A stretch of DNA of 32,000 nucleotides, from NCBI GenBank assembly GCA_964354495.1, contig CAYHAA010000001.1:615010-647009 (forward strand). The letters run 5' to 3'. This DNA is from an uncultured archaeon (GTDB lineage Archaea; Asgardarchaeota; Thorarchaeia; Thorarchaeales; Thorarchaeaceae). Each line of letters opens with the position of its first letter. Positions within the stretch are counted from its first letter, which is position 1. The translations under genes were made by a program, and so were the position numbers. Under the pieces are notes generated by a model. It was not told where the DNA came from and ran no database searches. It saw nothing but the letters and a program-made list of their open reading frames with translations. This document shows, one piece after another, positions 1 through 32,000 of the stretch.

Positions 1-1
1 G

Positions 2-823
2 GAAGCCTCTATTGTATTCATTGCGGAAGGATACTTGAACCTAAAGACTTCTCTAGAGTTCGATGTGGATCTTCCGTACAAAGAGATAGCATTCGATTTC
101 AGTACGACTCCTTGGGCAATTGACTCCATCTACGGACAGTTCAGAGAATTAGCTGTGGAGCTAGGTGCAATCGGTTTCTCAATCGATGAACTTCGAAGTC
201 TAGATGAAATCAATATTGCATCATTGAATCGATATGATGCAGTCTTTGTCTTTGACCCATGCGCATGGGACTATATCATCGAAAATAATTCTGCATCCAA
301 GGTTTCACGATATTCCTATACACCCACAAAAATCAACTCGTATGTTCAATACTGGGAACAAGGTGGCAGTCTATTCCTGGTGGGGTTCTCGAACTCGAGC
401 ATCGATCTTGAGAGTGCGAATAGTCTTTTTGCAGCATTCAACGTCACACTCAACTATGACAGAATTCCAGTGATAACAATCATCGTCAATGGAGTGGTAT
501 CAACAACTGAAATCGTGAAAATGATAGACCATCCAATCACCGAATCCGTCGATTCCTTCGACTACAATGGATGTTCTCTAAATCATACGGGAGATGTCTT
601 CGAGATTGCATGGACAGAAGTGTCATGGTTGGATGAAAACGACACAATACACATTGATAATCGGACAGTGCTTGCCGGTCTCGAGGGGCTGGCAGGCGGG
701 CGTGTCTTGGCCACAGGAAGCAACTTCTTCCTCGATAACTGGGCAATTAGAGACCTGTATCTCTCAAGTCAAAACCACGAACTTGTTCTGAAGGCTCTCC
801 TCTGGCTGGTTCACGAAGTCTGA
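2..823 (+). CDS. 5'-truncated protein ending in a GldG/IFT52-like (class I glutamine amidotransferase-like) domain; possibly the C-terminus of an S8/site-1-protease-like secreted protein
   Basis: The frame is open from base 2 (EASIVFIAEGYLNLKT...), so the true start lies outside the window. Motifs YDAVFVFDP, YWEQGGSLFLVG, HPITESV and GGRVLATGSNFFLDN match this domain type. The S8 assignment is inference only. Confidence 0.5.
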   Translation, partial: EASIVFIAEGYLNLKTSLEFDVDLPYKEIAFDFSTTPWAIDSIYGQFRELAVELGAIGFSIDELRSLDEINIASLNRYDAVFVFDPCAWDYIIENNSASKVSRYSYTPTKINSYVQYWEQGGSLFLVGFSNSSIDLESANSLFAAFNVTLNYDRIPVITIIVNGVVSTTEIVKMIDHPITESVDSFDYNGCSLNHTGDVFEIAWTEVSWLDENDTIHIDNRTVLAGLEGLAGGRVLATGSNFFLDNWAIRDLYLSSQNHELVLKALLWLVHEV

Positions 824-825
824 CG

Positions 826-1218
826 CTAAAGGAGTGGCGCTATTTTCTCTGTAGCTGTTGTTGCAGCATATACGAGAAGTCCTGTCTTGACCCCCTTGCT
901 CGCAGCGAGAACTAGAATCGCTTTTTCTCCAGCGCTCTTCATGATCACTAGTCCTTTCTCATTGGTCATTAAAATCTCTTCCAATGCTCCCTGGTCCAGT
1001 CTCTCAGCTGCCATGTCTGCAACACCAAGAATGGATGCTGCCATTGCTGCAATCTCTGCTTCTTCAAGACCATGTGGCACTGCGCTTGATATGGGAAGAC
1101 CTTCTCTGGAAAGCAACATCCAAGCTCGAATTCCAGAGGCTAATGCAGTAGACTCTTCCATAATCAGTCTGAGTTTCTCCTGAAACTCTTCCAAGCCGGA
1201 ATCTAACATAGTGCCCAC
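826..1218 (-). CDS. Roadblock/LC7 domain protein
   Basis: 130 aa with LLSREGLPISS, AAMAASILGVADMAAERL, LEEILMTNEKGLVIM and AGEKAILVLA, the typical MglB/Roadblock pattern. Confidence 0.9.
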   Translation of the reverse strand: MGTMLDSGLEEFQEKLRLIMEESTALASGIRAWMLLSREGLPISSAVPHGLEEAEIAAMAASILGVADMAAERLDQGALEEILMTNEKGLVIMKSAGEKAILVLAASKGVKTGLLVYAATTATEKIAPLL

Positions 1219-1352
1219 TCTACTCTCTCTCTATGAGCTACGAGAGACTTAGAAGTGCCAATTAATAAAGTTTGCATGACTATTGTAACTATTATGTCAG
1301 AAATGAGGTCTACTCTGCTTCGGTTCGCTGCTTGAAAGAGGTGATTCATTCA

Positions 1353-1988
1353 TTGGGTCTAATTCGCAAGATTGAGCCTACATCAGGAGATGATTCTACT
1401 ATCGGGTGGAAATCAGGAGTCAGGATCCTTGGCATCGCTGAGAGCTTCAAGAAGAGCCAACTCACAAGCCTTGTTGCAGGAGTCGTGATGCGAGGCGATT
1501 TTCGGATTGATGGATTCGGCATCTGCCAGCCCACGATTGGAGGCACTGACTCCACTGCGTCATTGCTACAACTCTTTCGAAGACTGAAGAGGCATGACAT
1601 TCGAGCATGGATGCTCGGCGGCAGTCTGATCTCATGGTTCAATGTAGTCGACATCGTTGAACTCTATGTGGCAACCGGAGTACCTGTTGTCTGTGTGACC
1701 TATCATCCTTCAGAAGGCATCGAGAAATACCTGAAAGAGTACTTTCCGGATGATTGGCAATCGAGACTCGCGACTCTCGCTAAAGGTGGCGCTCGGACTC
1801 CTATACAACTGGAAACAGGTCATTCAGCCTTTCTTACGACTGCCGGAGTCGGAATAGAAAGAGCAAAGCGGCTCTTGGATAGGTTCACCCTCGATGGGAG
1901 GATTCCTGAACCCGTCCGAGTGGCACGTCTGGCGGCTGCCGGTCTATATCGAGACATGTTTCACAGCACAATCGAAGGCGAGCTCTAG
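1353..1988 (+). CDS. DUF99 family protein (endonuclease V-like, RNase H fold)
   Basis: RILGIAESF, GVVMRGDFRIDG, GGTDST, SWFNVVD and GRIPEPVRVARL. Start moved to the in-frame TTG at 1353 because GAGGTGA lies at 1338-1344. Confidence 0.85.
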   Translation: MGLIRKIEPTSGDDSTIGWKSGVRILGIAESFKKSQLTSLVAGVVMRGDFRIDGFGICQPTIGGTDSTASLLQLFRRLKRHDIRAWMLGGSLISWFNVVDIVELYVATGVPVVCVTYHPSEGIEKYLKEYFPDDWQSRLATLAKGGARTPIQLETGHSAFLTTAGVGIERAKRLLDRFTLDGRIPEPVRVARLAAAGLYRDMFHSTIEGEL

Positions 1989-1996
1989 TAGTGACC

Positions 1997-2626
1997 TCAT
2001 TCTTCAAGATGAATGTTTAAATCATCTGCATTTTTCTTGTGCCTTTGTAGGAGAATACTGTATATCGCATTGAGGATGTCTATCCCGAGTGTTTCAAAAG
2101 TGTGCTGAGACGAGGCGAAAAACTGGTGTAGGATTCTTGGTGATACACCTGAGTCTTCCAAGTCCAGCACATGGACCAGCATGTCAATAATGTCCGCACC
2201 TCTCACTACTTTTGCTTCGATAGTTGTGCAGTCTTCGTACTCCTCCCAGATTGACATGAGTTGCTTTGAGGAGCCTGTCTTGCCCCGGAGTATGGCCTGA
2301 ATTGCGTCTTTCTCCATATCGTGCTTCAGTGTCTTTTTCGAAGATCTGCCAAGTTGGCTAGCATTATGCGGAATATCAGATGTCAGAGACTCTGGAAGAT
2401 CATGGATTGCTGCCATGATTAGAGTCTTTTCTATATTCAGCTGAACTCCGGTCCTTGCCAAGTACTGAGAAATGTAGATACTCGACATGATGGTTCCGTA
2501 TGAATGCTCTGCAACTGATTCGGGTCTGAACTTATCCACGCCTGCAATGCCCCAACCAGACCTATTCACTCTCTTGAGAGCTACTGCGTTTCGCACAAGG
2601 TCGATGATGTCTTCAGGTGTTGCCAT
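1997..2626 (-). CDS. HD-domain 5'-deoxynucleotidase (YfbR/HDDC2-like)
   Basis: LKRVNRSGW, ESVAEHSY, AIHDLPES.TSDIP, WEEYE and ADIID. Start placed at ATG 2626 (MATPEDII); the ORF track extends to 2674. Confidence 0.85.
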   Translation of the reverse strand: MATPEDIIDLVRNAVALKRVNRSGWGIAGVDKFRPESVAEHSYGTIMSSIYISQYLARTGVQLNIEKTLIMAAIHDLPESLTSDIPHNASQLGRSSKKTLKHDMEKDAIQAILRGKTGSSKQLMSIWEEYEDCTTIEAKVVRGADIIDMLVHVLDLEDSGVSPRILHQFFASSQHTFETLGIDILNAIYSILLQRHKKNADDLNIHLEE

Positions 2627-2694
2627 TAATAAGGAATCCAAATGCGGACTTAAAAAGAGAATGTGGGGCGTCACACCCCAACTTCGACCTGCGT

Positions 2695-3819
2695 CTACGG
2701 CCAGGTATCTTCCACAACTATTGTCCCATTGATTATCATTGTTGCGTAGTCATTAATAGTATGAAGCAAGTCCGATGGAATCCAATTGCCGTTTCTAAAC
2801 CCACTGGTTATGTTGACACCTCCATTAGCCAGGTCGTACACAATTGGCGACTCTGTCTGAAGTGTCGAGAAATCATCCCACATCGTCGCGTTGATTATAT
2901 GGTAGACGGCGATGTCAGATCTTGGGACAACGCTTGTAAGAACCCATGAATAGCCCGCTCTTGTGTTGATATCAGGGAGCCCCAAGAAGTCTTGGTCACC
3001 CTCTGCGGCAATCACAAATGGCTCTCTGCCCGGGATATCATTGAACCAAGTATGGTTCGCATATACCATCGCTTCTCTGATGCCCATCATGCTTGCACGT
3101 ACTGGGGCAAAGATGACTGTTGCATTTCCGTCTGGGTAGTAAGGATTGAACATGGCTATTGCCAGGTCCCTTGCCTCCTCAGTATTGTTGTATGAACCGA
3201 CATACTGCTCGGGAAGAAGCGTGACATTCAGATTATCAGTCGTGTTAGCATAGATGAGGCCTTGCTTGAAACCAGCTATCAAGCTCTGCACTGTGAGGCT
3301 GGTTTCGACAGAACCAATGATACCAACTATTCCGCTACTCGTTTCGTTACCTACACTCATGTATGCAGCAAAAGATCCAGCAAGAAAAGCAGCCTCCTGC
3401 TGAGTGAATGTGGCTGAGATCACGTTGGTGGCAGAAACGGAACCACCAATAAACGCAAACTTCTGCGAAGCATGTGCGGATGCAACGGCTTGAATCTCAT
3501 CAGCTAGCTCTTCTCCAATAACAATGATCAAGTCATATGTTCCAGAACCTGCTAATTGCTCCAAGATTACCTCTGCATCTGCCTGATCAGTAGCAGTGAA
3601 ATAGAAGTAGTTTACAACAAGCTCGCCAGATAGCTCCTGAAGACCTAGATCGACTTGGTCGGCCATACTAAGGTCTCCGAAGCCCGGTTGGACAACGACC
3701 ACTGCGATATCAGGAGGGACGTACTGGTTGGTCAGGAAGACATAGCTTCCTACTCCAGAGAATACGAGTACAACGATGATGACAGATGCTATGGTGCTTG
3801 TCCGTGAGCTCAAAATCAT
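2695..3819 (-). CDS. BMP-family (basic membrane protein) substrate-binding protein with N-terminal membrane anchor
   Basis: Hydrophobic N-terminal helix, then PGFGDLSMADQVDLGL, YDLIIVIG, FTQQEAAFLAG and IGIIGSVE. Start may be TTG at 3813. Confidence 0.8.
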   Translation of the reverse strand: MILSSRTSTIASVIIVVLVFSGVGSYVFLTNQYVPPDIAVVVVQPGFGDLSMADQVDLGLQELSGELVVNYFYFTATDQADAEVILEQLAGSGTYDLIIVIGEELADEIQAVASAHASQKFAFIGGSVSATNVISATFTQQEAAFLAGSFAAYMSVGNETSSGIVGIIGSVETSLTVQSLIAGFKQGLIYANTTDNLNVTLLPEQYVGSYNNTEEARDLAIAMFNPYYPDGNATVIFAPVRASMMGIREAMVYANHTWFNDIPGREPFVIAAEGDQDFLGLPDINTRAGYSWVLTSVVPRSDIAVYHIINATMWDDFSTLQTESPIVYDLANGGVNITSGFRNGNWIPSDLLHTINDYATMIINGTIVVEDTWP

Positions 3820-3855
3820 GCCTCCATGGTCCTGAGTTCGTTGCTCGGGCCGGTC

Positions 3856-3865
3856 GATTTAAATC
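3856..3865 (-). promoter_or_regulatory. Putative TATA box (palindromic GATTTAAATC) for the BMP gene
   Basis: TTTAAA core about 40 nt upstream of the BMP start in a divergent intergenic region. Confidence 0.35.
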
Positions 3866-3936
3866 TGTTGCTCAGCGAAAATACTTTCACGAGCCATATA
3901 CGACGAAAAGGAGGTGTTGAAATCGAGGGGCATTAG

Positions 3937-3944
3937 TTATAAAT
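3937..3944 (+). promoter_or_regulatory. Putative TATA box (TTATAAAT) for the double-Roadblock gene
   Basis: Archaeal TATA consensus about 40 nt upstream of 3984, flanked by a short GCATT/AATGC inverted repeat. Confidence 0.4.
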
Positions 3945-3983
3945 GCGGTTGACAGTTCGAAATGTGAAGAAGAGTCTGAACTG

Positions 3984-4709
3984 GTGGTCATAATGCCTGG
4001 CGACACACTTGATGAAGTTGCTGGCCTTCTGGAAGAAACTCTGAAGGTTCATAGGTCAGTGAAGCAGGTGGTTCTATGCACGAGGGAAGGCGTTGTTGTG
4101 GCTGCAGTTGCACGAGAAGGAGATGCGGATTCGAGGGTGCTTGCTACTGTGTCGGCTGCCTTAGTATGGGGCGGCTCGACAGCTCTTGGACACCTCAGGA
4201 AGTCAGGACCCGCGCATCTTGTACAAACGACGAGCATAGAGAGAATTCTGACCGTTGTGCAGCCGCATTATCTCCTAATTGTGGTGGTGTCTAGGGCTGA
4301 TGATGCAGGCTTGGATCTTAATCAGCTTATCCCGACTTTTCAATCTCTGGCAACGAGGATGGAGCTTGTTATGGGCTCTACAAAAGTCTTCGGCAAGCAG
4401 ACACTCTTAGGCAAGATTGTTGAGCAAATACCTGAAATCACTCAAGCAGTCCTTTTGACTATTGAGGGACTTCCGCTGGGATCTGTGGGATTCACTGATG
4501 AGATAGAGTTTGCAGGACTTCTTGGTTCTCTTTTTGCCAATGGCCTGACCTATTCTAATGTCAGTCACTCAATATCCATCGACACTCCAGGGGTGCGTCT
4601 TTCCATCACATGTGTGGATGAAACCCGTCTCCTGGCGGTTGTTTGTCGGGGGCCGAATCCAGAGGAGCTTGTTCAAAGAGTTCAACTAGTTCTCGATGGC
4701 TCTGTCTAG
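3984..4709 (+). CDS. Tandem (two-domain) Roadblock/LC7 protein
   Basis: Two related halves: VKQVVLCTREGVVVA...RVLATVSAAL and ITQAVLLTIEGLPLGS...IEFAGLLGSL. Confidence 0.75.
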   Translation: MVIMPGDTLDEVAGLLEETLKVHRSVKQVVLCTREGVVVAAVAREGDADSRVLATVSAALVWGGSTALGHLRKSGPAHLVQTTSIERILTVVQPHYLLIVVVSRADDAGLDLNQLIPTFQSLATRMELVMGSTKVFGKQTLLGKIVEQIPEITQAVLLTIEGLPLGSVGFTDEIEFAGLLGSLFANGLTYSNVSHSISIDTPGVRLSITCVDETRLLAVVCRGPNPEELVQRVQLVLDGSV

Positions 4710-4724
4710 TCTTCTTGAATCCCT

Positions 4725-5420
4725 TCAGCTTTTGTTTGGTCCCGGTGCTATTTCATTTCCTTCGTCCTCGATGAAGGAGAACTGCCACTCTGTAAGCTTT
4801 ATGGTGACAAAGCAGTCCTTTCCCCTCTCTGGGCAGTCAATTCGAACCGTGACATGGTCGGGTGTAGTCTCTCTTATCTGGGGATTCAAGCATCCGTCCT
4901 CTAGCTTCTCCATCAAGAAAATCACATACGCCTCTGTGATGATATTGAGGCTTCCCTTCAAGAGCGACTCGCCTAGATCTGCGAGGAAGTGACGTTTCTT
5001 GCGTCCCTCTCTGACCACCTTGATGAGACCGACTTCTTCCATTCTGGAGATATGCCAGCGTATTGTGTCATGGTGTACCTGGAGTGTTCCAGCCATCTGT
5101 TCTTGGTGACATCCTGGATTGTTGACTACATAGGCAAAGACCTTCTGTGCGGTGTCACTGCGCATTGTCAGATATGCCATCTCTGCCTCTTGAGAGCGAA
5201 GCATCTTAGGATAGTACAGTCTCTTTCCCGCGAACTTGATTGACTTTACAAGTCCTTCTCTCTCAAGAATGCGCAAGTGCCAGGTAAGGGTTCCTAACGG
5301 TGATGAGAGAATATCGACAAGTTCGAGCAAGTATGTTCCCGGATTCTCACATAATACTTGATACAACTCTCGACGAAACGGATGCAGAAGCAAAGACATT
5401 CTCTTCTGTTTTCCCATCAT
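4725..5420 (-). CDS. Double winged-helix transcriptional regulator (COG3398-like) with C-terminal extension
   Basis: HPFRRELYQVLCENPG...LGTLTWHLRILEREGLV and VFAYVVNNPG...TIRWHISRMEEVGLI are two ArsR/MarR-type wHTH units. Confidence 0.8.
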   Translation of the reverse strand: MMGKQKRMSLLLHPFRRELYQVLCENPGTYLLELVDILSSPLGTLTWHLRILEREGLVKSIKFAGKRLYYPKMLRSQEAEMAYLTMRSDTAQKVFAYVVNNPGCHQEQMAGTLQVHHDTIRWHISRMEEVGLIKVVREGRKKRHFLADLGESLLKGSLNIITEAYVIFLMEKLEDGCLNPQIRETTPDHVTVRIDCPERGKDCFVTIKLTEWQFSFIEDEGNEIAPGPNKS

Positions 5421-5595
5421 CGGGTGCCTCTCGACTCGTTATTCTACACTGTTCTACATCGACATTAAAAGTTCTTCGAATTGGTGTTTATTCATTGCTA
5501 TTCCGTGCAGATGTTCACACTACACAAGTCTTTTATCATGAACTCAGAGTTATCACCTATATTCCACCTTGAAGCCAACTGAGGTAGGTTGTAGC

Positions 5596-7428
5596 TTGTG
5601 CGGGATAACCGGAATCGTCACTCACGATTTGGATAACATTGGTGAGCTACTCGTACGATGTAGTAGCAAGCTCACCTATCGCGGCTACGACTCAGTTGGA
5701 GTTGCAGCAGTACGCAGAGGCGTTGTGGAATTAAGAAAGGACGTTGGCACGATTGAAGAAGTGGATGCTCTTCTTGGTCTCTCAAAATTGAAGGGCGACC
5801 GCGGTATTGCTCAGCTCCGCTGGGCGACGTATGGAGCTCCAAACAAAATCAATGCCCAACCTCATTTTGGCTGTAAAGAAACCTTTTACGGAGCTCACAA
5901 CGGGAATATTCACAACTATGTTGAGTACCGACGTGAACTAGTAGACACTGGTCATATTGTAAGATCCGAGAATGATGGTGAGCTTTGTGTCCATGCAGTA
6001 GACAAGTACTACGAAAAGACTGGAGACATGTTCGAGGCAGTACGACTCTCCACGAATGACCTGAAAGGTGCTTTTGCTTATGTTGTTGGCCGGTCAGATC
6101 AGAAAGAGATCTATGCTGTCAAGATGGGGTCTACTCTTGTTGCGGGAGTTGCTGGTGACGCCACGATTGTATCAAGTGATTTGCCATCGATTCTGCCGCT
6201 CACTAACCGAGTCATCTATTTGGCTGATGGCGAAATGCTCTCTCTCACGCCCGATGAGGTGAAAGTCTTCAGGATAGATAACGGAAAGCAGCTTGAGCGA
6301 AGGCCTGAGATTTCGCATGTAGATGCACGGGCAGCAGAGAAGGGTGGCTTTCCTCACTTCATGCTGAAAGAGATCAACGAGCAACCTAAAGTTGTGCAGG
6401 ATCTCATGGGGGTCTTGGAGGGACAACAGAACGAGAGATGGCTTAGACTGCTAGAAGATGCGTCACGTCATTATCTTATCGCGTGTGGGTCTTCGTATAA
6501 TGCAAGCATCGTCGGGACCTACTATTTCAACAGATTGGCAGGACTTCCCCTAATTCACGCTTTGGGCGGCCAGTTTGAACCCATGTATGGAAGGACTTTG
6601 AACCCTGATAGCGTCAGCATCTTGGTTTCACAAAGTGGCGAAACCAAAGACATCCTCAACGTTCTCGATATGATCTATGAAAATGACTATGGAAAGACGC
6701 TAGGCATCGTGAATGTCACTGGTAGTACACTCATGTTCAAGGCGAATTCTTATGTTCCTATGACTTGCGGGTATGAAATCTCTGTGCCTGCTACGAAGAC
6801 CTACTATTCTCAGTCAGTCATCCTCGCTTTCTTGGCTGCCAAACTTGGTGAGCGGAACGGGCATCTGGACCCGTCTGAGGCGAAGTCCTTTGTCAAAAGA
6901 CTCCTGACTGACCTTCCTAAGCTCACCCAGACAACTATTGACCGAACAGGCATTCTTGCAAAGAACCTAGCAAAAACGTTGATTGATGTGAAGGATCTGT
7001 ACTGCCTTGGCTATGGCTTCACTGATGGAGTGGCTAGAGAGGGAGCTCTGAAGATCAAGGAGATCTGCTATAATCATTGCGAGGGAATGTACTCCTCGGA
7101 GTTCAAACACGGTCCCCTGAGTATTGTGACCAAGAAATACCCAGTCATCTTTGTAACGACGACAGAAGACAGCTGGATGGTCATCAATCATATTAACGAG
7201 GTGAAAGCTAGGTCTGGACGTACCATCATTGTCGGTGAGCAGGAAGCCAGTCTCACACCCTATGTCGCACATAGAGATGACTATCTTATTGTACCGAAAT
7301 CAGATTTACTCCTGAATCCTATACTCGATGTTATTCCATTGCAGCTACTGAGCTACTTCTTGTCTGTAGACCTTGGCATTAATCCTGACCTTCCGAGGAA
7401 TCTATCGAAGACGCTGACAGTGGATTGA
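5596..7428 (+). CDS. glmS: Glutamine--fructose-6-phosphate transaminase (isomerizing)
   Basis: TTG at 5596 gives MCGITG with the catalytic Cys, and GAGGT RBS lies at 5581. Also YRGYDSVG, RWATYG, NAQPH, HNGNIHN, SQSGET, EGALKIKE and C-terminal PRNLSKTLTVD. Confidence 0.97.
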   Translation: MCGITGIVTHDLDNIGELLVRCSSKLTYRGYDSVGVAAVRRGVVELRKDVGTIEEVDALLGLSKLKGDRGIAQLRWATYGAPNKINAQPHFGCKETFYGAHNGNIHNYVEYRRELVDTGHIVRSENDGELCVHAVDKYYEKTGDMFEAVRLSTNDLKGAFAYVVGRSDQKEIYAVKMGSTLVAGVAGDATIVSSDLPSILPLTNRVIYLADGEMLSLTPDEVKVFRIDNGKQLERRPEISHVDARAAEKGGFPHFMLKEINEQPKVVQDLMGVLEGQQNERWLRLLEDASRHYLIACGSSYNASIVGTYYFNRLAGLPLIHALGGQFEPMYGRTLNPDSVSILVSQSGETKDILNVLDMIYENDYGKTLGIVNVTGSTLMFKANSYVPMTCGYEISVPATKTYYSQSVILAFLAAKLGERNGHLDPSEAKSFVKRLLTDLPKLTQTTIDRTGILAKNLAKTLIDVKDLYCLGYGFTDGVAREGALKIKEICYNHCEGMYSSEFKHGPLSIVTKKYPVIFVTTTEDSWMVINHINEVKARSGRTIIVGEQEASLTPYVAHRDDYLIVPKSDLLLNPILDVIPLQLLSYFLSVDLGINPDLPRNLSKTLTVD

Positions 7429-7437
7429 GAATGAGTT

Positions 7438-7836
7438 TTACTCGTTCTCGCCACCAGATTCACCAATTCGTATGGCACGCATTTCAGAGGACGTGACTGC
7501 ACAGGCATCAAAGCCAGTTCTGATACTGATTATCTCCTCTTCACTTACTTCCTTGACGCTCAAAAGCTCGTTTTCGTCACTAAGGACCCATTGTCCATAA
7601 ACATGCAGACCGCTTTCTGTTTCACATTCCAAGAGCCCAACATTGCCTGCGCTCGACCACCAACTAAGGCAGCTCACCGGATGTTCAAGTTCCTGCAACA
7701 TTTCGGTCCATAGATGTTTTAGTCTTGTAGGTCCATATTCGTTGCGAAAGGCAATCAAGAAACTGCCTCTCTTCCCCCTGAGCTTGTTGGCTATTGTTCT
7801 GGTCTCATCATCGGAGAAAAGCTTCATGGTATTCAA
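7438..7836 (-). CDS. Hypothetical protein
   Basis: 132-aa ORF filling the gap between glmS and the divergent RimK-family gene; no family recognised. Confidence 0.6.
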   Translation of the reverse strand: MNTMKLFSDDETRTIANKLRGKRGSFLIAFRNEYGPTRLKHLWTEMLQELEHPVSCLSWWSSAGNVGLLECETESGLHVYGQWVLSDENELLSVKEVSEEEIISIRTGFDACAVTSSEMRAIRIGESGGENE

Positions 7837-7914
7837 CCTATGTCAACATTCAAGAGAACATAAAAGGTCGGCGTTAAGGGATAATAGTGGAATTCAAGTG
7901 GGTGACATAGTACA

Positions 7915-8808
7915 ATGCAGCGCATATCCAGCATAGGTCTCTTTTCCTCTGACCCCTATTCTCAACGAGCCGAAACACTTACCGTGGCATTTGAAAACCT
8001 GGGCGTGAGGACACATCGAATTCTGCCGTGGAAGGTTTCGAGATGGGGTGGCACTGAAACGCACAGGATTCTCCACGATGGATACGATCTCACTCAACTG
8101 GATGCTCTTCTTGTTCTTGACTTGGGTGCAAATGACATTGGTGCATTCTTCAACAGAGTCGGGCTTTTGTCTGCCCTTACGGAACTAGGTGTCAGAGTTG
8201 TGAACTCCGTATCATCAATACTGCTTATGCGCAACAAGGCTGAAACCATGAGAAAACTAGTGTCGGGAGGTCTTCCAGTCCCTAAGACTCTAATTACAGA
8301 GTCCATCGATGATGCGGCATTATTCGTTCGCGAGAACTTCCCATGCGTTCTCAAACCGATTACCGGATTCGGAGGCCTTGGCGTGCAGCTCATTGAACGT
8401 GAATTCGACCTCGACAACATCTATGATTATCTGAAATTTCATAGCCAAATGTTTGGTAAGGGCGCCTACATTCTTCAAGAATACATCAGAAGCCCGGGGT
8501 ATGACATACGAGCCTTGGTATTAGATGATAAAGTGATTGCCAGCATGCAACGAGTAGGGGGTGAGGGTATAACCAACAATATCCATTCGGGAGGGGTTCC
8601 GCGCAAGAACTCAATAGATGTCACTGACTTGTCTCTCCTAGCTGCCAGGTCAGTAAGAGGTACACTTGTGGGAGTTGATATCATTCCAGATCAGGATGAC
8701 AACCTCTGGGTGTTGGAAGCGAATGCAACACCTGGCTGGGCTGGTCTCCAGCAAGTCACGGACTTTGATATATCTGAGAGAGTCGCCAATGTACTCTCAA
8801 GAGTGTGA
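7915..8808 (+). CDS. RimK-family ATP-grasp alpha-L-glutamate ligase (MptN/CofF/RimK/LysX-like)
   Basis: RNKAET, GLPVPKT, VLKPITGFGGLGV, YILQEYI, DIRALV, NNIHSGG, GVDII and LEANATPGWAGL. Confidence 0.9.
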   Translation: MQRISSIGLFSSDPYSQRAETLTVAFENLGVRTHRILPWKVSRWGGTETHRILHDGYDLTQLDALLVLDLGANDIGAFFNRVGLLSALTELGVRVVNSVSSILLMRNKAETMRKLVSGGLPVPKTLITESIDDAALFVRENFPCVLKPITGFGGLGVQLIEREFDLDNIYDYLKFHSQMFGKGAYILQEYIRSPGYDIRALVLDDKVIASMQRVGGEGITNNIHSGGVPRKNSIDVTDLSLLAARSVRGTLVGVDIIPDQDDNLWVLEANATPGWAGLQQVTDFDISERVANVLSRV

Positions 8809-8868
8809 GTTAGCAGCGCAGAAACCGTCTAGAATGCTGTTCCCATGATAAAGCTTTTAAGACAGCTT

Positions 8869-8945
8869 CAGGCGGAAAGGACTTGTTTACGTACCATCTC
8901 GGAGTTAGCTCCTGAGTGTGAACGGAATCCGCCCTGCGTGCAGGG
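8869..8945 (+). promoter_or_regulatory. Structured intergenic element (nested stems) upstream of the coiled-coil gene
   Basis: CAGGCGGA (8869-8876) pairs with TCCGCC(C)TG (8928-8936), GTTTAC (8885-8890) with GTGAAC (8918-8923), and CTC-GGAG-ttag-CTCC-t-GAG spans 8898-8916. A competing hairpin CCCTG-cgtg-CAGGG follows. Confidence 0.35.
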
Positions 8946-8977
8946 ATAGTAAAATGATGTTCTGAGGTCTACAGGGT

Positions 8978-10060
8978 TTGACAGAAGTCGCTGAAACGAA
9001 TCCAGAGAGTACTGAGTTCTTGCGTGCTAAACTTCGTGAACTCAAAATACAATCTAGAGATGAACTTGACGCACTCCGCCATGACAGGGATCAAATGCGT
9101 GAGTATAAGCAAATTCGTGATGATCATAACAAAGAGGTAAAATCACTCATCGAGTCTGTGAAAGCGGAACGTGAGGAACGGGACCGGATCAACCAAGAGA
9201 TTACAGAGGCCAAGGAGAGAAGACAGGCAATTCACGCTCAACTCGCCAGCATTTATGATGAGATTCGTGAACTCCGCAGTAATCTTGTCGGTAGCCCTTC
9301 AACAGATCAACGCCGTATGATGCGTCAAGTCGAAGAGCTTGAGTGGAAACAGCAAACTGAGCAGCTCTCAAAAGATGAGGAGTATTCCATTGTTGAGGAA
9401 ATTGCTCGAATTGAGGCTCAGCTCGTCAAGATTGGCCAGGAAAAAGAGAAGCAAGATCGAATCAGCGAAGCACGCAGGTTAGCCAGAAAACTAAAGGAAG
9501 AGGCTTCCGAAGTGCATGAGAAGGTGCTGTCACTTTCAGAGCAGTCTCAGATTCATCATCAGGAAGTTGTAAGGATACGACCACAACTTGAGGAGTACAA
9601 GAAATCTGCAGACAAAGCTCACAAGAACTTTGTTGAGTGGCTAAAGAAGGTCAAAGAGGGCGAGGCACGGCTCAAGGAACAGAGAACTCAAATCGAGGAT
9701 ATCCAAACGAAGCTGCGCAAACAGACTGTAGAGAAGCGCGACGAGGAGCGTGATGAGCAACGTCAACATCAGAAGGCTCAAGAACGTGAGCGCGTCGAGT
9801 CCGCAGTTGAGAAGCTTCAATCAGGCAAGAGGCTTACATTCGATGAGTTCATTCTCGCTCAACGGACGGTAACTGATGATAAGAAGCGGTCCAAGAAGAA
9901 AGCACATGATGCTGAGAAGGCAGATGAAGTCGCTGCATCAACGACGGAATCCAAGGCTACCCCTGACTTTGAACCCGATGACGAACTCGAGTCAATACTC
10001 GAAGAGTCTGAGTCTAAGCCTGATACAGAACCTTCGCCTGACAATGAAACCGATCAGTAG
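8978..10060 (+). CDS. Archaeal long coiled-coil protein (COG1340-like) with acidic disordered tail
   Basis: Charged heptad-rich sequence with VEELEWKQQTEQLSKDEEYSIVEEIARIE and the KLQSGKRLTFDEF terminus typical of this family. GAGGT RBS at 8964 before the TTG start. Confidence 0.75.
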   Translation: MTEVAETNPESTEFLRAKLRELKIQSRDELDALRHDRDQMREYKQIRDDHNKEVKSLIESVKAEREERDRINQEITEAKERRQAIHAQLASIYDEIRELRSNLVGSPSTDQRRMMRQVEELEWKQQTEQLSKDEEYSIVEEIARIEAQLVKIGQEKEKQDRISEARRLARKLKEEASEVHEKVLSLSEQSQIHHQEVVRIRPQLEEYKKSADKAHKNFVEWLKKVKEGEARLKEQRTQIEDIQTKLRKQTVEKRDEERDEQRQHQKAQERERVESAVEKLQSGKRLTFDEFILAQRTVTDDKKRSKKKAHDAEKADEVAASTTESKATPDFEPDDELESILEESESKPDTEPSPDNETDQ

Positions 10061-10113
10061 CAGTGAATTGGGCTGTTCTCTAGGCAGAAGCCGCTGAGAA
10101 GAGGGGTCAAAAC

Positions 10114-11373
10114 ATGAGCAGTGTAAGCGAGAGACCAGTTGGCCGTACACCTACGACAACGGTGTTCTACACACTGGCTATCGGCTCCGGTGTGATGAGA
10201 GCTCTATCCGTTGTCTTTGATTTCCTTGCCATCAACGTCGTAAGCATAAACACTCTTGTCTTCGGTTTCTTGTCTCAATGGGTCAGTTTTCTCACCACAA
10301 TCATCATTGTGGCAGTTGTCAGTATCAGAAGGATTTCGAATGGTCGAAGACAAGCAATCGGGTATAGTCTGGACCCTGACTTTGACAGGCTAAGGCTGTT
10401 GCCGAGGAAGCCCATGACGTACATCATAATTGCGGGATTCTTTGCGGGTATTTCCACACTATCCTATTACGTCCTAGTGGGCTCTACAGATGCCTCATCA
10501 ATGCTGCCTTACGGCCAACTTGTCATAGTCTATCTGCTCATGGGCGATCTGGCGGCAGAAAAAGACTCGCCCACGGTTATCGAGATACAATCCCTTATGT
10601 CGATTCTTTTTGGTGTCTTGCTGATAGGAACAACGCCCATCGGGTTTGACCTGGTGGCGTTGCTCATTGTCCTAGGCCCAATGAATATGTCATCAGCAAT
10701 CTTGACCTATTACCAGCGAAAGACAAAGAGGTATGAGATTCGTCCAGGCCTTCGTGTCGATGCGTTGAACATGAGAGTATGGAGCCTGCTTGTTCTAAAC
10801 TCTGTCATGAGTCTCCTGATGCTGCCCATGATGCCACCAACTGCCTGGCAAATGATGGCTGAGAACATCATTCCGCTATTCTGGATAATGGTTGGTTCAT
10901 CAGTCACTGCATTCCTATCCATTGTGATGTATATACGCGCTCTCGGCAAAGGGTCCATGGCAGTCGTGAACTCGCTCTCTGCAATCTCAGTAGTGCTGGG
11001 CATTCCTGCTACGCTCATAGGTAACCTCTTCATTCCAGGGGGCTTTGGAGATCTTGGCTCTGATTCATTCCTTTGGACGCTCAAGATATTGGGCATCATG
11101 CTCGTGATGATTGGCATAGTGGCTTTACAAGCAACAGATATCCGCTCATTAGTCCTAGTGAGAGTCAAGCCAATGACTCGCGACCTTCTTCCCGAACTCT
11201 ATGACATAAAGGGCGTAGAGAAGGCAGCAGCGCTTGCTGGAGATCTTGATTATATATTGACAATAAAGAGCAGAAACTTGGCAAAGACAGGGACAATGAT
11301 CCTCAACAAAGTGCAGAAGATACCCGGAATTGATACTATCGAAACACTGGTGGTAATAAGAGAATACAGGTAA
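10114..11373 (+). CDS. DMT/EamA-like multi-pass membrane transporter fused to a C-terminal Lrp/AsnC ligand-binding (RAM) domain
   Basis: About 10 hydrophobic segments in two repeats (YIRALGKGSMAVVNSLSAISVVLG), then a soluble domain LVLVRVKP...VEKAAALAGDLDYILTIK...KVQKIPGIDTIETLVV. Confidence 0.75.
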   Translation: MSSVSERPVGRTPTTTVFYTLAIGSGVMRALSVVFDFLAINVVSINTLVFGFLSQWVSFLTTIIIVAVVSIRRISNGRRQAIGYSLDPDFDRLRLLPRKPMTYIIIAGFFAGISTLSYYVLVGSTDASSMLPYGQLVIVYLLMGDLAAEKDSPTVIEIQSLMSILFGVLLIGTTPIGFDLVALLIVLGPMNMSSAILTYYQRKTKRYEIRPGLRVDALNMRVWSLLVLNSVMSLLMLPMMPPTAWQMMAENIIPLFWIMVGSSVTAFLSIVMYIRALGKGSMAVVNSLSAISVVLGIPATLIGNLFIPGGFGDLGSDSFLWTLKILGIMLVMIGIVALQATDIRSLVLVRVKPMTRDLLPELYDIKGVEKAAALAGDLDYILTIKSRNLAKTGTMILNKVQKIPGIDTIETLVVIREYR

Positions 11374-11391
11374 AAAAGGAGAGAATATGAA

Positions 11392-11643
11392 GTGACCGAA
11401 TTAATACAGTCCTATATCCTCATGGAGATCGAGATTGGCATGACTGATCATGTCGTTGACCAGCTTAGGCATATTGAACAAGCAACTCGGATTGCAGTGA
11501 CAACCGGTGGATATGACATTGTCGTGCTGCTAGAAACCAAGGATTTGGAAGAACTATACGATATAACAGTGAATCACATTCACAAGATTTCAGGGATCAA
11601 AGAGACTTCTACAGCTGTTGTGGAGAAGATGATATCTGCATAG
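11392..11643 (+). CDS. Stand-alone Lrp/AsnC ligand-binding (RAM) domain protein
   Basis: SYILMEIE...VTTGGYDIVVLLETKDLEEL...IHKISGIKETST; no N-terminal HTH. Confidence 0.88.
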   Translation: MTELIQSYILMEIEIGMTDHVVDQLRHIEQATRIAVTTGGYDIVVLLETKDLEELYDITVNHIHKISGIKETSTAVVEKMISA

Positions 11644-11765
11644 CATGACATCACTCACAGCATGGTTGATTGGTTTCTGAATCTGCTGTACAAACAATCA
11701 GGCTTTTCTGCTTCCACGTTTAGGAAATTCCAGCGGAATAGGATAATCTCTGCTCACTCTCGACA

Positions 11766-12722
11766 ATGGACGTGGAAGAATTGGACGAAGTCATTGTTTC
11801 TGGTTTGACCAAGAGGTTTGATGATCTGACTGCTGTAAATCATATCGATCTGAATGTCCCTGAAGGGTCTATCTATGGGCTGCTGGGGCCTAATGGAGCA
11901 GGAAAATCGACAACGATTAGACTCCTCTGCACCTTGCTTCGCCCCGATGAAGGAACTGCCTCCGTGGGCGGTTTTGATATCATCGAGTCGCCAGTCAAAG
12001 TCCGAGAGATAACAGGAGTGCTGCCTGAGGAGGGGAACCATACCCTCTACCAAACATTGTCTGCGTATGAGAACCTGGAGTACTTTGGCAAGCTCTATGG
12101 TATTCCAGAAGACGAAATACCTCCGAGGATTGAGGAATTGCTGTCCTTTATGGGTCTCTGGGAACGAAAGGATGATCCCGCTGGAGATTTGAGCACGGGA
12201 AACCGCCAGAGATTGGCCCTTTGCCGCGCGCTTCTACACCGTCCAAAGGTATTGCTACTGGACGAACCCACTTCTGCGCTTGATCCTGTAGCCGCTAAAA
12301 AAGTCAGAGAACTTATTCTCAGTCTGGCTGAGAAATACAAGCAGACGTTCTTTATCAATTCGCACAATCTTGCTGAAGTTCAGAGAATTTGTGATAGAAT
12401 CGCAATAATAGATGAGGGCAAGATCCTACTCAGCGGTGATACCCAGGAGCTTCGTTCTAGGTTACAGGCAAGCCAGAACTACAAAATCCGTGTTGCGAAC
12501 GATTTGGAGGGCGCGCTCTTGGTTGCCAAGTCCATGAACTTTGTCAAATCGGTTGAGAAAGAGGTTGATTCCATTATCGTCACAATCGAGGACCCTGATA
12601 GTAGCAACTCTGTTCTCATGCAATCCCTCTTATCAAAGGGTATCAAGATAATAGAATTCGCTGAAGAAGAGGCAACTCTGGAGGATCTATATCTTGATGT
12701 GATCAAGGGAGGTGCTGAGTGA
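11766..12722 (+). CDS. ABC-2-type exporter ATP-binding protein
   Basis: Walker A GPNGAGKST, signature variant LSTGNRQR, Walker B LLLDEP, H-loop NSHNL. Confidence 0.95.
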   Translation: MDVEELDEVIVSGLTKRFDDLTAVNHIDLNVPEGSIYGLLGPNGAGKSTTIRLLCTLLRPDEGTASVGGFDIIESPVKVREITGVLPEEGNHTLYQTLSAYENLEYFGKLYGIPEDEIPPRIEELLSFMGLWERKDDPAGDLSTGNRQRLALCRALLHRPKVLLLDEPTSALDPVAAKKVRELILSLAEKYKQTFFINSHNLAEVQRICDRIAIIDEGKILLSGDTQELRSRLQASQNYKIRVANDLEGALLVAKSMNFVKSVEKEVDSIIVTIEDPDSSNSVLMQSLLSKGIKIIEFAEEEATLEDLYLDVIKGGAE

Positions 12723-13477
12723 TGGCACTACACAAATCAATGCTTGTCGCAAGGGCTGACCTCAAAATGGCAATGAAAGTCAGCTATGTGAAATATGGAT
12801 TGATCGGGATCGCTGCACTTGGTCCTATCATGATGGTTGGATTGGTCCTCGCAATCGCCCTACTTGACCCTGCCATTGCCGCAGCTACTCTAGGAATGAT
12901 GGATCCACTGCTCTCACCCATGCTAGGAATTATCGCTATAATCCCGGCATCACTCATCTCAGCAAATGCACTTGTTGGAGAGCGAGAGCAGAACACTCTT
13001 GAGCCTCTTCTCTGTACTCCCCTGACAGACCGCGAGCTCTTGGTAGGAAAAGCTCTTAGCTCTCTCATTCCAAGCATAGCGCTATTGCTGGGGTCGATAC
13101 TCATCACCGAGATAAGTACTGTCCTTATCCTCTTGTATGTCGGGTCCGAGGTCGTTCTGATTCCGGGTATTCCCTCCCTGTTTCTTCTTCTCACAGCAGG
13201 TCCTACGCTTATTTTGGCGATAATATCTGTGATGATTCTGATCAGTGGGAGAGTCAAGCGCGTTTACGAAGCCTACCAGACATCGGGCGCGACTGTATTG
13301 ATTTTCATAATCCCAATGATGCTTCCAATGGTGTCCATGGATGCTTCAGGAAACGTGGATATGAACTTGGTCTGGTTGTCCAATATCGTCACATTTTTGA
13401 TCTGCCTATTGCTTGCACTCATTACATGGGCACTGGCAATTGGGAGGTTCAACAGAGACAGAATGGTGTCGATGTAG
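12719..13477 (+). CDS. ABC-2-type exporter permease
   Basis: Six hydrophobic segments and GEREQNTLEPLLCTPLTDRELLVGK; overlaps the ATPase stop codon. Confidence 0.9.
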   Translation: MMALHKSMLVARADLKMAMKVSYVKYGLIGIAALGPIMMVGLVLAIALLDPAIAAATLGMMDPLLSPMLGIIAIIPASLISANALVGEREQNTLEPLLCTPLTDRELLVGKALSSLIPSIALLLGSILITEISTVLILLYVGSEVVLIPGIPSLFLLLTAGPTLILAIISVMILISGRVKRVYEAYQTSGATVLIFIIPMMLPMVSMDASGNVDMNLVWLSNIVTFLICLLLALITWALAIGRFNRDRMVSM

Positions 13478-13482
13478 TCTAG

Positions 13483-13513
13483 GAGGGCTTCTAGCCCTCT
13501 CTCTTTCTTCTTT
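13483..13513 (+). terminator. Hairpin plus pyrimidine tract between convergent genes
   Basis: GAGGGCT-tct-AGCCCTC followed by TCTCTTTCTTCTTT, 6 nt after the permease stop. Confidence 0.6.
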
Positions 13514-13522
13514 GGCGGCACT

Positions 13523-14050
13523 TCAGTTTCTCAGTTTCTTCAGACCCTTCGGATATCGTCTTGCAAGATCCTTATAGATGGTCTTGAATCTTGTGAGTTC
13601 CTCTTTGTGATGGTCCTGAACATCACCAATAATCTTCGCAGGTATTCCGACTGCGATTTTGCCATTAGGAACTTCGAATCTCGCTTTCACCACAGCTCCT
13701 TCTCCAACGATTGCCCATTCTCCGATGACAGCATAGTCGGATACAACCGCTGCCATGCCGACGACCGCCTCATCATGAACAGTTGCATTGTGAATAATAC
13801 AGCCATGACCCAATGTCACATTGTCACCAATGACCGTGAGTTCTCCTGGTCTTGCATGGATGATTACATTGTCTTGGACGCTTGTGCCATTCCCAATTCG
13901 TATCTCTCCATAATCGCCCTTGACCACAGCTCCGGGTGCGACATAACATTCCTCTCCAATAGTCACCTTACCAATCACGGAAGCATTGTGGCTCACATAC
14001 GTGCTCTTTCCGATCTGAGGGATTCTGTTTTCAAACTCATAAACACCCAT
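13523..14050 (-). CDS. Gamma-carbonic-anhydrase-family hexapeptide-repeat protein
   Basis: ASVIGKVTIG, VVKGDYGEIRIG, SVQDNVIIH and TLGHGCIIHNATV; three conserved metal-binding His present. Confidence 0.92.
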   Translation of the reverse strand: MGVYEFENRIPQIGKSTYVSHNASVIGKVTIGEECYVAPGAVVKGDYGEIRIGNGTSVQDNVIIHARPGELTVIGDNVTLGHGCIIHNATVHDEAVVGMAAVVSDYAVIGEWAIVGEGAVVKARFEVPNGKIAVGIPAKIIGDVQDHHKEELTRFKTIYKDLARRYPKGLKKLRN

Positions 14051-14195
14051 TGGAAAACCTCAATTGTCTGATTCTTTTAGCGTTTATTAGCTTGCAGGTA
14101 GCAGAAATGAAGAATAGGTCTAGGCCCGAAACGTTAAAGTCCTGAAGAGACTCTCTGATACCCTAGCCACTCTATCAAGCAGAGGGAGTACAGTA

Positions 14196-14582
14196 TTGCC
14201 AAGGAAGAAAGATATGCCTCATTTTCCCATTCTGCGAGGTGAATCTGTTAGTGAGAGCGGCGAATTCTCGGGGACCGCCTCAGTCGTGTGTAGTCCTGAA
14301 GAACTAGAACAGGAATGGGACGAAGATGCTATTGTTGTACTTGAAGATGACCTAGAAACCTTCTTCGATGAGAATCCAGAGGTGTTAGCAGATCTATTCA
14401 GCCAAGTGCGAGTTGTCATCGCTGAATTTGGCGAATCGATTGGGCAATTTGCTACAACTGCTACCGAACACTCGGCTATGGGCATTGTCGGTGTCAAGGA
14501 TGCGACACATGTTCTTGAAAACGGGATGCATATTCGTGTCGTGGCAAAAGAGAATCAGGCTGACATATTCTTCATTGATTAG
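14196..14582 (+). CDS. Stand-alone PEP-utilising-enzyme mobile (phosphohistidine swivel) domain lacking the catalytic His
   Basis: GTASVVCSPEEL and AEFGESIGQFATTATEHSAMGIVGVKDATHVLENG align without gaps to the family pattern [35 protein letters not shown], with Gln at the His position. Confidence 0.65.
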   Translation: MPRKKDMPHFPILRGESVSESGEFSGTASVVCSPEELEQEWDEDAIVVLEDDLETFFDENPEVLADLFSQVRVVIAEFGESIGQFATTATEHSAMGIVGVKDATHVLENGMHIRVVAKENQADIFFID

Positions 14583-14664
14583 TTGAAGTGATTACTCTAA
14601 CTCATCGTCGAAATCATCAAGGCTTTATGTTACTCCTGTGCCACAATAATATGAGGTTTCGCCG

Positions 14665-15705
14665 ATGGGAGATCTGGAGGAGGCTCTGAAACGCCGCTAC
14701 TACTTGGTTGACATCCGGAGCGTCCAATATCGGCACATCCTAGTGATTGCCGTTTCATTGCTGATTTTCACCTCATATGCCATCTTCCTCTGGCTCCTCT
14801 GCTCCCTTTCCTCTTCTGTATCAAGCGCTCTTCTTCTTGTTGTGACGCAAATATGCCTAGGTATCGCTGTGACACGTGCATACCATGATTTTGGATTGAC
14901 AACTAGAAAGAAACTGCAATTCTACAACCCTAGTTTGCATGGCCTAGAGGGGGACATCCATGACCTCAGGATGCACATTGGAGACATTCCGCTTCTGTTC
15001 GAAGTCATGGGAGCTCAGGTCAAGAAATACGACAGAAGCAAGTCTGATGACCTAATGGATATCTCATGGTTTCTAGTCATCGTATGGGCAATTACCTCAG
15101 CAGGAGCTCGTTATGCTAATTTCCTTGGTCAAATACTGTGGATATTCGGAGTCTTCGTCTTACTAGCTGCTTGTCTTGTAGCCTACGAGAGTGGATATTG
15201 GACGAAAGGTGGGTCCTCCTTTGAAGAGAGTCTGGATCATCTGGAGTACTATGTAGTCACGCTATTGAGGAATCTTGATGCAGTGTTGCCCACTGCGAGT
15301 TCTGCGCTGATTCTTCAACTAGCGGCCCGAGGACGCAAGACAATCATCATCGATATGGCGGCAGAGTTCATAGCAAAGGATGTCACCATTGAATATCATA
15401 TTGGCCTGTCTTCTGCTCTTCAAGAGCAGTTCATCGTGAAGTCTTCTAATGAAACAACTAATGCAGTCTACGATAAGCTCAGGGCTCTTGAAGCAGTTAT
15501 AGAAACAGGATGGGTTGTTGAATCTGTAACAGCCCCGCCAGGAGATGCTGTTAGGATTCTGAATCCTGTGGCACTGCTGAACATTGCTGATAGGAGCTCC
15601 TTTGTGACGAGCCCATCTAATATTGAAACGAATTCAGCAGCCCCGCAAGCTATTCTGTCTTCTATAATATCTGCTATTGATGGCTTTTCTGAAGTAGAAC
15701 AATGA
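14665..15705 (+). CDS. Hypothetical membrane protein (about 4 TM in two pairs plus a soluble C-terminal domain)
   Basis: 346-aa ORF with hydrophobic stretches near residues 25-70 and 135-175. Confidence 0.7.
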   Translation: MGDLEEALKRRYYLVDIRSVQYRHILVIAVSLLIFTSYAIFLWLLCSLSSSVSSALLLVVTQICLGIAVTRAYHDFGLTTRKKLQFYNPSLHGLEGDIHDLRMHIGDIPLLFEVMGAQVKKYDRSKSDDLMDISWFLVIVWAITSAGARYANFLGQILWIFGVFVLLAACLVAYESGYWTKGGSSFEESLDHLEYYVVTLLRNLDAVLPTASSALILQLAARGRKTIIIDMAAEFIAKDVTIEYHIGLSSALQEQFIVKSSNETTNAVYDKLRALEAVIETGWVVESVTAPPGDAVRILNPVALLNIADRSSFVTSPSNIETNSAAPQAILSSIISAIDGFSEVEQ

Positions 15706-15789
15706 TTTACTGCGATATACCAATCGATATTGATAAGAGTGTTTGAAACTGATTGAGTTTGAAATCACACGAATTGGAGCCCTTATGCG

Positions 15790-17115
15790 ATGAAGGTCAA
15801 GCTTAGAGTGGAGAGTCAATGGCTTGAGCTTGAAAGCAAGATTATGGAAAAAATGAAACAAAACTATGAACAGTGGGAACGCGAAACGTTAAGGAAGGCC
15901 AAGGATGCAGCTGACCTTAGAGACCTTCGAAGAGTGTTTTACGAACTTGGCGACCGTTGGGAGTTTGACCAGACCACAGGAGCTTGGCTGGAAGGTGCCA
16001 AACCCCTAGATACAGTAGGCCTTATTCTGCGCATGCCGGGTCTCAGACCCAAAAGGGAGCGTTATGTTCTCTATGCTGTCATGGCGTACTCAAAAGGATT
16101 GACCGGCCGGTTTGACCATCTTGGCGACAAGGAAAGAATCATCATCGAACGAGACACTGAAACTGGACGTATTCAGTGCTGGTCAACAACAGGTCATGGC
16201 GAATTGGACGTCTTCCCGACAGACCTGACACGCTACCGATCTCTTACGAATGTCTTGACCTCCTGCAAGCTCGTCGCCCAGCCAGGGGACCATGCGCTCA
16301 GACTCGAGGTGCCCACCTCCACAGGATTGTTCAACATGATCTCCCTGCGTCTCTGGGAAATTGCTAGTGGCTCACGATCCTATCACACAGAGGACATTGA
16401 CGTCTTCACTGCTGAAGATATCGAAAACGCGTTTGACTTTAGGTTTCACAGGTATGCCAATTCAGTCATAGAGCTTGACAGAATGTGGCGTCATCTATCT
16501 GGCGGCGCTGCTGAATGGACAAAAGAGCGCGTTCTAAATAGGATTCCGAACGATGTTGAAGAGCGTGATAAAAAGACATTAAGAAGAACTGAGGGTCTTA
16601 TCCACGTTCTTTGGTTTGAACCAGCATTTTCACAGCAGCGAGCTGTCGAAACGTTCCACAATGAGCTTCAGTCAGAACCGAGCCCAACAGAAGCGCAGAG
16701 AACACTGATTCCATTTATAGGCGAAGTTGCCTACTCCCTAGCTGATATCACAGAGAAGTCAAAATACCTGAAGTGGAGAAGTGTCGTTGATAAGGAGAGC
16801 TTTCGCAAGAGTGAAGCCTTCAGAGATATCAATCTATCTTCTTTGGTACAAGAAGCCTTTGCTGCGGCATTGAATGATATACTTCGGGAACATTCTCTAG
16901 CCTATATTGGATATCCTGAGAAATCAAGAATTACGAGCAAGTTCATGAGGATTATCCTCAGTTCAGTTGTTCTTCCTGCGCGTCTTCTTTCATCGTTCAG
17001 AGCATCTGCCCGAAGAAGACTCAAGGGAATCACTATCAAACTGAAAGAGAGAGGAAGACCCAGAAATCTCAAAGAATCTGTTGAGAGCAACAGTGAGCCA
17101 GATTCGGCTAGCTAG
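15790..17115 (+). CDS. Hypothetical protein with a Vps62/NPP1-like H-x-G-D-x-E motif region
   Basis: 441-aa ORF containing YAVMAY...DHLGDKERIII...WSTTGHG...VAQPGDHAL. Start may be further downstream. Confidence 0.55.
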   Translation: MKVKLRVESQWLELESKIMEKMKQNYEQWERETLRKAKDAADLRDLRRVFYELGDRWEFDQTTGAWLEGAKPLDTVGLILRMPGLRPKRERYVLYAVMAYSKGLTGRFDHLGDKERIIIERDTETGRIQCWSTTGHGELDVFPTDLTRYRSLTNVLTSCKLVAQPGDHALRLEVPTSTGLFNMISLRLWEIASGSRSYHTEDIDVFTAEDIENAFDFRFHRYANSVIELDRMWRHLSGGAAEWTKERVLNRIPNDVEERDKKTLRRTEGLIHVLWFEPAFSQQRAVETFHNELQSEPSPTEAQRTLIPFIGEVAYSLADITEKSKYLKWRSVVDKESFRKSEAFRDINLSSLVQEAFAAALNDILREHSLAYIGYPEKSRITSKFMRIILSSVVLPARLLSSFRASARRRLKGITIKLKERGRPRNLKESVESNSEPDSAS

Positions 17116-17878
17116 CTGGACCCGCGAAGAGATTGAGCAATTCACTTAGAGAATGAATCACTATGGTGTTTTCTGGGGCTAGGTTCTTCTCCAAGGGATT
17201 AGCCCATGTCGTAAGTATTGGAAGCATCTCTGCACTCATCGAGGCCTTGACATCTGCATCGACAGTGTTGCCTACATAGGCACACAATCTGGGATTGATG
17301 CCTGTTTCGTATGCCGCCTGTATTAGTGTATAGGGACTTGGTTTTGCATACCCCGATACTGCAGTCCATTGGACTGTTGAGAGCAGCTTGCGAATCTTCC
17401 AGCGCTTCAGAAGGCTCTCTGGATCGTCATGTCTACGCGTGCAGACGCCAAGAATGTAGCCCCTCCGTCTTAACTCCTCTAGGACTTCCTTTGCATCATC
17501 TACTAGACTCTCCCAGTTCGACAGTGTTATCTTCTTCCATGCGCGTTCCATTTCTATCAGTGTCGAATCGCTCACATCGTTGATGCCAAGGTGTTCAAGC
17601 AATTCCCTGTTGGCATCTACCCAATCCTCTGGCCTAGTGCCCCAATGGATATCGACCTCATTTTCAATCTGATAATTCTTGATCCAATCATTCATTCTTG
17701 AGATTGAATCTTTTAGCTGTTGATTCGTTATCTTATGAAAGTCCACACCAGCTGCCTCGGCAGCTTCTCGTGCAAGTTCAGGAAAACCCACTCTTGTTCT
17801 GGTGATTGTATGGTGAATGTCAAAGAAGATAGCCCTAATCCTTGATGCGTGCTTTGGGAAAGACTGAGACTCTGTCAT
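17108..17878 (-). CDS. HAD-superfamily hydrolase with atypical motif I
   Basis: IFFDIHHTI (motif I), GVCTRR (II), YAKPSP (III), YVGNTVDADV (IV). Confidence 0.85.
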   Translation of the reverse strand: MTESQSFPKHASRIRAIFFDIHHTITRTRVGFPELAREAAEAAGVDFHKITNQQLKDSISRMNDWIKNYQIENEVDIHWGTRPEDWVDANRELLEHLGINDVSDSTLIEMERAWKKITLSNWESLVDDAKEVLEELRRRGYILGVCTRRHDDPESLLKRWKIRKLLSTVQWTAVSGYAKPSPYTLIQAAYETGINPRLCAYVGNTVDADVKASMSAEMLPILTTWANPLEKNLAPENTIVIHSLSELLNLFAGPAS

Positions 17879-17900
17879 AAGTGCTGGACGTCAACTGGTT

Positions 17901-17909
17901 CTATAAAAG
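17901..17909 (-). promoter_or_regulatory. Putative TATA box for a leaderless HAD transcript
   Basis: TTTTATAG on the minus strand about 24-30 nt upstream of the ATG at 17878, with no RBS before that ATG. Confidence 0.45.
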
Positions 17910-18039
17910 AAAGCGGATATATTCAGAATTGGTGCAAACCAGCTCGTGCAGCGAGCTACAAGGCGCACCTATTTCGGTACACTCAATAAGGAGTGTTTCC
18001 AGCCATGTCCACTCACCAGTGCACCGGAGGTTATGAACG

Positions 18040-19230
18040 ATTTCAAGAATTGGCATCATCGGAAATGGCGCAGCGGCAATAACAGCTCTTCGAGAAATCA
18101 GAAGTATCAACTCCGAGGTTGAGATAGATGTTTTCAGCGATGAGCGTTATCCCTACTATCCCCGACCCAATCTGATCGATTTGGTTGCTGGAAGACGGAC
18201 AATCAAGGAAACTATCCTATACGATGTTGATTGGTATGAGAAGCAGTCTGCGAATCTGATGACATCGAAACCAGTAACTCAAATCGAAACAGGAACCAAG
18301 ACGGTCATCACTCCCTCAACAACTCATCGCAACTACGATTCACTTCTCATAGCTGTGGGATGTGTTCCCTTTGTGCCTCCGTTTGAGGGTCTTTCCAAAC
18401 GTAACGTGTACGTCATCAGGACAATTGATGATGCACTCGATATCAAGGAGGCGATGAAAGGCTCTGGAAGGCAGGTTATTATCGGAGGTGGTATCTTGGG
18501 CGTTGAGCTGGCTGCAGCAATAAAGACAGTTGGTGGTGATCCCATTGCTGTCACGAACATTGAAACCCTCTTACCACAACAACTTGACGAAACAGGAAGT
18601 CAAATACTGCTCGGTCACTTAGAAAAATTGGGCCTGAAGGTGCTGAGAGGATTCACTTGCGTGAAGATATCGGGTGAGCATGTAGCTGACGGGATTGTTT
18701 CCGACAAGGGCGAAAAGATTGATGGGGACCTTGTCATTATTGCCACTGGAGTTCGTTCGAATACTCAGATTGCCAAGAATTCCGGCATCAAGGTGAACCG
18801 TGGGATAGTCGCTGATGACTGCATGCAGACATCAGCATCAGGTGTGTATGCCGCAGGTGATTGTATGGAATGGAATGGCCAGTGGAATGGAATCATTCCC
18901 TGGGCGACTACAAGCGCTAGAGTAGCAGCGAGAAACATGCTCAGGCATGGAAGCGTGAAATTCGAAGGCATCATCTCTTCAAATACGCTTCAGGTCGTAG
19001 GAATCGATCTCTCAAGTATCGGTGTGATAAATCCAAAATCGCCTGAGTTTGAAGTATTAGTTTCTGCTGATGAGAAGAGAGGAACATACTACAAGGCAGT
19101 CATTAAGAACAATATCATCGTAGGTGCGATTTCGCTGGGAAATCGGAAACTAGCAATGAAGCTTCGCGGTCTTGTCACTCGGATGACTGATGTGTCAGAT
19201 ATGAAGCAGTCCCTCTTTGACAATGATTGA
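18040..19230 (+). CDS. NAD(P)/FAD-dependent oxidoreductase (NirB/rubredoxin-reductase-like); start codon non-canonical or frameshifted
   Basis: The frame of ORF 18181..19230 is open back to TGA 18034-18036 and contains RIGIIGNGAAA (FAD-binding) and YYPRPNL. Downstream: LIAVGCVP, VIIGGGILG, VIIATGVRSN and VYAAGD. Confidence 0.85.
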   Translation: MSRIGIIGNGAAAITALREIRSINSEVEIDVFSDERYPYYPRPNLIDLVAGRRTIKETILYDVDWYEKQSANLMTSKPVTQIETGTKTVITPSTTHRNYDSLLIAVGCVPFVPPFEGLSKRNVYVIRTIDDALDIKEAMKGSGRQVIIGGGILGVELAAAIKTVGGDPIAVTNIETLLPQQLDETGSQILLGHLEKLGLKVLRGFTCVKISGEHVADGIVSDKGEKIDGDLVIIATGVRSNTQIAKNSGIKVNRGIVADDCMQTSASGVYAAGDCMEWNGQWNGIIPWATTSARVAARNMLRHGSVKFEGIISSNTLQVVGIDLSSIGVINPKSPEFEVLVSADEKRGTYYKAVIKNNIIVGAISLGNRKLAMKLRGLVTRMTDVSDMKQSLFDND

Positions 19231-19338
19231 TGGCTCCATTGTTCTTCGGAGGATGGGACAGAGAGGTCAATCTCCTGTTGGTAGTCGCCATTGTAGGACA
19301 TTTCCACTCTGCTAATCTGGAGGTGGCTTCACTCACAA

Positions 19339-20886
19339 CTAGGTCTCGATTGAAGCCAACAGGGATTCATCCGTCGTGAGCGGTTTCGATTTTGCCTGAA
19401 TATGTGTGGTAGCCAAAATGCTCTCCGTGTAGGACGATACCATTCTGACTACAACTGTGGGGTCCAGAGCCCCGAACTCCAACGAATGCTTAAACTCTCC
19501 ATTACTCTCCATCACCGCGTCATCGAATGCCGCAGCGAAGTCTGCAAGGTCCACTTGATTCTGGAACATTGCAGAGATCGTATAATGCGCCCTGCTCCCG
19601 CTAATTGTTCCCACGACTGTGAAGTCCAATAGCTCTGCTCCTGTCTTTCTGCAAGCCATAGTCACTCCTTGAGTGACATGTGCATCAGTCAGTTTCTCGC
19701 CAGCTAGATTGACCACCCTGCCCTTTCTTCCGATTCTATGAACAGAATACGGTTCGGTGTCAATGAATGTGACCAGATCGCCAATTCGATATCGTGTATA
19801 TCCCATCAGGTTCGTTAGCACAATCTCATATCTTCGTCCCTTTTTCACCTCAGAGAGAGGAATCACATTGGGTTCATCATTTTCAATTTCTGACTCTGGA
19901 ATGAACTCAAAGTAGTTGATGTGGGGTAATAACTGAATGCCATTATTGGTATGAGGAAGTAATGTTGTACCATAGATTCCCTCTGACCCAGCATAGTTGT
20001 CCCATAGAACCGCCTGCGGCAGCGTCTTTGAGAGCCAGGATTTGTAGGGGTCTGCATCAATGCCTGTAGCTCCAATCAGGATGAGATGTGGCCACAGGGT
20101 TTGAAGATCCAGAGTGCCATCATCTCTCAAGGACTCCCGTATTCTTCTTTCGTGTTTGGTACCCTTGAAGTGGTTGAGGAGAGAAGGACCAAACTCATTC
20201 TGCATCTTTCTGATGAACGAGATTGCCAGAGTTGTTATACCTGCCAAGCCAGTGACATTCTCACGCACCGCATACTTTGCATACGCCCAGAGTTTTTCGG
20301 TGATGTCGGTCATATTGAATATCTCTTCTCCAGGCTTGATCAGCTTCCTCATCAGTGCATTCGCTATCAACTCCCGTGAGATTCCGGTCATATACCCGAG
20401 AGGAACGCCGTTGATATCTCCAAGATGTGCAGGTGCAGCGAATGTCAGCATCGTACCTTCGAAGACTCTCTTGTGCTCCTTTCCCGCATTGATGAATGAC
20501 ATCATGAAGAGCATGCTGGCCCTCGAGTAGTCTGCCAATCCAGACTTGCTGATTGGCAGAGCTTTGGGCTTTCCACTCGTACCACTTGATTGGACGTACC
20601 ATATCACGGGATCAGCTGTCACAATAGGAAGATTCGGGGTTTCATGGATGCGTTCAAAATAGGGTTGCATGGAATAATAGTCATAGAGAGGCACCCTTTC
20701 GCTGAATTGCTCAGGTGTCTTTATTGATTCATACCCATGGTCCTTGCCAAATGCAGTATTCCTATGCGCTTCAAGAATTGACTTGAGCTTGCTTTCAGTC
20801 AAACCTACAGGATTGTTCAGGATGTTCTCAATCTCCTTTGTCTTCCTCTTCGCGAGGATTGGAACAATCTTACTCATAATTGACAT
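19339..20886 (-). CDS. GH3 family acyl-adenylate/amido synthetase ('auxin-responsive GH3' family)
   Basis: HRNTAFGKDHG, FSERVPLYDY, QSSGTSGKPK, YAGSEG, YFEFIPE, YEIVLTNLMGYTRYRIGD and GEKLT. Confidence 0.92.
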   Translation of the reverse strand: MSIMSKIVPILAKRKTKEIENILNNPVGLTESKLKSILEAHRNTAFGKDHGYESIKTPEQFSERVPLYDYYSMQPYFERIHETPNLPIVTADPVIWYVQSSGTSGKPKALPISKSGLADYSRASMLFMMSFINAGKEHKRVFEGTMLTFAAPAHLGDINGVPLGYMTGISRELIANALMRKLIKPGEEIFNMTDITEKLWAYAKYAVRENVTGLAGITTLAISFIRKMQNEFGPSLLNHFKGTKHERRIRESLRDDGTLDLQTLWPHLILIGATGIDADPYKSWLSKTLPQAVLWDNYAGSEGIYGTTLLPHTNNGIQLLPHINYFEFIPESEIENDEPNVIPLSEVKKGRRYEIVLTNLMGYTRYRIGDLVTFIDTEPYSVHRIGRKGRVVNLAGEKLTDAHVTQGVTMACRKTGAELLDFTVVGTISGSRAHYTISAMFQNQVDLADFAAAFDDAVMESNGEFKHSLEFGALDPTVVVRMVSSYTESILATTHIQAKSKPLTTDESLLASIET

Positions 20887-21480
20887 CTCTCATCTTGCCT
20901 CCAACAGCTAAGACTAAGTAGCCTTGCCTGTTGGAACGTGCATCTCAATTCTGATTATTGTCTGCTCCGTTGTTCATAGAAGTCCTCTATGCTATCTCTC
21001 CAAGACTCTACAGCAGGTTCCATAGATTCTTGCCAGCAAATTCGCGCTATTGTGGCTCTTTTCCTTCTGGACTAGGCTATTGCCAGACTTCTACTATCAG
21101 TGTTAGTACCAAACTGCAAGAGTCAGAGGGTTTTCTCTCGTTCTTCTTGGGTTCGAGCCGGCATGTGGCTTCCATCGCCTTTTCTTCACCAACGCGTCGA
21201 TTCAAACTTGACCTCATACAACAGGAACTGCTTCTTCTTCCAACAAGAGATTGAATGTGCCATTAATGATCTGTTGGACTTGCAGAACTGTACTCTTCCA
21301 CTACCCAGAAGTCTAACACGAGCTTTGTTCAGGGTCAATGGAGCTCTATGAAATGCGATTAAGCAGCCTATGACCATCATAGTCGCTATAGGCAAACTCC
21401 AACTTCTCATATCGAGCTTCTACTCCTCTGGGCAGATTGAACTATCTTTGAGTGACAGTTGTTCTCGTACGGTGCATGAG

Positions 21481-22233
21481 ATGATTACGCAACTGGACGA
21501 ACAACTGGCCGCAGCAGTGAAAGGTGTGAAAGCACACACCACTGTGGATGTCACCCTCGTCCTTCAGGTCATGTTCAACAGCAGCGATCGCAGTATCATC
21601 ACTGCTAAGCTTCGGTACAATGGGCATGACAGGGACACCAACTTGGTGATGGTTGTTGGACTGAGGAGCGATATTCTCTCACCATTCCAGAAGATTAGTT
21701 TGGATCAGAGGGGCCGCTATCGACCCTGTGATATCCCTGGATTAGTGCCAGGACTCGCGCAGCTCGCACTATCAGCAAACAATGGTGTGATGCTTAGCGC
21801 AATTTCGCGCGAAGAGGTAACCCGATTCATCTTGGTCTTTGAAGGTTTAGCTGAGCGAAAGGGTGGATGCTTGAAGGCACTTGCATCGGTTCTCACTGCT
21901 TTCATGAAGCGGTGGACTGATTGGACCGATGTATTGCTAGGTACTCTGAAGCGAGATCCGATTGTAGGCGATTGGGACGTCGACTGGAGGGAGATGTTGG
22001 CTGGTGAAAGCGGGTATGCGACAATGGCTTGGTTCACACCCTTGACATATTCCGACCGTGAAACCGGGCTCCAGAGAATCGTTGCTGCATCTCAAGCTCT
22101 GCTCGTATCGGTACTCAGCGCGAATCAACTGAAGGACCCGATGATATTTGGCCTGAAGGATTGGCTCACATCACTGAAACCCCTTCCGCAGGTCGCAAGT
22201 AGCATGCAAGTTGGTGAGGAGGTAGAAATCTAG
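21481..22233 (+). CDS. Hypothetical protein, first gene of the recombination-associated operon
   Basis: Long ORF with natural composition; start placed at ATG 21481 (GGTG at 21471-21474), while the ORF track gives 21370. The stop is 1 nt before the next gene. Confidence 0.7.
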   Translation: MITQLDEQLAAAVKGVKAHTTVDVTLVLQVMFNSSDRSIITAKLRYNGHDRDTNLVMVVGLRSDILSPFQKISLDQRGRYRPCDIPGLVPGLAQLALSANNGVMLSAISREEVTRFILVFEGLAERKGGCLKALASVLTAFMKRWTDWTDVLLGTLKRDPIVGDWDVDWREMLAGESGYATMAWFTPLTYSDRETGLQRIVAASQALLVSVLSANQLKDPMIFGLKDWLTSLKPLPQVASSMQVGEEVEI

Positions 22234-22234
22234 T

Positions 22235-22702
22235 TTGATGGTTGATGATGTAATTTACAGTATTCCCCGTGAAACATACAGCCTGCCCCAAGCGTCTTGG
22301 TTGGCAGGTGCAGCAGCAGGTCTTCAGATCATGGGCCCGAGGACCCCTGAGTGGCTGTGGAATGATTTCATCCGTGATATCTATGATATGATACGAATGA
22401 TTGGTGATGTCGTACCTGCAGAGCCAGGTACTGCCCCTACTTATGGCGATGGCCATGTGGGAAGTGCATTCGACGCTCTTGGGGGCTATATCAGCATTGT
22501 AGGTGAAATATGTCCCGAAGGGCTCTATTTTCGTGTGCCCTTAGTTCGCCAGGAGGACGTAGCTCGTTTGCTGAATGGCCTGACACTCTTCAGATCACAA
22601 GGCGAAATCGTCATTCCTCTATACGATCTTCCAGCCTTCTCGCGTCTTGTTCCTCTGGAAGGACCGGTTGCTGAGCAGCTTGAAGATGAGGTGACTCCAT
22701 GA
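22235..22702 (+). CDS. Hypothetical protein (possible degenerate LAGLIDADG-like fold)
   Basis: GAGGAGGT RBS at 22216-22223; ATGA overlap with radA. Segment GSAFDALGGYISI weakly resembles a LAGLIDADG helix. Confidence 0.65.
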   Translation: MMVDDVIYSIPRETYSLPQASWLAGAAAGLQIMGPRTPEWLWNDFIRDIYDMIRMIGDVVPAEPGTAPTYGDGHVGSAFDALGGYISIVGEICPEGLYFRVPLVRQEDVARLLNGLTLFRSQGEIVIPLYDLPAFSRLVPLEGPVAEQLEDEVTP

Positions 22703-23790
22703 CCGAACTCGAAGCTGTGCCTGGCGTAGGCCCTGCAGTGGCCAAGAAGCTTCGGGAGGCTTATGTTACCACGGCTGAGCTTCTTGCAGTGCAGAATCCT
22801 GTGGAACTTCTGAAGCGTACAAAGTTAGGAGAAGGCACAACTGACAAAATAATCAAGAATGCTCGTCAGCTCATTGGCAAGTTCGGCTTTCGGTCCGGGC
22901 TTGAAATCGAGCAGGAAATGGCAACCAAACCTCGACTGAAGACTGGAGTCGGGAAGATTGACGAATGCCTTCTTGGCGGCATCGAAGTCGGGTCCATCGT
23001 TGAGATATTTGGGCCTGCCCGAGGTGGAAAGACCCAGTGGGTTTCGCAGCTTGCAGTGATGGCCCAACTTCCGTATAAGCAGGGTGGGCTTGAAGGCAGG
23101 GTTCTCTGGCTTGATACTGAATCAAGTTTCAAACCTTGGATAATTAGAGCGAATGCGGTCAGGCATGGTCTGGATCCAGATATCGCACTCGGCAACATCG
23201 GGCGCGCTGAGATTGTGCTTTCTGGCCAGATTGCTGAAATTTTTGAGAGCATCCCTCAGCTCTGCGCCGAACAGAACTACAAGCTTGTTGTGATTGACAG
23301 TTTCACTGGTCTCTTTCGTGCCGAGTACACAGGGCTCGAGTCTATGCGTGTCCGACAACAGGACATGAATTCTCTCCTTAACCACATGCGACGTACAGCT
23401 GCTGCAACAGAAGCCATCTTTGCATATACGAACCAAGTCATGGCAAAGATCTCAAACTACGGAGGCAATCCCAATGCGCCTGTCGGTGGACACATCATTT
23501 CGCATGCGAGTGATTACAGATTCTACACGCGCAGGACCAAAGCTGATATTCGCAAGATTGAACTACAGGACAACGCCGGCCTGCCAGAGTTCGATGTTGA
23601 TGTGTACGTAGGTTGGGGTGGATTCTATTCTGACTCCAAGGCAAAGAAGGAGCATGAGCCTGATGTCTTAGAGTACTTCGAGAAGCGAGGTATCAACGTT
23701 CAGGAGGAGGCAGGTGCACTGGGCTCTGATTCAGAAGAAGAGGAGCTCGTGGCAGTGGCTGAGTCAGCCCAGGCAGGCGACGATACGTGA
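22699..23790 (+). CDS. radA: RadA/Rad51-family recombinase paralogue with N-terminal HhH domain and acidic tail
   Basis: LEAVPGVGP (HhH), LKTGVGKIDECLLGGIEVG, Walker A GPARGGKT, LDTESSF, Walker B LVVIDSF, RQQ, TNQV and GGHIISH. GAGGTGA RBS at 22688. Confidence 0.92.
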   Translation: MTELEAVPGVGPAVAKKLREAYVTTAELLAVQNPVELLKRTKLGEGTTDKIIKNARQLIGKFGFRSGLEIEQEMATKPRLKTGVGKIDECLLGGIEVGSIVEIFGPARGGKTQWVSQLAVMAQLPYKQGGLEGRVLWLDTESSFKPWIIRANAVRHGLDPDIALGNIGRAEIVLSGQIAEIFESIPQLCAEQNYKLVVIDSFTGLFRAEYTGLESMRVRQQDMNSLLNHMRRTAAATEAIFAYTNQVMAKISNYGGNPNAPVGGHIISHASDYRFYTRRTKADIRKIELQDNAGLPEFDVDVYVGWGGFYSDSKAKKEHEPDVLEYFEKRGINVQEEAGALGSDSEEEELVAVAESAQAGDDT

Positions 23791-24245
23791 GCAGAGACCG
23801 GGGCATGTTCCGAGTCTACCATTGTGCGAAATGCAACAACATTGGTTACAGCCAAGTAGAGAGTGAAGAGGATCTCACCAGATGCGGTCTATGTCACGCT
23901 CCCATTCTACATGAAACTGGAACTGTCTACGCAGTGACGAAGCACGAAGCCCAGACGTTAGTACGAGAACTTGCTCTTGAATCACATACTTCAAGGGCTG
24001 CTTCAAAGCGAAGCCCTCCACGTGGACTAGGCGTGAAGAGGAGAGTATACAATATTATTGAGGCATTGGTGGACATCAAACGAGGCAAACCCACCTCACT
24101 TGAGGAAGTGATGAGGGAATGCAGCGAGGCTGGGATAGAGCTTCGCCGTGCAATGAAGTTCTTGGAAACTCTGGAGTCGGAGGGCTTGATTGTCAATGAT
24201 GGTGCGAATATTACTATAACACGCGAGGTATGGCCCGATGGCTAG
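23787..24245 (+). CDS. Zinc-ribbon (CxxC...CxxC) plus C-terminal winged-helix protein (DUF1922/DUF5817-like architecture)
   Basis: HCAKC...RCGLC, then RVYNIIEAL...SLEEVMRECSEAGI...KFLETLESEGLI, resembling MCM-type C-terminal WH. GTGA overlap with radA. Confidence 0.7.
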   Translation: MSRDRGMFRVYHCAKCNNIGYSQVESEEDLTRCGLCHAPILHETGTVYAVTKHEAQTLVRELALESHTSRAASKRSPPRGLGVKRRVYNIIEALVDIKRGKPTSLEEVMRECSEAGIELRRAMKFLETLESEGLIVNDGANITITREVWPDG

Positions 24246-24858
24246 CTCTGATAGCCTTTCAGATTCCTTGTTGCCTAATAAGGCAGCGGCCTGCATTCCG
24301 CAGTGGTCGATGATTAGCCTAGTCAATCTCATGCTTAGAAAAACGCCGCATAGAGTATCTGTCTTAGAGCGATGTGATGGCCCCGACCCTCAGTTATTTG
24401 TCGTGACGCGCGTTGAGTGGAGAGACCCTGACGTCAAGAAACCATTTCTTTCACAGCTACCTAGGATACTCTCTCTTCTCGAGACTCTTCGTGGTTCCAA
24501 GGGTGTCCCTCGAGAGGTCTATCTTGACAGCACAGAAGGTGTCGTGGTCTACCTGCCCAGTGGCTTGAAGGTTTCCGAGTTGCCTCATGAACCCAAGAAT
24601 GCAGTTCATCTTCTGATGTCCATTGTAGAAACCTCTCTCGAACATCTGTATTCAACTATGGGAGACGTTGAATCTTGGTTCTGGAAGGCTGCTCGCCAGA
24701 AGGGATTCAGTCCCGAGATTGTTGAGAAGATGGGGAAGAAGGAGGCGCACTACGACTCTAATGATTTGATGTGGCGGTTTCAACGACTCCTCCAGAAGTA
24801 CTTCTCGTTGAGGTTCACTATTCAACGGAGCGAGTCATGCTTAAGATTGGAGGATTAA
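24238..24858 (+). CDS. Hypothetical protein
   Basis: 206-aa ORF overlapping the upstream gene by 8 nt and ending 2 nt before the XPD start. Confidence 0.7.
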   Translation: MASSDSLSDSLLPNKAAACIPQWSMISLVNLMLRKTPHRVSVLERCDGPDPQLFVVTRVEWRDPDVKKPFLSQLPRILSLLETLRGSKGVPREVYLDSTEGVVVYLPSGLKVSELPHEPKNAVHLLMSIVETSLEHLYSTMGDVESWFWKAARQKGFSPEIVEKMGKKEAHYDSNDLMWRFQRLLQKYFSLRFTIQRSESCLRLED

Positions 24859-24860
24859 GA

Positions 24861-26813
24861 GTGAGCAGCGCGACAATCGACCCTATGATCTATTTCCCCT
24901 ATTCTCCGAGGCAATATCAGGAGAGAGCAGTAAGCCTAGCTGCAAAGGCTTTCTCCTCGGATACGGTCGGGCTTCTTCACGCAGACTGTGGGATTGGCAA
25001 GACAATCGCAGTGCTCTCCGGATATCTTGCTTGTCGAGCTATGGATTCAGCTGCTCATCTTTTTGCTCTGACGCGTACTCATTCCCAATCTAAGGTCTTT
25101 GAGACAGAGCTTGAGGTGCTCAGAAGCGCAGTGCCTCATCTGGCTGCTACCACCATGGTATCTCGAGTTCATGTCTGTCCAATTCGTCATCAGATGGAAT
25201 CGCTCAGTCATACAGGTTTCATGCGAGCGTGCGTAAATATGATTAAGACTGAGCAGTGCATCTACTACTGGAATTTCTACAAGCGAAGCAATACTGATGG
25301 CAAAGTAGTCATCGATGAGGATGGGCGCAGGGCAATAGGGGACCTGCTTGATACTGGAGTTGTCACGAGAGAGAGGGCTGAAGAACGAGCGGCGCAGGAT
25401 GGCTATTGTCCCTACGAGATTATGCGATGGTGCGCTCGTGGAAGCATGGTCGTCATCGGACCCTATTCCTACATGTTCAAGTCACGAGTCCGAGAGGCTC
25501 TCCTCTCATCCTTAGGTCTCTCTCTCAATGAAGTGGACCTGCTCATCGATGAGGCCCACAATCTGTCAGGGCACGTTCTTGATGCTGAGACATCAATTCT
25601 AAGTAACGATGATCTGCGATGGTTGAGGGAGAATAGCCAGCTAGTGGTTCGAGAAACAGGCGTATCGTGGATTCGCGAGGCGATTGACTTTCTTTGGGAG
25701 AGCATGATGCTTCACCTGGACACTATGCAGAAACAGACGGAGTGTCCTCTTGACAAGTGGGATGTTGCGCCTAGGTTCATCAAGGATGAGGACCTCGACA
25801 TCCTTCACCGTGTGGGCCGACCAGAGCTTGGCGACCCAGAAAATGCCAGTCTTGTTGAGACTCCTCTTGATAGACTCATTGAGTTCCTCTACACCGCTCA
25901 AAGAGCTGCACGAAGTGATGGATGGCACGTTACTCTGCACGTGGATCATTCATTCTCTGATGACTTGCCAAGATCAACATCTTCTCTCATGATTCAACCA
26001 CTCAACTCTGCAGGATTGACTGCTCCAATTCTCAGAGGAGCTAGATCTGCTGTACTGATGTCTGGGACTCTCCGGCCGCTGGACTATTACGAGCGTCTGT
26101 TGGGCGTGCCAAACGCGATTTCGGATGACCTCACAAGCCCTTACCCCCGAGGCACACGACTTGTACTCATTGACAAGAGGCTGAACACGCGATACAAGGA
26201 ACGCAACCCGGAGTTATGGCGAGATGTTGCAGCAAGGATTTCCGCTGCTCTCTGTACCATGCCTGCGAACAAGAGTGCGCTCGTTGCGTTTCCCTCCTAC
26301 AAGATGATGAGCGAGGTAATGAGCTATAGTATAGATACCGGATTTCGGGAGGCATTAGTAGAAACGCGAGATGCCCTGTTGGAAACCGTTGCTCAAGCGA
26401 TTTCACACAGCCCTTGCGCTATGTTTTGCGTATATGGCGGCAAGTTCTCGGAAGGAATCGATCTTGTCAGTGCTGGTTCTAGTATGATTGACCTGATTAT
26501 TGGCGTAGGCATACCATTCAGTCCTCCGACAAGCTATCAGACAGCTCTTCAGAGCTGGTATGATAGCAAGTTCGGGCATGGCATGGGCTACTACTATGCA
26601 TCTGTCGTACCATCAATCAGACAGGTTGCACAGTTGGTTGGGAGACTGAGACGCTCTCCAAGTGATTCTGGTGTTGTCGTACTTCTTGATAATAGGTTTC
26701 TACAGCATCTGTCGGTCTTTGGGGATGAAATTGTATCGGACGTCTGGCCATACAATGACCCCATGGAAATGAAGGAGGCGATTACACAATTCAACCAGGT
26801 GAGGCTGGGATAG
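24861..26813 (+). CDS. XPD/Rad3/DinG-family ATP-dependent Fe-S DNA helicase
   Basis: FPYSPRQYQ (Q motif), ADCGIGKT, four Fe-S Cys (RVHVCP, RACV, QCIYY, YCPYE), IDEAHNL, MSGTL, FPSY, GGKFSEGID, GIPF and QLVGRLRR. Start placed at GTG 24861 after GGAGG. Confidence 0.93.
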   Translation: MSSATIDPMIYFPYSPRQYQERAVSLAAKAFSSDTVGLLHADCGIGKTIAVLSGYLACRAMDSAAHLFALTRTHSQSKVFETELEVLRSAVPHLAATTMVSRVHVCPIRHQMESLSHTGFMRACVNMIKTEQCIYYWNFYKRSNTDGKVVIDEDGRRAIGDLLDTGVVTRERAEERAAQDGYCPYEIMRWCARGSMVVIGPYSYMFKSRVREALLSSLGLSLNEVDLLIDEAHNLSGHVLDAETSILSNDDLRWLRENSQLVVRETGVSWIREAIDFLWESMMLHLDTMQKQTECPLDKWDVAPRFIKDEDLDILHRVGRPELGDPENASLVETPLDRLIEFLYTAQRAARSDGWHVTLHVDHSFSDDLPRSTSSLMIQPLNSAGLTAPILRGARSAVLMSGTLRPLDYYERLLGVPNAISDDLTSPYPRGTRLVLIDKRLNTRYKERNPELWRDVAARISAALCTMPANKSALVAFPSYKMMSEVMSYSIDTGFREALVETRDALLETVAQAISHSPCAMFCVYGGKFSEGIDLVSAGSSMIDLIIGVGIPFSPPTSYQTALQSWYDSKFGHGMGYYYASVVPSIRQVAQLVGRLRRSPSDSGVVVLLDNRFLQHLSVFGDEIVSDVWPYNDPMEMKEAITQFNQVRLG

Positions 26814-26815
26814 AT

Positions 26816-27421
26816 ATGATGCAACTCCACGCTTTTCACGAATTGAAACTGATTGGCCTGACCATCCTGGCAGTTATCTTTGTGCTCAAGGTCTACCTTG
26901 CTCCTGGAGACTCTGTAGGGATTATTATGACTGGTGCTGGTCTGGCCGCATATGTTGCAGCCTTAGTTATCCATCTGTCATCGTCATCCATACCACGGGT
27001 CCTCTGGGATGCCAAGCTCGGCGCTGTGGCTATCATTCGCTCTTGGACAGTCGAGGTCGCCTCAGCAAAGATTCTCTCAAGTGTGCCTATTGGCATTGAC
27101 TTGAGTCATTCTGGTCGAAAGGTACTGCAGTCTATGTACACTCGATTCCTAGACAAGCCCGGGGGAACATTAGTCTTCTTCATCACTAGACCGATGGGCA
27201 ACCAATCAACAAGAGTGGGCTACCTAGTTCGGAGAAGGAGATTGAGGCTTTGGAACAGCTTAGGTCCGGTTAACAACCTTGGGAAGATGATCACTGCTGA
27301 CTGTATGATTCTGGAACGGTCGATGAGAGCTGCCTATCCTCATCTTCCCGTGGTCGATGCTAGCTTCGCCGACATCATAACAACCGCAGCTGGAGGTCTT
27401 GAAACTCATGTCGTCGTCTGA
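26816..27421 (+). CDS. Membrane protein with two N-terminal TM helices and a cytoplasmic alpha/beta domain
   Basis: LIGLTILAVIFVLKVYL and VGIIMTGAGLAAYVAALVIHL followed by a basic soluble region; 2-nt gap to XPD. Confidence 0.7.
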   Translation: MMQLHAFHELKLIGLTILAVIFVLKVYLAPGDSVGIIMTGAGLAAYVAALVIHLSSSSIPRVLWDAKLGAVAIIRSWTVEVASAKILSSVPIGIDLSHSGRKVLQSMYTRFLDKPGGTLVFFITRPMGNQSTRVGYLVRRRRLRLWNSLGPVNNLGKMITADCMILERSMRAAYPHLPVVDASFADIITTAAGGLETHVVV

Positions 27422-27707
27422 ACAACGCTCTGGCATCGAAATCCCTGAAGGTGTAAGTCCAGAGGCAATCATGAGCTTTTTGGAAGTTGGTCACAACTAT
27501 CGTTGGACCGTGCTTACGCGTCTGCCTCTCTTGGTCGCTCACGGTGCACCTGCACTGGGCACTGGTAATATGCCTGAAATCCTCTTGGCTGGCAATAGAT
27601 CTATGATTATTGCAGGTGGTGACACCGCATACGTCGAGAGAATACGCCACGTACTCGAGATGTTGAAGCGTCAATCACAGCGAATGATTTTTACAAAGGA
27701 GGGTTGA
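27408..27707 (+). CDS. Small hypothetical protein
   Basis: GGAGGT at 27392-27397 precedes ATG 27408; overlaps the upstream gene by 14 nt. Confidence 0.65.
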   Translation: MSSSEQRSGIEIPEGVSPEAIMSFLEVGHNYRWTVLTRLPLLVAHGAPALGTGNMPEILLAGNRSMIIAGGDTAYVERIRHVLEMLKRQSQRMIFTKEG

Positions 27708-27711
27708 GAGA

Positions 27712-30072
27712 ATGCCTAAACGCTTGATACTTGGGACTAGACCTGAATCCGATCCTCTGAAAGAGTTCTCCGATTCTGACTACTCCGTTTCCTCTTCTAC
27801 TGAGATCCGATGGGATGAGAGGACACAGAGTCGTCCTCTTGCTCTACCAGCGTTCATCTCGCTCATCTGTGTTGCCCTTGGGTTGTATGACCCCCTCATC
27901 CCGTTCACTGTCGGAATCGCCGTTGTTGCGTTGGTCCTGTTGATCCCTTTCATCCGAACGAACTGGGACAAGATGGTCTTGCGAGAAGACTCTTGGATTG
28001 AGGTACAGCAATCAGACACGCTTTGCTCTATCGTTGATGACATTGTGGGCCTGAACTGCAGGACACCTACAGGTACACATCATCTAATGGGAATGCAGCT
28101 GGGTGCTGCAAACTCCATTCTTCTAGGTGACGTCGGCTCGTTCGTGCGAGCGGTTGATGGCCCATTCGGTTTTTGCCTAACTGTGACGATGCAGCCCGAG
28201 AAAGTCCAACGTGCCCTGGACGAGGAACGCATTGCGGATCCGGTTGAAGATTATCTCAACGCGATTCCTAAAGGAGAGGTTGAAGCTTATGTTCTTCGGC
28301 GAGGGGGCCTGTGGATTTCTCAGGTGACAGCTGTGGGCCATTTCAGGAACGCTGCTGATGGCGATATCTTCGAGTGTGCCCTAAAGGCATCGATTCCAAT
28401 GGATAAATGGAAGCGTATCCCGTCTAGGACTCTGCAAAAAGGAACTGAGCAGCTTGCTGCTAACGACCAATCTAAGTGGTTCTATGCAGTTGGCTCAGAG
28501 CTCTCTGAATGGTTAGTGCAGCTGCGATCAGAGCTGGCTTCCGAGGTTGGACGAAGTATCCCCGGTCAGTTTCTCGCCCCAATCAGAGGGAGATCCGATG
28601 ACTATCGCTTGGGCGTGACTATCAATCCAGATACCTTACGGACAGGACCACCAGTAGGCCTCTCTCACCTTGAACTGGAGAATGGCCTGTTGATATGCGG
28701 AGGCGCTGCTGAATCAAGAATGAGAATCATTGCTCTACTGACATCTGAGCTCTTGCATGCTGGCAAGCGCATTATCATCTTTACAAATAACAGAGCATCT
28801 ATTGGTTATGCTCGGCTCTTGGAAGGAACAGTGCATCTTGAGCTCGGAAGAGACTTTGTGCTCAATCCAGTCGACTCTGAAGGTGTTCCAAGAAGCGACT
28901 ATGTACCGCTTCTGATCTCTTCCCTTGAAGTGGTGGCAGCCACAGATCTGAGGGGTGCCGCGGAGCTTGAGCTGGCAATATCGTGTGCTGTCACTCTTGG
29001 AAATGCAACACTGGCTGACGTTCAACTCAGCAATGGCTCTGAAGAGGCTATTTCATCTTCTCCTGAAACCTCGAAACCACTTGAATCAATGCCTTCGAAC
29101 AAGTCGAAGACAGGAATGGAGGCAGTTCGCTCACTGCATCAAGGCTCTGCCGCTAAAGCATTCTATGGCACTCAGACAGCTCCAACTTCTAGGCTCACAG
29201 AATCTGCATTGACTGTTGTAAGGGTTCTTCTGGGGTCTGCTTCTCTCGAACACTTTGCATGGAATGTGATTTCAATAAAGCTGGCCGGTCTGGGTCCAGA
29301 TCCCAATCTAGTGGTGATTCTTGATGGACCAGAGAACATGCGGGTGAGAAATCGCACCTTCATGAAGCATGACTCGCTTAGTGAGCGTCTTGTTGAAAAC
29401 ATGAAGAAGAGAGGTCCAGTCGTAGTAGCACTGGAGCATCCCGCAGACATGGCTGTGGGAGCTATCGGTGCTTTGGCTTCATGTGTGTCACTGAGGCTGC
29501 GTGAGGCAGCAGACATCATGGTGGCTTCCGATATATTGGGCCTGAATGTGATTACAACTCCCTTGCATACTAAAGCGCGTATTTCTCCGAGAGAATCCTC
29601 ATATCTTCGAGTAATGGATGATGACACTGCACTCCTCGTGCATGATGGGACTGAAAGCTGTCAACCTATCAGACTCGATCCAGCTCCCGAATTGACTCCG
29701 GAGAGTGCCACAGAGGAGGAGTCCCAACGGATTGGCACACTGCTATCATCAGAGGACACGAGCAGTGCACCAAATCAAGGGTCTCTGCTTGACAGAGTTT
29801 CTGCGGGCTGTACTATTCTTGCCATCAGAGTCCTGAAGTTGCTTGAGAGATACGAACCGTTGACTCAGGAGGCTGTACGTCGATTCATAGTGGCTAGTGG
29901 TTCGGAGAATGATCCTGACGTAGAGGCTGTCCTTGCGAGGCTTGAGCATGCTAGCATGATTCTACGCGGTCATGAGGTCCATAGCGGAGTATCGTATACA
30001 AACTACAGAATCACAATGAAAGGAAGCATGGCCCTTCGTCAGACTGAGGGTACGGAGGGTGCAATTGCATGA
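27712..30072 (+). CDS. Membrane-anchored HerA/VirB4/FtsK-like protein with degenerate ATPase motifs and C-terminal winged helix
   Basis: Two N-terminal TMs. GLLICGGAAESRM occupies the Walker A position, FVLNPVD follows, VVILDGPE occupies the Walker B position and MKKRGPVVVALEHPAD matches the GRKYG...TQRPSD position. C-terminal wHTH: RVLKLLERYEPLT...LARLEHASMI...YRITMKG. Confidence 0.6.
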   Translation: MPKRLILGTRPESDPLKEFSDSDYSVSSSTEIRWDERTQSRPLALPAFISLICVALGLYDPLIPFTVGIAVVALVLLIPFIRTNWDKMVLREDSWIEVQQSDTLCSIVDDIVGLNCRTPTGTHHLMGMQLGAANSILLGDVGSFVRAVDGPFGFCLTVTMQPEKVQRALDEERIADPVEDYLNAIPKGEVEAYVLRRGGLWISQVTAVGHFRNAADGDIFECALKASIPMDKWKRIPSRTLQKGTEQLAANDQSKWFYAVGSELSEWLVQLRSELASEVGRSIPGQFLAPIRGRSDDYRLGVTINPDTLRTGPPVGLSHLELENGLLICGGAAESRMRIIALLTSELLHAGKRIIIFTNNRASIGYARLLEGTVHLELGRDFVLNPVDSEGVPRSDYVPLLISSLEVVAATDLRGAAELELAISCAVTLGNATLADVQLSNGSEEAISSSPETSKPLESMPSNKSKTGMEAVRSLHQGSAAKAFYGTQTAPTSRLTESALTVVRVLLGSASLEHFAWNVISIKLAGLGPDPNLVVILDGPENMRVRNRTFMKHDSLSERLVENMKKRGPVVVALEHPADMAVGAIGALASCVSLRLREAADIMVASDILGLNVITTPLHTKARISPRESSYLRVMDDDTALLVHDGTESCQPIRLDPAPELTPESATEEESQRIGTLLSSEDTSSAPNQGSLLDRVSAGCTILAIRVLKLLERYEPLTQEAVRRFIVASGSENDPDVEAVLARLEHASMILRGHEVHSGVSYTNYRITMKGSMALRQTEGTEGAIA

Positions 30073-32000
30073 CCGTAGTTTCGGATGTGACATCACTGGT
30101 CACAAAGCTACTCAGTCAGGCTGGGATGAAACCCCGGGGTGTTCAAACCGAGGCAATCAACAGAGGTCTCTTGGAGGGAGAGAGCATCATGGTTTCCTCT
30201 CCGACAGGCTCTGGCAAGACATTCTGCGGCGAGATTGCGCTTCTGAGAGCAGTTGCCTCCGGAAAGAAAGGGCTGTTTCTCGTACCACTACGAGCTCTTG
30301 CAGTTCAGGTATTCAGAACGGTGAAAGAAAGATACGAGCACTTGGGCGTCTCAATTGGGCTGAGCACTGGTGATTTTCAAAACAATGGAGATGGACTTGC
30401 TGAGAATGATATTATCATCACGACGTACGAACGTGCAGATTCACTCTTACGAAGCAAAAGTAGTTGTCTCTCTGAGGTCGGCACGATTGTCATCGACGAA
30501 ATTCAAACGCTCTCTGAGGTCGGCCGTGGAGCTCGCCTAGAGAGCTTTATTATTCGGGCAAAGCGAACCATCCAAGACCTTCAGATTGTGGCATTATCCG
30601 CAACAACAGGAGCTCCCGAGGAACTTGCAGAGTGGCTGGGATGTCATCTTGTGATCTCAGACGAACGACCTGTTCCTCTTGTGTATCGAATAGTTACAGC
30701 GAGTGACAAGATTCTCACGATCAAGCATCTAGTGATGACCACAGTTCAAGGGAATGGGCAGGCAATCATCTTTCACCGGACTCGTCGGGAAGCTGAAGCA
30801 GAAGCTAGACGACTCGCTGATGATGTGGGGCGCCAGTTCACTTCTGATGAGAAGACGCGCCTTGATCACGAGCTGAACTCTGTTGAGAATTGGCATGTGC
30901 CCCTCTCTTCAGATCTTAGAGTCCTTCTACACAATGGTATTGCATTTCATCATGCAGGTCTTGGCTTCAATGGTCGTCGAATTGTAGAGCGATTGTTCGA
31001 TAAAGGAATGGTCCGCGTCATATGTGCAACGACAACATTGGCAGCCGGAATGGACCTGCCAGCTAGAACCGTGATACTCTCCAACTTCAGGTCTCCTGCT
31101 GACCACAGAAAATTCCTGTCAGCAAACACAGTCCACCAGATGTTGGGGAGGGCGGGTCGTCCTACTCGTGACAAGATAGGATTCGGAATAATCATTGGAA
31201 ACAGCACAGGTGAGAGTGAGGAGGCAAAACGCCGGTACTTCGAAGTCACCGAAGATGCAACATCAGGAAAGGAAGTTCTATCACCCAAGTATGATCGTGT
31301 CAACAGTGCACTTGCCCACCCTGACACTCTTGCTGAGCAGCTTCTTGTTGCTCTCGACATGATGTCCTCGGCATCCATTGAAGACATCGAGAATGGCTTG
31401 CTTGGTGAATCCTTCTTGGTCTTCTGCGCAATTCGAGACTCAAAGGCTCCAATGAGGGTCTTTCAGCTAGGCGAAATCTCGGCGGCTTCAGTCTTGGAGC
31501 AGCATGCTCTCCCTGAGACCATTCAGACTGCGCGTAAGGATTTGCTCGGTAAGACATCACTTCGTGAGAAGAACGAAACCGTAATTGGCGGGATTGTTAC
31601 GACGCTTGATGGAGGGCAATTCACATGTCGTTTCTCGGTACGTCTTTCGTCATCGGGTGTTGTTGAAGGTCCCATGTGCTCGTGTGGCTCACCCTTGTCT
31701 GAGAGCGGCATTCTGTGCTATCATCTGGTGACTCTAGGAATGGCTGCTGCCAGGAACTTGGGCAATCTGGCTGACTACGTCATTCCTCTCTCACTCTCTG
31801 AATCGAGCCCTCTGGGTCTGTTGATACGCCTTGGACTCGTCGAGGGTGATATTAGTGGAAAGATTAGACCTACACGTCTTGGTCGTGCCGTGAGTAGACT
31901 CTATCTGCGCATTCCCACGGTTCGAGAGACCCTTGCAATGCTCCCCTCGACTGAGGACGTTAAGTCGCTCTTATGGCTCTTGAGGCACGCTGTTTCAATT
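30069..32000 (+). CDS. 3'-truncated Hel308/Hjm/Ski2-like SF2 helicase with an inserted SWIM zinc finger
   Basis: Absent from the ORF track because it has no stop in the window; translated by hand from ATG 30069 (ATGA overlap). Motifs: VQTEAI, SPTGSGKT, VPLRALA, TTYE, IDEIQ, LSAT, FHHAGL, ATTTLAAGMDLPA, QMLGRAGRP, CSC-x10-CYH at 31677-31724 and PTRLGRAVSRLYL. Confidence 0.92.
   Translation, partial: MTVVSDVTSLVTKLLSQAGMKPRGVQTEAINRGLLEGESIMVSSPTGSGKTFCGEIALLRAVASGKKGLFLVPLRALAVQVFRTVKERYEHLGVSIGLSTGDFQNNGDGLAENDIIITTYERADSLLRSKSSCLSEVGTIVIDEIQTLSEVGRGARLESFIIRAKRTIQDLQIVALSATTGAPEELAEWLGCHLVISDERPVPLVYRIVTASDKILTIKHLVMTTVQGNGQAIIFHRTRREAEAEARRLADDVGRQFTSDEKTRLDHELNSVENWHVPLSSDLRVLLHNGIAFHHAGLGFNGRRIVERLFDKGMVRVICATTTLAAGMDLPARTVILSNFRSPADHRKFLSANTVHQMLGRAGRPTRDKIGFGIIIGNSTGESEEAKRRYFEVTEDATSGKEVLSPKYDRVNSALAHPDTLAEQLLVALDMMSSASIEDIENGLLGESFLVFCAIRDSKAPMRVFQLGEISAASVLEQHALPETIQTARKDLLGKTSLREKNETVIGGIVTTLDGGQFTCRFSVRLSSSGVVEGPMCSCGSPLSESGILCYHLVTLGMAAARNLGNLADYVIPLSLSESSPLGLLIRLGLVEGDISGKIRPTRLGRAVSRLYLRIPTVRETLAMLPSTEDVKSLLWLLRHAVSI

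Follow-up and report, generated by a model that had tools for sequence, protein, structure and literature searches.

The DNA considered here is a stretch of 32,000 nucleotides, the window, from a Thorarchaeota MAG. Thorarchaeota are Asgard archaea, to which eukaryotes are more closely related than to any other known group. The window ends inside an operon of 15 co-directional genes, g1 to g15, on the + strand. The original prediction described a ten-gene operon; the ten genes and their order are real, but the true length is 15 genes, of which the window held about two thirds, and the operon's 3' end lies at window-equivalent position 37290, i.e. 5.3 kb beyond the window end. Over all 15 genes the junctions range from -38 to +5 nt. 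The first nine (+1, -4, -4, -8, +2, +2, -14, +4 and -4) were reproduced exactly by an ORF check, and GGAGG-like sites are found upstream of most starts, in line with the ribosome binding sites claimed earlier. The 15 genes are a predicted translationally coupled unit.

The divergent upstream neighbour (19339..20886, - strand) encodes a GH3-family (adenylating) enzyme with matches to Pfam GH3, GH3_M and GH3_C, and a GH3 homologue also adjoins the cluster in G005, G013, G339 and G025. The operon is flanked by metabolic genes, and its GC content is only about 3 points higher than that of the flank. There is no tRNA at the locus, and no integrase, recombinase, relaxase, VirD4, replication-initiator or capsid domain turned up when the 16 cluster proteins, g1-g16, and the closer of the flanking ORFs were scanned with Pfam and PHROG. 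Because the flanks are syntenic, and neither a tRNA nor a recombinase or relaxase domain was found, we regard the locus as chromosomal.

The operon begins with two soluble proteins, of 250 aa (g1, 21481..22233, +, with an alternative start at 21370) and 155 aa (g2, 22235..22702, +), neither of which matches a Pfam, NCBIfam, PADLOC or PHROG family. Orthologues of g1 occupy the same position in G013 and G339, and g2 has syntenic orthologues in those two genomes and in G004 and G005. The g4 product (152 aa, 23787..24245, +), earlier called a Zn-ribbon-wHTH protein, does have a Zn-ribbon with two CxxC pairs and a probable winged helix, the latter from a weak HTH_45 match (E 0.038); a g4 homologue adjoins a RadA-like P-loop gene in L026 (profile, E 3e-7). 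No family match was found for g5 (206 aa, 24238..24858, +), which is conserved as far as G025 and for which language-model leads are weak, being small kinase-like folds with Atlas scores of 0.87-0.91 and few shared features, nor for the small soluble g8 (99 aa, 27408..27707, +), which has syntenic orthologues. Profiles of g8 and g13 gave no match outside Thorarchaeota. The AF2 model of g11 (pLDDT 64) is predicted to be an orphan fold: Foldseek found nothing in the PDB at E <=1e-3 and only its own orthologue in AFDB, and an Atlas feature search gave no usable match.

The families originally proposed for g3 (RadA), g6 (XPD-like) and g10 (Hel308-like) are borne out by Pfam. In keeping with the dedicated machine of the original prediction, the host carries additional, more canonical copies of radA, xpd, Hel308-like and fen1 genes elsewhere in the genome. 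g3 (22699..23790, +) is a divergent full-length RadA paralogue (Pfam Rad51 3.4e-52, HHH_5 2.6e-7) with an acidic tail; its HhH N-domain and its Rad51 core with Walker A (GPARGGKT) and Walker B (LVVIDS) place it within RadA/Rad51, and RadA models score it above RAD51 or DMC1 models. As the housekeeping archaeal RadA equivalog, however, it falls short, at 257 bits for NF003301 (cut-off 259) and 231 bits for TIGR02236 (cut-off 361), and the canonical RadA (Pfam 304 bits) is found at C1:559983, with 38% identity to g3. In the tree g3 sits on a long branch in a clade of its own (97/99), and the cluster RadA is a separate, old clade. g6 (24861..26813, +) is an XPD/Rad3-family helicase paralogue (Pfam DEAD_2, Helicase_C_2 and HBB) whose family motifs, GIGKT, DEAH and four FeS-cluster Cys, are intact; it scores 152 bits for TIGR00604, under the cut-off of 247, and a second, more canonical XPD on C3 is 26% identical to it.

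Past the Hel308 gene, besides the membrane proteins g11 and g13, lie three further enzyme paralogues: two RadA-core proteins (g12 and g14), one of which keeps its P-loop while the other is without it, and a FEN1-like nuclease, g15. It had been suggested that the DNA past 32000 might hold a nuclease or a pilin; the nuclease is there, but no VirB2-like pilin was recognised. g15 has the XPG_N and XPG_I domains of the FEN1/XPG family (XPG_I 2.6e-17), all of its acidic active-site positions align with those of the canonical FEN1 on C20, to which it is 26% identical, and its C-terminus, QSTLEQWL, is PIP-like. Catalytic motifs are intact in g3, g6, g10, g15 and the P-loop RadA-core protein. The tree shows the proteins of the cluster changing at several times the rate of their canonical counterparts. 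Pfam scans found neither Mre11 nor Rad50 in the cluster.

The Hel308-like helicase g10 (730 aa, 30069..32261 in window-equivalent numbering, +, passing 32000) matches Pfam DEAD and Helicase_C, with motifs GSGKT and DEIQ, and has only a weak match to domain 4. A SWIM zinc finger (CxC..CxH) is inserted at aa 537-552, and all 11 g10 orthologues linked to the module keep its C537, C539, C550 and H552. Is g10 simply the Hel308/Hjm equivalog? Its Ski2-like core matches, but with 349 bits for NF002654 (cut-off 887) and 264 bits for NF040935 (cut-off 1200) it is far under both cut-offs, and it carries the SWIM insertion.

The most unusual member of the operon is g9 (786 aa, 27712..30072, +), which consists of a TM hairpin (aa 40-85), a VirB4-like N-domain, an FtsK-HerA-type ATPase fold and a C-terminal winged helix. 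Its Baldr orthologue carries Pfam HTH_24, and the VirB4/HerA-like protein is split in Baldr and fused, as g9, in Thor. Against the PDB, the AF2 model (pLDDT 76) had 140 Foldseek matches at E <=1e-3, among them TrwK/VirB4 (2e-13), HerA (3e-10) and TrwB (2e-8), with Sir2-HerA and DUF4297-HerA complexes also among the fold matches; the AFDB matches are clusters named HerA, TraG or conjugation. At the sequence level, a g9 profile found nothing in the PDB beyond HerA entries that fell short of significance (E 0.1-0.4). On the strength of its model, g9 can be assigned to the FtsK-HerA superfamily, with a putative RecA-like core of the VirB4/HerA/TraG type. Neither canonical Walker motif, GxxxxGK[ST] (A) or hhhhDE (B), is present in g9. 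The Walker A is degenerate, C-G-G-x4-R, and reads GGxxxER in every lineage examined (Thor, Baldr, Frey and others); GK[ST] is lacking in all 23 + 7 aligned sequences, the lysine having become arginine and the S/T being lost, while G330, G331 and R336 are invariant. The Walker B is D-G-P-E here and DD or DE outside Thor. The earlier description of g9 as a membrane-anchored pseudo-ATPase thus holds for both the fold and the degenerate P-loop, and, because the P-loop lysine is missing, g9, the sole translocase-like protein, probably cannot pump DNA. A complex prediction for g9 (250-786) with g10 (395-730) scored 0.00, which is no verdict either way.

TM segments are predicted in four operon proteins, g7, g9, g11 and g13, the last with about four. 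In both proteins first described as 2-TM, g7 and g9, hydropathy places a TM hairpin at the N-terminus, and every TM hairpin has minimal external loops. In g7 (201 aa, 26816..27421, +) the hairpin is followed by a conserved Arg-rich soluble domain of 145 aa; as a two-helix candidate it offers the hairpin, but also that soluble domain, and no VirB2/CedA1 homology detectable by sequence. The g7 profile weakly matches a gene directly upstream of a g9-like gene in Baldrarchaeia L031 and in L026 (E 1e-4). Downstream of the operon is a 209-aa 4-TM protein, which is found 7.5-10.7 kb 3' of g9, on the same strand, in at least 30 genomes. Sequence searches with the polytopic candidates, g13 and this 4-TM protein, found nothing similar in Pfam or by profile; between classes, the small polytopic membrane proteins have no sequence homology to one another; and no homologue of a VirB6/CedA-like or ComEC channel or of a VirB2-like pilin was recognised. 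After the 4-TM protein, in G000 and G005, comes a surface protein of 2,300-2,600 aa with signal and anchor, the one that follows this operon having about 2,600 aa; in G025 the surface protein is truncated where the locus stops, after more than 1,630 aa. In G000 a convergent gene and a HEAT-repeat gene stand between operon and surface protein. In all, four lineages have large surface proteins within the module or next to it, and in Baldr, Frey and L026 related or analogous ones lie inside it. The giant proteins are without a thioester motif (CxEQ).

How well is the operon conserved? The gene order is kept in seven of the seven relatives checked, from three genera and a second family, as expected of the single dedicated unit first proposed. 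The order g2-g15 persists in G001, G004, G005, G013, G339 and G346, where g9 identity is only 38-58%, and the core order in G025, a member of another family, at 25%; order kept at such identities is far beyond chance. Within the family, g9 is present in 53 of 85 genomes and 15 of 16 genera. Several genomes of the family lack the cluster despite being at least 90% complete, and therefore it is dispensable. Outside the family, in 21 of the 23 genomes where a g9-like gene and a SWIM-Hel308 gene share a contig, the two lie no more than 11 kb apart, and profile searches find g12-like, g7-like, g4-like and FEN-like genes recurring with the pair. From these distributions, the g9 and SWIM-Hel308 pair appears older than the rest of the operon.

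What would such an assembly do? Our preferred reading, which we hold tentatively, is that the operon encodes a chromosomal, vertically inherited, envelope-anchored machine of Asgard archaea for DNA processing and recombination, perhaps serving DNA exchange between cells. In this scheme g9 would be the hub, a membrane ring that either does not hydrolyse nucleotide or binds it atypically, with the winged helix holding DNA. DNA that reaches the envelope, or is held there, would be unwound by the helicases g6 and g10, which come from families of opposite polarity; trimming of 5' strands or flaps would fall to the FEN1-like nuclease. The two RadA-core paralogues might help to load the RadA paralogue, which would pair the resulting single strand with the chromosome, and the PIP-like tail would then provide a connection to PCNA-dependent synthesis. 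As to the source of the DNA, both large surface proteins and small polytopic membrane proteins are repeatedly associated with the module, and for that reason we favour DNA passing through the envelope or touching it, i.e. intercellular exchange or uptake coupled to recombination. The recurring surface proteins are indirect support for an envelope role, and their link to the operon could be inherited synteny. Counting against exchange, no channel or pilin was recognised, the predicted hairpins would leave almost nothing outside the membrane, and g9 is probably unable to pump DNA; the dispensability of the cluster and the orphan fold of g11 also weigh against this reading. Of the import or exchange machine first suggested, then, the dedicated, conserved unit with separate canonical genes has stood up, but a channel or pilin has not been recognised. 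The gene combination was said to match no named repair, conjugation or defence system, and PADLOC, PHROG and the literature agree; we found no description of it in the literature.

Comparison with the archaeal DNA-import systems is instructive. Ced and Ted are domesticated T4SS, and Ted loci co-localise HerA and Rad50 with the VirB4-like importer, which has been read as import coupled to repair (PMC9905601). Like the present operon, Ced (Sulfolobales) and Ted (Thermoproteales) have a membrane-anchored VirB4/HerA-fold protein with small TM proteins, and CedB and CedD split a VirB4-like N-domain (PMC11868833), a parallel to the split form in Baldr as against the fused g9 in Thor. The differences are considerable, however. 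CedB, which was compared by description, and TedB are taken to power transport; g9 has the fold and the TM anchor of a counterpart, but with GGxxxER and no GK[ST] in any lineage examined we reject it as one. Ced and Ted have no counterpart of the SWIM-Hel308, the XPD-like helicase, the full-length RadA, the RadA-core pair, the FEN1-like nuclease or the giant surface protein, and the operon lacks a recognisable CedA/VirB6-like or CedA1/VirB2-like protein. The operon is not a member of the Ced/Ted systems; its role would be analogous, with parts that are not homologous.

Somewhat less probable, though a real contender, is a membrane-tethered complex for internal repair or replication restart on the cell's own DNA. 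The same enzymes would resect and recombine broken or stalled DNA, for example at a chromosome-membrane attachment site, with the membrane proteins localising or regulating the complex and the surface protein an unrelated neighbour. Every enzyme is paralogous to a housekeeping repair gene, with motifs intact; the PIP-like tail of the nuclease points to PCNA-coupled synthesis; the TM hairpins resemble anchors, not pores; the architecture of g9, in which TM segments are combined with a motor fold and a winged helix, resembles that of FtsK; and the locus is syntenic and chromosomal. The archaeal HerA-NurA-Mre11-Rad50 operon for end resection likewise unites an FtsK-HerA-fold ring protein, a 5'-processing nuclease and recombination factors, and like it the present operon is predicted to yield 3' single strands for RadA. 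HerA, however, is soluble and active as an ATPase, and g9 sits in the membrane and has a degenerate P-loop; the present operon's nuclease is FEN1-like, not NurA, with no Mre11/Rad50 alongside; and its unwinding would come from the XPD-like and Hel308-like helicases. A purely internal complex leaves unexplained the need for at least five membrane proteins and the recurrence of large surface proteins inside the module in unrelated Asgard classes. The rapid evolution of the cluster proteins relative to the canonical copies, and the near-complete genomes without the cluster, also speak against it.

An envelope defence against viruses or plasmids, in which the dead VirB4/HerA-like hub would detect or trap incoming foreign DNA for destruction by the helicases and nuclease, is improbable in our view. 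HerA-family hubs and Hel308-like (HamB-type) helicases do occur in known defence systems, and Hachiman (HamA-HamB), Sir2-HerA and DUF4297-HerA share a Hel308-like helicase or HerA-fold hub with the operon. PADLOC matches g10 to HamB models at 1e-40, the two HerA complexes are among the g9 fold matches noted above, the cluster evolves fast and is missing from some genomes, and a PLD-family nuclease joins the module in L026. The operon, however, has no HamA, Sir2 or DUF4297 effector: PADLOC scans of g1-g16, the 4-TM protein and the giant protein matched no HamA-like or other effector and no specific sensor. The HamB and DinG matches reflect generic helicase similarity, and the 'type IV DinG' match of g6 is no CRISPR or defence link, since the DinG model gives the canonical XPD a higher score than g6. 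The locus does not lie in a variable island: synteny and flanks are alike across 15 of 16 genera, with metabolic neighbours and no defence island. A full-length strand-exchange protein, two mediator-like paralogues and a PCNA-linked flap nuclease, finally, join DNA rather than destroy it.

A domesticated or integrated conjugative or viral DNA-transfer module is highly improbable, as is a chance neighbourhood: VirB4 and TrwB are the best g9 fold matches and Ced and Ted are themselves domesticated T4SS (PMC9905601), but the locus has none of the mobile-element domains listed above, no tRNA, a GC content close to that of its flank and identical chromosomal neighbours across genera, while chance is excluded by translational coupling and an order kept at 25-40% identity.

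To return to the envelope-anchored recombination machine, what might it mean for Asgard biology? We know of no experimental work on Asgard DNA handling or exchange at the envelope, and the locus is a concrete, testable candidate for either. It defines a VirB4/HerA-fold subfamily that is new and whose non-canonical P-loop is conserved, together with lineage-specific RadA, XPD and FEN1 paralogues that would work apart from the housekeeping pathways. A membrane-tethered recombination complex would be unusual even if its role proved to be internal repair or defence.

In eukaryotes HELQ occurs with RAD51 paralogues and the SWIM-domain protein Shu2/SWS1. Both that set and the operon have a Hel308-family helicase, RAD51-family paralogues, including one without a P-loop, and a SWIM finger; in the operon the finger is inserted into the helicase, and all the components are encoded together and tied to the membrane, so that we note a likeness and imply no orthology. 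Because a Hel308-family helicase, RAD51-like paralogues and SWIM together echo the eukaryotic mediators, the locus is relevant to how the recombination toolkit of eukaryotes arose. A bolder version of the exchange idea, speculative and rather doubtful, is that the operon belongs to an ancient Asgard module for contact-dependent exchange of chromosomal DNA, independent of Ced/Ted, in which the giant surface protein makes contact, the dead g9 hub and its small membrane partners receive the DNA, and private enzymes recombine it, with a core that resembles HELQ, a RAD51 paralogue and SWIM. The SWIM-bearing Hel308 subfamily itself extends to about half of the Asgard genomes in the sample.

The operon is one conserved, coupled, chromosomal unit, and it is longer than had been thought. 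A plus-strand operon of at least ten genes was originally predicted from position 21481; the co-directional run is real, and its nine junctions (+1, -4, -4, -8, +2, +2, -14, +4 and -4 nt) were reproduced exactly, but the true extent is 15 genes (g1 to g15), 21481-37290, with window numbering carried on past 32000 along the 679-kb contig; in the coordinates of the host genome, G000, the window is C1:615010-647009. Most of the starts are preceded by GGAGG-like sites. Sequence read past the window places the end of the Hel308-like g10 at window-equivalent 32261, and five further co-directional genes follow, at junctions of +5, -38, -11, -38 and -4: g11 (562 aa, with a TM hairpin in its centre), g12 (237 aa, with a P-loop of the RadA/KaiC type, GDAGSGKT), g13 (322 aa, about four TM segments), g14 (245 aa, a Rad51 core without Walker A) and g15 (334 aa). 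A nuclease or pilin had been envisaged beyond 32000, and g15 is indeed FEN1/XPG-like.

The family calls of the original prediction hold up. The RadA-like g3 is a full-length member of the RadA family (Pfam Rad51, 3e-52) with an HhH N-domain and intact Walker A and B motifs, falling narrowly below the NCBIfam RadA cut-off (257 versus 259 bits). The XPD-like g6 has DEAD_2 and Helicase_C_2 domains, GIGKT and DEAH, and four Cys residues aligned with those of the FeS cluster in a further host XPD. The Hel308-SWIM protein g10 combines a Ski2/Hel308 core, including DEIQ, with a SWIM motif, CxC-x10-CxH, at aa 537-552, and the Zn-ribbon-wHTH protein g4 shows, besides its two CxxC pairs, a weak match to a winged helix. 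In g15 all of the FEN1 acidic active-site positions are retained, and the C-terminus, QSTLEQWL, is PIP-like. Judged by sequence, then, the strand-exchange, helicase and flap-nuclease paralogues of the unit have intact motifs. TM segments are predicted in g7, g9, g11 and g13; g1, g2, g5, g8, g11 and g13 have no match in Pfam, NCBIfam, PADLOC or PHROGs.

Are these the only such genes of the host? Separate canonical copies of RadA, XPD and Hel308-like genes were all found elsewhere in the genome. The canonical RadA (C1:559983) is 38% identical to g3 and scores 304 bits in Pfam versus 179 for g3; a second XPD, on contig C3, is 26% identical to g6, Hel308-like genes on C6 and C5 are 33-36% identical to g10, and a second FEN1, on C20, is 26% identical to g15. 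Maximum-likelihood analysis places the cluster RadAs from two families of Thorarchaeota in a clade of their own (97/99), set on a long branch and outside the canonical Thor RadA clade (99/98), and the RadA duplication is therefore older than both families. The cluster copies evolve several-fold faster than the canonical ones. As a separate matter, the canonical-type XPD has a short, RadB-like member of the Rad51 family about 1 kb away (region G000:C3:142833-146149), a second XPD/RadA-paralogue pairing in this genome. An 878-aa ORF in the region G000:C5:162806-163807 encodes a Hel308/Ski2-like helicase with CxC-x6-CxH near its C-terminus, so that SWIM-like fingers are not confined to g10.

The protein g9 had been described as a membrane-anchored HerA/VirB4-like pseudo-ATPase. 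The fold, the TM hairpin and the degenerate P-loop stand, and inactivity is what we infer from the motif. An AlphaFold model (pLDDT 76) matches full-length TrwK/VirB4 of the R388 T4SS, with E-values as low as 2e-13 across about 700 columns, and also HerA, TrwB and HerA-type defence hubs; the layout is TM hairpin, VirB4-like N-domain, ATPase fold and winged helix. At the P-loop the sequence is C-G-G-x4-R, with G330, G331 and R336 invariant and Lys-Ser/Thr absent in 23 sequences. GGxxxER also occurs in distant homologues from other Asgard classes, which have DD or DE at Walker B whereas g9 has D-G-P-E. It is reasonable, on these motifs, to regard g9 as a putative pseudo-ATPase; that so unusual a loop has been kept so strictly suggests that some ligand is still bound there.

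Gene order, on which the prediction depended, is retained from g2 to g15 in six relatives (G001, G004, G005, G013, G339 and G346) whose g9 proteins are 38-58% identical. G025, from another family of the order (g9 25% identical), has RadA, ZnR-wH, g5, XPD, two small genes, g9, Hel308 and a g11-like gene. In the family, g9 is found in 53 of 85 genomes and 15 of 16 genera, and strong g10 matches in about 57 of the 85; both are missing from several genomes of 90% completeness or more, and the system is therefore widespread but dispensable. A divergent GH3-family (acyl-acid amido synthetase-like) gene, 19339-20886 on the minus strand, adjoins the operon upstream and neighbours the cluster in four other genomes, G025 included; metabolic genes make up the outer flanks. 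No tRNA was found at the locus, and Pfam and PHROG scans of the cluster proteins and the closer flanking ORFs found no integrase, relaxase or phage domains. The locus is chromosomal and vertically inherited. Unrelated to the operon are a DUF7121 protein gene (8978-10060, plus strand) and its neighbour, whose 419-aa product ends in an Lrp/AsnC ligand-binding domain.

Together g9 and the SWIM-Hel308 form an older core found across Asgard. Profiles of the Thor operon proteins were used to search loci outside the family. Genomes labelled Baldrarchaeia, Freyarchaeia and Odin/Promethearchaeota encode short g9-like proteins (480-535 aa) without the N-terminal 250 aa, and Hermodarchaeota has a form of 1,275 aa. 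A Hel308-like gene is nearby in seven of eight such loci, and these proteins align full-length with g10, not with their hosts' other Hel308-like genes. The SWIM motif is present in every full-length one (six of seven, the L024 copy being partial at the locus end), and none of its four ligands varies among 11 sequences. When the C-terminal half that includes SWIM is used as a profile, 214 of 400 Asgard genomes have matches; outside the family, where such a match and a g9-like match share a contig, they are at most 11 kb apart in 21 of 23 cases, across eight families. The Thor profiles pick out other components in the out-of-family loci: three have a g12-like gene with a RadA/KaiC P-loop, two a g7-like TM protein directly 5' of the g9-like gene, and one each a g4-like gene and a FEN1-like gene. 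The TM protein of about 250 aa that precedes a short g9-like gene is probably the counterpart of the part fused in Thor g9, an arrangement resembling CedB and CedD, between which the VirB4 N-domain is split (PMC11868833). At the Asgard locus L026, a PLD-family (PLDc_2) nuclease-like gene (7876-8811, minus strand) lies directly 3' of the g9-like gene, at the position of Thor's Hel308-like gene. The complete Ca. Freyarchaeum deiterrae genome (G149) has RadA genes at C1:1520678, C1:2323558 and C1:2531225; two are near-equal canonical genes, 59-60% identical to Thor RadA, and the third, divergent and full-length, is within the g9-like module.

What might such a unit do? XPD-family helicases translocate 5'-3' and those of the Hel308 family 3'-5', polarities known for the families rather than from g6 and g10. 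The reading we favour, tentatively, is DNA exchange or uptake coupled to recombination. The hub at the membrane would be g9; the two helicases would jointly unwind envelope DNA, the FEN1-like nuclease would do the trimming, and RadA, with g12 and g14, would pair the strand to the chromosome. The same proteins might instead carry out internal, membrane-tethered repair, though we think this unlikely. A role in defence is improbable, and a mobile element or chance neighbourhood highly so: the conserved flanks, the metabolic neighbours and the lack of tRNA, integrase, relaxase and phage domains led us to reject both mobile element and defence island. The nearest known systems are Ced and Ted, in which a VirB4-like importer is located with HerA and Rad50 genes (PMC9905601). 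The operon may, by analogy, work like them; it is not a member, however, its g9 P-loop being degenerate, and no counterpart of the Ced/Ted channel or pilin could be recognised in it. It also belongs to none of the HerA-NurA operon, Hachiman or T4SS elements. The gene combination had been called unfamiliar, and it matches no named repair, conjugation or defence system; literature searches found no published description.

Large surface proteins accompany the module in several lineages. The Baldrarchaeia operon begins with a 1,081-aa protein bearing an alpha-alpha toroid (Prenyltrans) domain. An M28-peptidase-like protein with N-terminal hydrophobic segments is inside the module in Freyarchaeia (888 aa) and L026 (1,016 aa), each adjoining a small polytopic protein. 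Downstream of its g11-like gene, G025 encodes first a 196-aa polytopic protein and then one of more than 1,630 aa (toroid, MG4, Big, Filamin). The Thor genome has, 2.9 kb past the operon (the pair is L032:902-9539), a 209-aa 4-TM gene homologous to the G025 polytopic gene (window-equivalent 40201-40830) and then a surface protein of about 2,608 aa, ending at 48838, with a signal-like N-terminus, alpha-alpha toroid, MG2, Filamin and Big domains and a C-terminal TM anchor. Between lie a HEAT-repeat gene and, convergent to the operon end, a minus-strand gene for a 681-aa protein with no family match (37287-39332; L001:16297-18342, window number minus 20990), kept in place in G001, G339 and G346. 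It is missing from G005, where the 4-TM and giant pair comes directly after the FEN1-like gene, on the same strand. The giants of G000, G005 and G025 have no thioester motif and are collinear homologues. In all of the at least 30 family genomes with both genes on one contig, the 4-TM gene is 7.5-10.7 kb 3' of g9, on the same strand. This linkage within the family could be inherited synteny; because large surface proteins recur in four separate lineages, a functional link to the envelope seems, on balance, the likelier.

Follow-up and report, generated by a model that had tools for sequence, protein, structure and literature searches.

Proteins of the VirB4/HerA type are known DNA motors, driving DNA across membranes or processing its ends. 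The window (the whole 32,000-nucleotide stretch of DNA analyzed here) encodes a protein of this type, P0001, whose catalytic motifs had been described in an earlier note as all eroded. The P0001 gene occurs as a single copy in the source Thorarchaeota MAG (3.3 Mb, 97.7% complete), is preceded by a GGAGG-like site 9–12 nt upstream of its ATG, and is full-length and intact in ~40 species. Its current annotation is 'hypothetical protein' only, as for the rest of the family, because models in Pfam, NCBIfam and PADLOC miss the family and no paper on it was found. Literature on Thorarchaeota/Asgard VirB4, HerA, Hel308/XPD/RadA, Rad51 paralogues and degenerate Walker A motifs left both the family and its gene cassette undescribed.

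Table 1. Features of P0001 and neighboring genes (coordinates are positions in the window)
Feature	Residues	Position	Strand	Basis or remark
Upstream part of optional cassette		22699..27421	+	boundary from empty site in G251
RadA paralogue		22699-23790	+	
Zn-ribbon/wH protein		23787-24245	+	
206-aa protein, no assigned family		24238-24858	+	
XPD-like helicase		24771-26813	+	
g7, 201 aa: TM hairpin and domain weakly resembling P0001 N-domain		26816..27421	+	
g8, 102 aa, soluble, no known family		27399..27707	+	ends 4 nt 5' of P0001 start
P0001, whole gene, 786 aa		27712..30072	+	intact ORF
N-terminal tail, predicted cytoplasmic	1-42	27712..27837	+	family consensus
Transmembrane helical hairpin	~43-85	27838..27966	+	hydropathy, AF2 model
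Alpha/beta N-domain	96-250	27997..28461	+	AF2 model
Highly conserved acidic segment	251-287	28462..28572	+	dN/dS, family alignment
VirB4/HerA-type P-loop NTPase-fold domain, catalytically degenerate	288-672	28573..29727	+	
Walker A slot CGGAAESRM	329-337	28696..28722	+	R336 for Lys, M337 for Ser/Thr
Walker B slot LVVILDGPEN	533-542	29308..29337	+	D538 kept, N542 conserved
Arg-finger and sensor region MKKRGPVVVALEHP	564-577	29401..29442	+	motif mapping
PadR-like winged helix and C-terminal helix	701-786	29812..30069	+	model, Foldseek, profile
Hel308-like helicase, 730 aa in full		30069..32000	+	motifs SPTGSGKT, DEIQ intact

The P-loop core and its motif slots

The HerA/VirB4-like identity proposed for P0001 was borne out by structure prediction, which gave a P-loop fold of the VirB4/HerA clade, with TrwK/VirB4, HerA and TrwB as the best Foldseek matches (E-values of 4e-12 to 1e-8) and DUF87/HerA, CedB and VirB4-like clusters as protein-language-model neighbors. 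Pfam, NCBIfam and PADLOC, searched with the single sequence and with each member, returned no match except DruC at chance level (E 0.016), phmmer found none among PDB sequences, and PF01935 misses P0001 though it detects 11 other loci in the same genome. When the profile of the ATPase-like domain was aligned with an intact HerA-like paralogue of that genome (L058; hhalign probability 97.1%, E 6.4e-11), CGGAAESRM fell on AGSIGSGKT, VILDGPEN on IVLEEAHN, M564 on the Arg of GRK and E575 on the sensor Gln. HerA 8ziq, aligned independently though weakly by HMMER, gave the same mapping, and in the AF2 model the slots come after strands 326–329, 533–538 and 570–574. The hhalign alignment and the strand positions therefore indicate that these strings and residues mark the genuine Walker A, Walker B, Arg-finger and sensor positions and are not chance look-alikes. 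The residues quoted previously, GGAAESRM (330–337, nt 28699–28722), VVILDGPE (534–541, nt 29311–29334), MKKRG (564–568) and LEHP (574–577), were all found in place.

Across the family, GK[ST] was present in none of 116 full-length Thorarchaeota orthologues, and likewise in none of 17 distant Asgard homologues. The catalytic-Glu slot, G539 in P0001, is variable (G 56, E 21, D 14, N 9), and the Arg-finger slot holds Leu in 106 of the 116. To judge from these alignments, the loss of ATP-hydrolyzing residues is both ancient and family-wide. The description of all motifs as eroded is thus right for the Walker A Lys/Thr, the catalytic Glu, the Arg finger and the sensor Gln, all of which are lost, but random erosion is not what the alignment displays. 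Walker A has been replaced by a conserved C-G-G-x4-R motif (C in 112, G in 116, G in 110 and R in 113 of 116), the Walker B Asp position is D/E in 115/116 orthologues, and N542 is kept in 107/116. The P0001 family is kept under purifying selection, with an overall dN/dS of 0.129 at an unsaturated dS of 0.36. On its motifs and fold, P0001 is most likely a catalytically inactive pseudo-ATPase in the VirB4/HerA/VirD4 branch of the FtsK-HerA superfamily.

Given the conserved CGGxxxxR beside the retained Walker B Asp, the pocket of P0001 may still bind nucleotide or another phosphate ligand. Degenerate domains that act as switches are found in many pseudokinases and in the ATPase domains of EccC. 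P0001 could by analogy be a non-hydrolyzing sensor of such a ligand, its CGGxxxxR, D538 and N542 forming a switch that gates the assembly or activity of the cassette enzymes. A Walker A slot more conserved than a dead site needs, the retained Gly-rich loop geometry, Walker B Asp and N542, and the strong constraint on the ATPase-like domain (dN/dS 0.105) all speak for this reading; we nevertheless consider it unlikely, as the catalytic-Glu, Arg-finger and sensor slots are lost, the Mg-coordinating Ser/Thr slot varies within the family (R 24, M 22, L 22, T 14, H 8 and others), and acidic residues are common within the Walker A loop (E/D/S at 334–335).

The gene cassette

P0001 belongs to a 13-gene cassette that includes paralogous RadA, XPD, Hel308 and FEN1 and four membrane proteins (Table 1), together with two short RadA/KaiC-like proteins; the FEN1 homologue is a FEN1-like nuclease. 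Canonical RadA, XPD and FEN1 score better and lie elsewhere in the genome. Both helicases retain intact motifs I and II, and the motifs of the RadA paralogue are intact too. The ATG of the Hel308-like gene overlaps the TGA of P0001 (ATGA), and P0001 lies mid-operon, translationally coupled on both sides. TM hairpins or segments are predicted in P0001, g7, a 562-aa protein and a 322-aa protein, the small membrane proteins having 2–4 TM segments and no Pfam match. Profile comparison of g7 with the N-terminal half of P0001 (hhalign 33% directly, 54% via a split-gene N-domain protein) weakly suggests that the two are paralogous; g1, g2, g4, g5 and g8 gave no hhalign match to P0001 domains.

The cassette is syntenic in ~40 Thorarchaeota species, with gene order g1–g10 identical in ~40 loci and g7 syntenic in all of them. 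The cassette is dispensable, being cleanly missing at the same site in congener G251 (92% complete), and the P0001 protein was found in 52/76 genomes of the family. Its flanks are the same across genera (GH3 upstream, a convergent 650–680-aa gene downstream), making an origin as a mobile element or provirus unlikely.

The patchy, optional occurrence of the cassette is also what might be seen if it served in defense against mobile elements rather than in repair or DNA transfer, with P0001 still an inactive hub at the molecular level. Defense systems commonly contain HerA-like proteins, SF2 helicases or nucleases, and among the PADLOC models those of Hachiman HamB pick up the Hel308-like protein and those of type IV DinG the XPD-like one. 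We regard a defensive function as improbable, because the constant chromosomal site and gene order across genera, at identities of 91% to 34%, fit vertical descent, and no PADLOC model matches P0001 itself beyond the E-value of 0.016. To our knowledge, defense systems do not typically contain RadA paralogues or a FEN1-like nuclease.

Remote relatives of P0001 also adjoin Hel308-like, KaiC-like or FEN1-like genes (L064, L065). Two remote Asgard lineages encode an intact HerA-like ATPase immediately after the homologue (L003, Walker A GIPKTGKS with EEAH; L063, GGTNMGKS, hhalign 91%), a hint that the homologue ancestrally worked in a hetero-oligomer together with an active paralogue. P0001 could accordingly be the inactive subunit of a mixed ring whose motor, an active HerA/VirB4-like paralogue, is encoded elsewhere in the genome, and the 11 DUF87/HerA-type loci of the source genome would offer candidates. 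For Thorarchaeota this appears quite improbable, given that no HerA-like gene was found in the cassette in any of ~40 loci and that the gene coupled to P0001 there encodes a Hel308-like helicase.

Domains flanking the core

Two N-terminal TM helices had been proposed, and hydropathy and the model together place them at ~43–60 and 62–85 (hydropathy peaks at 40–67 and 51–85; AF2 helices 44–59 and 62–92). VirD4/TrwB coupling proteins typically carry such a hairpin at their N-terminus. The hairpin is the least constrained part of P0001 (dN/dS 0.37), and the short external loop implies that both of its flanks would be cytoplasmic. The preceding tail carries a conserved linear motif (lilG.kPe.DPlee ... 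teirWd.R) at a dN/dS of 0.06, with pLDDT below 50 and so without a confident model. The N-domain is modeled as mixed alpha/beta; it co-aligns with TrwK from residue 206 onward in whole-chain superposition, but at an rmsd of 7–8 Å, and a few HerA structural alignments start at model residue 142. The acidic segment that follows (consensus wFyA.G.ELseWLVQL.SELAsEVGsNiPGqF; W267, Q270, E274, L275, E278, P284 and F287 invariant) has the lowest dN/dS in P0001, 0.023, yet a pLDDT below 50. Short distant homologues start at this segment, and we consider it a candidate partner or oligomer interface.

At the C-terminus, the predicted wHTH was recovered in the model (pLDDT 86) as a winged helix followed by one more helix, with PadR-like structure matches. 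Foldseek matches were PadR, TFE-alpha and MarR (TM up to 0.73), PadR-family structures (Rv3488, TA0346 and others) superposing at TM 0.73 and an rmsd of 1.8–2.2 Å over ~85 residues. Profile matches to 3l7w (E 5e-4) and, in distant family members, to PadR/HTH_34 (E 3e-5 to 1e-3) point the same way, as do the PadR-like succession of wHTH and C-terminal helix and the signature LxRLE ... YxhTxKG. FtsK/SpoIIIE proteins are built in the order TM region, motor and winged helix, which P0001 may share; FtsK gamma was absent from the winged-helix Foldseek matches, which is no proof of its absence. The winged helix has ten conserved K/R columns and a net charge of ~0, so that DNA binding is not obvious.

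As conservation among the domains of P0001 peaks in the winged helix (dN/dS 0.04), which is of a regulator type, P0001 might be a membrane-tethered PadR-like transcription regulator of the cassette, with the VirB4-like domain a mere sensor or sequestration module. We think this very improbable: a tether would hardly need a VirB4-like domain of 400 residues plus an N-domain and two conserved linear motifs, all strongly constrained, the gene lies mid-operon with coupling on both sides, and the winged helix lacks net positive charge. The idea that P0001 is a pseudogene decaying from an active ATPase, for which only the missing catalytic residues speak, is rejected on the family-wide alteration, the intact ORFs in ~40 species and a dN/dS of 0.13. 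The same results answer the two objections foreseen in the earlier note, namely that the fold might not be a P-loop domain or that this copy might be decaying among intact orthologues, since the fold is of P-loop type, every orthologue has equally altered motifs, and selection is purifying.

Proposed role and comparison with known systems

We favor, at a probability of roughly 60%, the reading that P0001 is the non-hydrolyzing membrane hub of a cassette-encoded machine. The TM hairpin would anchor P0001 in the cytoplasmic membrane with every soluble part cytoplasmic, and P0001 would hold the cassette DNA enzymes (the RadA paralogue, the XPD-like and Hel308-like helicases, the two short RadA/KaiC-like proteins and the FEN1-like nuclease) at the membrane, adjoining the remaining three small membrane proteins. 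Contacts with DNA or partners may be made by the unstructured segments 1–42 and 251–287 and by the PadR-like winged helix, and the helicases or RadA-like ATPases, not P0001, would supply the energy. That P0001 forms an oligomeric ring, contacts partners, binds DNA and relies on this source of energy is inferred. Weighing against this reading are the conserved pocket motif, the near-zero net charge of the winged helix, the dispensability of the cassette and the HerA-like ATPases encoded next to the homologue in two remote lineages.

The family is of interest as an Asgard-wide one that has given up ATP hydrolysis and is nonetheless strongly conserved. The succession of domains is also new, running from a TM hairpin through an N-domain and a dead P-loop core to a PadR-like winged helix, and P0001 would give the FtsK-HerA superfamily a clean natural case of a pseudo-ATPase. 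In Thorarchaeota, translational coupling ties it to a second complement of recombination enzymes and membrane proteins, one that is optional.

Among known systems, P0001 shares with VirB4/TrwK (PDB 4ag5, 7o43, 8rtd), the hallmark ATPase of conjugation and type IV secretion, the C-terminal RecA-like NTPase domain of VirB4 type. Unlike VirB4, it lacks the Walker A Lys/Thr, catalytic Glu and Arg finger, has no match to CagE_TrbE_VirB, AAA_10 or P-loop_TraG (Pfam at E up to 1 for 41 members, and NCBIfam), and ends in a PadR-like winged helix. A C-terminal wHTH is, as far as we know, atypical of both VirB4 and CedB. VirB3, VirB6, VirB8 and pilin genes were not recognized near P0001 by Pfam, the neighbors being recombination paralogues. 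With HerA, a DNA translocase that forms hexamers in archaea and bacteria, P0001 shares the FtsK-HerA-type ATPase domain; it differs in its membrane anchor, winged-helix tail and lost catalytic motifs (Walker A/B, Arg finger, sensor Gln), and in the modeled alpha/beta N-domain in place of an evident HAS barrel. Nor does the operon resemble NurA-HerA, SIR2-HerA or DUF4297-HerA systems, since searches with Pfam, NCBIfam and PADLOC found no NurA, SIR2 or DUF4297 partner in the cassette, whose sole nuclease is XPG/FEN1-like.

CedB/TedB of the crenarchaeal Ced/Ted DNA-import systems is an archaeal VirB4/HerA-like protein that works with small two-TM membrane proteins and is genomically linked to recombination genes, and CedB is described as the ATPase powering import (PMC9905601). 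P0001 resembles it in being VirB4/HerA-like, with small membrane proteins and recombination-gene linkage, and a CedB cluster ranks among its nearest language-model neighbors (0.91); P0001 differs in its Asgard lineage and, by motif, in being unable to hydrolyze ATP. Ced/Ted combine an active VirB4-like motor with a VirB6-like polytopic channel and a VirB2-like pilin (PMC9905601), whereas no polytopic CedA/VirB6-like channel (the largest cassette protein has ~4 TM) or pilin was recognized in the cassette. Tentatively, and with odds against it, the cassette may represent a new machine with which Asgard archaea handle DNA at the membrane, for instance in uptake or exchange coupled directly to recombination. 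In it a permanently inactive VirB4-like ring would serve as portal or docking platform, and the RadA paralogues and the two SF2 helicases (Hel308-like and XPD-like) would stand in for the usual VirB4/VirD4 motors. If this is true, a conjugation-type ATPase has been domesticated independently in this lineage, in parallel to the Ced/Ted systems of Crenarchaeota.

Replacement of the catalytic motifs across the P0001 family

The VirB4/HerA-like protein P0001 is encoded by the ninth gene in a run of overlapping genes that all point the same way, in a 3.3-Mb Thorarchaeota-type (Asgard) MAG with 97.7% completeness. A GGAGG-like site lies 5' of its ATG, the stop of g8 is 4 nt ahead of its start, and its TGA and the next ATG overlap as ATGA. 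The motif strings quoted in an earlier note, which was made from the sequence alone, all lie at the coordinates given there.

Table. Coordinates and annotations of P0001, its parts and its neighbours (window nucleotides unless a locus or residues are named; gene string in 5' to 3' order).
Feature	Position	Remarks
g1, g2	upstream of P0001	no assigned function
RadA paralogue	upstream of P0001	HhH domain; Walker A GPARGGKT
g4, Zn-ribbon/winged-helix protein	23787-24245, upstream of P0001	152 aa; N-terminal CxxC...CxxC, zinc-ribbon-like
206-aa protein	upstream of P0001	no assigned function
XPD-like helicase	upstream of P0001	ADCGIGKT, DEAH
g7	26816-27421, upstream of P0001	201 aa; N-terminal TM hairpin
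g8	directly upstream of P0001	102 aa
P0001 ORF	27712-30072 (+)	786 aa
P0001 N-tail	27712-27837	residues 1-42
P0001 helical hairpin		residues 44-92 (AlphaFold2)
P0001 alpha/beta N-domain		residues 96-250 (AlphaFold2)
P0001 poorly modelled segment	28462-28572	residues 251-287 (AlphaFold2)
P0001 alpha/beta core		residues 288-672 (AlphaFold2)
GGAAESRM	28699-28722	Walker A slot
VVILDGPE	29311-29334	Walker B slot
MKKRG...LEHP		residues 564-577
P0001 tail		residues 701-785; helix-helix-helix-hairpin-helix (AlphaFold2)
Hel308-like helicase	downstream of P0001	SPTGSGKT, DEIQ
562-aa protein	downstream of P0001	TM hairpin
KaiC/RadA-like P-loop protein	downstream of P0001	237 aa
322-aa protein	downstream of P0001	about four TM segments
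Short Rad51-like protein	downstream of P0001	
XPG/FEN1-like nuclease	downstream of P0001	
Split P0001-family gene	L064:7198-9602	another Asgard lineage
P0001 homologue, then directly a HerA-like protein	L003:12547-14931	HerA-like Walker A GIPKTGKS
P0001 homologue, then directly a HerA-like protein	L063:9131-11752	HerA-like Walker A GGTNMGKS

The profile of the ATPase-like domain aligned (hhalign) with the HerA-like paralogue L058 (probability 97.1%, E 6.4e-11) and with paralogue L056 (93.5%). In the L058 alignment, CGGAAESRM stands opposite AGSIGSGKT, with R336 for Lys and M337 for Thr, and VILDGPEN opposite IVLEEAHN, with D538 as the Walker B acid and G539 at the catalytic Glu; the Arg of GRK is replaced by M564 and the sensor Gln by E575, while P577 is retained. 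An independent, weak HMMER alignment to HerA 8ziq gave an identical register for Walker B and sensor, and a structural motif, LNP, is common to P0001 and the active paralogue. The DUF87/HerA profile detected 11 loci in the same genome (including C6:101975, C1:47256, C6:66562 and C15:63547), Walker A being intact in nearly all and several of them encoding very large proteins (open frames of 1000-1270 aa), an FtsK-HerA-type ATPase set that is unusually rich for a 3.3-Mb archaeon.

We found 119 relatives of ~780 aa (35-88% identity); every one comes from a Thorarchaeota-type MAG and is annotated as 'hypothetical', and homologues bear Thorarchaeota names. An exhaustive search added more remote ones at 20-30% identity. 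GK[ST] occurred in the Walker A slot of none of the 116 full-length Thorarchaeota orthologues; the slot reads C (112/116), G (116/116), G (110/116), x4, R (113/116), with a variable Ser/Thr position. The Walker B acid is D in 101 and E in 14 of the 116, the catalytic Glu slot is G (56), E (21), D (14) or N (9), N542 is kept in 107, the Arg-finger slot is Leu in 106, and the sensor slot is E (74), D (19) or N (10). GK[ST] is likewise missing from each of the 17 remote Asgard homologues that we examined, one of them labelled Lokiarchaeota. The inactivation is therefore ancient, with a new conserved loop motif in place of the P-loop; most of the 17 keep the Arg, typically in GGTxxQRF. The loss of all catalytic motifs proposed earlier was thus borne out, but "eroded" is too weak a word for a conserved replacement.

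In a comparison with isolate OWC2 (L007), the nearest species (91% amino acid identity, dS 0.36, unsaturated), Nei-Gojobori dN/dS was 0.129 for the whole of P0001, 0.105 for the ATPase-like domain, 0.040 for the winged helix and 0.37 for the TM hairpin, so that the gene is under purifying selection. This whole-gene ratio and an intact full-length ORF in ~40 species-level genomes reject a decaying copy. Separately, a bin labelled 'Desulfuromonadales bacterium' includes a short contig with a Thorarchaeota-type P0001 gene (L045, MAXT01000013.1, 2130 bp; probably a binning error); the reading frame of that gene stops early (ORF 1-1392 versus match 1-1813).

Fold and domain layout

P0001 and 41 aligned relatives were not recognized in Pfam, NCBIfam, PADLOC or PDB-sequence searches. 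The AlphaFold2 model, with 41 homologues as input (mean pLDDT 73.7), matched the Thermoanaerobacter VirB4 C-domain (score 28.4; rmsd 2.9 Å over 325 residues, model 288-661), DndH-C (24.8), Sulfolobus HerA (24.7), TrwB (about 21) and FtsK (14.9); full-length TrwK aligned from residue 96 on, thus including the N-domain, with high rmsd. The nearest language-model neighbours were DUF87/HerA, CedB and VirB4-like clusters and, given these together with the structural matches, the P-loop fold claimed in the earlier note stands.

Both predicted N-terminal TM helices were found as two adjoining hydrophobic helices at ~43-85 (hydropathy and model). Since the loop joining them is very short, the N-tail and all post-hairpin parts would share one side of the membrane, presumably the cytoplasmic one. 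Residues 1-42 and 251-287 have pLDDT <50 yet are among the most conserved (dN/dS 0.06 and 0.023), and look like interaction motifs. The C-terminal domain, modelled alone from 48 sequences (pLDDT 86), shows the winged-helix fold suspected earlier: the model superposes on PadR-family regulators, TFE-alpha and MarR with TM up to 0.73 and an rmsd of 1.8-2.2 Å over ~85 residues, its profile matches a PadR-like structure (E 5e-4), and remote family members have Pfam PadR/HTH_34 matches. This winged helix has ten conserved basic columns and a net charge of about zero.

An optional cassette and remote relatives

The order g1-g10 is identical in ~40 Thorarchaeota loci, with P0001 identity down to 34%, and is kept even with a 26%-identical relative (L002). 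The P0001 profile was found in 52/76 genomes of its own family and one genome of the sister family; in some other Asgard families it finds weak relatives only. We compared G251:C97 (L066:1118-7154), from a congener genome 92% complete, with window positions 19339-22702 and L062:7297-10034. At the same chromosomal site, G251 carries GH3, g1 and g2 (60% identity each), 14 bp and then a convergent 655-aa gene, but none of the 13 genes that run from the RadA paralogue to the FEN1-like nuclease. These 13 genes thus form an optional cassette with a fixed chromosomal position and, as g1 and g2 are retained in G251, the cassette proper starts at 22699 rather than at g1. Canonical RadA, XPD and FEN1 score better elsewhere in the window's genome, which marks the cassette enzymes as spare paralogues. 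Also within the cassette, g4 is conserved in all copies, with a weak winged-helix/Sso10a-like match at its C-terminus (E 0.04-0.05). The g7 domain is colinear but weak in hhalign with the TM hairpin and N-domain of P0001 (33%, E 4.5e-4), and g7 gives a match (54%) to the separate N-domain protein of L064 as well; it could be an 'anchor + N-domain' module of paralogous origin.

In L064, a separate 277-aa TM protein corresponds to the N-domain of P0001 (hhalign 96.3%, E 1.6e-9) and overlaps the beginning of a 533-aa protein, which runs from the conserved 251-287 segment through the dead P-loop core to the winged helix; a Hel308-like helicase and a KaiC-like ATPase are encoded in the same operon. 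An XPG/FEN1-like gene is found near the relative labelled Lokiarchaeota. Remote homologues in L004 and L005 (771-977 aa) adjoin very large Peptidase_M28 proteins, on contigs that also carry genes for Arf-like GTPase and Roadblock/LAMTOR-like proteins, and the wider family is therefore not bound to recombination genes everywhere. The HerA-like neighbours in L003 and L063, from two remote lineages (794-873 aa), have intact Walker A and EEAH, which suggests an ancestral pairing of pseudo-ATPase with active ATPase.

Possible roles and related systems

These data fit a non-hydrolysing, membrane-anchored VirB4/HerA-fold protein kept for a structural or regulatory role in the cassette machine. The most likely reading, at a probability of roughly 0.6, is a hub or portal through which the cassette DNA enzymes are held at the membrane; the intact helicases and RadA-like ATPases, not P0001, would supply the energy. 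Alternatively, P0001 could form a mixed ring together with an active HerA paralogue, as the dead-plus-live pairs of L003 and L063 hint, or act as a nucleotide-binding switch without hydrolysis, for the pocket may still matter. It could also be a membrane-tethered PadR-type regulator, or the cassette could serve defence rather than repair or exchange.

Literature searches returned nothing on the P0001 family. VirB4 has been described as the ubiquitous T4SS ATPase, with homologues also in Archaea; VirB4/VirD4 are ssDNA translocators separate from FtsK/TraB, and the HerA branch is nearer to VirB4/VirD4 (PMC3548315). The crenarchaeal Ced/Ted systems are domesticated T4SSs that comprise a VirB4-like ATPase, a VirB6-like channel and a pilin; recombination genes are genomically linked to them (PMC9905601). 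P0001 may resemble FtsK in its order of anchor, core and winged helix, and resembles TrwB in its N-terminal TM hairpin. Neither the catalytic motifs nor partner genes of VirB4, HerA, Ced/Ted, FtsK or VirD4 were recognised, and we therefore do not file it under any of these families; rather, it forms a new branch of their superfamily, one that is inactive.

Follow-up and report, generated by a model that had tools for sequence, protein, structure and literature searches.

A Hel308-like helicase with a probable SWIM-type domain inserted in its winged-helix domain, encoded in a conserved operon of Thorarchaeota

Organization of the operon

The window (the whole stretch of 32,000 nt that was analysed) contained, at nt 21370–32000 on the plus strand, part of a co-directional operon of 15 genes (g01 to g15), recognized from ORF lists, Pfam matches and conserved gene order, which extended about 5.3 kb past the window end. 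The gene at nt 22699–23790 (plus strand) encoded a second copy of a RadA-like recombinase (363 aa; Pfam Rad51, 3.4e-52, and HHH_5) possessing an HhH N-domain, an intact Walker A motif and an acidic tail. It was 38% identical to the canonical RadA encoded elsewhere on the same contig (C1:560193-560894), scored 178.7 bits with Pfam Rad51 versus 304.1 bits for the latter, and reached 257 bits with the NCBIfam RadA model, the cut-off of which is 259. The initial annotation had proposed that a RadA paralogue is co-encoded with the helicase described below; this was confirmed at nt 22699–23790, and the operon in fact carried three RecA-family genes, the RadA-like recombinase and two short RecA-fold paralogues. 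An XPD/DinG-like helicase was encoded at nt 24771–26813 (plus strand; Pfam DEAD_2 and Helicase_C_2; NCBIfam rad3, 2.3e-44; PADLOC typeIV_DinG, 6.5e-74). The gene at nt 27712–30072 (plus strand), directly upstream of the helicase gene and overlapping it by 4 nt, encoded a 786-aa protein with two TM-like segments in a hydropathy scan and no Pfam match, which resembled HerA/DUF87/CedB clusters by language-model features only (ESM Atlas, 0.90–0.92). The genes past the window encoded a 562-aa membrane protein, a 237-aa RecA-fold protein and a 322-aa membrane protein, followed by a 245-aa Rad51-like protein and a 334-aa FEN1/XPG-like protein. TM-like segments were observed by hydropathy scan in four operon proteins. 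Besides the HerA/CedB-like protein, the operon encodes three further membrane proteins.

Gene order within the operon was kept in at least 10 genera of the Thorarchaeota family, the locus was found in 57 of the family's 85 genomes, and the same GH3 gene lay upstream across genera. Separately, a gene for a giant A2M-like surface protein was observed adjoining or within the cluster in three families.

The Hel308-like helicase

The gene starting at nt 30069 (plus strand; nt 30069–32000 in the window) encoded P0002, a Hel308-like SF2 helicase of 730 aa as judged from PDB phmmer and NCBIfam matches; the reading frame ran beyond the window end and stopped 261 nt further (G000:C1). Residues 25–399 matched the Hjm/Hel308 structures 2zj2 (E 2e-69) and 2p6r (E 1e-66), and Hel308/Hjm proteins, the archaeal Ski2-like relatives of the eukaryotic HELQ/POLQ helicase domain, were its best matches in both PDB and NCBIfam. 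The NCBIfam Hel308 models gave 264–349 bits, far below their cut-offs of 887–1200, and P0002 was therefore regarded as a divergent Hel308 paralogue. The RecA1 and RecA2 motor domains were located at nt 30141–31223 (plus strand; Pfam DEAD, 1.6e-31; Helicase_C, 3.6e-9). All helicase motifs were intact (Walker A SPTGSGKT, DEIQ, SAT and QMLGRAGRP) and their residues unchanged in 31 homologues; with these Ski2-type SF2 motifs, the motor is predicted to be catalytically intact.

With Hel308/Hjm, P0002 shares the RecA1-RecA2 motor, the winged-helix domain 3 and part of the ratchet domain 4. Unlike them, it has a 128-aa SWIM-type insert in the winged-helix domain, a shortened domain 4 (a weak PF21280 match of 17.4 bits, cut-off 27) and, by alignment to canonical Hel308, no HhH domain 5. 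The five-domain architecture and the equivalog-level score of Hel308/Hjm were thus not found in this protein. P0002 as the sole or housekeeping Hel308 of its genome was ruled out, a canonical Hel308 (L057) being encoded on contig C6.

Position of the insert and the putative zinc ligands

HMMER aligned residues 585–615 of P0002 with the last part of the Hjm winged helix (residues 463–493); P0002 accordingly has about 130 surplus residues before position 585. Alignment with L057 showed a single clean insertion, between "...GESFLVFCA" and "SPLGLLIRLGLVE...". The boundaries obtained from these alignments, roughly residues 453–580, bear out the insertion of about 120 aa that the initial annotation had placed in the winged-helix region, with a length of about 128 aa (nt 31425–31808, plus strand), as also delimited by an AlphaFold2 model and fold matches. 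It splits the winged-helix domain into a first part, the helices ahead of the insert (approximately residues 418–452; nt 31320–31424, plus strand), seen in the model and the alignment to canonical Hel308, and a second part comprising the recognition helix and beta wing (residues 581–610, LLIRLGLVE...PTRLG; nt 31809–31898, plus strand), identified by HMMER, model and alignment, with model strands at residues 591–593 and 599–601. The SWIM-type domain sits between the winged-helix helices and the recognition helix and wing of domain 3.

The motif CSC-x10-CYH noticed earlier was found exactly at nt 31677–31724 (plus strand), corresponding to residues 537–552, with C537, C539, C550 and H552 as predicted zinc ligands on the basis of conservation and of PF04434 matches in relatives. 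The arrangement C537-x-C539-x10-C550-x-H552 fits the SWIM pattern CxC-x(6-25)-CxH. C537, S538, C539, C550 and H552 were invariant across 31 homologues, the most distant of which shared 52% identity; CxC and CxH were 10 residues apart in all except one of them (30 of 31). The four ligands were also retained by orthologues from other Asgard families sharing 24–40% identity and by a degenerate paralogue, P0123; over orthologues and paralogues together they were unchanged across a range of 24–97% identity. By this sequence comparison, conservation of the C-x-C/C-x-H ligands is far beyond chance. The invariant residues of the insert were mostly structural ones or predicted zinc ligands, and the insert was weakly acidic in composition (median pI 6.05, net charge -2).

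Fold of the insert

The AlphaFold2 model of residues 395–625 (winged helix plus insert) had a pLDDT of 87.9, and that of the insert alone 85. In the model a loop and two short helices (residues 472–489) preceded a four-stranded sheet (494–537), which was followed by two helices (551–575); CxC lay on the final strand of the sheet, and CxH opened the helix after it. The insert had previously been described as beta-rich; this holds for the sheet, and not for the two short helices before it and the two that begin at CxH.

Among solved structures, ZSWIM8 (9rwz) was the sole chain above Z 5, the runner-up scoring 3.2–3.4; it aligned over 89 residues with an rmsd of 3.6 and Z 5.6, a modest value on the search tool's own calibration. 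Foldseek searches of the PDB with both the winged-helix-plus-insert and the insert-only model gave no match at E<=0.001, ZSWIM8 appearing weakly at E 0.14–0.2. In AFDB Swiss-Prot, more than 20 of the best 30 matches were SWIM proteins, including YehQ, YwqB, MG018, ZSWIM2-6 and 8, and FAR1/FHY3, and the AFDB cluster matches at probability 1.00 were mainly SWIM-type by name. Structure matches in ESM Atlas reached TM 0.51–0.58 with PF04434 and SNF2_assoc clusters; a feature search there with the insert returned no usable match. The model thus shows strands followed by the CxH helix and likeness to known SWIM domains, and shares with ZSWIM8, FAR1/FHY3, E. coli YehQ, B. subtilis YwqB and the N-termini of bacterial SNF2 proteins the CxC-xn-CxH motif (n=10), the sheet ahead of it and the helix opened by CxH.

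Pfam SWIM (PF04434) was undetected in P0002, either in the whole protein or in the insert alone, even at E<=10, its sequence being too divergent for a Pfam call, unlike known PF04434 members. At the equivalent site of L065, a member of the same helicase group, PF04434 scored 27.7 bits, above the cut-off of 19.6, and at that of P0128 and P0123 it scored 18.2 bits against the same cut-off. The Pfam check proposed earlier thus gave no match in P0002 itself and an above-threshold one at the same site in L065. A HMMER profile of the insert searched against 1.84 billion representatives retrieved nothing but its own family and three beta-propeller (DUF5122) proteins; the latter, matching at residues 38–83, were dismissed as repeat or compositional matches rather than relatives.

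The lack of a Pfam call in P0002 would be expected if CxC...CxH were a chance or purely structural pattern binding no metal, within a lineage-specific filler. This reading is scarcely credible in view of the four ligands invariant over orthologues and paralogues at 24–97% identity, the confident models (pLDDT 85–88) with consistent SWIM fold matches, and the above-threshold Pfam match in L065. Instead, the fold matches and PF04434 in this clade member argue, in agreement with the initial annotation, that the insert at the winged-helix site of P0002 is very probably a SWIM domain.

SWIM-bearing Hel308-like proteins in Asgard archaea

P0002 belonged to a SWIM-bearing, Hel308-like paralogous group present in at least 10 Asgard families. 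Besides the genome encoding P0002, four other Asgard genomes contained a canonical Hel308 together with the SWIM-bearing paralogue. In the largest Asgard family sampled, just one of 135 genomes carried a member of the group, and several other families had none. Word-based searching for homologues with the Baldrarchaeia member as query returned just two proteins and does not define the range outside Asgard archaea. In trees, the SWIM label required one change (support 93/92 with full-length sequences, 74/92 with the motor core only), which is compatible with a single insertion event in this group.

By sequence comparison, the Thorarchaeota copy has lost domain 5. SWIM as a stand-in for that domain was ruled out, both occurring together in L065 (SWIM, domain 4 and HHH_5) and in L062 and L061 (SWIM and HHH_5). 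The degenerate paralogue P0123 kept its SWIM domain in a housekeeping gene neighbourhood. RadA-like neighbours of the SWIM helicase recurred in four families; RadA-like or RecA-like genes lay near the helicase in families f2, f14 and f19, and in f14 and f19 the neighbours included RadA-like, RecA-like, FEN-like or HerA-like genes. In families f5, f28 and f29, no operon gene and no RadA-like or RecA-family gene was observed within about 10 kb of the helicase, suggesting that the SWIM domain is older than, or independent of, the RadA-paralogue neighbourhood.

For the helicase subfamily defined here, with SWIM in the winged-helix domain of a Hel308-like paralogue, no description was found in two Ski2/Hel308 surveys or in the literature searched. 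The combination of SWIM with an SF2 ATPase is already known from bacterial SNF2_assoc/SWIM clusters; in bacterial SNF2 proteins the SWIM domain is N-terminal, whereas in P0002 it is internal, within the winged-helix domain of a Ski2/Hel308-type helicase.

Possible function of the SWIM-type insert

As a whole, the findings are slightly better explained than not by a SWIM adaptor in the winged-helix domain of a Hel308-like helicase tied to the machinery of its operon. The motor would move 3'-5' on single-stranded DNA as Hel308 does. The SWIM module would stand out from the winged-helix domain, with a topology resembling that of the Mtr4/Ski2 arch, and would probably act as an adaptor surface linking the helicase to partner proteins of a machine for recombination or DNA processing. 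Products of the same operon would be the most plausible partners in Thorarchaeota, the RecA-fold paralogues being one candidate. A protein-docking role for the insert, which taken by itself is plausible though short of probable, is favoured because the mild acidity of the insert is not that of a generic DNA-binding module, and because the Mtr4/Ski2 arch is also inserted in the winged-helix domain and SWIM mediates Shu2-Shu1 contacts. The arch/KOW of Mtr4/Ski2 is likewise an accessory domain within the winged helix of a Ski2-like helicase and serves as an adaptor platform (PMC10946056); its stalk and KOW fold is unrelated to SWIM, and Mtr4 and Ski2 are eukaryotic RNA helicases. A conserved Asgard paralogue appears to have gained a zinc finger for protein or DNA interaction at the very position that the adaptor arch occupies in Mtr4/Ski2.

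A role in nucleic-acid binding is equally natural for the insert, since the winged-helix domain of Hel308 contacts DNA. The SWIM domain might extend or re-specify the recognition of branched DNA (fork, D-loop or flap) at the winged helix: it interrupts the helix-turn-helix of that domain, ahead of the recognition helix and wing, and in Hel308 the winged helix is the substrate-recognition domain (PMC13623763), contacting the duplex at the fork. In addition, the nearest prokaryotic structural matches were the N-terminal SWIM domains of bacterial SNF2 DNA translocases, and SWIM was kept in group members outside a RadA-paralogue neighbourhood. The slight acidity of the insert and its invariant residues, chiefly structural or zinc ligands, argue against this role, which is considered somewhat unlikely.

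Recombination in eukaryotes involves cooperation between Hel308/HELQ helicases and RAD51 paralogues. The Thorarchaeota SWIM helicase, firmly embedded in one operon with three RecA-family proteins, provides a testable system for studying the recruitment of Ski2-like DNA helicases to the recombination machinery by accessory domains. A 2026 review states that there are no clear data for contact between Hel308 and RadA (PMC13623763). That the partner of the SWIM domain is specifically a RadA paralogue is judged clearly unlikely, and a specific kinship with SWS1/Shu2, by which the helicase would be docked on the RadA paralogue(s) as an Asgard analogue or forerunner of the Shu/HELQ-RAD51-paralogue module, highly improbable. 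This kinship would accord with the Asgard host, with the three RecA-family genes kept beside the helicase in at least 10 genera and with the RadA-like or RecA-like genes close to it in f2, f14 and f19; furthermore, the SWIM domain of yeast Shu2 makes protein contacts with the Rad51-like Shu1 (PMC5727457), and HELQ binds BCDX2 (PMC13623763). Shu2 and SWS1 (ZSWIM7) are also SWIM proteins in a recombination context beside Rad51 paralogues (PMC5727457, PMC6316741), but they are small stand-alone proteins, and the spacer of Shu2 (n=59) includes an insertion domain, versus n=10 within a helicase for P0002. The signature of the SWS1 family is CxC...CxHxxA with an invariant alanine (PMC6316741); this extended signature was not conserved here, the alanine being replaced by T555 in P0002 and present in just 15 of 31 homologues, against T in 9 and other residues in 7. 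Neither Shu2 nor ZSWIM7/SWS1 was among the fold matches listed, where ZSWIM8/4/5/6, FAR1-type and bacterial SNF2-associated SWIM domains were found; absence from the list is not exclusion. The occurrence of the helicase group in just one of the 135 genomes of the largest Asgard family, and its absence from several others, also weigh against this kinship. Complex prediction of the insert with the RadA-like, 237-aa and 245-aa RecA-fold proteins, based on alignments made for this analysis, gave a score of 0.00, which speaks neither for nor against binding. Wide occurrence of the architecture in genomes lacking the paralogue, which the initial annotation had counted against docking, was approached in part by the members of f5, f28 and f29, with no RadA-like gene within about 10 kb. 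Docking of SWIM onto the operon recombinases, or ancestry of the eukaryotic Shu/SWS1 module, is thus not supported, nor, with ZSWIM8, FAR1-type and bacterial SNF2-associated domains as the nearest folds and CxHxxA not kept, is the earlier claim of a Shu/SWS1-HELQ analogue or forerunner. Very little credence is likewise given to a wider scenario in which the embedded SWIM of the Asgard Hel308 paralogue would bind RecA-fold paralogues in a complex equivalent to Shu (SWS1-SWSAP1) plus HELQ-BCDX2, possibly with a membrane HerA/CedB-like translocase and recombining imported DNA.

The adaptor reading places the helicase in recombination or DNA processing; the operon could instead be a defence or DNA-transfer system, with the SWIM-helicase as its nucleic-acid-processing effector or sensor (HamB-like, or in Ced-like import) and SWIM tying it to the membrane or HerA-like components. 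The PADLOC HamB models matched the helicase core (1.6e-40), as typeIV_DinG matched the XPD-like gene; the four proteins with TM-like segments, the HerA/DUF87/CedB-like features of the 786-aa upstream protein and the A2M-like surface protein beside or inside the cluster in three families would suit such a system. However, the HamB matches were confined to the generic SF2 core, and the pairing of helicase and HamA nuclease that marks Hachiman HamB was not found, PADLOC detecting no HamA-like partner among nine operon proteins. This interpretation is therefore considered quite improbable, and the locus, being syntenic behind the same GH3 gene across genera and present in 57 of the 85 genomes of the family, fits vertical inheritance better than a mobile island.

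Helicase gene and insertion

The ORF starting at nt 30069 (plus strand) was still open at the end of the window (G000:C1:615010–647009) and continued for 261 nt in the genome, encoding a protein of 730 aa (P0002) with Pfam DEAD (1.6e-31) and Helicase_C domains. The closest solved structures to residues 25–399 were Hjm (2zj2, E 2e-69) and Hel308 (2p6r, E 1e-66). HMMER aligned residues 585–615 with Hjm 463–493, where the winged-helix (WH) domain ends, and residues 670–706 with Hjm 588–625; the stretch linking the motor to the WH wing thus has about 130 surplus residues. Alignment with L057, the canonical Hel308 of the same genome, revealed one clean insertion at roughly residues 453–580 (nt 31425–31808) and the absence of HhH domain 5. 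Both alignments therefore bore out the insertion that the initial annotation had proposed in the WH region of a Hel308-like helicase, and the motif C537-S-C539-x10-C550-Y-H552 lay at nt 31677–31724, exactly where it had been placed.

A homologue search limited to residues 400–730 gave 126 relatives, nearly all carrying Thorarchaeota names, so that the host is an Asgard archaeon. In 31 relatives (52–92% identity), C537, S538, C539, C550 and H552 were invariant, as were Walker A, DEIQ, SAT and QMLGRAGRP, and the spacer between CxC and CxH had 10 residues in 30 of the 31. The four predicted zinc ligands were kept at the equivalent position in orthologues from other Asgard families (24–40% identity) and in one degenerate paralogue.

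SWIM identity of the insert

Pfam did not call the SWIM family PF04434 on P0002, even at E ≤ 10, and searching the insert profile against 1.84 billion representatives retrieved almost nothing beyond its own family. At the homologous site, L065, a member of the group from Baldrarchaeia, scored 27.7 bits on PF04434 (threshold, 19.6 bits), while a homologue (P0128) and a paralogue (P0123) scored 18.2 bits each. L065 also has Helicase_dom4_arc and HHH_5, so that its Hel308 architecture is complete, with SWIM inside WH.

Confident AlphaFold models of residues 395–625 (pLDDT 87.9) and of the insert alone (pLDDT 85) placed CxC at the end of a four-stranded sheet, which two short helices precede, and CxH at the start of the helix that follows; helices of the WH domain flank this unit on one side and its wing on the other. 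Among about 48,000 solved chains, only ZSWIM8 (9rwz, residues 114–214) exceeded Z 5 (Z 5.6, rmsd 3.6, 89 residues; next chain, Z 3.2), and a repeat search gave the same result. SWIM proteins, namely YehQ, YwqB, the SNF2 helicase MG018, ZSWIM2/3/4/5/6/8 and FAR1/FHY3/FRS, made up more than 20 of the best 30 AFDB Swiss-Prot matches, with probabilities up to 0.98. AFDB cluster matches with probability 1.00 were mostly labelled "SWIM-type domain-containing protein", and ESM Atlas matches fell into PF04434 and SNF2_assoc clusters (TM 0.51–0.58). Individual fold scores were modest because the domain is short; nevertheless, the models and the consistent fold matches upheld the SWIM assignment, and together with the Pfam scores of the relatives they form a convincingly consistent case for a predicted SWIM-fold domain, which would bind zinc. 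The best AFDB cluster match was an unnamed 603-aa protein, A0A662Q2Z9 (TM 0.61, residues 351–452), and Dictyostelium MUS81 (Q54Q14, residues 208–297) matched the SWIM model at probability 1.00.

Distribution and phylogeny

P0002 was ruled out as the housekeeping Hel308, since the canonical enzyme (755 aa) was encoded on contig C6 and matched NF002654 along its whole length (835.7 bits), against a match confined to the motor (349 bits) for P0002. In 400 genomes of the phylum, searches with two queries, the insert profile and the WH+SWIM region of P0123, detected SWIM-bearing helicase frames of 709–839 aa in at least 10 families (f1, f2, f4, f5, f14, f19, f22, f28, f29 and f31); four genomes with such a helicase also encoded a canonical Hel308 (835–886 bits). 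In maximum-likelihood trees, all SWIM-bearing sequences fell to one side of a single branch, with support of 93/92 (full-length) and 74/92 (motor core only, insert columns left out), a topology that fits one insertion event, though with modest support only.

The largest family sampled, f22, had the helicase in only 1 of 135 genomes, which speaks against the proposal of the initial annotation that the protein could be a forerunner of the Shu/HELQ module. This idea is attractive but unsupported: the structural neighbours among the matches listed were generic SWIMs, not ZSWIM7 or Shu2, and the alanine of the SWS1-family CxHxxA is T in P0002 and variable among homologues.

Thorarchaeota retained two descendants of the group. 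The operon copy is a predicted active helicase without domain 5. The other, P0123 (716 aa, G000:C16:21279–23426, minus strand; L006:9280–11427; outside the window), was found in 79 of the 85 genomes of the family in a housekeeping neighbourhood adjoining sucCD and RNA-modification genes; with degenerate Walker A (VSHDYDEAYT) and DExH (DRLD) motifs and an intact CSC-x13-CKH, it is likely a pseudo-helicase retaining SWIM. A further SWIM-bearing Hel308-like paralogue (L072, 715 aa, CECSEF...CRH at residue 523) at G005:C57:14400–17100, in a Baldrarchaeia-like genome, coexists with L065 and a canonical Hel308.

Possible role of the SWIM module

P0002 combines an intact Ski2/Hel308-type motor with a SWIM-fold module in the WH domain, which would stand out from the helicase core and provide an accessory surface. 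In architecture, its nearest parallel is the Mtr4/Ski2 arch domain, likewise a WH insertion (PMC10946056). WH insertions in Ski2-like helicases and the combination of SWIM with an SF2 ATPase in bacterial SNF2 proteins were already known, and database pipelines had tagged PF04434 on at least one member of the group. The Asgard Hel308 paralogue group with SWIM in WH was mentioned neither in the 2024 Ski2-family survey (PMC10946056) nor in the 2026 HELQ/Hel308 review (PMC13623763), and was not found in the literature searched.

A role as protein adaptor is favoured on three grounds: with a median pI of 6.05, the insert is mildly acidic; the SWIM domain mediates protein contacts in Shu2-Shu1 (PMC5727457); and the gene lies in a multi-protein operon. 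Recognition of branched DNA is a serious rival, given that the WH domain of Hel308 is its substrate-recognition domain (PMC13623763) and that the nearest prokaryotic SWIM matches are located on SNF2 DNA translocases.

Operon and its conservation

The helicase gene was the tenth (g10) of 15 tightly packed co-directional genes spanning nt 21370–32000 and about 5.3 kb beyond the window (L005:2277–7300, locus L005 belonging to this genome). The products of g01 (287 aa), g02 (155 aa) and g05 (206 aa) had no assignment; g03 (363 aa, nt 22699–23790) encoded a RadA-like protein with an HhH domain and an intact Walker A; g04 (152 aa), a Zn-ribbon/wHTH-like small protein; g06 (680 aa, nt 24771–26813), an XPD/DinG-like helicase; g07 (201 aa), a protein with two TM-like segments; g08 (102 aa), a small protein; g09 (786 aa), a protein with two TM-like segments whose likeness to HerA/DUF87/CedB shows in language-model features only; g11 (562 aa), a TM-hairpin protein; g12 (237 aa), a RecA-fold protein with an intact P-loop (GDAGSGKT); g13 (322 aa), a protein with about four TM-like segments; g14 (245 aa), a Rad51-like protein that lost Walker A (HGRERAPLS) and kept a PIGGNVLSH-type L2 region; and g15 (334 aa), a FEN1/XPG-like nuclease. 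The short RecA-fold pair, g12 and g14, lay at L005:3928–4641 and L005:5562–6299. On Pfam Rad51, g03 scored 178.7 bits versus 304 bits for the canonical RadA elsewhere on contig C1; hence "RadA paralogue" is correct for g03, and its co-encoding with the helicase was confirmed. The g06 product matched the PADLOC type IV CRISPR-associated DinG (6.5e-74) more strongly than NCBIfam rad3 (2.3e-44), and another XPD-like gene (26% identity) was present on contig C3.

The operon brings two helicases (XPD-like and Hel308-like), a FEN1-like nuclease and three RecA-family proteins together with four proteins that have TM-like segments. One of these four, the g09 product, resembles clusters of HerA/DUF87/CedB, a DNA import ATPase. 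The operon might encode a membrane-associated machine for DNA import and recombination.

Comparison of all 15 products with loci from other genomes (tblastn) found the gene order conserved across at least 10 of the family's genera, and the sister family f2 kept part of it. In f14 (L055) and f19 (L063), the SWIM-helicase again had RadA-like, RecA-like, HerA-like or FEN-like genes less than 10 kb away, whereas in f5, f28 and f29 no operon gene was found within about 10 kb of it. A functional link to RecA-family proteins thus recurs among families but does not extend to all of them, and the SWIM insertion either predates the operon or is independent of it. In both f14 genomes, which are just 80–86% complete, no RadA above 300 bits was found, and the best Rad51-family matches were at paralogue level (about 193–202 bits; G095:C21:33449–34183 and G108:C316:2146–2883), that of G095 being part of the cluster and close to the SWIM-helicase. 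In three Asgard families, the cluster adjoined or enclosed a gene for a giant alpha-2-macroglobulin-like surface protein (1645 to >2600 aa, with Prenyltrans/MG2/Big domains), at L005:10557–17000 (downstream in the same genome), L004:19855–22202, L007:14278–22068 and L055:13269–18206.
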